From contig OZ024747.1 of NCBI GenBank assembly GCA_964016885.1, forward strand, positions 7,502,001-7,566,000: DNA of 64,000 bases, read 5' to 3'. Below are positions 1 to 64,000 of this stretch, one piece after another. Both the position numbers and the translations under genes were made by a program. How positions within the stretch are numbered: the first letter of the stretch is position 1; each line of letters begins with the position of its first letter. The notes beneath the pieces were generated by a model, which was not told the origin of the DNA, did not search any database, and was given only the letters and a program-made list of their open reading frames with translations. Origin of the DNA: Eledone cirrhosa. Its lineage: Eukaryota.

Positions 1-539
1 ACATCTGCCGTTATGACTGCTCAATCAGGATTTATAAAACAGCAACAACAATAACAATAAGAAGAAGAAGAATAATGTCCTAATGAGGGAGATTTTATGT
101 TGCCGTCCGGCCTGCTAGAAATAGCAATCAAATTTATTTCAAACCATACTCTTTCATCTTTAAAAGGGGAAATACATATTGGTTAATGTAAGCTGAAATA
201 ATCTATGTCTGCAGACAAAACTGTCGCAGCTGGAATGTCTTTGATCATAGATCAGCTGGATAAGGGCTGACCTGCGGCTAGACAGCAATAACAAGAAAGA
301 CAGAAAGAAAGAAAATCCTGTTCCTTGTATGATATGAGTGTTAAATAAAGGTGGGGTGTGGGGTTCTGTGAATAAATAGAGATAGGAAGATACTGTCCTG
401 TGATGATCTGATCAATCTTGAATGAAGGGTAGGGAGGAGGGTGGGGGTAAAATAAGTGAGATAAAAAAAAGACATGACAGACGGAGATTAACGAAGGATT
501 ACTGTATATTGACTAGAGAAATGATGAAAGAAAAATAAC

Positions 540-1440
540 GGTTCCATCAACAAATATTCTTCTTCGTCTTCTTCTTGAGCGCTTGATGACATTCCAGTTG
601 CCAAGCGCAATCCCCCGCGGTCTTCCTTTGACACAAGACTATAAGCTCTGTCAAAGAGACAAGCTGAAGAAAGGCACGTCTGACAAACGGCGGCCAGAGC
701 TGATTACCATCTAGGAAACGCTAGAAATGTCTCGACTTCAGCGCATCATCAGCCTCATCAGTATGCCTAGTCCTCCGTGAGGCGAGTGTTGTCAGTAAAT
801 GGACCGCCTGTCCAGTGGAACGCGTGTCTTTCACAAAAGGCGAACGAGCAGACACTCCATTTCGGCCAGACGTGAACTGAGGCAAGGCATGGCGGTCAGA
901 CAATAATGGATGACGTAGGCATTCGTCACCTCCACCCGATCTTTCAGAGATAACTTCCTCTCAGCCCATTTCTGGGTGAAACATGCCATCTTGCTCGTTA
1001 CCCCATCCCAGTTCTTATTCTCCTGGAGATCTGGACCAAACCAGATCTCGAGCAATGTAACTGGTCTGTCTGTCCAGCATCCCAAAACACTGTTTGTTGG
1101 ACGGTATGGACTTGCCTCGCCAGGTGCCGAGTTATAGACCAAAACTATTTTTCTGGTTTATTTTCGCTCCTGTCACCACATACGGTACCGTCGTCCCCAA
1201 ATGCTGGCATGGATCTTCTGCATCCTGGCTTACGTGGGATGCACTCCGCCCCCAACGTCTCTAGTTTATGCAGAAGTGACTCTAGAGTCAGTACATACAG
1301 AAGAGACGAGAGAGGACTCGCGAGCAGGATAATGAAAGGTTTTGATAGGTAGCCATTTACTCTGACCACAGAGCAGCTGTCACTGTACATTGCAGTGATC
1401 CATTCCCTGAAGATGGGACTGAAACCGGCTGTCTTTAGAA
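540..1440 (-). mobile_element. Degenerate L1/Tx1-type non-LTR retrotransposon RT fragment
   Basis: Broken frames give ...SPLSSLLYVLTLESLLHKL...AFGDD (RT motifs B/C) and KNWDGVTSK...WAERKLSLKDRVEVTNAY, typical of the post-RT region of L1/Tx1 ORF2; multiple frameshifts. Boundaries approximate. Confidence 0.7.
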
Positions 1441-2069
1441 TACTAAAGTAACAGGCATCGACACTCTAATAGTTCTGTTAATGGGCTACAGTTTTAAAGT
1501 TCTTAACTGTATACTAAACCAACTAGCAGGACTAGACAGGAAAATAATGACTACATATAGAATAAATCATTTAGAATTAGATTATATTTACCATGAACAC
1601 AGGAGGAGGGTAGGAGATTTATACAACTAGAAAACTATTGTAAAATACTTAGTGAAGAATAATAGAAAGTTAATACAAATAACTACGAAGCATAAACAAA
1701 ACAAAAAACTGTTTTTTGACTTCAATGAAGCCAATAAGTACAAAACAAACAAACAATAAATCCTACAAAAGTCTGTATCGCCAGAAGCAAATATTCTAGG
1801 AAAAGGAGGACAGTCTAAATAAATAAGGCAGAGCGACATAAACGGACGCGAGAGGAATACAAGTATATTTTAAATGAAAACTACTTTTCTATTCTACATG
1901 TAAAAAATATTAGACGACAATATCCTCGTATAAAATTTGGTGAGAAAATAACACTTATCTAAAGATGGTGTTGGACCCCAGTAAACCAACTTGAGACGAT
2001 GAAGTCTTAAAGCCAAAAATACACAAGAAAACAAAATAGAATACGTAAAAGCAACAACAAAATACCAGC

Positions 2070-2381
2070 CGCAACCTGGTGCAGTCTGCGACTAACCCAG
2101 GTTCTGCTGCACGTCGGGCTGAGGAGGACAAACTCTCCAAATACCGGTCGCTCTCCGACAGGTTTGCGATTGTACCCTTGGCAGTAGAGACTTCTGGTGT
2201 CCTCGGTCCTAGGGCTGCCTTCCTACTCACCACCTTAGGCGCTGAGCTGGCCAGCCGCAGGTGTGAGCCTCGCGAGCTGGAATGGCTTTTCCAGCGCGTC
2301 TCCCTTGCCGTCCCCCGGGGAAACGCCTTCTCTATTCTGTCTGCCGGGGCTGTGGGGGAGGCCACCGATATGATTGACTGA
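2070..2381 (+). mobile_element. 3' fragment of CRE-clade non-LTR retrotransposon (restriction-like endonuclease C-terminus)
   Basis: GSAARRAEEDKLSKY...PLAVETSGVLG...LFQRVSLAVPRGNAFSIL matches the K..KY / P.A.ET.G / QR.S....RGNA signature of CRE-type RLE domains; GC-rich island in AT-rich DNA. Confidence 0.75.
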
Positions 2382-2490
2382 CTTGTCATTTTATCAGTCA
2401 GATGTTTTTAGACATTTAATTAGCTTACTTCGTGATAATACATACTTTCTCTGGTGTTTGCAATTTAACATAACTACACTACAAATAACG

Positions 2491-2706
2491 GTTTCTTATA
2501 TAGGCAAAAAGCCAGCAATTTGGGGGGAGGGGGAAAGTCGATTAAATCGACCCAGTGCATAACTGGTACTTTATTTTATCGACCCCGTAAGAATGAAAGG
2601 CAACATTAACCTCTGAAGGATTTGAACTCAGATCATAAAGAGCCGTAAACCTATGCTGCAAAGCATGGCGTCCGACCCTCTACCGATACAGTCAATCCAC
2701 CGCCTT
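2491..2706 (-). mobile_element. tRNA-derived SINE (main family)
   Basis: Minus strand reads GGCGGTGGATTG... A-box-like head, GAGTTCAAATCC B box, then conserved CCTTTCATNCTTACGGGGTCGATAAAATAAAGTACCAG body shared with many copies in the window. Confidence 0.8.
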
Positions 2707-3311
2707 ACTACAGTACAAATAACGAACACAAAACAAAGAGTAAAAATATACCAAGAAGATAAGCCTAGCATGTGTAAAACATACAAAGTAAAAAACAAAC
2801 CGTATCAAAACTAAACCAGCGATCAACTACAGAATATTGTTCAACAAAAGTCCATCCTTAACAATACAAACAAGAATATAAATAAAAGGGCTGTGTATGT
2901 GTGTGTGTGTGGGGGGGGGGGGACATTACGTATCATTCTACTGAATCATTTTGATTATTCAACCTTGTATTCCTCTTCGTTTTTACTCTGCTTTCTCTTT
3001 CTATATTTCTATTATATTCAATTTCAGTTTAAAAGTGGAAATAATGAAAACATTAAGGTCAGTAGAAGACTCTCATATGGACTGAGGAAATGATTTCAGA
3101 AAGATAATATTCAACGTTAAAACAGCAACTAGAATAAATCCCCTGGACATCGTAAAGTTGATGAAATCAGACATAAATACCAATATAAACTGACTAAACG
3201 AAGTAATATGTGCTACAAAGGAAAGTAGGTAGACTTTGAGATCTACACATATATGAATAGCAAAACACAAACAAACAATATGGAAAACAAACATATAGAA
3301 AAGTATAGAGA

Positions 3312-3493
3312 ATTGTTTCTACTTTTGGCACAAGGCCAGCAATTATTCCAGTGCATTACTGGTACTTTATTTTATCGACCCCATAAGGATGAAAGGCAAA
3401 GTTAACCTCGGCGGGATTTGAAATTAGACCGCAAAGGGCCGTAACTCTATGCTGCAAAGCATGGTGTCCGACCTTCTACCAATACTGCCAACT
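3312..3493 (-). mobile_element. tRNA-derived SINE (main family)
   Basis: Highly similar to copies at 16216, 39510 and 47003. Confidence 0.8.
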
Positions 3494-3834
3494 ATTTTTT
3501 CAATACTTAACGAAATCAATAACGAAATGATAAACTTGAGGGAGAAAAAGAAAAAAAAAACGAATACTACAGAAGTATATATAAAAAAAAAAAAGAAATG
3601 AAAGGATGCTTGAAACAAAGAAATTCTCGCTAAATCTCAAAGGATCCGACAATATATAAAGCGATAACTATTCTTTCAACCAAACGAGAAGTCCTCAAGA
3701 CTATGTTCTACGTTTTAACGACTTTCCCATTTCACCATTTCCAACAATCTCGTCCGTGGTGATTCTTTTGTTGTTGTTTCTGCCTTAATTTTTTTATCTT
3801 ATTTTTCCCCGTTCTTGATAAAACTATTTCATCT

Positions 3835-3936
3835 TTATGGGTCGATAAAATAAGGTACCAGTAACGTACTGAGGTCGATTCAATCGACTTTCCCTTCTCC
3901 CCAAATTGTTGACCTTGTGCCTAAATCAGAAACCAT
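3835..3936 (+). mobile_element. SINE 3' fragment
   Basis: GGGGTCGATAAAATAAGGTACCAGTAA...GTGCCTAAATCAGAAAC; similar plus-strand fragments at about 5738-5862 and 7060-7170. Confidence 0.65.
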
Positions 3937-4832
3937 TATGTTTATAGAATCCTCCCACCAAATGGTTGAAAGTCAAATTACTCCCCCTCAGTCTTTTTTA
4001 TACATATGCAAGATTTGTTTTTTGTCCAGCTGGAAACAAAACTAAATACTGTAAAGTATTTTGGTCCTCCACATTACCGTTTCTATCCTCTCTCTCTTAC
4101 ACCCCCCCCCCCACACACACACATTCACTGAGCAGTCAGTTCAATTCAGTTCAACGAACAAGTGGAATACTTAGCGAAACTGATGTCAGATCCAGTTACG
4201 TTTATTTACTTATTTAATACACACTTAAACACATAATTATCTCTGAAGGCCACACACCCTAGATGTGTGAAAACATATACGGAACCATAAACCTCTTGGG
4301 ATATATGTGGTCTATCACATTGCCCACTTATCGTAAAAAAGGTTAAAGCCATCCAATCGAGATACAAGCAGACAGTCTGAAGCAGCGTAAACAGGCAACT
4401 TAATAAAATGTTATTCCTGCAAACAAGTATCTCAGAGATCATTGTAATTATGAAATGTAACTCGGACAAAAATTTCACACAACAACTAGAAAAACTAGAG
4501 AGGCGATAATAAGAAGACATATGTAGCGAAATTATCCCAGGGTTAAATCTACTGATACGAAATGGTGGTGTGTCTTTGAATTTTGTTTATTCATCAGCCT
4601 AAACAAAAATAGTTATGATGACATCGATGAATGTAGCTATGGTGATACCTGGAGGTATATAAGCCAAGTCTTTCCTTTCAATTCTAGCAGTTCTCAGACA
4701 CTGGACAAGAGACTTTGGTTGTGGCAGACAGTCGCAATAGTCGGCACTGTCACAGCAAAGTCATCCCCGTATTCACACATCCTTCGATTTCTCAGTAATA
4801 CATCTTGTTGACAAATTCTACTTCATCTAAAC

Positions 4833-5123
4833 TAGTCATGGACAACCTGCGGCCCGCGAAGCTTTCTGAATGGTTCACCTAAGTCACCTAAGTGAAATCT
4901 TTCTGATTTTTTTACCCCAACTTTTCAGTCGTAACTTATCTTGCTATCGTTTTTACGATCGAGGAAAACAACATGTACGAATTCTGAAGAAACAAATCAA
5001 AACAACTTGAGTTACCACCCTTTTTTTAATGTGGGCACGAATGTTAATTAGCGCTTGCGGCCTTGCCTGATGATGAGCCATATCTCATGCGGCCGGCTTC
5101 TCGAAAAAGGTTGCCCATGCCTG
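4833..5123. mobile_element. hAT-type MITE
   Basis: Imperfect TIRs TAGTCATGGACAACCT / AGGTTGCCCATGCCTG, 8-bp TSD ATCTAAAC/ATCTAAAT; second copy at 37774-38064. Confidence 0.8.
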
Positions 5124-6014
5124 ATCTAAATACATATATATATCAACAAAAATACTCTACATTTTACCAGCGTGTTAACGAAAACACACTTTTTATTTCA
5201 TATTCCTGTTTGTGGTTTTATTTACACATGATTTCGTCGGATTGCACGGAAAGAAATAAACATCAAAATTATCAATTTTGTTTCCTTGTTGGTCTGTATC
5301 AATACTTTGGCGTAGTAGCTTTCCCCATATCAATTTCACATTACAAACATCGATCATTTCAACCACACATCCGCAACTAACGGTCACATCGACCGCCATC
5401 GATCTAACAAGTCAACCAAACAACAATCCTGCTAAACATTTATTGATCATTGATGTGGAAGCAGCAAATCCAACACTCAAAATATATTTTCAGCGTTATA
5501 TCATTAATATTAGAGCATCGAAATATGTACGAGCTCAGCTGAGCTTGTATTACTGGAAAAATATAACACCGCCTCATAATTCATATGCAACAGATGTAGT
5601 GAGAAACATAAAACGAAGTTCCATAACTCGTGCGTAACAGATGTGGAAAAAGTAAAGAGAACTCCATAATTCATACGCAACATATGATCATGTTATCTGG
5701 GGTAATACAAATCTGCAAGACCTTAGAATTATTATTAGCTTTGCCTTTCATCCTTACGTGATCGTAAAAATAAAACACCAGTAATGCACTGGGGTCGATT
5801 TAATTGACATTCCCCTCCCTCCTCCAAAAATTACTGGCCTGGTGCCTAAATCTGAAACCATTATTTTTTTTATTAATATTTGATTCTAATCTTTTTAGAT
5901 TTGCTTCGAGATTTCTCGAGAATTTTCAGGTGTAACAGGAGACTGTTTCATTTTGGGATTAATATCACACATTTATTGGAAGTCAGTCTCGTATGATAAG
6001 GTGGGTTTTTAAGC

Positions 6015-6049
<35 letters not shown>

Positions 6050-6649
6050 GAACATTAATTACAGAAATGGCAGTGCCGCACCCCCACCCCACCCCGAAAG
6101 AATACTCTCGAACAAAATAATATGGCGCCAAAACAGAATAAAACAAAAACTGAAGAAAATATTCGCGAACAGACATTTTCTAATTGCAGAAAATGTTTTT
6201 TTTTTAATGACATTTTACTTTAAAAAATAAATAATATTAAATAAAGTAAAATTACAACACGTTAAACGACGGCGGTGGATAGGATGACAACGATAGCAGC
6301 AAGAACAACAACAACAACAACTGCAGCAACAGCAGCAACAACAACAACAGCAGTAGCAGTATTTACATGTACACACGTACTTTGTGTAATGAAAATGTTT
6401 CGAATCCAATTCAAAATACACGGTTTCAAATTATTCTTTCAAACAAGAAAATCCTAGATATAAAACATTTGACCGATAGAAGATAACAGCATTACATCTC
6501 CATAAGACGGGTGTCTATCAACTAGATCTTGTATGGAAACATGAGAGAAGGAAGGTTGACATTCCTGTGCCTTGCCAAGGCCACAGGAATCTTTCTATTT
6601 CGCCAGGTATACCATGACGTATTTGATATTCATCACAGATAAGTCTTTG

Positions 6650-7050
6650 ATGGCATTACGAATGATGGCAGATACAAGTTTAAATAGGGTAGGTATTCAA
6701 TTTGATAACTGGACAAAGACTGGGAAGAGGTCGTGAATTGAGTAGGATCCAGTCTCACTTAGAAATGGGCCGAGAGAAAGATGTCCCTGTAGGGTCAGGC
6801 TAAAGTGGCGGATACTTGCATTGTTTCGGTGGTATACTATTGCCAGAGCGTCGTGCCTTGTCCCAAGAAACATTTGACTGGTTTCGAACGCATACTCTTT
6901 CGTTTCTTGTGACAGGGACAAGTTCCGTTGGTCAGGAAATCCCTGCTGCCTACACCTACTCCGTGGTGGTCTCCGGATGCCGTTACTGATGGTACGTAGA
7001 CGTGCACTGAGGTCGACGCACATACAGATATACCTGAACTGCTGTCGGGG
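6650..7050 (+). mobile_element. Degenerate L1/Tx1-type fragment, same family as 540-1440
   Basis: DKDWEEV...KWAERKMSL*GQAKVADTCI homologous to the minus-strand copy at 900-1050; a third small piece lies at about 26590-26790. Confidence 0.6.
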
Positions 7051-7179
7051 ACAACTTTGCTTTTTTATCTTTTCATGGTCCATAAAATAAAGTACCAGTA
7101 ACGCATTGGGGTCGATATAATCAACTTTCCCTCTACCCCAAAATTACTGGTTTGTGCCAAATGTAGAAATAATTATAAT

Positions 7180-7218
<39 letters not shown>

Positions 7219-7959
7219 ACCACCATTATACTGCCATTACAACTACTATTACTACAACCACTATTATCATCACCATTATTGTTATTGTTGTTATTGTTGT
7301 TGGTGGTGATACTGGTGGTGGTAGTGGTGATGGTGAATGAATTTTCTAGCTGTAATAAGAAAAGATATGACATGGAGAAGAAAGAAGAAAGGGAAAAGGA
7401 TGAGGAGACAGATAAGGAAAGGAGAATTTAACAAAAAATTTATATAATAGGTATTAACAATCAAAAGAAATTTAGAGTTTCATTAACAAAAATGTTAATG
7501 AAAAGGGGAAAACAACTTCAAACAAACATGGCTGCCGTTTTGATGTATATGTTGTAACCTGACCGGAAGTATGTTTAGATTATGTTTTTTCTTAATATAT
7601 CGGTGTGTGATGTTAACGATGTACATATGAAGGAAGACAAGATGAAAGTGACTGAAGAGAAAGGGGAATCAGAGACTTTAGATTTATGTATAACACCCAC
7701 CTACTACTATCCCAGCTGTCAATTCATTCTTACGATAAAGGGGGCACACACAAAAAGGAAACTCAGAGATAAACTGCGAAAAAACCTTGAGCTATATTTA
7801 CGAGGCGTGAGAATAGGGGTAAATCAAAATATCGGATGTGGGTTAAATATATTTAGATTACGAGTGGGACGTTATCGCAAAGTGACAATTGCCAGGCACA
7901 AACACACACACACATTTATATGTATATATATTACATATATATTTATATACATATACACA

Positions 7960-7990
<31 letters not shown>

Positions 7991-7994
7991 CTAT

Positions 7995-10900
7995 CTAAGG
8001 CGGGTAAAATTCCCGAGATCCATGGACGAGTTCTCTCCAGCGGTCTCTGTCCCTCATTATCGCTGCCATGTCCTGCGTCTCCAACAGACCAGTGTCTGTC
8101 CTTAGGGCATCAACATATGTTAACCTTGGTCTTCCTCTTCCAGTGTGTCCATGTAGGGGCTCCCAAAGGAGCACGGAGTGCAATGTCAACTCTGGATGTC
8201 GGTGAGCATGTCCAGCCAACCTCAGTCTCCTCTGTGTCACTTTTGAGCTGACTTTTGGGAGGCTCCCATACAGCTCTGAGTTTTTCATCCTCAGTGTATA
8301 CTGATTAATGTTCAGAGCCATCCTCAGCATTCTCGTGTAGCACCCATCCACCATCTGAGTGAGTCTCTTGGTCAGTGTCCAAGTCTCAGACCCATACAGC
8401 AGCACAGACTCCACTACAGCAATGAAGAGGCGGATTTTCAGGTCTCCACGAAGGTCCGACTTCCACACCGATCTCAAGCTGTGGCACGCCGCCCAGGCCT
8501 TGCTCTTCCTCTCAACCACATCATCTTCCGTATTCCCAATCTTTGCTCCCAAATACAGGAAGTCCTCAACCAATTCCAGCGGCTTCCCGCCTACATTAGT
8601 GATCCCCTCTGGCTTCTCAACATTCTCTACCAGATATTTTGTTTTAGTCTCATTCATTCTCAGCCCCACACTCATCGACACAGTCTCAACCTCCCGCATC
8701 AAATCCTCTGCCTCCTTCACTGTATTTGTCACCAAAACTATGTCGTCGGCAAATTCAGCATCCGATACCTTTTTCGCCCCAACTCTCCTGCTCCGAGCCG
8801 GTGCTACAGTAAAGCCAGAGTCCTGGTGTTTCTCCAGTGCAAGGCGCATACAATAGTCCACTACGATGATAAAAAGGTAGGGAGCCAATGTATCTCCCTG
8901 GAGCACTCCAGCCAGTATCTCAAAGAACTCTGTCATCCCATCAGGTGTAATGACTTGGGCTTTGGTGTTGGTGTAGAGCAGTGATATCAGGTCCACTATC
9001 CTCTTGGGGATTCCATAAGCCTGTAAGATCTTCATCAGGCAGTAACGGTCCACAGAATCAAAGGCCTTCCTAAAGTCAATGAAAACCATGACCGCAGGAA
9101 GGCACTTTGCTCTAGCTCCCTCTAATATCCTCCTCAGCATCAGGATGTGACTGGTGGTTGATCTACCCTCTCTGAAGCCGTTCTGGTTGTCCCTGAGCTT
9201 CTTCTCCATCTCAGGCTGGATCCTGTTAAGAATCATCCTGTTGAGGGTCTTTGCCACAAGTGACGTCAGTGAGATCCCCCGGTAGTTGTTGGTGTTAGAG
9301 AGATCTCCCTTCTTTGGCACTGGGACGATGTTACTGATCCTCCACTGATTCGGGGCAACTCCTTTCTCCAGTGCCCCGTTACAGAACCCCAGGATGATAT
9401 CATCAAAATCACACCACTTCATCACCTCTGATGCTACTCCATCTTCTCCATGAGCCTTGCCCTCCTTGATCTTCTTCTTGGCTCTCTGAAGCTCCTCTCT
9501 GGTGAAGGGCTCTGTCTCAACATCCAGTTCCTCAAACAGCCGCCTGATCTCCCCAGTGCTCTGGGCTGTGGAGGGTGGCTCTCCTAGTAGGGTCCTAAAA
9601 TGGTCTAGCCATTTCCTCTTCCTATCCTCGGGCCCCGTTCCCTGGATCTGACTCGAACACCTTTTCTTCCTCCCTGTGATCTCGTTGATGATCATCCAGC
9701 TCTCCTTACATCCAGATCTGTCAACCGCTCTCTCCACACTTCTGATCTTCTCTATCAGTGCCTCCTCTCTGACCTCAGTGTAAGCGGTACAGAGCTCTTC
9801 CCTCATCACCTCCACAGTCTCCATCCTCTCCTCCGTAGGATCAGCATAGAATTGGTCCCTGGCAGCTTTCAGGTGTTCTCTGGCTGCACACACTTTTGGG
9901 TCTGCAGAGCTGACGTGCTTCCCTTTGTTCTTTTTCCTCGGCACCAGGGTTTCACTTGCTTTCGCCACTGCATTGGTGAAGTGCCCGTACCTCCTCGTCA
10001 CACTCTCCTCAGTCCATCCAATCTCTCTCTCCTCTGACTCTCCACACAGAGCACTAAACCTGTTTCTCACTTCCACTGTGAACCTCTCCTGTAGCTTATC
10101 ATCTTCCTTGAAAGCTCCCCAGTCATAGATTGTTCTCCGGGGCTGAGCCTTGCTCTTTCTTAAGCTCACGCGGACCTCACTCATAACAAGCCGGTGGTCA
10201 CTACCCAGTGTACTGAAATAGCTGTATGGTTCCGTGTTCAGAACACTATTCCGCCACTTTTTCCTCACCAGAATGAAATCAATCTGGGACTTGGACAGGT
10301 GCATATCTGAGATGTAGGTCCACATCTTCCCCAGATTCTTCCTAAACCTTAGGTTGGTCGCCATCAAGTTCGCCTCCAGCAGGGTGTCTCTCAGTAGTCT
10401 TCCATTTCGGTTGGTGTTGTTATGGAAGTACCAGCAAGGATCTTCACTGCCCTCCTTACTCAGATGTGCACTGAAGTCCCCCAAAACAAGCAGGATATTG
10501 TGTGCCTGAGTGGTGTTGACAGCTCTACACACTTCCTCATGGAACTCCTCGGCATTCACATCACTGTCCCCCTCGGTTGGACTATAGGCTGAGATGACTG
10601 TCAGTCTTGGGTTTCCATTGAAGGTCACCCTCAACACTCGCGGGGAGATAGGCATTATTTCCCTCACCAACAGATTGGTTTTTGCACTGAACACAAAACC
10701 CACTCCTCCTACTGCAGCATTTGTTGTGTTCTTCACTGCCGATGTAGTGATGAGCTGGCTCTTCCTCCCGATCATCACACTCCTCACGGGCTCATCGTGT
10801 AGAATCCTGTGTTCTTGGATCGCAAGTATCTGTATACCACTCTCCTCGAACAGATGTCCCAACTCCTCTCTCTTCTCCAGCGTTCGAATAGTCCTCACAT

Positions 10901-11090
10901 TCAAAGTGCCCATTTTGATGGCTCTTCTGCAGGACAAAACTGCATTCTTTATATTTGTCTCAGAGACAGCTGATCCATCATCGACTGGCCCTCTCTGTGG
11001 CTCTAAGCCAGCAGAGTCATAACGACCAGGCTGCTCCTTGACAGTGTAATTAGGGGCTCTAACCCTAGTGCTGTTAGATCGACTCTCCAT
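7995..11090 (-). CDS. RTE LINE ORF: AP endonuclease plus reverse transcriptase (1031 aa from the first ATG; frame open from 11129)
   Basis: APE motifs GTLNVRT, IQEHR, YSPT, GDFSA, IDFIL, SDH; RT motifs PKKGD, YRGISL, QNGFR, FIDFRKAFDSV, GVLQGDTLAPYLF, FADD, YLG; RTE C-terminus LLYGSETW...RRLRLAGH...GRP...W. No stops or frameshifts. Confidence 0.95.
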   Translation of the reverse strand: MESRSNSTRVRAPNYTVKEQPGRYDSAGLEPQRGPVDDGSAVSETNIKNAVLSCRRAIKMGTLNVRTIRTLEKREELGHLFEESGIQILAIQEHRILHDEPVRSVMIGRKSQLITTSAVKNTTNAAVGGVGFVFSAKTNLLVREIMPISPRVLRVTFNGNPRLTVISAYSPTEGDSDVNAEEFHEEVCRAVNTTQAHNILLVLGDFSAHLSKEGSEDPCWYFHNNTNRNGRLLRDTLLEANLMATNLRFRKNLGKMWTYISDMHLSKSQIDFILVRKKWRNSVLNTEPYSYFSTLGSDHRLVMSEVRVSLRKSKAQPRRTIYDWGAFKEDDKLQERFTVEVRNRFSALCGESEEREIGWTEESVTRRYGHFTNAVAKASETLVPRKKNKGKHVSSADPKVCAAREHLKAARDQFYADPTEERMETVEVMREELCTAYTEVREEALIEKIRSVERAVDRSGCKESWMIINEITGRKKRCSSQIQGTGPEDRKRKWLDHFRTLLGEPPSTAQSTGEIRRLFEELDVETEPFTREELQRAKKKIKEGKAHGEDGVASEVMKWCDFDDIILGFCNGALEKGVAPNQWRISNIVPVPKKGDLSNTNNYRGISLTSLVAKTLNRMILNRIQPEMEKKLRDNQNGFREGRSTTSHILMLRRILEGARAKCLPAVMVFIDFRKAFDSVDRYCLMKILQAYGIPKRIVDLISLLYTNTKAQVITPDGMTEFFEILAGVLQGDTLAPYLFIIVVDYCMRLALEKHQDSGFTVAPARSRRVGAKKVSDAEFADDIVLVTNTVKEAEDLMREVETVSMSVGLRMNETKTKYLVENVEKPEGITNVGGKPLELVEDFLYLGAKIGNTEDDVVERKSKAWAACHSLRSVWKSDLRGDLKIRLFIAVVESVLLYGSETWTLTKRLTQMVDGCYTRMLRMALNINQYTLRMKNSELYGSLPKVSSKVTQRRLRLAGHAHRHPELTLHSVLLWEPLHGHTGRGRPRLTYVDALRTDTGLLETQDMAAIMRDRDRWRELVHGSREFYPP

Positions 11091-11290
11091 ATTTCTTTTC
11101 AATGGCTGACAATACCTTACCGGCGCCACTCGAATAAGGTAGTTATTTAACCCATAAATGGAGCCCTAACAGGTACTACCACCCCGGGCCAGGGCAGACC
11201 TGGGAGTCATGACAACTAAGGGGTAACTCCATATTCCCCACATCTCCTGAACTCCCGAACTGGAGCCTTGCCACTGGATGTAGTTTAATG

Positions 11291-11292
<2 letters not shown>
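7995..11292 (-). mobile_element. Full-length RTE-type LINE inserted in a (TA)-rich minisatellite
   Basis: About 200-nt 5' UTR plus one APE-RT ORF whose stop codon directly abuts (TA)n; both flanks carry the same TACATATATATTTATATACATATACAC unit. Confidence 0.9.
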
Positions 11293-11333
<41 letters not shown>

Positions 11334-11464
11334 CATATACACATATTTATATGTGTATATATATATATATATACATATATAACATATATATTTATATACA
11401 TATACACATATTTATATGTATATATATATATATTACATATATATTTATATACATATACACATAT

Positions 11465-11535
<71 letters not shown>

Positions 11536-11630
11536 CATATACACATATTTATATGTATATATATATACATATATAACATATATATTTATATACATATACA
11601 CATATTTATATGTATATATATATATATATA
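11293..11630. repeat. (TA)n-based compound minisatellite
   Basis: About five copies of TTTATATACATATACACATATTTATATG separated by variable (TA)n; the same unit occurs at about 7915-7965 and 12560-12605. Confidence 0.85.
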
Positions 11631-11919
11631 AAAACAAATAACGAAACGAAATTAAATTTCGTTTCGCTTCTAACTCACTTTTGTATGACTGACGCTTAAA
11701 CAATTAAGTTAAAGTGTACATCTACATATGTATACGGAAGTATTAGTATGCATATAAATACACACATGTATACATATGTACATGTACTGAGTTTTTCACT
11801 AGACACTTTACAGTGAGTGTCAGCTAGTCTGTATGTAACCACACAGACGGACCGGGTTTTAGAGTCATACGAGTTTTCAAGGAAACACATTTCCTCTATT
11901 CTCCAGAGGGCCAGACAGG

Positions 11920-11964
11920 AATATTGGACTAGTTTCGATGTTATTACATCTCATCAGCAATATT
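11920..11964 (-). ncRNA. Minimal type I hammerhead ribozyme (family A)
   Basis: Exact reverse complement of the 12282-12326 motif. Confidence 0.88.
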
Positions 11965-12281
11965 TACCCATCTTCCGGCTTCTCTGGAGAATTGTAAAAG
12001 CACATATCGTTATATGCTTTTTCTATGAAAATTAGTAGTGGGTAGACTAATTTGCATAGAACGTGAGTCATTGTACGCACCGGTTCAGCGGAAACGATAA
12101 AAACAAATAACGAAACGAAATTAAATTTCGTTTCGCTTCTAACTCACTTTTGTATGACTGAACCGGTGCGTACAATGACTCACGTTCTATGCAAATTAGT
12201 CTACCCACTACTAATTTTCATAGAAAAAGCATATAACGATATGTGCTTTTACAATTCTCCAGAGAAGCCGGAAGATGGGTA

Positions 12282-12326
12282 AATATTGCTGATGAGATGT
12301 AATAACATCGAAACTAGTCCAATATT
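12282..12326 (+). ncRNA. Minimal type I hammerhead ribozyme (family A)
   Basis: AAUAUUG-CUGAUGA-GAUGU(AAUA)ACAUC-GAAA-CUAG-UC/CAAUAUU: perfect 7-bp stem I, 5-bp stem II, full catalytic core, GUC triplet, palindromic ACUAGU stem III. Predicted cut after 12319. Confidence 0.9.
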
Positions 12327-12603
12327 CCTGTCTGGCCCTCTGGAGAATAGAGGAAATGTGTTTCCTTGAAAACTCGTATGACTCTAAAACCCGGTCCGTC
12401 TGTGTGGTTACATACAGACTAGCTGACACTCACTGTAAAGTGTCTAGTGAAAAACTCAGTACATGTACATATGTATACATGTGTGTATTTATATGCATAC
12501 TAATACTTCCGTATACATATGTAGATGTACACTTTAACTTAATTGTTATATATATATAAATATATATATATTACATATATATTTATATACATATACACAT
12601 ATT

Positions 12604-12708
<105 letters not shown>

Positions 12709-12892
12709 ATACCTGGGGAGGGTCATATTTGTGTAATACATATATATAATTTATCAAAGTTCTTTCGTTGCACATCTGCAACATCGTCAGTAGTATATAT
12801 ATGTATATAGTAATAATAATAAATTTGAAGACTAAAATCCAAAGAGGGCTCGATAAGGATAAATATATATCAAATATATAAGAACCGTAGAG

Positions 12893-12985
12893 CAAATATT
12901 TATTAAAATAACAGATTTAAGTTTAAGCAAAGAATCGCAGCGATTCTTTGCTTAAACTTTAATCTGTTATTTTAATAAATATTTG
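12893..12985. repeat. Near-perfect palindrome (46-bp arms, 1-nt spacer)
   Basis: CAAATATTTATTAAAATAACAG...AGAATCGC-A-GCGATTCT...ATATTTG with one mismatch. Confidence 0.9.
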
Positions 12986-12991
12986 TATATG

Positions 12992-13030
<39 letters not shown>

Positions 13031-13779
13031 TTGAATAATATCAGAATGAGTTGTACTTGTTGCACAAGCGACTTGCTCCGTGACAGTGTGTTGAAAATGA
13101 AACAATGACAACACGAAGGAACCAGTTTAGTTTATCTGAAAACATACACAAACTGTTCCATTCACTTTTCATTTATTTTATGAGATGTCAAAATTTTCGT
13201 CGCTCCACTGTGACATGAAACCAATTATAATAACCACCATACCCTGAGAAATGTTAAATCAGGCGTACATTATTTCCTGCCACTCCCATGATGCTTTACG
13301 ACCACTGCTGAGCACGTGACCAATACGCCACTAGTATAACCATTTTGATTCTGAAGATGGGTTTGTGAACGTCTCGAAACCTTAATACACACATGAATTT
13401 CGGAACGCTATTATTCCAAACTAAACAGAAAGAACCAATAGGAAAATATGAAAAGTCCATAATAAAAATGATCAAACCCGAGTGCAGTTATGTTTTTAAT
13501 GTAATATTTTTCTTAATCATATATGTACAAGCATATATATATACATACTATTGGATGGCCATTGACTCATGAGTTCCCCAGCCTTTTGACAAGCTTGGTT
13601 TTTCAACCCCAAAATCGCCTCCTCATCAAGCAAGCTTGTACTGAGTTATGTTACCAGTAGCACTCTAGAGCGATCTGATACACATATATATATATAATAC
13701 ATTTTTCTTTAATGGCCCCGCGCGCATTTTCTGTCACTGTATATTCATTTTCTAACCAATCAGCCTTAAATTTCAGGAC

Positions 13780-14754
13780 ATGGCAGATACAACGTCTGAG
13801 AAGACAACAAAACTCCTAATGGGAGCTCCAGTACCAGATTTTCTGGCTGATTCACTACTATAAGTATAGCTCGTACAAACGCGCCTAGAAGCAATTTCAT
13901 GCAGTTTTTGAACGGACAAATCTCCCTTCAAAACCAATATACAAATCTAGGGGAAGAAGTTTGAGTTCGATGAGACAGTAGAGAACCTCAATATAATGTC
14001 CATCCTACCCGGGAGAAGCCAATCCTTAGGTCTCTCCACAAAAAGTGTTGTCAAGGAGGATCTTAAGAAGTACCCCTACAGAATACAAACCAAACAAAAG
14101 TTTATTGTAGCTGATAAGAAAGAGGAAAGCTGTGTGAGAAAATGCTGGGGAAGATGGAAAACAACATGAATTTTCTGAATCTGCTGTGAACCGCTGATCA
14201 AGCTCACTTTCATTAAGCGGGGAAGATCAACTCTAAGAACAATGTGTTCTGGGGATCAGAGAAACCAACTGTGAAACCTCTCCACTCAATACCGTCCGGG
14301 CTGCTATTTTTGAGGGAGGATTAATTGACCCATTCTCCTTCAAAGAAAATGGTGTCACAAAGAAACGCTACGTGGAGGTCTTGGAAGACTTTTAAAATAT
14401 GAATAAGTTCTGGTTCCAGCAAGGCGGAGCAAGCCCTCACATTTGCAAGGAGTCGCGAGAATGGTTCAAAAATAATTTGGAAATCTTGTGAAGAGAAAAT
14501 CAGAGCTATTCCTAGGTCTGTTTGTAAAGACGTTATGCTAAACTTCAGCATGCGCCTCAAAAAATGCTTGGATTCAAATGGGGATCACCTGGAATATTAT
14601 AACTATGGACAGAATCATGAGAAGGTAGTGAACTTATGTTATGTTGTTTTTAATGGTTTAAACTAAATATATTCAGAGTTTCATCAGTTTTTGTGAAAAA
14701 ATGAATAATGTAGACAAAAATTAAAATGGGGCCAGTTTTTTTTTTGTCACCCTG
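13780..14754 (+). mobile_element. Degenerate Tc1/mariner DNA transposon (transposase pseudogene)
   Basis: Remnant frames DLKKYPYRIQ..., TADQAHFH*AGKINSKNNVFWGSEKP, WFQQGGASPH; 3' end ...TTTTTGTCACCCTG followed by TA. 5' TIR not seen. Confidence 0.8.
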
Positions 14755-14778
14755 TACACATATATATATGCACACATA

Positions 14779-14812
<34 letters not shown>

Positions 14813-15035
14813 TGTTTGCATTTAGATAAATGAATTGCAAGTGTACAAGGGTGGAATGTGGAACAAAAGACAGTCATAGCGAGACATAATAAATAGTGTT
14901 TCAACTATATCACTGTCGTCTGCATGCATTGAAGCTGGGCGCCATATGCATGGACGCAAGAAACGTTGTTTTTAGGGTTTGTAAGCTAACATATATATTT
15001 TACAATGACATCTCTTGACAATGACTGTGTCAGTT

Positions 15036-15042
15036 GTGTGTA

Positions 15043-15094
<52 letters not shown>

Positions 15095-15114
15095 TATATA
15101 TGTATGTCTGTGTC

Positions 15115-15158
<44 letters not shown>

Positions 15159-15182
15159 TATATATATATGTGTTTGTGTCTA

Positions 15183-15228
<46 letters not shown>

Positions 15229-15248
15229 TATATATGTATGTCTGTGTC

Positions 15249-15290
<42 letters not shown>

Positions 15291-15312
15291 TATATATATG
15301 TGTTTGTGTCTA

Positions 15313-15360
<48 letters not shown>

Positions 15361-15385
15361 TATATATGTATGTCTGTGTCTATGT
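15036..15385. repeat. Tandem array of about 60-bp (TG)/(TA) compound units
   Basis: Alternating GTATGTCTGTGTCTGTGTGTG and GTGTTTGTGTCTATGTGTGTG blocks, each followed by (TA)n-ATTATATA. Confidence 0.8.
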
Positions 15386-15787
15386 GAGCCTGAATGCGTG
15401 CGTCAGTGCCGAGTAATGTATGTTTATATATGTGGGTATGTGTGTGTGTAGTGTGTGAGCCTCTCTACTTTTTTTCACACATACACCCGCGCGCATAACA
15501 TACTATTTCCCTACCTACAACTCCCTCCCCGTTTCTCTGAGACTGGTACTATTTAATGTTATGGGAAAATATATTTTGCTACAATACCACAATGGCTTAC
15601 TTTGTGTGTCTTTGTATTAATGTGTATGCGTGTTTATGTGTATATATATATATATATATATAAGTGTATGTATATCTGTGTGTGTGTACATGTGTATGTA
15701 TGTACGTATCTACACGTATGTATGCTATACATACATACATACATATTGTATACACACACATATATATACGTGTGTGCATGTGTGTGT

Positions 15788-15820
<33 letters not shown>

Positions 15821-16215
15821 AGTGATCAGAGCACTACTGGAAGTTGTTCAGCCCTCTCCTAGCTACATGCCCATACAAATGCATCACAGCTGTCAACTAA
15901 CGGGCCGCTACAGCTTTTTAAATCACATTTTGTTACTCCATTTTTTTTAAAGGCATATTATAACCAATTCTTTTCCCTGGATATCTAATTTAGGAACACA
16001 TATTGCGCGGTCGGTGGGAGGTGGGAGGTGGGGGGGATATAGTCGACTAAACCGACTCAGGTAGGTTTTATTTTAAGGAAACTGAAGAACTGCACACATC
16101 TTTGAAGTAGATGCCACGACTCAGTGTTTGATGTTTTCTGAGTTGGAAAAGCATTTGTCATGGCAATTTTTATTATTTCATGATTCCTATTCTTTCATCA
16201 GAGCTAAGAAAATAA

Positions 16216-16393
16216 TTGTTTCTACTTTTGGCACAAGGCCAGCAATTATCCCAGTACATTACTGGTACTTTATTTTATCGACCCCGTAAGGATGAAAGGC
16301 AAAGTAAACCTCGGCGGGATTTGAACTCAGATCGTAAAGGGACGTAACTATGCTGGAAAGCATGGCGTCCGACCTTCTACCGATACTGCCAAT
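16216..16393 (-). mobile_element. tRNA-derived SINE (main family)
   Basis: A box TGGCAGTATCGG and B box GAGTTCAAATCC on the minus strand; conserved body. Confidence 0.8.
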
Positions 16394-16449
16394 AAGAAAA
16401 TAATATGATCTGTTCAGAAAACACAAGCAAATGCCAATAAGTTATTTGA

Positions 16450-16800
16450 ACTAACAAACTCTCTGGAGTAACGTTACTCGATAGAGTGCGTCGCTCAGAG
16501 ATCAGAGAGTCGCTCAAAGTAGAGCCGCTACTTCTCAGAATTGAGAGATCAGAGCTCCGATATTATGGACATGTGGTTAGAATGTCTCAGGAAAAAATCG
16601 TTGGACAGATTTTACGGGCAAAACCAACCGACAGGAAATAAAAGAGTAGACACTGAGCAGGATGGTTGGATAACATCCATAAACTCGGCTAGTCTCGCTT
16701 GGGGATTCAGTCGAATCAATTGGAGACGGTTGCTTCTGACAGGACTCGCTGGAAGGCGTGCTTGAGGACCTCTCAGGAATAAGTGGACAGGACAATACAC
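16450..16800 (+). mobile_element. 3' fragment of a second RTE-type LINE
   Basis: GVTLLDRVRRSEIRESLKVEPLLLRIERSELRYYGHVVRM...ASDRTRWKA, an RTE C-terminal signature with internal stops. Confidence 0.75.
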
Positions 16801-16963
16801 GTTTTATGCCACACTGTTCCACCACGGGGATATTTCTGCTTAGTCATTCGATTTCATATAAATAGCAGCCAAATCTACTTCAATATATACTTCTTTAAGT
16901 AAGTGAAAGACAGATTAGATACTACACAAATGCACAAGCTCACATAAATATATAAATGCTTTT

Positions 16964-17059
<96 letters not shown>

Positions 17060-17062
<3 letters not shown>

Positions 17063-17320
17063 CTTTATTTGTGGGTTTCAGTCATTGAACTGCAGCAATA
17101 TTGGGGTAACGCCCTATCGACCTCAATAGATATTACTTCTTACTTATTTTTATCGATACTTGTGACCAAACCGCTGAATTACAAGACATAAGCAAACAGT
17201 CAGCGTAAACGCGATGGGCTTCTGCATAGTACCGTCTACCAAACTTCCTTCACAAAGCATTGGTCAACCTGGGGCTTTAGCAGAAGACACCACAAGGGAC
17301 CAGGCAATGGGATTGAATCG
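17060..17320. mobile_element. Second SINE-like repeat family; first 140 bp locally duplicated at about 17860-18000
   Basis: GATGGGCTTCT...TCTACCAA...TCACAAA.CATTGGT recurs at about 62920-63005; TTCCTTTATTTGTGGGTTTCAGTCATT...ATCGATACTT is duplicated about 840 bp downstream. Confidence 0.6.
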
Positions 17321-17383
17321 AAAAACATACATACATACATACATACATACATACATACATACATACATACATACATGTGTGTG

Positions 17384-17460
<77 letters not shown>

Positions 17461-17852
17461 ACAGATAGACAGACCGGCAGACAGATAGACAGACCGGCAG
17501 CCAGACAGACAGACCGGCAGACAGACAGACAGACCGGCAGACAGATGGTAGTTTGTGATAAATAGTCTATATTTCCTTTATGTAGCATATATGAGGTCTA
17601 TTCTTCCGGTTTGTTTAATGTGTGTATATATTAAGTCATACCTCCGACTACCTCCATTCTCGGTGATAAAATATCACGCTTAGATGAACTTAAATTGTAG
17701 TGTGTAAGTTTGTGTGCGTCAATCTACATGTAATTGTTTGAGATTTAGGCCAGCAATTTGGAGGGAAAGTCGATTAAATCGATCCCGTAAGGATGAATGG
17801 CAAAGCTAATCTCGGCGGGAGCAGCTAATAGGCAGAGTCGTCAAACGCACAC

Positions 17853-17883
<31 letters not shown>

Positions 17884-18027
17884 ACATATATATATATATT
17901 CCTTTATTTGTGGGTTTCAGTCATTAAACTGCAGCAATATTGGGGTAACGCCCTATCGACCTCAATAGATATTACTTCTTACTTATTTTTATCGATACTT
18001 AGCGGTATTCGTTCCGGTTCTCTACGC

Positions 18028-18212
18028 CAGGGTTTCCCAAACTTTTTCAAACGCGGAACTCTTTTTGGTTCAGAAACTTTTGGGGGAACCCAAAACTCTA
18101 ATACTGTTATATGGTCATAATATAAATATACTCCTCTACCCTTTTTCACGGAACCCTAGACACTCCTTTGTGGAACCTTTGGGTTCCGCGGGACCCACTT
18201 TGGGAACCACTG
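18028..18212. mobile_element. hAT-type MITE with perfect 8-bp TSD
   Basis: TIRs CAGGGTTTCCCAAA / TTTGGGAACCACTG; TSD CTCTACGC at 18020-18027 and 18213-18220. Confidence 0.9.
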
Positions 18213-18286
18213 CTCTACGCTATGACCTGCCTAGGTCAACTTCACCTTTCATCCTTTCGAGACCGATAAAAAAAATGTCCTGGCGT

Positions 18287-18435
<149 letters not shown>

Positions 18436-18912
18436 CAAGTATTTAAGTGTCTCACCTTATATTTACCAAGCAGAGCAATCTGAAGATCTTTCTCACCACC
18501 TTTCTAAGACAGTCACTTCACGGTGAAATCTAGTTACTGTTTCATTCCTTTGTTTGTTTTTTGTTAGATTTATATACCAGCCACTCGTGTCAACAGCTGC
18601 AGTATACTGGATAGCTAAACAAGCAACTGTCTTTAATAGAGCAGCAGCTGACGAGGTGTATACTCTCTGAAGCATCAAGATATCCCGTGAGGTAACTTAT
18701 AAATATTCTATATTTTCTTTATGTGGTATATTTGAGATACATTCTTCTTGTTCAGTTATTCAGCATAGGCATAAAACCACATTATCAACTATCTTTAGAG
18801 TCGTTGTGTACTCTACTGATTAAATATCTGGCATAGATGAACTAAAACTGTAATACCTAGGCTCATAAACTTCTATTTACTATATATATATATATATATG
18901 CATGTATGTAAG

Positions 18913-18996
<84 letters not shown>

Positions 18997-19349
18997 TGTA
19001 TGTATATGTATATATGTATATATATAAAACATGAGAAGCAAGAAGAATACTGCGTGGTTTGCACATGGGTTACATATGATAAAAATAGTCCTTCGTCAGA
19101 GATTTTCCAACCATCATTGGTATTTCATCGCATATGTATGTATGTATATATATATATATACGTATATGTATATATATGTGTATGTATAAATATATATGTA
19201 TATATATATATGTGTATGTATAAATATATATGTGTATATATATATATATCGGCGACTGGCCGAGAAGCTAGTTGGTCAGTCGTCCTCTCTGTCTCTGTCT
19301 CTGATTTTTCGGACCCATGGTTTTTTACATATTCCTTTGTTATATTCCA

Positions 19350-19407
19350 ATACCTGATTATATCACCGGATTCATATGGAACCCGGTCATTGAAATGATC
19401 ATAGTAT
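19350..19407 (+). ncRNA. Degenerate minimal hammerhead ribozyme
   Basis: AUAC-CUGAUUA-(stem with ACCGG/CCGGU)-GAAA-UGAUCA-UA/GUAU; palindromic stem III, but core G8 is replaced by U and the base of stem II is imperfect, so probably inactive. Confidence 0.5.
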
Positions 19408-19877
19408 AATAAACCTTTCAAGGATTTACACCAGTCCAGCCTCCTATTATTTTATTTCATTTATAATTAACTCCGTATTCGCACCACCAACTACACAAAC
19501 GAAGATGGATGAACTGCACTGCGTTGAGTACTCTTCACAATATTACACCAGGATTGACCATACGGAATGACCAGTTCTATCCAGTGGTGAACCAACAAAC
19601 CTAAAGATATATGTATATAAGGTATCTATTTTTGAAGTTCTGGTCAACTTTATTTAGTTACCTACCTAGCTATGTGTGGTTACACACTTGTAAAAATTAT
19701 CTCCTGTGATTATTTATGTTTATTTATATGTTAATCAATCTCTAGTTATTATATATATATATATGTGGGTGTGTGTGTGTGAATGAAGTAATTCCGTCGA
19801 AAAAGTCCAGGAAAAAAGAGTGCTCTATGTAGGTAACAGAGCTTAATAGTTATGTAATAAACAACGTAATGCAATTA

Positions 19878-19937
19878 TTCCATTTACCAGTGGTTTCTTA
19901 AAAGCAAAAAATGTTGCTTTCAATCCTCAGAATGAAA
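19878..19937 (-). ncRNA. Type I hammerhead ribozyme (family B)
   Basis: Mirror copy of 20003-20062. Confidence 0.78.
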
Positions 19938-20002
19938 AAATCCTGGTCTGTTTATTAAATTTGGATTTTAAAAATCCAAATTTAATAAACAGACCAGGAT
20001 TT

Positions 20003-20062
20003 TTTCATTCTGAGGATTGAAAGCAACATTTTTTGCTTTTAAGAAACCACTGGTAAATGGAA
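20003..20062 (+). ncRNA. Type I hammerhead ribozyme (family B)
   Basis: UUUCAUU-CUGAGGA-UUGAAAGCAA(CAUUUU)UUGCUUUUAA-GAAA-CC(ACU)GG-UA/AAUGGAA; 7-bp stem I, 10-bp stem II, GUA triplet; U-A instead of the usual G-C at the base of stem II. Confidence 0.8.
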
Positions 20063-20087
20063 TAATTGCATTATGTTGTTTATTACA

Positions 20088-20166
<79 letters not shown>

Positions 20167-20175
20167 GTATATATA

Positions 20176-20330
20176 TCATCATCATCATCGGGTTTAGCGT
20201 CCGTGTTCCACGCTTGCATGGGTTTGGACGGGGGTTTTCCCACTTGAGGCAAGAGTGGTTGTCTTGCTCGCATAGGACTGTCTGGCGGGTTTTCTACAGC
20301 TGGATGCCCTTCCTAACACCAACCACATTT
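20176..20330 (-). mobile_element. RTE-tail-like SINE/LINE 3' end with (GAT)n tail
   Basis: Minus strand GTTAGGAAGGGCATCCAGCTGTAGAAA...CATGCAAGCGTGGAA...GATGATGAT; related copies at about 44450-44662 (+) and 62690-62775 (-). Confidence 0.6.
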
Positions 20331-20490
20331 ATAGTGTGGGGCTGGGAGGTTTTTACCGTGTTGCCTACACGGCCACATTACAGCGTGGACTGTGTGTTTT
20401 TTGTCGTGACACCTACACGATCTCATTTGTTTCGGCCTGGATGGCGCGGCACCAACATAACTTTACATTGAAAGGGGTGGTGTGGATGGG

Positions 20491-20962
<472 letters not shown>

Positions 20963-21236
20963 TGTCGACGTTACAATATGGAGTCAACAGCTGATAAAGA
21001 CAATATCCCGCAGTGCCAGCTGTATGCAAAATATAATTACATATTCATATATTTATATTTCAATATGCACGCGTATACGTGTGTTTGTGTGCATGTGTGT
21101 GCATGTGTGTATGTGTGTATGTATATGTATGTGTGTGTATATATGGATGTATGTTTCTATATTTGACAGTAGTAAACAAGCGAACAAATGTAAGCAAGTT
21201 AAACAAGTCAACAAAAGCACATGCGCACACATATAC

Positions 21237-21272
<36 letters not shown>

Positions 21273-21406
21273 ATAGATATGTTAGATAGATATGTTTCTT
21301 TATTAGCCACAGGGGCACAAAAGAAGGGGACAAATACAAAGGGGGAAGTTTACATACAATAAAAACGTGTATAGATAGATAAATACTACACACATCTATT
21401 TGTATG

Positions 21407-21486
<80 letters not shown>

Positions 21487-21527
21487 AATACTGTTGGCTT
21501 CTTGCGACAATGTTTTCTATACCTTTC

Positions 21528-21604
<77 letters not shown>

Positions 21605-22013
21605 TATATACACATACTCACACACATATGTATACACATATACATATACACATATATATAGATAGATATAGAGAGAGAGTGGGGAGAGACAGAGAGAGGG
21701 GGAGAGAGAGAGAAAGGTGAGAGAGAGAGAAAGAGAATGGTTAGAGAGAGAGGGTGAGAGGGAGTGAGAAAGAGAGGGAGTGAGAGAGAGAGGGAGTGAG
21801 AGAGAGAGGGTACTGTAGTAAGACTGAGATATATAATACGTTACGCTAGTGACAAACGACGAGACTAGTATGGGCGGGTGCTTCGTGAAAGATAAGATGG
21901 CACGTGGGTAAGATAGGTGGGGGACGGTGGAGATGACAAAAACTGCTGGTTTGGGGGGGGGGGGACAGGTTAAACAGGTACAGTGTTTTAAGACAGTATC
22001 ATAACAATGACTG

Positions 22014-22635
22014 TACATATACACACACATACACATACATATACACACACATACACATACATATACATATACACACATATACACATACATACACACACAT
22101 ACACATATACACACAGATACATACACACACACACACATACACACAGATACACATACACACATATACACACATACACATAGATACATACACACACATACAC
22201 ATACACAAAGATACATACACATACACACACATACACATACACACAGATACATACACATACACACATACACATACACAAAGATACATATACATACACACAC
22301 ATACACATACACACACATACACATACACACATATACACACACATACACACACATACACATACACAGATACATACACACAGATACATACACAAAGATACAT
22401 ACACACACATACACATACACAAAGATACATACACATACACACACACACACAGATACATACACATACGCACAGATACATACACATACACATACACACAGAT
22501 ACATACACACACATACACACAGATACATACACATACACACATACATACACATACACACACATACACATACACACAGATACATACACATACACACACATAC
22601 ACATACACACACATACACATACACACACATACACA
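22014..22635. repeat. Compound (CA)n/(CATACA)/(CAGATA) simple repeat
   Basis: About 620 bp; the 368-aa V/C/M/Y ORF here is an artefact. Confidence 0.95.
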
Positions 22636-22911
22636 AGATATATTACGTCATGAGTCTCTTTCTGTGTTGTGGTTTTTTTGTTCGGTTTAGAATTTTAACC
22701 CAGATTTAGAATATGCGTATATGAATAATGCGTGTGTGTGTGTGTGTATATATTTGTGTGTACATCTACATCTATATATATTAAATATATTGGTGTGCGT
22801 ATGTATATATATATATATATATATTTATATACCTACCCCCCACTCTCCTGAGCGTGAATTTAATAAACATTTGTCGTACTGCCTCTCTGTTCTGTCCCTG
22901 TTCAATTTTTC

Positions 22912-23005
<94 letters not shown>

Positions 23006-23080
23006 ATAGATAGATATACATACACACGCAGAATAATTAGTCTTATTAATTTCACGTTCACACTTCAAAATATTATTATT

Positions 23081-23159
<79 letters not shown>

Positions 23160-24640
23160 CAGATGTCGTAGGTATGAGAAACCTACACCTTCGCCACCCC
23201 AATATTGTTGGGGGTGCGGGAGAAGGCTCTCTTGAGTGCAGAACCCCAGGCGTATGCCGCCTCGTGATCCCTGGTGACAGAATGGAGAACGCAAACCCCC
23301 AGAGGGTAGAGGAGTAGACTCCTTGAAATAGCCATTCCACTTCACGGGGCTCACTCCTGCCAGTGGTCAACTATGACCTGATAGTAGTGAGTAAAACACC
23401 ACAAGCCTCCATTCCCGGAGGCTCAAAGTATAAACCTATCGGGAATTGTTCGATCCTTCAAGAGCATGTCGGGTAGGAAAACCTAGGTCTGTCGTCTGAT
23501 GCCCAAGTTGCCGCTGGAGAAAGTCTCGCTACACGTCGTGTCCCAAATGAGGAGGTTACTACCGCAGAACGGGAAGATTGTGGTGCCATCTAGCCTTTTG
23601 CCGTCCCGCCGATCCAACTCCACCGGCTCGAGCTGCGAAGACAAACCAACGGCGTCCAAATACATGCATGCATATACACATACATACATACATACATACA
23701 TACATACATACATACATACATACATACATACATACATACATACATACATACATGGTGGCTGCCAACTCGTTTTCGAGTACGGCCACTACTTTATATCCAT
23801 GTAGGAGAACCCCTACCGATGCGTTGAACGAGTGTGACTTTTTAGTCCAGCCAGCGACTTGAAAACTCTGGTACAAACACTACACTTGTGACAATTATTG
23901 ACACATAGTGCTGGGCCCATGGTACCATGTGACAAGTGCTGAGAGATCTCCAGATATAAAGCAATGCCTGTGCCGTGAAGCTGTTATAGTGAGCAAAGGC
24001 ACTGCACAAAGCCAGTCCCACTCTCTTAACCAAGATGATATTTACCAAAAAGAAGAACAAGTCAACATCATTGGATACCATCAGGGTTGCAGGTGTTATA
24101 TCAGAGTTTTCCTTCTCCTAGAATACATACATACATGCATGCATGCATGCATACATACATACATACATACATACATACATACATACATACATACATGTAT
24201 ACATGCATGCATACATACATACATACATACATACATACATACATACATACATACATGGATGCATGTATACATGCATGCATACATACATAATGGCTGCATC
24301 TCACTTTCGAGAATTGCCATACCTTGACCTTTTTCTAATATATGGATGGCATGAACATGACTATTTAACCCTTCAAGGGCTTAGATTCCTTTCTGCATAT
24401 GCTGCAACGAAGAAAAAAAGAAAAGGCCATGGTCACGCAACACACACGGGGTTCGTTTAGATCAAGTGATGCATTTTTGGAGGAAGAAAGGCCTTGCACT
24501 GGACTAATCACACTCTCTGAACAACGGTGACTGGTATCAAAACAGAAGAACAGGTCAACATCATTGGATGCTATCATTTTCCTCCTAAAATGGTGTCCTA
24601 ACAAGAACTAGGCGTCTCTCACTCAGGGTGGGCTAACTGC
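23160..24640 (-). mobile_element. Degenerate CRE-clade retrotransposon interrupted by (TACA)n arrays
   Basis: LDAVGLSSQLEPVELDRRDGKRLDGTTIFPF...LIWDTTCSETF (R.DG / WD.T RLE motifs) and EPREVEWLFQ...FAFSILS homologous to 2079-2381. Confidence 0.7.
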
Positions 24641-25680
24641 GCATACATACATACATACAATATGTATGCATGCATGATACATACATGCATACATACATAC
24701 ATACGTTACTTGTGTGTGTGAGTGTGTATGTGTGTGTGTCTTTTACGTATATTACAACACCACACCCGATTGTCGTTTTGTTATGTCACCGTGGAAACAA
24801 AACATTGTCAACGTGAGTGATGAGTAAGGCGGGTGTGCGGCGGCGTGGGAATTTATTGAGAGATGAAAAGAGAGCGTACCAATGGCACTTAAAAAGAGAG
24901 AAAGGAAAGATAGAGGGGGGGGGTGAGAGAGACACTATATGGTAGATAGATAGAAAAGTAAAGATATATTATGGAAAGCTCGGTTCAATATATACACACA
25001 CACAGACACAAACAAACTCTTTCCTTCTCTCTATTTTTCTATTTATCTCACCTCCTCTCATTCCCCCTCCCCCCCCTCCCCCACTAAAATAAACATAACA
25101 TACATTGGTTGGCTGCCAGCCAATGAGTGGTCAATATTAAACATTTGTTGAATACGTCATTAGGGCGGGAAAGGTAGAAAGCAAATTAGATAATGATTAT
25201 TGTTGCTATTGTTTATAGAGGTGGTGGTGGTGGTGATATTGGCTGTACTATTGTTATGGCCGAGTGGTTCTAGTTGGCATTTCATACTGTTGTTTAATTA
25301 CAAGTCACCTTTGATCGTGTAGACCAATAATTAATAACCATTCCAGCTGTGACCACCCTGTCATTTATTCAGACGTTAAGTATCTAGGACAACATTATCT
25401 ACTGTTATTTTTTTTTTCTTCTTTAAAAAGGTTAGGAGGAAATTTGACGGCTATTTCTAGCAAATGGGGGAACCACTTAGAGACTGTCGTTCGCTAGTGT
25501 TATGATGTTAAATAACCTAGATATGATCTGGTCGATGGCCAGTGTATTGTTGTTTAATCCCAGGCATGCACTGATTCAACAGCCTGGTGATCAAAGTCGT
25601 TCCACCCGTGACAATCTCGGCTTTTTTTCAGACAGTGTATCTAGATCTCTTTTAGCCAAAGGTGTGATCTCTTTTAGCCA

Positions 25681-25780
<100 letters not shown>

Positions 25781-28544
25781 TGTTATAGGGGATAATTTTT
25801 TTTTAACGGAGAAGATAATTCCTTAGATCTAGAAGTCCCCTAAAACATGCAATTATCAGGTGGTTATGTTCACGAGTCTTAACCAACCAATAAAGTGCCT
25901 GTTCCTTGTTCAAGTTTCCTTCCCTCGTAATCATCTGGTGCCACTTCATTCTACAAGTGACTTCATTAGTCTCTCTTCAGATTCCAAACTAACCCTTTTA
26001 CGACCGTATATCTAATGAACTACACTACCCCTGTGTGTATCAATTGTTTAGAAATTTTGAAACATTGAATGAACTAACATTTTCAATTAATAAGCTGATG
26101 TTTGAAGCATTACATAAAAACATTTTCTTATATATAATTATGGAAGGTTTCAATATAAGTATGAACAGTATAAAATGAGCAGTTGTGTAACATAAAACGA
26201 AGGTGGTTTCAGGCGAGTTGGTATACAATAAACATTAAACTAAACGAAAGCATCAGAACTTTATATGGTTGGATGATCACCGCATTATATAATGAAATCG
26301 AATGGTGAGAATAAATTATCATTTATCGCGACATTCAGTCTTTCAGTTGTATCTTACTGATCATTTTCTCTTGAGTTTTTACTACAGAAAAAAGATGTAT
26401 TGAGGGACATCTTGTGACTGGAATTCAAGAAGCGTGATCATACAACATCAACGTGATGGTGTTGAGGTGATATACACCAAATTGGAGTAATGTGTGGTGA
26501 CAATAGCAACAAGAATTAACCATAACAAAGAAGTGAACTTGCAATTTAGCACCCTAGAGAAGCCATGCTAGCCAGTGTTTGTCACTGACTGATATTCCGG
26601 TTAAAGTGCCTGGGAAGGCTGGTTCGGTAAGAATTGGGACGAGAGGGGTCAATTTCACTCAGAAATATGTCGAAAAGAAGCTATCGTTGAAAGATAAGGT
26701 GGATGTGGCGAATGCCTGACGGCTTTGACTTGGTCCAGGGAACACGTAATTAGATAGGAATGTCTAGTCTTTCGGTTCTTGTGGTGATAATGAAACTAAG
26801 CTGACCTGGAGCTAAACAACAATTGTGTGACTTATTGAACGGGAATATAAAGCAGTGGAAACTGTCCATATACAACAAACTCTAGCTCTCAATCAAAACC
26901 ATAACAGTTGAGCCCTAAACACTAAACCTTCTTTACTCTATACCTTATCACGATACCTTTAAAAATGTGGTGCGTGCCTCATTCGTGTTGGAGGTGGAAA
27001 TTGTTTTTCCAGTGGCTTTTGATGTGGTTTGAGCGAATATGGCTTTCAAAACCGTCGCAAATTATTCGTTTTTCAGTTAACAGGGTAACATAGGTGTAAT
27101 ATTCACCCGCTAAACACGAGAACTTAGACAGTCACCATCTCGACCCACTAACTAAAAAAAACGAATGATTACCGGCGGTTTTGAACGTCAGATTCGTTCA
27201 ATACCCATGAAAAACCACGGAGGGGGGGGGTTACCTCTAAAGCGAGACGGGTTTAATTGTAAATAAAACCTGACTAAATATGTTTGGTGTTTAAAAGATA
27301 TAATGTAGCATCTAAAACAATCCTATCCATACCTGTGTGTACCCAATGTTTAGAATTATTGCTCTAAAACTATAAACATATTATTCCGTATTGTCTTATT
27401 TGTTCCTGCGCAAAAACTGTTTATGATGCACAATTGTAACGATTGTCTCAACATTTTGCTGAAGCTAGTGCATCTAACGGGAGAAGGTCTGCCCCGAGAG
27501 ACACTTTTATGAGGGGCATCACTTTTGAGTCTGTTGTATATATTTGAGTATATGGGGTAGGGAACAAATACAAGGGCTGTCCCGGATGGCACACACTCTA
27601 GCTATGCAACTATAGTTGAGTGCACACACACACACACACACACACACACCTCACCGCCTTATTTCCTCATAACTTTCTTAATAATGCATATGAAGGAGTG
27701 ATGCTAGAGCTGTGAAATCTTACATGCATTAGTTTTAACTCTTCATATTAATAACTGCATTGTTTATTTCAAAGCACTATGTTGAAAAATAAACCCCATT
27801 TCGTCATTCCTTGAGAGTATCTTGGTCAGCCTATGTACTTTTCAGCCGACTCTAGCGTCTATTTCAAAAGTGTAGATAATGATTCTTTTTTTAATGTTGC
27901 TTTGTTGTTTTTTCGTATACAAATATATGGCATTATATTGATTGATATTAATTATCAAAATGAAATTGGAAGGCATAAAGGTTAATTAATGAAAGATTCT
28001 CTACACAGTCACTTGACCTGCTAAAAATAACAGCTAAATATCTCTCTCAAGTCACACCTTACTGTATTACAGAAAGAAAGACACATTTGATAATGTAGTC
28101 CCAAATATCTGATATACGAAAACAACAGATGATCATATATTGCAGGACCAGGGCAACGAAAACTGATACTTTTTTTAATCCACTTCAAAGAGATGAGAAA
28201 TAAAGATGATTTCGTGTGTGAATTGAACTCGGACGAAGCATCACTGATGTTCGTAATAATACATGTTGATAAAGATTTATATATATGAATATAAGGGATA
28301 AAGCATGGCCCAAGCTACACACACATATGTCTAAACATCTCTCTCCTCGATATATGCGCGCGCGTGTGTGTGTGTGTGTACGGGTATACATACAAATATA
28401 TATATGTATGTATATATATATGCGTGTGTGTGTGTATGCACATATACATATACTAACAAAAACACACATTTACATACAAACACATAAGCACACAGAAAGT
28501 TAATCAAAGTAACAGATGGGCACACAGGCGCACATACATCTATC

Positions 28545-28616
<72 letters not shown>

Positions 28617-28697
28617 ACAGATGGAGAGTGTGGGCGAGGAGATGTGAGGAGGTAAAGTAAAGTGTGACATGATTGATTGAGATAGAGAGAGGTAGAA

Positions 28698-28788
<91 letters not shown>

Positions 28789-29118
28789 TGTATATACAAA
28801 GCGATACAAAGCGAAAGCAGATTTATATCTGTACATATGTTCGTGAGTGTTTATATATACTTGTGGGTGTGCGTGGTATTAAGCTCCAAGTCAGCTTGTT
28901 TTCTGGAATCGTGTATGTAGGATTACATTATCTAATGTATACCTTCCTCCGTTTAAAATCAAGATTTGAGGGAGATTCGGCTGCTATTTCTTGAACAGGT
29001 AGGGTGAGCACGTAGACACTACGTCGAGACACGTGTCCGTGTTGTAATGTGTTTGTAAGTGTGGTTGGTTGGCATGTCTGTTGGTGTGTCGGTGTGTAGA
29101 TTATTAACAAATAGATAA

Positions 29119-29233
<115 letters not shown>

Positions 29234-29419
29234 GTAGGCAGATAGGTAGATAGATAGAGAGAGAGAGAGAGATAAGCAGGCAGGCAGATAGACAGATAGA
29301 TAGATAAATAGATATCTATCTATAGATAGATAGATAGATAGAGAGGCAGATAGATAGATAGATGGGCAGATAGATAGATAGAGAAAGTGGGAGAGAGAGA
29401 AAGAGGTCTAGAATCTTAC

Positions 29420-29584
29420 CTTAACGTCGTAACAGTTGAGACCGACTTCAGTAGCTATAATTTCCACTTCAAACTCCGAAGGATTTCGGTTTGCCTGGAA
29501 GTTTTTCTCCAGGATTTCTCTCTGATCGTCTTTCACACTTGGTAAAAGGTTGGCGGGTGTTAAATGGGCCTGGATTGCAGCCAT
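29420..29584 (-). CDS. HOPX: HOPX-like homeodomain-only protein, first coding exon (55 aa)
   Basis: MAAIQAHLTPANLLPSVKDDQREILEKNFQANRNPSEFEVEIIATEVGLNCYDVK resembles HOPX (EDQVEILEYNFNK...LIAAEAGLSEEETQ); ends at a phase-0 AAG/GTAAGA donor just before the expected helix-3 xWF; ATG in GAAATGG context. Second exon not located. Confidence 0.75.
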
Positions 29585-30159
29585 TTCAGCCTCTTTCGTC
29601 ACTTCTGATATATAGTTCACTGGACAGATATTAGATAGATCGATTGATTGGTTGATAGATATAGACGTTCTATCTTATGTATACACTCTACACAACTATG
29701 GTAGTATTGTGTATATGTATTATATATCTATAAATACCTTTATAAATATAGTTATGTACAATGTGTTATATGAATTACGGTATGATTATATAGATCTCCC
29801 TTTGATAATGGCCGCCTAAAATACACACACGTATATGTAGTAAATACTGTAGATATGTATAAAGATATAAAGAGTGAGTATATATGTGTATATATATAGT
29901 GTATTAATTACTACTTTTGTAATATAGTATGTGCCAAGCAGTAATAGTAAAGGGTGGCCGTACAAGAAAGGTGTTGTGTTCGTCGAAAGACGACGGGTGG
30001 TTAAATTCCAATAGCGGTAGATAATTGATAGAAGTTGATGTGTGGTGTGTGCTTTAGTTCACACTTGTTGCAGCTTGGCTAACTTTTTTCTCTGGCTGTT
30101 TTTTCCAGCTAACGACACAGGACGGTAGAAGCGGACTGTTTGTTATGTTACTAGAGGTG

Positions 30160-30590
30160 GCAGGCTGGTGATGGTGGTGGTGCTGATGGCGGCGGCGTAT
30201 ATGTGTATGTTTATGTGTGTTTGAAAGAGTAGTGGTGATAGTGGTGATGGTGGAGGTGGTGTAGATGGTTGTATTGGCGGTGGAGGTGGTGGAGATCGTT
30301 GAGTTGGCGGTGAAGGTGGTGTTAGCGGTGGAGGAGGTGGTGGTGAAGGGGGAGGAGGTGGTGTTAACGGAGGGGGGTGGAGGTGGTGGTTCGGTGTGGT
30401 CTTGATGGTAGTGGGTGGTTTGGGCGGTGGTGGTGTGGGTGGTGGTGGCTGGTTTTGGCGGAGACGATAGCAATGATGATGTGTGGTGGTAGTGGCAGTG
30501 GTGGTGGTGTTACGTGTTTGTTGGGGTAGTAGTGGTGGGTAAGAGTGTGATATGGTTGTGAGGGTAGTAGTGAGTGATGGTGGTTGATAT
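30160..30590. repeat. (GGT)-rich low-complexity tract
   Basis: Degenerate GGT/GGA repeats; the Thr/Pro ORF is considered spurious. Confidence 0.75.
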
Positions 30591-30699
30591 GCTTGTTTTT
30601 TAGCCCCAGGTCAATCCTAATCGAGGGGACCTATGATCGAAGGCAGTCCAAGTGTGACCACCAAGTATTTTTCTTATATCCAAAACTACATCATCCAAC

Positions 30700-30731
<32 letters not shown>

Positions 30732-30877
30732 GTTAATTAAGAGGATTTGACTACTAATTCGGGCAGGTCAAACGACCAGGTTGGTGCTCCGTGCTGATGG
30801 CGGCGGCGGCGGTGGTGGTGGTGTACAATAATGGTGGCGGTAGAAGCAACGGTAATTGTTGCAATGTTATATAGTGG

Positions 30878-30922
<45 letters not shown>

Positions 30923-31489
30923 GACATATGCTACAGCGTACATATGTCATATGTCTGTGTGAATTATGTGGCCTATTGGTGTGATGGTACATGTGTGTGA
31001 GTGCACGAGTGCATGCGTTGGTTTGTGTATATCTATGTGTAGGTATAGGTGGGTTAGAGAGGGAGGGAGAGAAAGTGTTATAAAGGAAGAGAGAGAAAGA
31101 GAAAGCTATGCAATTAAAAAGAAAGAAGTTGGTGGGGGAACGTAAAACAATAGGAAGGAGGGGGAGATTAAACGATAACAAGTAGACGATAACTAGATTG
31201 ATGCGTTGAGAGAGAGAGAGATATATATAGAGAGAGGGAAAGAAAGAGAGGGAAAGAAATAGCAGGGAGAAGTATTAGAAAAGAGAGGGAGAAAAAAGTG
31301 AAACACGCACCTTTTTATTATATATATAAATGTGTGTGCATATGTATATATATATTTATACATATGCGCACACATGTTTATACATATATATATTTATACA
31401 TATTATGATCCACACACACACATGTTTTCATATATATATATATATCTGTATATATATATATAATTAGTTCACAACAATTACATTAAGCA

Positions 31490-31630
31490 AATACTATGTA
31501 CCAGAGTACTCAATACTTAGGGTAGTAGAGTGGGTAATAGGAGAAAGTATGACCCCGACGGCTATTTCTGACCAGAAATAGCCGTCGAAACGGCTTGAGC
31601 TCTGCCGTGGGGGTCATACTTTTTCCTATA
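31490..31630 (+). repeat. Structured repeat family C (GCCGTC-GAAA-CGGC motif)
   Basis: Related copies at about 32779-32837, 32862-33030 (inverted), 33600-33764, 33775-33930 and 34751-34802, nearly all abutting (TA)n. Confidence 0.8.
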
Positions 31631-31647
31631 AATATATATATCTCCTA

Positions 31648-31684
<37 letters not shown>

Positions 31685-31977
31685 TTCGTTTCTGAATTTG
31701 AAAAACAAGATGGCGTAGGACAGAACAAAGGAGAGGCACAAAAACAAAGAAAAGAATCCCCAGTCACTGAAGAGGTCACAGAATGTGTGACGAAAGAACT
31801 TTGACAATATATGAACAACCGTCCGGTTGTGGAACCAACCAACCAACCGGAAATTTATAAATTTAATTTATAATAAATTGGAGTGAAAGCACTGGTGCGT
31901 GTGTTTCTTATTGGCAACATGACCCTCCCAAAGCATAACAATATATATATATATATATATATAGGTATGTATATATG

Positions 31978-32572
31978 TATACGTACATATATATATGTAT
32001 ACAGACGCACAGTAGTATGTATATATATATACACACATGCACACATATATATATGCACGTATCGGTTTACCGAACATTTATTATAATGCTCGGTTTGTTT
32101 GTTTGTAAACAAACAGCCCGAATCACGCCGTACAGTGTTTAGGCGACCACGTCACCTTTTTGTTCAACACTGACACAGGAACGATGTACTAGTTTCAAGC
32201 TTATTAGCTATCGTCAGCATCGTATACCTTCCTGCCAGATGGTTGAACGTCTGAAAGTATATACGTTCCTTATGCATATTAACGGCCGAGCAGCCTAATT
32301 TGCATATCGAGTGACTTTAGTCGGCTGGGCGCACCGAAAACGATAAATTGAATAGAATGAAACGAAATTTCATTTCTCACTCTTAGTATGGCAGTTACTT
32401 AAATGTAAGTATGTATACGTACATACATATATGTATACAGACGCACAGTAGTATGTATATATATACATACATGCACACATATATATATGCACGTATCGGT
32501 TTACCGAACATTATTATAATGCTCGGTTTGTTTGTTTGTAAACAAACAAACAGCCCGAATTACGCCGTACAG
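31978..32572 (-). mobile_element. Diverged family A element with about 150-bp terminal direct repeats (period about 437)
   Basis: About 31978-32135 repeats at 32415-32572; the interior shares CTAATTTGCATA, GCACC, AAACGATAAA, GAAACGAAAT and CTCACT..GTATG blocks with the 11.6-12.2 kb element and carries a hammerhead. Confidence 0.72.
32181..32223 (-). ncRNA. Minimal type I hammerhead ribozyme (family A, diverged)
   Basis: ACGAUG-CUGACGA-UAGCU(AAUA)AGCUU-GAAA-CUAG-UA/CAUCGU; same AAUA loop and CUAG palindrome as 12282, with different but paired stems; U-U mismatch at the base of stem II. Confidence 0.8.
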
Positions 32573-32601
32573 GTATGTCACTATTTATAAAACAAATTTT
32601 G

Positions 32602-32663
32602 TATTTTATCTGATGAGTGCGTACCAAAGATTTTGGTACCCTTGAAATATATATAATAAAATA
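32602..32663 (+). ncRNA. Minimal type I hammerhead ribozyme (distinct family, partly degenerate)
   Basis: UAUUUUAU-CUGAUGA-GUGCGUACCAAA(GAU)UUUGGUACCCUU-GAAA-UAUAUA-UA/AUAAAAUA; perfect 8-bp stem I, palindromic stem III, AUA triplet; two mismatches near the base of stem II. Confidence 0.65.
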
Positions 32664-32704
32664 AATATGGTTTTATAAATATAGTTTCCATTTATTAATA
32701 TCAT

Positions 32705-32782
<78 letters not shown>

Positions 32783-32835
32783 AGAATTAGCCGTCGAAAC
32801 GGCTTGAGCTCAGCCGTCGGGATCCTACTCGTTCC

Positions 32836-32866
<31 letters not shown>

Positions 32867-33027
32867 AAGTATGACCCCCACGGCAGAGCTCAAGCCGTTT
32901 CGACGGCTATTTCTGGACAGAAATAGCCGTCGGGGTCATACTTTCTCCTATTACCCACTCTACTACCCTAAGTATTGAGTACTCTGGTGCGTTATGGTCC
33001 ATCTGGTTCCTTACCACAACTCCTCCG

Positions 33028-33089
<62 letters not shown>

Positions 33090-33115
33090 TTGTAATAAAC
33101 AACATAAGGCAATTA

Positions 33116-33176
33116 TTTCATTTACCAGTGGTTTCTTGAAAGCGAACAAATTTAGCTTTCAATCATCAGAATGAAA
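33116..33176 (-). ncRNA. Type I hammerhead ribozyme (family B)
   Basis: UUUCAUU-CUGAUGA-UUGAAAGC(11-nt loop)GCUUUCAA-GAAA-CC(ACU)GG-UA/AAUGAAA; all stems Watson-Crick. Confidence 0.85.
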
Positions 33177-33410
33177 AAATCCTGGTGTATTTATTGACAT
33201 TGGATTTTAAAAACAAAAATATAATCACATAAGAATAAAAATAAATGTAAAAATTATTATAAAGTTGACAGCGATACAGGCAACAAATAAATGAACAAAC
33301 ACACGTGGTAAGCAATACACACAATTGTACATACACATATATACATAAAAATAAATACATACACACACATACACATACACATACACATACATGCACACAC
33401 ACATATACAT

Positions 33411-33441
<31 letters not shown>

Positions 33442-33559
33442 CATATATACACATATATATACATACATATACACACACACATACATATAAATACATACAC
33501 ACACATGTATGTGTGTAAAACTCATTCTTAGATGTATTCATTGAACCTTGTTTAACTCT

Positions 33560-33602
<43 letters not shown>

Positions 33603-33676
33603 CGAAGGAAATGTGGTAAGGAACCAGGTGGACCATAACGCACCAAAGTACTCGATACTTGAGGTAGTAGAGTGGG

Positions 33677-33764
33677 TAATAGGAACCAGTAAGACCCCGA
33701 CAGCTGAGCTCAAGCCGTCGAAACGGCTTGAGCTCAGCTGTCGGGGTCTTACTGGTTCCTATTA
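33677..33764. repeat. Perfect hairpin of family C (42-bp arms, CGAA loop)
   Basis: TAATAGGAACC...CAAGCCGT-CGAA-ACGGCTTG...GGTTCCTATTA. Confidence 0.9.
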
Positions 33765-33971
33765 TATATATATATAACGAAGGAAATGTGGTAGGGAACC
33801 AGGTGGACCATAACGCACCAAAGTACTCAATACTTGAGGTAGTAGAGTGGGTAATAGGAACCAGTTTTTAGTCCAGAATTAGCCGTCGAAACGGCTTGAG
33901 CTCAGCTGTCGGGGTCTTACTGGTTCCTATATATATATATATATATATACATACATACATACATATAGATA

Positions 33972-34018
<47 letters not shown>

Positions 34019-34276
34019 ATATACAATACCTAACTCCTATTAACCTAAGTATTTCTACGGCTCCCCCCGGTTGAGCCAACTCCTTATAACCTGTCCACCT
34101 TGTGTGTATGATTATAATTGATTGGCAGCATGCTAACTAAAGACTACCTACCTATATCACTCAAGAAGATCCCAACCCCATCCAGGACTACTTATGAGCT
34201 GCTTTTGCTCTTTACTCTCTTTACTCTTTGTTCTTGAATGTTTGGTTGGTAGAGTCCATAACACCAATCAAACCCC

Positions 34277-34336
34277 TTTTATAGCTCTGAAGAATCCTAC
34301 GGTTACGTAAGGAAGAAACATTGTAAGCCAATAAAA
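34277..34336 (+). ncRNA. Degenerate minimal hammerhead ribozyme
   Basis: UUUUAUAGCU-CUGAAGA-AUCCUACG(GUUA)CGUAAGGAA-GAAA-C(AUU)G-UA/AGCCAAUAAAA; core intact, stems I and II carry mismatches or bulges. Confidence 0.55.
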
Positions 34337-34653
34337 ATCTTTTGATGTTGTAGACGCTCTTGTGTTCTTTATCATATATATATATATATATATATACATA
34401 CATATACACACACACATATATATAAGAAAATACATAAATATTATATATATATAAAAATAAAAAGGTGAAAGGGGTAAACAAATAGTTGGGAATACGACAA
34501 ATAATAAATAGATAAATAATTAGAAAAGGGTATAAATGTTTATAGCTGATTTAGAGCACTCAACAAATTCCTGGAGCAAATGATCAATGAAAATAAGCAT
34601 TAAATCACTGTATGTAATTATGCATATACATACACATATATATATACATATAC

Positions 34654-34686
<33 letters not shown>

Positions 34687-35032
34687 ACCATACAAATACA
34701 CACATATATACATACATATACATACATATACATATATATATATATACATATAGGAAAAAGTATGACCCCGACGGCAGAGTTCAAGCCGTTTCTGAGGCTA
34801 TTATATATATACACACATAAACAATTATATAAAAATACACATATACACACACCCACACATATCTACAAAAAGTTACGTCACCAGCTTAATAAAAATACAC
34901 ACACGCAAATATAAAAACACACACACACTCACACATATATATATATACACACACACAAATACAACAGAGGCATATAAAATACAATTATATACACACATAC
35001 ATACAATTATATATAATTATATATACACATAC

Positions 35033-35115
<83 letters not shown>

Positions 35116-35325
35116 TACACATATACGCAACACACACACACAGAAATAAATATCTAAAAATAAAAAGGTGGGCATTTAAAGGGTAAGGTAGAAAGTAGGG
35201 GGCAATAAGGAAAATAAATGACAGGAAAATGTTTAAATATAAGGGGAGATAAGGGAGTACAGAAAGTGAGTTCAGAAGGTAAAAAAATCGTAGTGGATGT
35301 AAGGCGTAGAGAGCAGAGAAGAAGT

Positions 35326-36000
<675 letters not shown>

Positions 36001-36578
36001 CAGACAGATAGTGAGAGAGAGAATGAGAGAATGATTTAGTTTTCAATCATTCTTTCGGTTTTCAGTATTTGTTTTATATTTTGTAATTACTCCCACCACC
36101 ACCACCACACACACACCGTATTCTTATTTTTATTTTTGCTTTTATTTTGTTTTCTTATATTCTGTAACTTTTTTATTTTGTAAATTCTAACTTCGCAGTC
36201 AACCGTGTACGGCCACTTCTGTAAGCGGGGGGTGTCCGGCAGACAACTTGATCAGATTATAACCTACAATCCCCACTTTCTCTACAGCTAAACATCTCTT
36301 TCGAGCCCCCATCCCCATTCTCTTCCTCTCTTTCGCTCTCTCTATCTATTTATCTCTCTCTCATACGCTCTCTCCCTCTCCATCTCTCTCTCTCCACCCC
36401 CACCCCCTCTCTCACACACTACCTCTTTTTCTCCCATTTCTGTCTGTCTTTATTTTCATGTTATATTTTTTTCTATGTTATATAACAGCATGTAAAATAC
36501 CACAGCTGCGAGAAGGATTACTACAGAAACGGTCATTACACAATAAACGAATGTTATACTGAAGTCCATCTTTTACTC

Positions 36579-36647
<69 letters not shown>

Positions 36648-37046
36648 AAACTGTATTTTTGCTGTAAAACAAAGAACCACGACATATGATGTGTAATTAG
36701 CTGTGAATGAATCGGAGGTATAACACACCCTCCCTCCTAGAGACGGGAAAAAGTGGACAATCACCGGCGAGAATCGAGTTAATATTTGCTTTTATGTCGG
36801 AAAACTGAGTTACCGTTACACAAATGAGACTAGCCATTAATTGTTGTCTCAATTAAAGCTGATATCTTAGCTGATAAAATGTCTACAATAGAGTTTTATA
36901 TATGTGCATACACATCGTGTGTGTGGGGGTGTGTGTGTGGGGGGTGGGGGTGCCAGTGCAGACAGACGCACGTACATTATTTATACAGAGAATAAGACAG
37001 ATATAAAAGATATATACATAAACACACATACACACACACAAACGCG

Positions 37047-37098
<52 letters not shown>

Positions 37099-37773
37099 GA
37101 GACAGATCTTTAGAACATCAAAAGCAGGTCTGTCTCCATAACAATGTTATTACAGTGCCTTACAAATGTATTATCTAATATGTTATCTGAAAACGTTGTC
37201 ACGGATTGCGTCATAATGTTATGGCGTAACCATTGCAACACACAAACTTGTTTTATGGGTAATTACATAATAAAAGAAGTTATGGAAATTTAACCTTCCT
37301 ATTGTATTATTCATGCGTGTATGTGTGTGTGTGTGTGTGTGTGTTTGTATATTATTCATATATCTTAATATGTTCACTCTGATGGAGGAATTAGTTAATT
37401 TCTCGAATCATTGAGTCTATAGGGGTTACTTAAGATCATTCAACTTGTCAAAATGCAAATGCAGCTTCGATGTAAAACTTGAAATAATATTCTTCTCATA
37501 GTTTTAATTTTATTTATTTATTTTTGAAAACTAGTCCGAGACTTTAATTTGAAGTTGAGTAAATATCTCTTTCATTTCCACCAAGAATTCCTGCTTCAAA
37601 TGTGCTTTCCTCTTTTAAGTGGCCTCCCTCTTTTAAGACCATGTGATACAACAATACTTGACTATTACAGTGCTTGGCAGTATCTTAGTAGCCAAATCGA
37701 AGTCAGATATATAGCGAACGAACGCCTGCTGATGACGATGTATCCTGTTCTAATTACGTAACAACTGTTAGAT

Positions 37774-38064
37774 CAGTCACGGACAACCTGCGGCCCGCGA
37801 AGCTTTCTGGATGACTCGCCTAAGTCACATAAATGAAAACTTTCTGATTTTTTTATCCCAACTTTTCAGTCGTAATTTATCTTTCTATCATTTTTACGAT
37901 CGAGGAAAACAAGGTGTACAAATTCTGAAGAAGCAAATCAAAACAACCTGAGTTACCACCCTTTTTTTTAATGTGGGCATGAATGTAAATTAACGCTTGC
38001 GGCTCGCCTGATGATGAGCCATATCTCATGCGACCCGCTTCTCGAAAAAGGTTGCCCATGCCTG
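37774..38064. mobile_element. hAT-type MITE, same family as 4833-5123
   Basis: TIRs CAGTCACGGACAACCT / AGGTTGCCCATGCCTG; TSD TGTTAGAT/TATTAGAT. Confidence 0.82.
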
Positions 38065-38698
38065 TATTAGATGCATCTACGGTTTGCCATCGCACACTCG
38101 CAACTTGTGACTGCACAACAGAAGATACGTCAGAAACTGTGGCAGTCTGAGTCAGGAATTACTTTTGCTTTTGGTATTCGTTGTTGTTGTTCTATGCTAG
38201 AGCTGCCATACACTTGGTCTGTATATTATTCATGGTATTTCCTTCGAATATCTTAATATGTTCACTCTGATGGAGGAATTAATTTATTTCTTGCATCATT
38301 GTGTGTATAGGGACTACCTCAGATAATTCGAATATGTGTATGTATGTATATGTGTATGTTTGTATTATGCATGTATGTGTGTGTTCATGGATGTATGCGA
38401 AACCGGTATGGAATTCTAATAAATTAGAAAAAAAAAATTCTTAAAGAGCCCCCGAAGTGCATTTTCTTACATTCCTACTTGTGTAGAAGAAAACCAATTT
38501 TCACTCACACAACATCACACACACACACACACACGTATATATATATGAAATGTCCATTTTCGAATCGAAAGAGCTTAAGGAAATCGGACATTTCATTGTT
38601 AATGACCTTATATATAGAGATAGATAGATATGTGTATCCCGGTTTCAGTCGGGGATAACCAGAGTAAGGTACTCAATACATAGAGTATATACAATATC

Positions 38699-38819
38699 TA
38701 ATATAGAAATAGCTTCTACAGGACTAGAATTGTTTCATTCAAAAGAAATCATCAGGGCTTTCCTGATTATTTCCTTCGCATGAAACAGTTCTAGTTCTGT
38801 AGAAGCCATTTCTATATTA
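38699..38819. repeat. Old imperfect palindrome with hammerhead-like core in each arm
   Basis: Arms of about 57 bp; the minus-strand arm reads CUGAUGA-UUUCUUUUGAAU-GAAAC-AAUUCUA-GUC, but the 5' strand of stem I is absent at the fold-back point. Confidence 0.6.
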
Positions 38820-38840
38820 AATATATCTATTCACACACAC

Positions 38841-38882
<42 letters not shown>

Positions 38883-39509
38883 CACACACACACACATCGA
38901 TAACCCGTACCAATATCTCTCAGTGGAATCAAGTGTCCGTGCCTCGATATAGTGAAGTGGTAACATCTGCTGACACAGCCTGTAAACATTGTCAATCAAG
39001 TCAGATATACTTGATAACGTTGTAGCTATATTGTATTACAGTTCAAATCTCACTAACCTTACACTCCACACTAATTGCCTATCTTTATGTTACAGTCGAC
39101 AAAATACACGTAATGTTGTTGTTGTTGTTGGTGATGATGATGATGTTGGAGGGGTGCTTGTGGTCATGATGGTGCTGGTGGTTTGCTCCTCTGTTTTCTA
39201 ATTTGCTTTCCCCTCACGCAACTTAGGGGGAGCATTAAATCAAATTGAAGGTTTGTTCCTGTTTTCTCATTTATTCTCCACTCACGCAACCCAGGTGGGC
39301 ATTAAATCAAATTGAAGTTTTATGAAGGAGGAATTTGTTGTTATTCTCTTGTTTCTTTTGATTACACTTAATAAAATATGTGAGACCTTCCCGAGAGCAT
39401 ATTTGAGCATTAACCCAAGTAGAAGTTTTATGATCAGTTAAAATAAGATTTTGTTTTTTATTTGTTTGCAACTAAGTAATTTGCAATAATAAATTATTCT
39501 AATAATTAA

Positions 39510-39698
39510 CTGTTTCTACTATTGGCACAAGGCCAGCAATTATCCCAGTGCATTACTGGTACTTTATTTCATCGACCCCCGTAAGGATGAAAGACAAAGT
39601 TAACCTTGGCGGGATTTGAACTCAGACCATAAAGGGGGATAACTCTATGCTGCAAAGCATGGCGTCCGACCCTCTACAGATACTGCCAATCCACCGAC
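39510..39698 (-). mobile_element. tRNA-derived SINE (main family)
   Basis: Near full-length copy; further copies or fragments at about 40680-40818, 42080-42230, 42255-42445, 46690-46875, 47367-47570, 58080-58250 (+) and 61290-61750. Confidence 0.8.
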
Positions 39699-40021
39699 CT
39701 ATTCTAATAATTAATGCTGTAAAAATATAATAAAGGAAAAATTACAAAGTGACAATTCAAAATGGAGGAGGAATTGGGGAAATTTGGAATCACAAGAGGA
39801 GGAATATAAACTTGGTCTCTGAGAACCACTGAGTTCATGCTTCTCACGCACATTTTAGTTGCATGGTGACAGGAATCTTTGCTCCAGCAAAAGATATAAC
39901 GTTTCTTTTTTTCTTCTGCAATGGGACTGAAATTTGAGGAGTTATTTCTAAGGTAAGATTCTGATCTGTTATATTTTCTTCTTTCGAAGTAGAGGTGGTG
40001 GTGGTTGTGGCGTTGGTGTTT

Positions 40022-40071
<50 letters not shown>

Positions 40072-40339
40072 AAGGCAGAAGGGGATGAGTAGGAAGGGGT
40101 GTTAAGTGTAGGCAGAAGGTTTAAATTGGAGGAAACCGGAAGGGAAATATATATCGAAATTCCAAGGACATTCCAACTGGTGACAGAGAGGGAGGGAGTG
40201 GTGGTAATAATGTCTTTAAAAAAATCTTATTTTTGATAGAAAAAATATTGAAGTCTTACAGGAAATAGCAGTTTTGTTGAATGACAGTGTATATACATTT
40301 TTGTTAGCCTGTGTACCAATATTTTACATTACTTACATC

Positions 40340-40670
40340 ATATAGGGTCCCTACCTACACTTTGTCTACATATCAAGGATAGGCAATTCCTTGATGGTAC
40401 CAGTTTTGTCATTTAACTTACTAAAACTTTGGGTTTTTCAAAGTTTGTACTGAACCCTTTTGCCCCATGGACAACGGCTTTAAACTCTTCAGTTATGGTC
40501 TGGAGAACTATAACAGGAGTGAACTAAAGATAGAGCCCTGATGAACACCTACCTGCACATTGGATTCCTCACAAAGCTCATTACCTACTCTCACTTTACT
40601 GACAGCACCTCAATACATGGCTTGCACTCCTCTCACAAGCCACTCATCTATATCCAGTTTCCTTAAGTCA
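40340..40670 (-). mobile_element. RTE-type RT internal fragment
   Basis: LRKLDIDEWLVRGVQAMY*GAVSKVRVGNELCEESNVQVGVHQGSI..., a decayed RT segment. Confidence 0.65.
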
Positions 40671-40937
40671 ATTAAATGACCCAGTGCATTACTGGTACTT
40701 TATTTTATCAACCCCCGTAAGGATGAAAGGCAAAGCTAACTCCAGCGAAATTTGAACCCAGATTGTAAGAGGCCATAACCCTATGCTGCCAAGCATGGTG
40801 TCTGACGCTCCACCGCCCTATTGACCCCACATAATAAAAATTGTCTTACATGCATTGAAATAATTTCTTACATAATGAAAATAAAAAAACAACAAAGTCA
40901 AGACAAGGCAGATTTTCTTTCTTCACTGACAAACATT

Positions 40938-40943
40938 TTTATT
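40938..40943 (-). terminator. Putative OGA polyadenylation signal (AATAAA)
   Basis: AATAAA about 715 nt after the OGA stop, followed by a GU/U-rich tract (TGCCTTGTCTTGACTTTGTTGTTTTTTT). Confidence 0.5.
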
Positions 40944-41139
40944 TACAAGTTAAATAGCTTGATAGAAAATATAACACAGCCATTGCTGTATGAAAGGGTT
41001 GATCACAGATAAAGTAAATTGGCCCACAGAAAAGGCCAGAAATTTGGCCATGCTCTTACACCTCATGCATGTATTGGATATTTATAAAACCCCTTCAGAA
41101 AAAGTGGATACAACATGGTAGCACTGCTCTCTGTATGTA

Positions 41140-41195
<56 letters not shown>

Positions 41196-41655
41196 ACACA
41201 CATATATCTCTCAAACAATGCCTCTACTCATTTGCAGATACCACTAACCATTCACCTTAAACTACCATTGCAACCATTCTCACTACTACCCCTACTACTA
41301 CATCACCACCCAGACAAACAAAAGTCTCTTGACATCACCACCACTAGCACCACCATCTTCATTTATCTGTCTGTTCAACAGAAGACAACTACAATACAGG
41401 AATCAGAAATGATAAAAAAAAATAATAATAAAATAGCGGCGCAATGGTGGTGGTAGAGGTGGTACTAGCTATGGTGAGTGTGGTGACAGCAGCAGTAATA
41501 GTAGTACAGGCAGTAGTACTGGTAGCAGCAGCAACAGCAGTAAGGACTTACACATATATATATATACATGTAGGTACATATATGTATGTATGTATGTATG
41601 TATGTACGTATGTATGTATGTACGTACATTAGCACACACAAGGGGTTTGATTGAT

Positions 41656-41955
41656 TTACATGATACGTCCCAGGTAGATAGTGTCTTCAGGACCAAGGTC
41701 AGGATTGATGAACTGGAAGAACCCTAAACGGCTGTAGAACTCCAGCAGATACTTGTCCCCAACGTTCAGCTCACAGAACACTCCAATAGAGCCATTGGTC
41801 TTCAGCGCGGAGAGACAGGCAGCCAACAGCCGGTATGGGATGGTCGGGTCGCAGATACGACCAGGGAGTATATCCATCCGAATCACCGATGGGTAGCGTT
41901 GAAACACACTCTCTGGAATACATGGTGGTTGGTTGTGGAAACTGAGTACCACCTC
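41656..41955 (-). CDS. OGA: O-GlcNAcase, last coding exon (pseudo-HAT domain end)
   Basis: EVVLSFHNQ...YPSVIRMDI...LLAACLSALKTNGSIGVFCEL...LLEFYSRLGF...YLGRIM*; (CT)n-ACAG acceptor, TAA stop; matches the human OGA C-terminus. Confidence 0.95.
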   Translation of the reverse strand, partial: EVVLSFHNQPPCIPESVFQRYPSVIRMDILPGRICDPTIPYRLLAACLSALKTNGSIGVFCELNVGDKYLLEFYSRLGFFQFINPDLGPEDTIYLGRIM

Positions 41956-41961
41956 CTGTAG

Positions 41962-41997
<36 letters not shown>

Positions 41998-42675
41998 AAG
42001 ATAAATAACAACAATGATAATGGTTTCTAAGTCACAAGACCAGCAACTTAGGTAAGAGCAACAAGTCAAGTCAATTGACACCAGTACATGACTGCTACTT
42101 TATTTTATTAACCCCTGAAAGATGGAAGGCAAAGCCGACTGCAGTGGAATTTGAACACAGAATGCAAAGAGTTGGAATACCACAAAGTATTCATTCTATG
42201 CACTAATTATTCTGCCAATCTACTGCCCTAAACAACAACAACAATAATAATATTAGTTTCTAATTTAAGCTCAAAGATAGCAATATGGGGAGATAAAATC
42301 GACCCTAGTAATTGATTATTTTATTGGCATCAGAAAGATGAAGGGTGAAGTTGACAGGATTTGAACTCAGAACATAAAGAAACATAACTTGATACCGAAA
42401 AACATTTTGTTCAAAGTTCTAATGTTCCTGACAATCCACAGCCCTACTCTTGATATAGGGAACATCAACCTTTAACTTGAGCTGACTCATCAAATACATA
42501 GGATTTAACCCCTGTAATGTTTGTGTAAAAGATCCTGCTGATTACTCACAATATTGGCGAGAGATAGAGGGAGGGGGGAGGGTATCCTGATTGACAGATA
42601 AGCAGCGAGCTGGTAAGAGAAAAATTAACAGACATTCTAAGAGAAAGACTGATACACAGACATGTACTTTTACTT

Positions 42676-42709
<34 letters not shown>

Positions 42710-42930
42710 CACCAACACTACCACCATTACTACAACTTCCAAGCTCCAGCAAATACAATAAATGTTCTCCATATTCTCCTAAAACAAATGATTCCTTTGT
42801 CCAATAGTATAGCTAGAGTGTGTACTACCCGGAGCAGTCCTTATGTTTGTACCCCACCACCACCCATCTTCCATAAAAGCAGACCGACCTTCCAGCTATG
42901 CTACTGCCACTGCCCAAGGAAAATACTTAC

Positions 42931-43120
42931 ATCGGCAGGCGTCAATTCATCTTTGACAGGTTTCGGGTACTTCTCACACATAGCTGGAATCCATGAATTC
43001 TGTGACCTCTGTTGGAACATCTTAGCATCAAGAGCTGCAAGAGCGTAGGAACAGACCCCTTTTTCATCTTCAACAACAAAGCAGTATTCTTGGTTGATGG
43101 TTAATAAACCACCGACGAGT
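42931..43120 (-). CDS. OGA: O-GlcNAcase exon (pseudo-HAT domain)
   Basis: LVGGLLTINQEYCFVVEDEKGVCSYALAALD...SWIPAMCEKYPKP...LTPAD; TTTCAG / GTAAGT; phases 2 and 0 fit the neighbours. Confidence 0.95.
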
Positions 43121-44673
43121 CTGAAACGGAAACAAAGAAATAGTTCATTAAGGAAAGTTTCATAATTGATATTTTGAAATTTTCAACATAACATTAACAT
43201 GACATAATCATTAGGATCAACAGAAGACATTTATCACACTTAACTACATTCCTGTTTATATGGATGGAGAGTGGGTGGGGTGGAGTGGGCTGAATAGGTG
43301 GAGTAGGAACTATGAGACAGGCAGCTGGGGGAGGGGGGCAAGGCGTACAGCCGGATGGAGAGAAAAGAGACAAATATAGAGACAACTAGAGGCAGATAAA
43401 CAGTAGAAGACATTTCTAATAACTTAGCCACATGTAACTTGAATTCAGGCAAGTAGTCATAACAGCCAGTGGCATAATGGACAGTAAGAACAGTAAAACA
43501 TTGCAGGAAACCAAGATTAGTGGGTTCAATCTCAGCTTGATCATATGTATATACATGTGTCATATGATAAAGACTCTAATCAAATTAAAAGGGAGTTTTT
43601 ACATGGTAGTGTGAGTTTAGAGAGAATTAGCTGATATTTCTAGCAGGTCATATAACCAACTTTGAAGAAAGAAAAGAGGAAACAAAAAAGAGAATGGCAT
43701 ATTGGATAGATATATTATGTTTGAAGAAAACAGGATGGTCACAACTGGAGTGTCTGATCATCAGTCTGCTATGTCAAGGTTGAATTGAAACTAAACAAAG
43801 GCTAAACTGTTCAAAACATGTTTTAGAAAATAAAAAATAAAAAAAAAATTTAAAAAATAAAAAAATGGATATTTTTTTTATAATCTTTTTAATTAAAATT
43901 AGAAAAACAGAAATTATAGATGAAGTTAACCGTTCTAAAAATGTTTCTATCAGCACTAGAGCAATGGTTGCTGGTATAAATAAGCTATTTGTAAAGAAGA
44001 GAATTGCTTTAGTGTCATATAAAGTGTGTGGAGCATACATTGGAATGTGGCTTGATAGAGCTTAAAAGTTAAATATAGGAGATAAAATACTGATAAGCGA
44101 TACAAAAAAAGTATCAGAATACCTCGAGAAAGGATCAATCTACAACATTTCTCTTCACCTCATCTTACAGTACATGCACAACACACACACATACTAATAT
44201 TTTTATTTCCAATCTAATTTATATAAGTACTGGACTTCATCCTATCCATTTTATTTAGTGACTTACTTATTACATGATACTGACTAGTTTGAAATACATG
44301 ATACTGACTAGTTTGAAATACATAAGCTTAACCAGAGAGAGTAGATAGACAGGCAGAGAGAGAGAGAGATTTTTTTAAATATCTGTATAGATCTACCTCC
44401 CTAATCCCCATGTACCTCTACCACCCCAACCCCCAGTCCAAACTGTAAAGTGGTCGTTTTGGTGCCATGACAAAAAGCACCTGGTCTACATTATGTGGTT
44501 GACATTAGAAAGGGCATCCAGCCATAGAAACTTAGCCAGAAACAGTCCTATATGAGCAAGACATGGTCACCTAATCTGGCTTGTCTCACAATGGAACAAC
44601 TAGTCTAATCCATGCTAGTGTGGAAAAATTTATATTAAACAGTGATAATGATGATGATGATGTGCGTTGTAAG

Positions 44674-44744
<71 letters not shown>

Positions 44745-45067
44745 TATATTCTATTGGCCTGAATAACCTTCTTAGGATGTAAAAGCTACTGTTTTAAATT
44801 ACAAAATTCTAATGTTTTAGCTATACATGGTCTAGAAGAAAACCCTTCAGTGGAGATATAATGGAGATGTAAATACTTGACTCAATAGAGAATACATGGA
44901 GGTATTTGTGTAAATTTAATATTTCAGGTGTTGTAAACATAAAGAGACCTGTTATCTTCTGTCCTCTACTAATGAAACATATAGCTGACCCACACAGCCA
45001 TATAACAAATTATGAACCCCCACCTTCTACTCTGTTATAATAATTGTTGGTATTGTTACTACAGTAC

Positions 45068-45159
45068 CTGTCTCCTATAAGGTCAGGCATGTCTGGGAAA
45101 ACATCTGTACCATCCATTCCATCATCACAGGTTCTACGACATACTTCATATATTGCCGG
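45068..45159 (-). CDS. OGA: O-GlcNAcase exon
   Basis: PAIYEVCRRTCDDGMDGTDVFPDMPDLIGD(R); TTTCAG / GTACTG. Confidence 0.93.
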
Positions 45160-46299
45160 CTGAAAGAAAACAACAACATAGCAGGTAAGAAAATATAAAA
45201 ACCCTGATTCAGGTTGGAAACAAGAAAACATATTAGATTATTTCCTTTTCTTCTTGAACTCAAGATACCAAATTTATAATGTGAAACAATTGGGATTTAA
45301 AGTTCATACCAAGAAATACAGAAGACTAAGTTATTTAGTATGACACCCTAATGTTACTGCTACTCAACTGTCTCAGTGTACTAAAACAAGGGTGGAAAAC
45401 ATTTGTATGCAGGAAGGCTGCATTGAATTTAACTAACATCCAATGAGGCCACATTTTGCAAAAATTTTGTCCCTCTAAACTTCAGTTATTTTACGAAATA
45501 TAATTATTTATAAAAACTGTAACAAAATCTAAAAAAATATTTTAAAATTAACCATTAAAAATGGCTTTCTTGAGATTGCTTATGGGAATCCATTTCAATG
45601 TTTGGTTCCCATGTATGAAGGTTCACCTTTAAATGTGTTTTTTTTTTTTCAGGATATAACAGTCTTTCAGAGGACCACACTCAGTCTTAAGATCACAAGC
45701 TTCCCACCCCTGTACTAGATTAACAATACACCACCACTACATCTACAGTGCACTATAAACTGTTTGTTGCTTTTTTATCCCAACATCAGCCTTGGTCCAG
45801 AACTATGATGAAAAGCATTCTGCCATAATGAACTCATCATTTTGTTTTCAGGCAGTATATATAAGACTACATTATCTAATACATCCTTCCTTTTTTTTTT
45901 TTTTAAGACAGTAGGGCATGATTAGTGGGAGATTTGACTGCTATTTCTAGCAAGTCAAACAAGCTTGTAAAGGCCTCATTACTTCAAGCCTGTGTTTTCT
46001 AGGATTAATGCCATTTTTCTAGTGAAATGGAGTACAATCAATTGAATACCAATATATTAATGATACTTATTTTATAGACTTAAGCAGGATAAAGGTAAAA
46101 GTTGTAGTAGTAGTGGTGGTGGTAGTAGTTTCTAACATAGACACAAGGTTAAATTTTTGGAAGAGATGTGGTCAATTATATTGATTTCAGTACTTGAAAG
46201 GTATTTTACTGGCTCGGGAAAGATGAAAGGCAAAACACTCCATATTGTCTGAGGCTACCTGGAACAGGCACAACAAGACTACAGAAAATATGCAGGAGT

Positions 46300-46589
46300 T
46301 ACAAGGCCAAAATAACTGAAAAGGTTGCATATTTATTACTATAGCAATAAAATCCAAAAGAAACACCATATTGAAGCTGACCAAGTACAGAGACCTGGAG
46401 AATGAGATCAACAGGATGCAGGATATGAAGATCAAAATAATCCCTGTAGTCATCAGAACTCTAGGACTCATGAAGGGAATTCGAAAATTCATAAACTGTA
46501 TCCAAAGCAATACCAACATCTACACAGTCGAGAGGATTGCCCTAATGGGAACAGGTCACATGCTACGGACAATACTGTCAATCAAGTGA
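46300..46589 (+). mobile_element. 3' fragment of R4/Dong-type non-LTR retrotransposon in an OGA intron
   Basis: KLTKYRDLENEINRM...KIIPVVIRTLG...IALMGTGHMLRTIL is the typical RLE C-terminus of R4/Dong elements. Confidence 0.7.
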
Positions 46590-47002
46590 CCCTTTTTTCT
46601 TATAGCGACTCAAGCCTATAGTTTGAACCCAACACTAAAGGATGTAAAATAAGGCGTACAAAAGAAATAGTAATGTTAACAATGATGGTTTCTAATTTAG
46701 GCACAAAACTTGCAATTCTTGGATCAGAAAAAAGTTGCTTAAAGCCACCTCAGTACCAGACTGGAAGGATGACAGGTAAATTTGACTGAGAAATAATTTG
46801 AACTCCAAACTTAAAGGGCTGTAACTAAATACCACTTTGTCGAATGCACTAGCAATTCAGCTAATCCAATGCCTTAATAATTATAATTTATTTCATTTTT
46901 TTTTTTTTTAAATAATAGTATTTCCAACATAGGTAAATGGCTAAAAATTTGTGGGGAAGGGTTAGTCGAAGTGACCCTAGTTCTTGACATTTACTTATTA
47001 AT

Positions 47003-47187
47003 TGTTTCTACTTTTGGCACAAGGCCAGCAATTACCCAGTGCATTACTGGTACTTTATCTTATCGGCCCTGTAAGGATAAAAGGCAAAGTTAACCGAGGT
47101 AGGATTTGAACTCAGACCATAAAGGTACGTAACTCTATGCTACAAAGTATGACATCCGACCCTCAACTGATACTGCCAATCCACCGA
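47003..47187 (-). mobile_element. tRNA-derived SINE (main family), intronic
   Basis: Same consensus as 16216 and 39510, with several CpG positions altered. Confidence 0.8.
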
Positions 47188-48114
47188 ATAATAATAGCAA
47201 TAAGGATTTCTGACATTAAGACAAAACCACAGGTTTTATTTTAGAGTAGTGATATTATAAAGTACGTTGAAATAGTATTAGATTGATATATCTATCAACA
47301 CTAGAAGACGTAGGAAATTCAACTCCAGTGGAGCTTGGATTCAGAACAAAGATTTAGCTATATTTATTTCTAATTTAGGCACAAGGTCTACAATTTTGAG
47401 GGAAAAGAAGTTGATTATATCAACCCCAGTGCTAGACAGGTACTTTATTTTATCGACCTAGGAAGGATGAAAGGTAAAGTTGACCGTGGCAGGATTTGAA
47501 CTCAGAATGTAAAAGGCTATAACTAAACACTGCAAAGCATTTTGCCTGGCATTCAAATAATTCTGCTAATCTCCTTATCTTCTTAGTTATAATAATTCTT
47601 TAACACAACTAAAATATTCCTTGTCATCCATAAAATTAAAACAAATGAAAATCATTCTCTTTGACTTCAGTGATTTACTTTTTCTTTTGTGTTCATATAT
47701 ATATATAGTGTCCCCCAAAAATGTATACACACTTCAACACCATTCATTTTTGTGGACACCATTCGTTTTTTTATTATGAGAATAAAATCCCAACATGTGT
47801 TGAGAAATACCAATTTACCTTTATTTTATGTCAAGCAGGACACGGGGGAAGAGGAGGAAAATTTACCGTAAAAACAAAATGCAAATATGTATAAAGATAA
47901 AAACACCATACCCACACTCAGCCAATCCTTAGTATCGAGCGTTGCCCGTAATTTGCCGTCGGTAAAGACAGTGCAGAAAAACATCAGAAGACAGACAGAC
48001 TATAATCAGAGCTAGAAAAACGATAAGAATGTTTTGTCGCATGTTTAGAGAGTGCAAGCTGGAGTAAGGAAGAAGAAGGAAAATGTTTGGGGGGGCGCGC
48101 AGCACAAAACCTAC

Positions 48115-48219
48115 CTCATCAGCTGCAACATACGGTCGTATCATATAAAACTTGTTGACGGGGGGGTCTGGAGGTTTCAGGAAAAAAAGGTCATGAGCGC
48201 CATCAATTGGCAGCATGTG
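48115..48219 (-). CDS. OGA: O-GlcNAcase exon (105 nt, phase 0-0)
   Basis: HMLPIDGAHDLFFLKPPDPPVNKFYMIRPYVAADE vs human RLLPIDGANDLFFQPPP...VYTIRPYFPKDE; TTTAG / GTAGGT. Confidence 0.95.
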
Positions 48220-51200
48220 CTAAAGTTGAAAAAAAAAATTGGAGGGGAAAAAAAAGAGAAAGAAAGAAAAAGAAGCCATCAATTAGTAATCCTGTGGAAA
48301 ATTTGAAATGAATTAGCAACAACGCGCAAAAAATGAGTGACACATTTCTGCAGATCTCGCTTGCGCAGATGTTACGGGCAAGTTCCCCCATATAATCGCA
48401 CTTTAATTTTTTTCTAAAAAAGTTAAGAAAATGAAGGAGCAGACCATAGGAAAGATTTTTACAGGACAGAAGAGAATGTGGTTTAATTGGGATATGGGTT
48501 GTCTTTTTTTTCTTCTTGCTAACAATGTGTTTAGATTTCCTTCCATTATTACTACAATATGTCCCTTTCAAAACAGATAAGATGATTACATTTTTGTTTA
48601 TTTGTTTTGCTCATTCCATATCTGAAGACATCCTCGAGTTAATGGCTGGTAATATGTGCATCTATATAAACGTACATAAGTATAATATATTTACTTATTA
48701 AATTAATGTCTCTCTCAATACATTGGTTTAGTAGAGAGGATATATTTATTAAATTAGTATTAGTCAGTTTTAATGATAAGTATTCCAGCTGTTAATTCAG
48801 TTGAACTCCTTACTTAATTATACAGTGATTGAGTATTCTGCAAATACATACACCCTTAATGTAATCTCCAAGCATAGTCAGCCAGACACAATATGTGACA
48901 AAGTTGAGCCTTTGAATTTTAAATGCTCTGCTATTTGAACCACCCTTAACAATAGGATATTTTAACTGTCGATAACTTAATCATCCAGTTTGAACTCACA
49001 GGAAACTGAGGACGGTAATGTGTATTGAGGTTCTCTCATCTTACCAAAGAAAATAGTGAAGTACTGCCTTATAATCACACATCTTATATATCAAGAAATG
49101 TTAGAGTCAATGACTCACTACCATAAATATCCAGTGTATGTGGAAAACAAGTCTGCTTAGTAAAATGAGTCAACTCACTTTTATCCAGACTACTGACTAC
49201 GAATGGATATTGAAGGTAGAGGGAGTAAGTGGTAGTGACTCAAAGATCAATCAAGAATTGAACCACTTTCTGTAACTCATTTGCCAAGAAGTTACAAACT
49301 GTTAAACATAACTGACAGTAGCTGGGAATGTATTATATAATATTCATTTCAGCATAGATGATGCACTTATAGATATTAGAGAAAATAGATAAAATTAGAG
49401 TAAATAGTGAAATATATTCAATATTTTAGGAAAAAAAAAATCAAAATGTTTTTTTTTAAAATAATGTAAAAAAATCCCAGTTACTTTGACAGTATAGTTA
49501 AATACTTATTTTAATCTCCACTTCATTCCAATATTAAGAAGACTAGTTAATAGCTTGCGATTGGTAAGAAATACCTAGAGCAGCAAAAATAGAGACAATT
49601 TGCAAAATGTTTTGACTGTTTATTAAGTTCAATCCATCTTTTGATCAATCGCCAATAAACTTAAGAAATAACATCAGTTGTTTGGAATAAATGATACATA
49701 CTCCACACTAAAACAATTAAAAAAACAACACTGAAAGATTGGGTACTTTTATCAGAAGTCAGTACTTGGGGTAGGCCCCAATGGTCTCTCTCTCTCTCTA
49801 CAGTTTCCCTTATGTAATGCCACTGTTTAATACATAATTCCATATCCTCCTCTTCTATAGTTTATGACTGGCACCAAAACATGTATCGGATCCAGAGGCC
49901 CAGTGGTGCTACTTACCTAGCTCAATGTAGTGGTTTATATCAACTTTACCCTTTCCCTCAACAAAACATACTACAAACACAGAAAATTTACTAGATTGAA
50001 GAATAAAAAACAAAATAGTAAAGGGGCTGAGCTGATAACATTACAGATAAATGTTGTCAATATTGGGGTAAGAAAAAGGGGAAAGTAGCGTGTGGTTGAT
50101 GGGGAGGGGGGTGTAAGAGATTACCCAGGGTCTGCTCTATGTCTTTATTCAACACACAAAAAAAAAAAAACGTTCCTCAAGCTTAACACAAAAAGAGGGA
50201 TTAACAAAGAACTCAGTGCTTTGTGCTCAACTTAGCTACTCCCCTCTCAATCTATAACAAAGCATATACAACTAACGTATTCAGTTTACCTATGTGTGTG
50301 TGTTGATGTGCGCATACACGAAACCAACCAAACATTGAGTGGTTTATAACCTAAATTCTAACAGCAAAGTCTACCAACTAAAAGTAAATAATTACCACAA
50401 AGTAGTACATTTTACTGATATAAGCAGCAGAAGCACTGTAAAATTGCCAAACGGTTCATAAACTTTCACTGCTAAATTAGAATTTTCTCTGTGGGTGTGT
50501 GTAGACAGAAGTAGGCTCACCCTAGCAAGCTTACAAAAGATACCAAACATAATGACCGAGTCTTTATTGGTTTTCCTATAAACCAATACAATGAAACTCA
50601 TATGTAAACAGATACACACGCACACACCCCAAAAGGGTGCCAGCTGACATAAAAAAATTTCTCAGTGAAAAAGTAGTTAAAACAAAAATTAAAGACTTAA
50701 CAGCACAAATTATCGACCCAAATTATGCCATTAACAATTTTAAGGTTAAAATTAAATTTGTTTTTAATAATTATTAACATTTTATAATATTATAAAGTTA
50801 GTTTATTATTGTATTGTTTTTACTTGTATTAACTTTTTTAAAATGCAGTGGTAACATGTAGAAAAATATTTAAGATTTATTAGAAATATAACCACTAATA
50901 CTACTATTTCTGATAATAATTGTTCAGGTCTGGTGTAATTGAGAGAGAGGAGAGTAACCAGCAGAGCATAAAACACAAGAGTATCAAGGTGAACAAAATA
51001 TCTAAGAAATCAGAAATCAGTTTCAAACAAAAATAATTCCAAACTCTACAGTTTTAGGCACTTTGGTGCAATTTTTGTAAAAATATATTAAAAACATATA
51101 CATATATATATACATACATATAGATATACATATACAGGTATATATAAAGTAAAAGGAAAGACAGTTTAATGAGATAATTTAGTTATACTGATATAAACAT

Positions 51201-51525
51201 AAAACTTACTTCAAAAAATATATTTATAAAAACAATGTATGTTAAGGATAGAAAAAAAGTGATTTCTGGCCTTAGAGTTAAAAGTCTTTTCAGCGCGCAC
51301 ATCTTTGCAACTGCAAAAGAATGTTTCCTTTTTAATAATAAATGAGAAAAATGTTTTGAAGAAATTCAACATTGCAAGTTTCCTGCAAAACAACTTTTAA
51401 AGAGCTCTTGGACAGAAAATAATATCAAGTTTAAACTATTAATTTTCAAATCAGTATGAAAAGATTGTAATGCAGAAAATGTATGTGTATATATATAAAC
51501 AACGTTAATATATCATTTTATATAT

Positions 51526-51569
<44 letters not shown>

Positions 51570-52797
51570 TCTATATAAATATATATAAACTTAAATACAT
51601 ATACATATATGCACACAAGCATACTGAAAAAATATAAAAATATGTTAATGTAAAAATCATTGAGAGAAGTTACAGTCCGAAAATTAAAATCAAGCTTAAA
51701 AGTAAAATAAAATTAGTGAGGCGGTGAGGGGATATCTAATAAAAGAGCATTATTTTACACTAAGAGAAGTACAGAACTAGTGCTAAGAAAGAGAGAGCTG
51801 GGGAATAATTTTCCTGGACAGCAAATGGGGAAAAAGAGAGCACGAAAACTTCTGTTGTATTCCAAATAAAGACAAGTAAAGTTGAATTTCTTCAAAAACA
51901 ACGCAGCGCCAAAAATGAAAGACAATCTTCATGAAATTTGTGTTTTTTAAGCTTGAGGAAAGTGGTTGTACTTGAAGAAATATAAATAAGTTAAACATCA
52001 TCAAATGAAAAAATAATAATGGACAAACTGAAATTACATTTTGAGGTGCAACACATGAGACAGACAATCACTACTTTGTGGACTCTATTGTTGTTGTTTT
52101 GGTTTTTCTTTTGATACTAAGAAGTTGAAATCATGTTTTGTTTTATCTCATTTTTCCTAGCATATCATATATTTAATGAGAACCAGTTTTAAGGTTGTCT
52201 TTTAGTCTGTCCCTCTTTTTCAACAATCACCAGCTTGTCGATATCAATTTTACTTTAACATCTAGGTTATCACATACATATCAACTACATCATTAGATGT
52301 TCAAGTTTTGCATTTACAGGATATTCAAGATGTGTTGACTGCACCAAAATATTTACTGTTATGGTTATGGGTGATTTGCATATCCAGTTGAATAAAGGAC
52401 ATTAGATGCTGATTTATTTTTCTTATGAAAGTATAGAAAAACAAAAACAAACAAATCAACAGAAGATTTTTGTAGGATATGTGAAAATATTCTTTTCTTC
52501 ATATCAACAAAATAAAGTGACAATGTGGCTCATGAGTTGCATATTAAAAATAAATTTTTTAAATTATTTCTTGAACTGTTAAGATTAAAATCACACACAA
52601 AAAAAAAAGGCATATATATATATTTTAGATTTTTCCTTTCTACGAGACTTCATGGCTTTTTTTTTTTTTTTTTTCAGTTGTCTATTTTTCCTTCGCAATT
52701 AAAAATTTGTTTATATTTTTAAATCTGTCGCAACATCTGGTGCCAGGATTTTTAGGGTTGCTGAAAAAGTTGTTGTAGTAGCCATTGGCATACATAC

Positions 52798-52883
52798 TTG
52801 GAATTCTGCCTGAAGACCACCACGAAACACCCATGGTTCCTGATCTCCACTTGTGAAAGCTTCTTTATAGCCACTAGTGCACC
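52798..52883 (-). CDS. OGA: O-GlcNAcase exon (stalk domain)
   Basis: CTSGYKEAFTSGDQEPWVFRGGLQAEFQ vs human GDQEPWAFRGGLAGEFQ; CTAAT branch point, TGTAG / GTATGT. Confidence 0.95.
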
Positions 52884-53194
52884 CTACATGTCCATTGAGA
52901 AAAAGAAAGAATAAGATTAGATCAGCCATACATCAGCAACCAGAAAGAGGGAGAGAAATTTGAGGTGAAGTTAAACGAGAAAAAAAGTTACCAAAAATAG
53001 GGGGAGAATTTTTTCACAAAATAATCTTTTTAAAATAGTATTCTTATCATAAAGTAACAACTTTAAAAATAATAGAACTCAACTATAAAAGTTAGTTTCA
53101 CTTAAGGACTCTGATCCTTACTAAACCATATCTTCTGACTCCAATCCGCAAGTATTTTAGTAGAACATATTTTTCAATAGAGGGACCACATCAA

Positions 53195-53650
53195 TCATTT
53201 GTACATTATTCTATGTACTATACATGCACCTTTTATGAGTTGTAGTGCACCTGAGCACTGTACACAATAATTTCAATATTTATTATCATCATATCACTGA
53301 GATTGTAACCTTAAGCAATTACCACATGTGGTCAGTTCTCAAGTGACATGCTTTAACATGTACTGATATGGCCTACTGATATAAAGACTAGATAGACCTT
53401 AAGTAGAGTATGACAAGATGACCACACTAACACACCTGTATACCATGATGAGTGACACACTAGACGGGCCAGACCGGACTACGATATATTAAGGTTCTGA
53501 GATACACATGCATGTGTGTCTGTGTATATTGTGACTCATACACTGTTCACTTCCCTGACATTTGTACATTATTCTATGTACTATACATGTACCTTTGATG
53601 AGTTGTGCACCTGAGCACTGTACACAATAATTTTTGTTATTATTATTATA
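53195..53650 (+). repeat. Pair of about 85-bp direct repeats (probable SINE 3' tails)
   Basis: CATTTGTACATTATTCTATGTACTATACATG...GCACCTGAGCACTGTACACAATAATTT at about 53196 and 53559, each followed by a TTA-rich tail. Confidence 0.65.
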
Positions 53651-56600
53651 GATATGTTGTCTCTGCTCACAGGTTTGGAGGTGCTGTTGACCCAGAATAA
53701 ACATATTCAGTGTGATGGCATTCATAAATATCCAAAGTAGCAAATTTAAAGATGATAAATTAATTTTACAGAACCAACAGCATGAATGTTTACTCAAATA
53801 ATTAAGAGGAAAAAGACAAACTAATTATCTAAAAAAAAAAGTGATTAAACAAACATAAATAATAATAAAAAAAAAAAACAATCTAAACTATGTCACCAAC
53901 ATGTGCTAACACAACTTGTAAATAGTTTAAACTGAGAAGTGACATAAAACTATCACTTTTAGCTAATCTCCGCTAACACTCAATGGTGTTTATGGTTATT
54001 TTTTTTTACAAACAACTGAATCATTGTTTAACAGATTATATAGTTGTGAATACAACTACACCTACACACAGATGGCTGCAGCAGTAGTTGAGTGAATATA
54101 GTACTGATCTACAGTTGTCACTTGTGCTAAGACGTCTCTGACCAAAACAACTATAAATAGGCACCAGAGACATGTACAGCTCATCTAACTGTAAATTAGT
54201 TCCATAGAGGCATTGTTTACTAGCTGTAAGTAGAGTCCATCTAACAGGAAACCTAAGTTGAGCTACAGCTCAATACACTGGAATTTTACTAGTTTGCAGT
54301 GCTGAGCCCAATATTCCTGTGAATGATTTTTGGAGAAGAATGAGCTTTTCTATACTGTTTTTTTTTTTTTAAAAAGACACTGCATAAAAACAAGGAGTCA
54401 CAACCACCCAGTGTGTTAAAGGACTCACAATGGGGAAAACTATTTCACCACCTTTTTCTTATCAGCTCAAACAACCCAACCCCCAAAAAACTCAAATAAC
54501 ATTTTTGGGGGTTTCTTTTCCCATTCTGTTTGATTAAAGAGCATGGCAGACAGAAAATAAACAAAAAAATAATAATAATTAACCTCTTTCTTAACTCTAA
54601 CTCCTTGAAAATAAATTTTTTAAAAATAAACAAATAAAACCTTGACAGCAACATCAATATCAACAACAATTAGAGAAAACAAATGCATTCCAAATTATAT
54701 TTTTCGTCTAGTCAGATCAGAAAAAAGAATTAAATTGTTAATTTATTTCATTATATTACTACTTGCATAAATTATGTTGTTGCTTTAATTAATTTTAAAT
54801 ATTAAAACCTAAATTCAAAAGAGAAAAAAATAACATGGTAATAAAATCACAAAAACAAAGGCAATACATTTAATAATGATGATAGCAATTATTAACGAGA
54901 ACATTTGTTAAAAAACTGACATAGGGAGTAGGTTAATTCACTTATGTATGAGTATACCAAGAATAGAGGAGTTTAAGATAATTATATTTGCCTAAGTAGA
55001 ATAAACACATTAGTCTTAGTGTAGTGTTACAACCTATATCAGTGAGTCTAAGATGTTCTGATGAAGGGTGAGTTAGGTTAAATTAATGGATGGAAGAAAG
55101 AGAAAAGGACTGGATCAAATGAATAATTTTCTGTTGCTTTTCTCTCTGCATAGTCTTTAAACTTTTCACAACGCCAAGCAAAAACAGACAAAACTGAAAA
55201 CATAATGGGCAACTAGTTTTGCTTGAAGGTGACCATAGCAGAGGCTTCAAGTATCACACTTCAATAGCAAGTATGTTGTGCTAAGATTAAGTTACCCAGA
55301 TTGCCATAATCTTAATGCAGAAAAGTCACTCTTCTCAAAACAAGACCAAGACCAAGATTCACTGTAGGCAACTGGATGGATTAGTATTTTGTTACCAGTT
55401 TCTGGAATGACTGAGATGCAAATAACATTGTGAAAAGTTTGAAGATAACCACCTAAACACTAATCTCAAAAGGCTAAACTAAATTCTTTTAAGAGTGATA
55501 TTTAGACAACCTACTTCACTCACAAACTTCTGAAAAGAAACCTTCAACACAAACTACCTTAAAACACAGCAAATTTTACAAAAGAGATAACATAAGATAA
55601 CCTGAAAACAGATTTTATAATAGTTCTACAGTTACTGACTAATATGCTGATACAAATTCCAATAGAGAACAGTCAAATACCTAGCATGTATACTTGACTT
55701 GAAATAACTCATCAATGACTTAGCTCTCATGTTTTATTCTCAAGGTAGCACATGAATACACACACACATGTAGAAGAGCCTAGACAAAGATAGACAGATA
55801 TATATATATATATAGCCAAGTAGATGGCTTCGTACTAAACACAACTTTCAGTATAAAAGAAATTCAAAAAGTTCCATTTGTATTTTGTTTTAAATCTTCC
55901 ATCCTTTAAACAAAAATGTATAGGGGACAAGAAATTTGCAAAAGACAAATAAATGTGACTGAGTTACACTGAAGTATTTTTTGTAAGATTAAGAAAAGCA
56001 GAAACACGTGTGAATCAAGCCTAGCTCACAGATTTTGTTTACCAGGAGCTTATTTCTTAGTAACCACCCAAAGTTAACAATACTTTCTGCTAACCCCTTG
56101 TATCAGTGAGAGAAAAAAAAAATTGAAAAATTCATACACACATATACACACACAGCAGTAAATAATTTGAAGATGACAGTATGATACATAACAGTATGGT
56201 GTTATGTTGGCAAAGATATTCTAATAATAATATAATTTATTAAATGATTAATTTATGTTGACAAGTAGGTCAGTACATGTGTCAAAACTGTTTGATAGTT
56301 GTATAAATTAAATACAGCAAAATATTTTCTTTCTTAAATAATAAAATAAAAATGTCAAAAAAAGAACCATGTTGCCTAAACAGCCCAAACTAGTATCGGA
56401 AATAGATAGTTTTATTTTCTAAACTGTAGATATCTAAAGACCATATACATGTGTGTGTGAATGTATATATGTGAGTGTGTGTATATATATATATATATTG
56501 TTTAAAATAAATTCAATCGTGCAGTTTATCTTCCAGTGGCACAAATAATACATTTCTGCACTCAAGGAAAGATAGTTTTGTCAATAAGATTCACTGGCAT

Positions 56601-59402
56601 TATTCATCTATCAATTCCATGATTAGACATGAAGTAAACTTTCTGAACTTCAATTCATGGACATTAAGTTAATAATTTGTTTGCTTTGAACAATTAATTA
56701 GAAGATCATAAAGAATGTTATAAAATGAGGACTTTCCATTTCATGTGTATGTATCTGTGCATGCATGGATGCATGTATATACATACACATTCATGTATTA
56801 AAAATGTAATCAGAAATATTCTATTAGACCAGTTAAAGCTAGAATATGCAACACTGGTCCAATCTTTGAGCAAAAAGAAAGAAAATTTAAAATAAAAAAA
56901 AAATTTTCAGGAGACAAAATTGCATCCTAAACTGCACCACAAGTGCAGCATGGTTGCAATTTCATAGCATCATAAAAGCCTCAACATATCAGTGTTTAAG
57001 AGAAAGGCTGGAAAAGCAAGCTGAAGGCAAACAGAGAGATTGGAAACACACTTGATTAACATTTGTTCAAAGTCAAAATATATAGAACAAACCTAAAGAT
57101 ATAGAAGACATTTACAAATTATCTTTAATAATTAATCAAAATTCTTTTTCTATATTTAAGACAAAAAATTTAAAAAAAGATAATGATTTTTGACAACACA
57201 GGAGGTCTAGAAATCGTTTTAAATTGTACATTTTTCTTATAACAAAATCACGAGGATCAAACAAAATGTAAAAGGAAAATAAAATTGTAATATATATATA
57301 TATATTACACACAAACATACAAAGAAAGACAAATGGGGAGGGCAATATATTGAAAGAGGTTCACAGCTTGTCAATATGATTCACATGTCTCCAATATGAA
57401 TGTTTGACCCAGCTTGCTTTTCCAGTTAAATTTGTTTAATAAACAGACTTGTCCATCATCATCATCATCGTCTTCATCATGAAATTAATTGCAGGGAGGA
57501 GAAAAAAAAACAAAAACATTAGATATACGTGTGTGTGTGTATGTATATATATATATATATGTGTATATACATATATATACATATATACACACATATATAT
57601 ACATATACACACACAGATATATACATATACACACATATATATGTATAATGTATATATGTATATATGTGCATGTGTGTATATATATATATATCAACTATGA
57701 AAGAGTTGTGACACAATGTGAAACTGTCCTGAAACACTGTCAACTTAAATAAAGGAAAAATTCAGTTCTTCACACTAAACATAGATATACACTGAAAATG
57801 TATACGAGATATATGAATCAAGGAGTAGGGACATTAAGATCATATAGCACTGTATGGGAAATATTTTCTTTTCCATATATGGAAAAATGTATTTTGGAAA
57901 TAACCCAAGACAGAAAAATACCTCATTGTGATTATGAAAGTAATAACCCATAGCTGTTAGAAACCCAATTCATTAAGTCACTTGTAATTAAAATTTATCA
58001 TATAAATTACTTAGAATCAGTTGTACTTATTCATATTTTCAAAAACAATAATATGATGGAGAAGGCAGAAACACTGAAGTGGTGGACTAAATACTTTTTA
58101 GTACTCGGTCATGTTCTGTCTTCCATCTATGTTCAAATTCTGCCAGGGTCTAACTTTGCTTTTCATCTCTTCTGAGTTCCATAAAAGGTACTGCAGCTGA
58201 TTCAATTGACTAACCCCAGATAATTTGTAACTTAGTGCCAAAGTAAGAAATACCTCTTACTTTAAAATGTGCCATTTGTTTTTGTTGATGTATAACCTTA
58301 GGTCAGCAACTGTGACTGAGCAGGTCCATGACACAGTTGGCAAGGTGTAATTCTGCCAGTGTGTAAAGTGACTGCTTCACCAATGTTTCACTATGTTAAA
58401 TTAATTCCTTATGCACAGATATGTCAACAGATGTTTTACTTGATTACAAGGACAATCTGCCAATAAAAACAAATCTGGTGTTATAATGGAATTTTGTATT
58501 GTAAAAAAACTTCAAGAAATTTTAAAAGGAGGTAAATTACACCAATAGTAAAAATCTATCAACACTAGAAGGATGCCTCTAGTGTCTAGATTATAGATTT
58601 GTACTCAAGTAATGATATTCTAGTCTGAAGATTTGGACCTGGTAGTATTGAAATAAGTTCATAGCATTATCTATCTGAAATAAGTTCATAGGATTAAGCA
58701 GATAGAGAAATTATCCTTAAGATAGGACACCAGTCAATTACAGACAATTTTTATTTCTAAAAAAATCTGATATCTACTCCCAGTTGAACTAAGTCACAAT
58801 CAAGACCTATAAGTTAAAAATTCACTTCAATATCCATTCATCAAAATCACTATGTTCTGATGAATTTCAGTCTTGGATTAAATGTAAAGATTCAGAAAAT
58901 TTACAGATGGCTGAGTGGATCAACAAAGCATGACCGTTGACCACAAAAAAGAACAAGTCTGAGTAATCAGTGTGTGTGTGTGTGGACACGCATATTTGAT
59001 GTAGGTCAGGGTATATGCTTATGGCATAACTTGTATGAAAACCAACAAAGTAGATAAAAAAAATTTTCACTGAAATATTTTTGCATCCCTAACAAGGTTG
59101 TCAGGACTGTCAAAGATTTTACTGAAAATATTTAGCCAGGAATAAGACAATATTTCTGTTTATAATTTTTTTCTGTCATCTTCAAAAGAAAAAAAAATTA
59201 CCTCCTATTTCTGTGAATTACAAACATCATTTAAACTACTATGTCAGCTTTTCTAACACTTTCCAGCATCAGCAGAGGAAAATGTGACTGACTGGTAAGA
59301 GAGTGTGATTGACACCTTCAACATTTACAAATTTCAAAACATTACACACATACACAGACACACAGAAAAAAACAAAACGAAAAAGTTTACATAAGTTCAT
59401 AC

Positions 59403-59456
59403 ATGTTAAGGTCCCCTGTTGATGCATAACCGACAAATAAGGAACATGGCCCAAAC
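59403..59456 (-). CDS. OGA: O-GlcNAcase small symmetric exon (54 nt, phase 1-1)
   Basis: CTAAC branch point, long pyrimidine tract, TTTCAG acceptor, GTATGA donor; adds (S)LGHVPYLSVMHQQGTLT(W) in frame between WL and CTSGYKEAF. Confidence 0.72.
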
Positions 59457-59604
59457 CTGAAACAGAAAGAAAATACAGCAGTTAGGAGGGTAGTAGAAAA
59501 TCAAAACTGAAAAACCACATCCAACAAATTATCAAAACTGTTCTAGGAGAGGGGGTTCATTGAGGAGTAATAATAACTAATATATACAAAACAGAAGTAC
59601 TCAC

Positions 59605-59779
59605 TGAGCCAACGAATGTATGCTTTGCATAGTATGAAGATACTTTTCAAGTCCCAGACATAGGGGTAGAGTTCATAAGCAATGGCCCGGTTGGGGATCT
59701 TGAAGAACTTGTCAAATATAGTGAAGATCTTGTCAATAACTTCACAGAATGCCTTTGCCTTTTCGTGCCATTGCTCAGC
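59605..59779 (-). CDS. OGA: O-GlcNAcase exon (stalk domain)
   Basis: AEQWHEKAKAF...IPNRAIAYELYPYVWDLKSIFILCKAYIRWL; TAAG / GTGAGT. Confidence 0.95.
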
Positions 59780-60173
59780 CTTATAACACAATAAGAAATA
59801 ACAGACTAAATAATAAGATTCTTAGTATATACTGGCTATGTACACATACATGATTACACATTTGATAAATATATATATACACACACACACAAATGTACCC
59901 ATATACACACACACATAGCCAACAGCACACATATGCTTATACACACAATCAATAGTAAATATACATGCTGACAGCCAACACAAATATAGTCAACAGAATG
60001 ACAAATAGCCGTTTCCCACTCTAACAACTTACACTACTTTGTACTTTTATAATCACTCATACATATTTCACAGAAAATTTACATTTATGTACAGACATAC
60101 ACATTGCAACTACATACTTCAATCACATACATGCATACACACGCTTACACACAGAGTAAAAAGTAACACTCAC

Positions 60174-61186
60174 CTCAGGTTTTAGCCCATTCTTTGCCCT
60201 ACTCTCAGCCACCAAGTTAGCATTGCTACGTAACCAGTGCATCTCCTGCAGCAGCTGCAGACCACATTCACCATGTTCAAATGGCATATAGAACAGCTCA
60301 ACAAACTGGCGCAAGTCATCACAAGAGAGGACCTCCACATTGTCTGCAGAGTCAAACGACCCATTTGACGAACTTGTTGTACAGCTGACAGTACCACTGC
60401 CATTGTTGTGACTACCATTATTATTATTACTACCGCAATTGCTGTTGCTTGTTGTAGCGATAGTGCTGGTCGTGGTTGTGGTGCAACCAACTGCATTGTC
60501 AACCTGCATCACATTGTCGGACGGCGAACTGCTCGCCGATTTCAAGCCCTCATCCGATGTGGTTGTGGTAGTGATGGTAGTGGTGGAAAGTGTGGAGGGT
60601 GGGGAGAGTGGAGGAGGGGGTGTGGTGGAAGTAGGAGGAGAGGTGACAGTGGCAGAGGCAGCAACGCCAGTGCTGGCATTGAAGGCGGTAGTGGTGGAGG
60701 TGGTGGTGGCAGCAACAAAGGGGAAACAGTCCATTGGTTCGGTGTCTGGACAGAGAGGATCACCTATCACCTCAGCATCAATTCCCACTGAATCTGGCTC
60801 TACCAAGCTGTTGATCGGAGCCATCACTGGCTGCATGTATGATGCTGCTGCCGAATTATCAACAACTTCACTGTTAGGGAACACTCCGCCAACCATGCCT
60901 ACTGGCATCGCAGACACCATACTACCCGTAGGTAGGGTCATTGTTGGCGATGTCAACGTGGCGCAAGTGTTCACAGATGGGATTAGCGGCACAACCGGCT
61001 TTGGAAACATTAGCCTCACTGAGTGACGGCTGCATGCCAGCTCTTTAATCCACTCATTGATGGCTACCTTCAGCGCGGCCCTTGGTTGGTAGCGTGTGTC
61101 AAACTTAGCAGGGATGTCCTCATCAGATGTGAAGTCAATTTCAGTTTCCAGTTTGATGTCGGAGGCAATTGGACTCAAGCGGTCAC
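60174..61186 (-). CDS. OGA: O-GlcNAcase large exon (stalk helix 1, disordered linker, stalk)
   Basis: DRLSPIASDIKLE...YQPRAALKVAINEW...EPMD...DLRQFVELFYMPFEHG...LLQEMHWLRSN...KPE; TATAG / GTGAGT; 1013 nt fits phases 1 and 0. Confidence 0.93.
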
Positions 61187-61888
61187 CTATACAACACAAA
61201 TATATGCATTACATTAATTAGAAAACAGATGTGAGAAAAACAACAAAACAATTATAGTTATGATGATGATGATGATGATATTTACAACAATGGCTTCTGA
61301 TTTAGGCACAAGGCCATCAATTTGGAGTGGGAAGGACATGTTGACTACATCAACCCCACTGCTTGACTGGTATTTTATTTTATCAACCCTAGAAAGATGA
61401 AATATAAAGTTAACCTCGACGACATTTGAAGTCACAATGCACAGATAATTCTGCCAATCAACCACCTTCAAATTGGTTTCTAATTTAGACGCAAAGCCAA
61501 TATAATCGACCCCAGTACTTAGTTGGTACTTTATTTTATTAACTCCAGAAATATGAAAAGCAAAGTTGACCAAATTTGAACTCAGAACATAGAGAGCGGT
61601 AGTGGTAGTAGAGTTGGTGCTGCTCCCGATGATGACAATGACAATCATGACATACTGTCAATTATATCAATACCAGTAATTGACTGGTACTTATTTTATT
61701 GACCCTAAATAGGATAAAAGCAGATTGGACCCTGGCAGGATTTGAACTCCACTGATACCCTACTAATTAAAAAGGTAACAATAACACATGCTACTAATAC
61801 TACTGCAAGTGATTGACCCTTTGGTCTCACTTATACAATTTATTTGTAGTCATGACAACAAGGACAGTGCCAAGGATATGGAACTTAC

Positions 61889-62173
61889 CTGCAATGATAT
61901 CCTTCTTAACACCATTGACATTTGACTTGCACCACTGAGCAAGGGTGTGCAGTGGGATAAAATTGGCCTCAAATTCACAGTTTGGGTTTGTTAGAACCCC
62001 TTTGACGTATGGAATAATTTCTGGAGAGCGTCCATCGTAAGGCCCCAGAAAGACCCTCCTTGGGTCATAGTCATTTGCATGAATGTTGTCCCAGATCACA
62101 GGTTGACGTTGTAAGATTTTTGACACCTCTGCTAAAGTTTGTATAGTGATTTTCTTGCTCACAACTTTGTTAC
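61889..62173 (-). CDS. OGA: O-GlcNAcase exon (GH84 catalytic domain)
   Basis: NKVVSKKIT...[26 protein letters not shown]...[20 protein letters not shown]; TGCAG / GTAAGT. Confidence 0.97.
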
Positions 62174-63076
62174 CTGCAAATGATAATAATAATAATTTCT
62201 AATGTAAGCTGGGGCAGGACATATTTTTACACAAAAAATAACAGCACAAGAGATTTGTATCATTGTACTGATATCAAAAATAAATGAAGGATATATATCA
62301 GAGTTAAAAACAATATCATTAAAATAATTTATTATATTAGTAATAAGCAAGACTCTGGAAATCTGTGTTTTATATTAATTTTTCTTGCAAAAATATACTA
62401 GGTCTTATTTTGGGAATGGGACTTATATTGGACAGCAATATAAAAACCATGCTAGGGCTTATTTTTGGAGTAGGTCTTATAATAGAGAAAATACAGTAGA
62501 TGTTTTGTAGTCTCTGTTAAAGCAGGAGGAGATCTTAAACAATATGAGGCAGTGGATTTGAATACAATGACTTGTGGTCTGCAAGTGGAATACCTAACCA
62601 ACTTGGCTATTCCAACCACTTCTAACCTATTTAGCCATTCCAACCACTATACTCAAGACATGTGATTCATGAACATTGGTATGGTTTTTACATCCAATTT
62701 ATACCATGCTAGCATGGGCTGGACAATACTTTTTAGAGACAGTATTCTATGACTTAATGCCATTCCCAATGGTAAGTATAATTTTTGTTAAAGTTTTAAG
62801 TAAAGTACTGATCACCAGACATTGAAATGCTGAACAACAGCACTTTTGTTTATACAGAATATAAACATCCGATAGTAGCTTCAAATGTGAAGCAAAGAAA
62901 TATTAATACATTATATATATAATGGGCTTCTTACAGTTTCTGTCTACCAATTTCACTCACAAAACATTGGTTGTCCAGAGGCTATAATAGAGAACAAGCC
63001 CAAGTTTCCACATAGTTCTTAATCAAACAGCCACACCAGCATATATAATCTAGATTATAGATTTCAGCTGACTTAC

Positions 63077-63175
63077 CTGTCCACATGACATCTACATCAG
63101 GTAACAATTTGGCTCCGATAGTACTCAAGTATTCTGAGTTTGATACTGCAGGCATAGCACGTGCTGAACAATACT
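63077..63175 (-). CDS. OGA: O-GlcNAcase exon (GH84 catalytic domain)
   Basis: (E)YCSARAMPAVSNSEYLSTIGAKLLPDVDVMWT(G); TCTAG / GTAAGT. Confidence 0.95.
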
Positions 63176-63251
63176 CTAGAAGGTAAACAAAAGAATATAT
63201 ATTTTTAAAAGGGTTAATTTATAATATGTGGATGTATATATGTATTTATAA

Positions 63252-63324
<73 letters not shown>

Positions 63325-63614
63325 TATATATATAATGAATATATATGTACGTATGTTCACAATGCTCTAACAAAGTAAAAGTATTCAATAAAGATGAAGA
63401 GAAAGAGAATTATTATATCTACACACACATACACACGCACATATATAAATACACACGCACACACTCAAGAGAGAAGATAGAAATATATAAAAAAACATAC
63501 ATGTACACACACATTCTTACACATATATAAAACAGAAAAAAAATCTTCCCATAATAACATTGGTAAACTAACTTTAAAAATATAAAAAAAATGGAAATAC
63601 TGTATAGTACTGAC

Positions 63615-63783
63615 CTGTTGGACAAAATAAAAACTTTAGCTGTCCCAAATGTTGGTAGGTTTCGTTGGTGACAGATACCTGTGCTGCAGCAATAGACTGG
63701 AATATGTTCTTGTCTGCTTCACATAGTTGGGGATCAATGTCATCAAAGAGTAGTGCAAAAGCTGTACAGCCAAATGTAGCAAC
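63615..63783 (-). CDS. OGA: O-GlcNAcase exon with catalytic Asp-Asp pair; upstream exons lie outside the window
   Basis: [56 protein letters not shown]; FALLFDDI is the GH84 catalytic motif; ACTAG / GTCAGT. Confidence 0.97.
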
Positions 63784-64000
63784 CTAGTAAGATGAGAACC
63801 ATGGGAGAGATGAAGGGGGAGGAAACAGAGAAAGAAAGGGAGAGAGTAAGAGCAATGTGAGTATCCAACTCGGAAAATCTATTTCAATATAATTTCACAG
63901 TTTATTCATATAATCTTACTTATACAAGTCATATCAACCTACACCAACTGAAATACATTTTTATACTTAAATGGCTAAATGTTTGAGACTGCTTTTGTAT

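Follow-up and report, generated by a model that had tools for sequence, protein, structure and literature searches.

A young non-coding hammerhead retrozyme of Eledone cirrhosa with two-armed insertions, probably made by twin priming with a Penelope-like enzyme

The insertion and its surroundings

The minus strand of the window (the whole 64,000-nucleotide stretch of Eledone cirrhosa DNA analysed here) carries at 29420–29584 a coding exon of a HOPX-like gene, followed by an intron of about 70 kb; the next exon lies at C7:7,461,697. The gene assignment comes from a Pfam homeodomain match (E = 5e-7) and from exon 2, which matches homeodomain-only protein (E = 5e-4); a search of solved structures with the in-window coding exon alone returned no match. 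Upstream and on the same strand are exons of the O-GlcNAcase (OGA) gene, from 41659 to beyond 61208. The insertion described below lies in the HOPX-like intron; OGA was considered as the host gene and rejected, since its last exon ends at 41659 and the element is outside it. A non-LTR retrotransposon that has no relation to the insertion has an open frame of 1,056 aa (endonuclease and RT, Pfam RVT_1; 7998–11165, minus strand) at a distance of 460 nt. Penelope-like elements (PLEs) have left two hammerhead-bearing terminal-repeat stubs of an older Neptune family, N1 (19846–20094 and 33029–33225; stem III ACCACUGGU), the former being a small two-armed insertion whose two ends differ, and a 5'-truncated Neptune-type fragment with the GIY-YIG end (35329–36042, minus strand), relatives of which have 715-aa open frames at L098 and L099. 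A fold-back stub of another repeat family at 12810–12985 recurs beside the retrozyme in L055 and near a PLE open reading frame in L184.

The insertion is built from a 469-nt unit, numbered 1–469 along the hammerhead strand, that is from window position 12096 down to 11628. Arm A (11628–12161, minus strand) holds 1.14 units: unit positions 405–469 (12097–12161) and then one full unit (11628–12096), the sense of which is the hammerhead strand and which has a predicted circular fold of −157.7 kcal/mol. The arm ends 3' at site A (unit 469), directly against the left (TA)-rich target repeat (11292–11627). Arm B (12158–12547, plus strand) holds unit positions 9–398 and borders the right (TA)-rich repeat (12548–12704) with its 3' terminus at site B. 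Both 3' ends thus face outward, and the arms are joined 5'-to-5' at a 4-nt inverted microhomology (12158–12161) by which they overlap. A target-site duplication is unresolvable in the (TA)n. The stretch of about 71 nt between start sites B and A (11628–11698, minus strand) is present in one arm only and corresponds to the PLE-type ‘tail’; a perfect terminal hairpin (unit 430–456; 11641–11667, minus strand) lies 13 nt upstream of site A, with a second copy at 12110–12136. The geometry given in the first-pass annotation was reproduced: a 65-nt direct repeat at period 469 (11628–11692 and 12097–12161) is 100% identical with no extension on either side, and inverted arms of 390 nt (11699–12088 and 12158–12547), spaced by 69 nt, are 100% complementary and switch strand at the 4-nt microhomology. 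In a comparison over 11800–12200 only, the unit is present in contigs of runs X2, X3 and X6, whereas X1 gave no match, and no contig spans 12164–12200; the X2 contig, of 499 nt, goes round the unit once, and those of X3 and X6 differ from the unit at many positions.

As the copy is intronic, read-through is plausible, and HOPX-like pre-mRNA would hold a 390-bp hairpin, in line with the double-stranded RNA that had been proposed; the folding was performed on the plus strand, the arms being complementary on either strand. The antisense arm comes first and each strand has one hammerhead, so the window copy is predicted neither to cut the host transcript nor to release a monomer: it is predicted to be a dead end, with its ribozyme masked in the host intron.

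The hammerhead and its family

Both hammerheads are of type I, with a 7-bp stem I, CUGAUGA, a 5-bp stem II, GAA, ACUAGU and C17. There is one on each strand, as annotated: that of arm A at 11964–11920 on the minus strand (unit 133–177; predicted cut between 11927 and 11926) and that of arm B at 12282–12326 on the plus strand, with the predicted cut at 12319/12320 as originally placed. The Rfam model Hammerhead_HH9 matches both (E = 7.1e-6, 31.8 bits) under its gathering score of 52 bits; no family reached its gathering score in the Rfam scan of the window, and matches to miRNA and snoRNA families, likewise below it, were taken as chance hairpins. In the monomer, stem III has 2 bp and a loop of 2 nt; in the dimer it becomes a 6-bp palindrome, which in the model fits the proposed dimer-only folding. 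Such dimer dependence is known for hammerheads of this kind from the passages on them in PMC4209133 and PMC7229834. The energy model gives −16.4 kcal/mol for the active dimer, −14.4 for two inactive monomers and −17.8 for the inactive cofold minimum; since the active dimer lies above that minimum, self-cleavage of the unit may be weak. In the in vitro work of PMC11167929, as its insertion experiments are described, PLE insertion did not require ribozyme cleavage.

The unit has 36% GC by base counts and folds as a circle with a z-score of −12.6 against 60 shuffles. Two-sided changes were seen in five of 148 predicted pairs, including hammerhead stem II, among 15 units that are related sequences, so that the independent pair-change events are few. 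There is a mild hotspot of private variants at unit 193–196 (positions 194, 195 and 196 each hit three to four times), in the stem that closes the hammerhead domain. The octamer ATGCAAAT at unit 40–47 (window 12050–12057, minus strand) is kept both in the retrozyme family and in the cousin clan described below, and is possibly a promoter element or merely a conserved stem. The promoter reading follows the snRNA-type element of newt satellite 2; a literature search yielded no support for it in the case of ATGCAAAT, and it stands as a lead.

The 3.0-Gb genome contains 1,463 exact hammerheads of the family. With 39 of 678 candidate places scored, at least 370 matches stand at the top identity of 99–100%, which puts the repeat structure beyond chance. 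Insertion ends number about 2,300, with 2,297 site-A ends that have no following unit (a few being point changes inside arrays); 1,045 site-B ends were counted on the forward strand alone, reverse-strand counts being inflated by overlapping matches, and the totals for A and B are about equal. These end counts take in older subfamilies. The window copy is a young insertion in a family with thousands of copies. A sister subfamily at 86–89% identity follows the same end rule (see below), and a cousin non-coding clan, with units of about 434–480 nt and 1,498 hammerhead matches, is homologous across the whole unit. In this clan (L166–L195, L119 and L147) the cut triplets are GUU or GUA and the two ends are about 58 nt apart; in three loci, judged by eye, they are paired one per side.

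The longest stop-free sense stretch of the unit is 84 codons. Arrays of up to 14.7 units run head to tail with no open reading frame between units, and in none of the examined loci is a PLE open reading frame joined to the unit in frame or through a shared terminal repeat. The reading of the unit as a separate retrozyme is borne out in that the family is non-coding and no examined copy has a PLE open reading frame as part of the element. At L134 (C1, ∼95,621,000–95,658,500) the same 469-nt unit forms a satellite of at least 37 kb, 96–97% identical, with a higher-order period of nine units (4,226 bp); it is a retrozyme made into a satellite by local amplification. Two hammerheads 4,226 nt apart on C1, tried as flanking a coding partner, belong to this array and its nine-unit period. 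The family has the features of non-LTR retrozymes, namely tandem hammerhead units, no coding capacity, low GC with a self-paired fold, and dispersal with target duplications of more than 4 bp, and the class is assigned here from these sequence features. It is very probably a PLE-mobilised retrozyme.

Ends, arms and junctions

All of the variation in the ends is confined to the 5' junctions: the 3' ends are fixed at two sites, A (unit 465–469) and B (unit 391–401), about 70 nt apart, where circularly permuted ends had been expected. Of 86 classified groups, 55 are two-armed insertions in which the arms meet 5'-to-5' in (TA)n; 50 of these are A+B, one is B+B, none is A+A and four have an unclassifiable end. 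Since L199 and L200 go back to a single insertion that was duplicated, the independent classifiable two-armed insertions number 50, of which 49 are A+B (binomial p = 4.5e-14 against independent choice). The other 31 groups are single-armed or complex at the threshold used; by eye, a short or diverged second arm makes A+B in L132, L133, L137, L149 and L152. The second arms of L133, L149 and L152 are vestigial, extending about 10–20 nt from site B, and some ‘single-armed’ insertions would therefore also have had two primings. There are at least two B+B insertions (L196 and, by eye, L111). Since the first 37 loci are the best-scoring hits of a query that includes site A, and hence a biased sample, an unselected set of end motifs was examined: over the first 78.5 Mb of C1 (55 A, 59 B) there are 29 A+B pairs within 15 kb, two B+B and no A+A, and one of the two B+B pairs is a pair of adjacent A+B insertions (L197), the other being a true B+B. 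The tail, of about 70 nt, is accordingly at a single end, as in PLEs. At L045 (5560–5600) the site-B end is stuttered, with a 10-nt repeat of the start-site sequence before the (TA)n, as if the enzyme had re-primed with telomerase-like slippage.

Thirty-one young two-armed insertions provide 62 5' ends, which are distributed uniformly along the unit (KS p = 0.91); one of them falls no more than 5 nt from the ribozyme cut. The 65-bp repeat therefore arises incidentally, from where the arm in the window happened to be truncated at its 5' end, and the ‘terminally redundant’ unit of the first-pass annotation is not a fixed feature of the element. The same distribution points to a template with intact cut sites and tail-to-head junctions. 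A linear monomer cut at the hammerhead was rejected as the template, as there is no 5' clustering at the cut and the arms run through it; the suggestion that a tandem or circular RNA was copied over more than one unit length is supported. The arms pass both intact cut sites and tail-to-head junctions. Recurring non-adjacent variants within the long arrays of L035, L044 and L067 allow for growth after insertion, and arrays may come from a heterogeneous multimer template or may have grown later.

The 31 arm junctions comprise 16 with 1–4 nt of microhomology, five blunt joins and ten with filler; among the 21 filler-free joins, 14 have at least 2 nt of microhomology, against an expected fraction of 0.175 (p = 9e-7). 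Target duplications could be read in four insertions with readable flanks: 9 nt (L146), 12 nt (L143), 13 nt (L210) and about 15–16 nt (L211). Compared with its empty site, one single-armed insertion, located in a Neptune 3' UTR, is blunt. Inspection of the flanks showed microsatellite or AT-rich targets of the PLE type.

Arm haplotypes are concordant in 29 of 31 insertions, compared with 0.17 by chance, and the two misses are single changes; both arms of an insertion come from one source. In three of the 31, both units of one arm carry a variant missing from its partner; the two arms may therefore stem from different RNA molecules. Between the strands, private variants are symmetrical (A>G 19, T>C 15, C>T 28, G>A 32), which is the spectrum expected of DNA mutation after insertion. 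Family copies show no ADAR-type A>G excess (19 A>G against 15 T>C), and an ADAR footprint in retrotransposed copies was rejected on this symmetry.

Mode of insertion and partner enzyme

We read the family as a young non-coding 469-nt hammerhead retrozyme, the arms of which are made by twin priming with a trans-acting Penelope-like enzyme, and give this reading a probability of about 0.72. Its central component, twin priming at two fixed sites, is likely in its own right. The leading rival is a fold-back, in which one cDNA or antisense template folds over to copy itself and the product is afterwards resolved by an endonuclease at the second fixed site. Self-priming was proposed for head-to-head PLE inversions in the relevant section of Arkhipova et al. 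2013 (PMC3846280), and the tail was ascribed to EN-mediated resolution in that of PMC8557442. The window copy is compatible with it, arm B lying inside arm A with a loop of 73 nt; 26 of the 31 insertions formally have one arm nested, short true fold-backs occur at some junctions (L063 and L201), and a common haplotype of the two arms is predicted equally. In the five remaining insertions (L032, L049, L051, L199 and L203), however, neither arm contains the other, which contradicts a fold-back there unless a second switch back to the RNA is added. The loops would span 38–439 nt without a short bias (100 nt or less in only three of 26), and in 17 of the 26 the copy must stop 397–6,498 nt before the end of the first arm, yet exactly at the other site. 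The arm-specific variants of three insertions also count against it. The original account of the inverted arm as a template switch gives way on the same grounds, as the second arm has a fixed 3' end of its own. Two cDNAs, each primed by one target end and joined by microhomology, would explain the common haplotype, the non-nested arms, the loop lengths and the exact stops; the arm geometry favours two separate primings over self-priming, and we regard a fold-back as improbable.

The unit might instead be a solo terminal repeat (pLTR) of a coding PLE, its copies being truncated stubs, as the first-pass annotation had allowed. The architecture, tail, target and hammerhead are all PLE-like, the genome has 58,860–84,570 candidate PLE places, and the inspected fraction of the family is the 39 of 678 scored candidates plus further loci. 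Against this, units follow one another without an intervening open reading frame in the arrays and in the satellite, the stop-free stretches are short, and a hammerhead-variant search for a coding relative gave only the non-coding sister and cousin families; no RT and GIY-YIG open reading frame is attached as part of the element in the examined loci. We consider a pLTR very unlikely. Still less credible is an assembly or amplification artefact, or the meeting of two independent insertions in one (TA)n tract. Such tracts do gather many PLE-type insertions, with adjacent independent ones at L031 and L197; dozens of insertions with differing junctions nevertheless obey one A+B rule, which extends to the 86–89% sister subfamily, the target duplications enclose both arms, the arm haplotypes agree, and one junction has been kept through a segmental duplication (L199/L200).

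In the twin-priming mechanism, a Penelope-like (probably Neptune-type) enzyme supplied in trans would make staggered cuts in the two strands of (TA)n. One DNA end would prime a cDNA at site A and the opposite end a further cDNA at site B. These primings would be coupled, a protein dimer being one possible link, and the 3' ends of both cDNAs would anneal to give the arm-to-arm join. The RNA would undergo dimer-dependent self-cleavage, and the template could be either a re-ligated circle or an uncut multimer, the variant patterns being compatible with both. In the relevant parts of Frangieh 2024 (PMC11167929), a PLE protein with a predicted dimeric structure cleaves both strands in vitro and extends them, beginning at two internal sites which delimit the tail; the start site did not differ between top and bottom strands there, so the strict A+B pairing is not predicted by that system. 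A bolder proposal, which we hold only tentatively and think less probable than not, is that Penelope-type integration is obligately two-headed: the enzyme dimer would give A to one DNA end and B to the other, and each head would run rolling-circle on a hammerhead-made RNA circle, possibly with two circles held by the palindromic stem. If this were true, the one-sided tail, the inverted arm and the retrozyme arrays would be products of one step and the 469-nt RNA would be a minimal template.

Two Neptune-type queries found 58,860 and 84,570 PLE candidate places in the genome. We take these proteins to be of the Neptune clade from a Zn-finger motif; Pfam assigned no family to them. A young coding Neptune family, N2 (L216–L231), has intact 821-aa open reading frames that are 97–99% alike and targets (TA)n; it pairs its own ends, A'+B', in five of five two-ended insertions, with a tail of about 90 nt (by eye). 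It also has a perfect hairpin 12–13 nt before its outer start site, as does the retrozyme. In N1 the tail is about 73 nt (by eye). Comparison of the unit with the termini of three coding PLE families (N1, N2 and P1) gave no sequence match, and the enzyme class is thus inferred from the insertion signature: the partner is probably Penelope-like and Neptune-type, with N2 as the first candidate, by age only. Two apparent chimeras were rejected. L033 is an insertion into an N2 3' UTR, and the partner at L063 is a Poseidon-like P1 copy, which is only 97–98% like its nearest relatives and hence older than the arms. Candidate retrozyme–PLE chimeras are seen at L045, L055, L100 and L153.

The second start reportedly falls at variable internal sites in the twin priming of L1, which Ostertag & Kazazian are said to have described in 2001: both cut strands prime cDNA, the two cDNAs cover different parts of the RNA, and the product is a 5' inversion with a microhomology join inside one target duplication. 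Our insertions resemble it in that two target-primed cDNAs would be joined by microhomology within one target duplication; they differ in that the second start is fixed and in that the arms overlap in sequence, each able to span several units.

The family is closest to the animal non-LTR retrozymes as characterized in Cervera & de la Pena 2020 (PMC7229834) and Li, Clavereau & Pollet 2026 (bioRxiv 10.64898/2026.07.22.740005): non-coding tandem type I hammerhead units of low GC, a strong self-paired fold, dispersed copies from monomers to long multimers, target duplications of more than 4 bp, and PLEs in the same genome. The 469-nt unit is longer than the 170–400 nt given in PMC7229834 and falls in the range of 51–972 bp given in the 2026 preprint. 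The consulted sections of either paper describe no two-armed insertions with a pair of fixed start sites, and the preprint, in its account of tandems, favours local amplification, whereas here multi-unit arms are found within dispersed, end-precise insertions. With the EN+ PLE insertions, as described in passages of PMC3846280, PMC8557442 and PMC11167929, the family shares head-to-head arms, a tail at one end, AT-rich or (TA)n targets, target duplications of about 8–16 nt, a hammerhead whose helix III is palindromic, and a tail delimited by two internal start sites. Unlike them it has no open reading frame, and its tail is about 70 nt rather than 30–40 nt, a published range that is also exceeded by the local coding Neptune tails (about 73 and 90 nt). 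Where these descriptions have the tail as optional or often one-sided, the pairing counted here is near-strict, and the arm geometry argues against the self-priming proposed for PLEs. Chlamys PLEs such as MRC1, as treated in part of Craig 2021 (PMC8557442), are likewise non-autonomous passengers with multicopy head-to-tail insertions; their 3' sequence is as a rule also found in an autonomous family, and they are without canonical hammerheads, whereas no sequence common to a coding family was found here.

Much of this is in print for coding PLEs, where the inverted copy, the one-sided tail and the two start sites appear in the corresponding sections of PMC3846280, PMC8557442 and PMC11167929, and PLE mobilisation of retrozymes is proposed in those of PMC7229834 and bioRxiv 10.64898/2026.07.22.740005. 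How PLEs make tandem and inverted insertions and the one-sided tail is called undefined in the discussion of the matter in PMC8557442, and the mover of animal retrozymes was argued from co-occurrence and sequence relatedness (PMC7229834; bioRxiv 2026.07.22.740005, in the parts on mobilisation). We found no counted A+B pairing, test against self-priming or PLE-type two-armed ends of a retrozyme in the literature surveyed, and a paper on Chlamydomonas structural mutation (PMC9977147) offered nothing pertinent; subscription papers and supplements may contain them.

The retrozyme copies bear the full PLE insertion signature, with start sites paired almost strictly one per end, and the family gives junction-level evidence both on the mechanism of PLE insertion and on the enzyme that moves animal retrozymes. 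It is a known kind of element and a useful mechanistic handle, more useful than surprising: the in vitro PLE assay that already exists could conveniently take this 469-nt non-coding RNA, whose two start sites are mapped, as its template. For the genome of Eledone cirrhosa, insertions in their thousands would mean long perfect RNA hairpins in introns, such as that of the HOPX-like gene.
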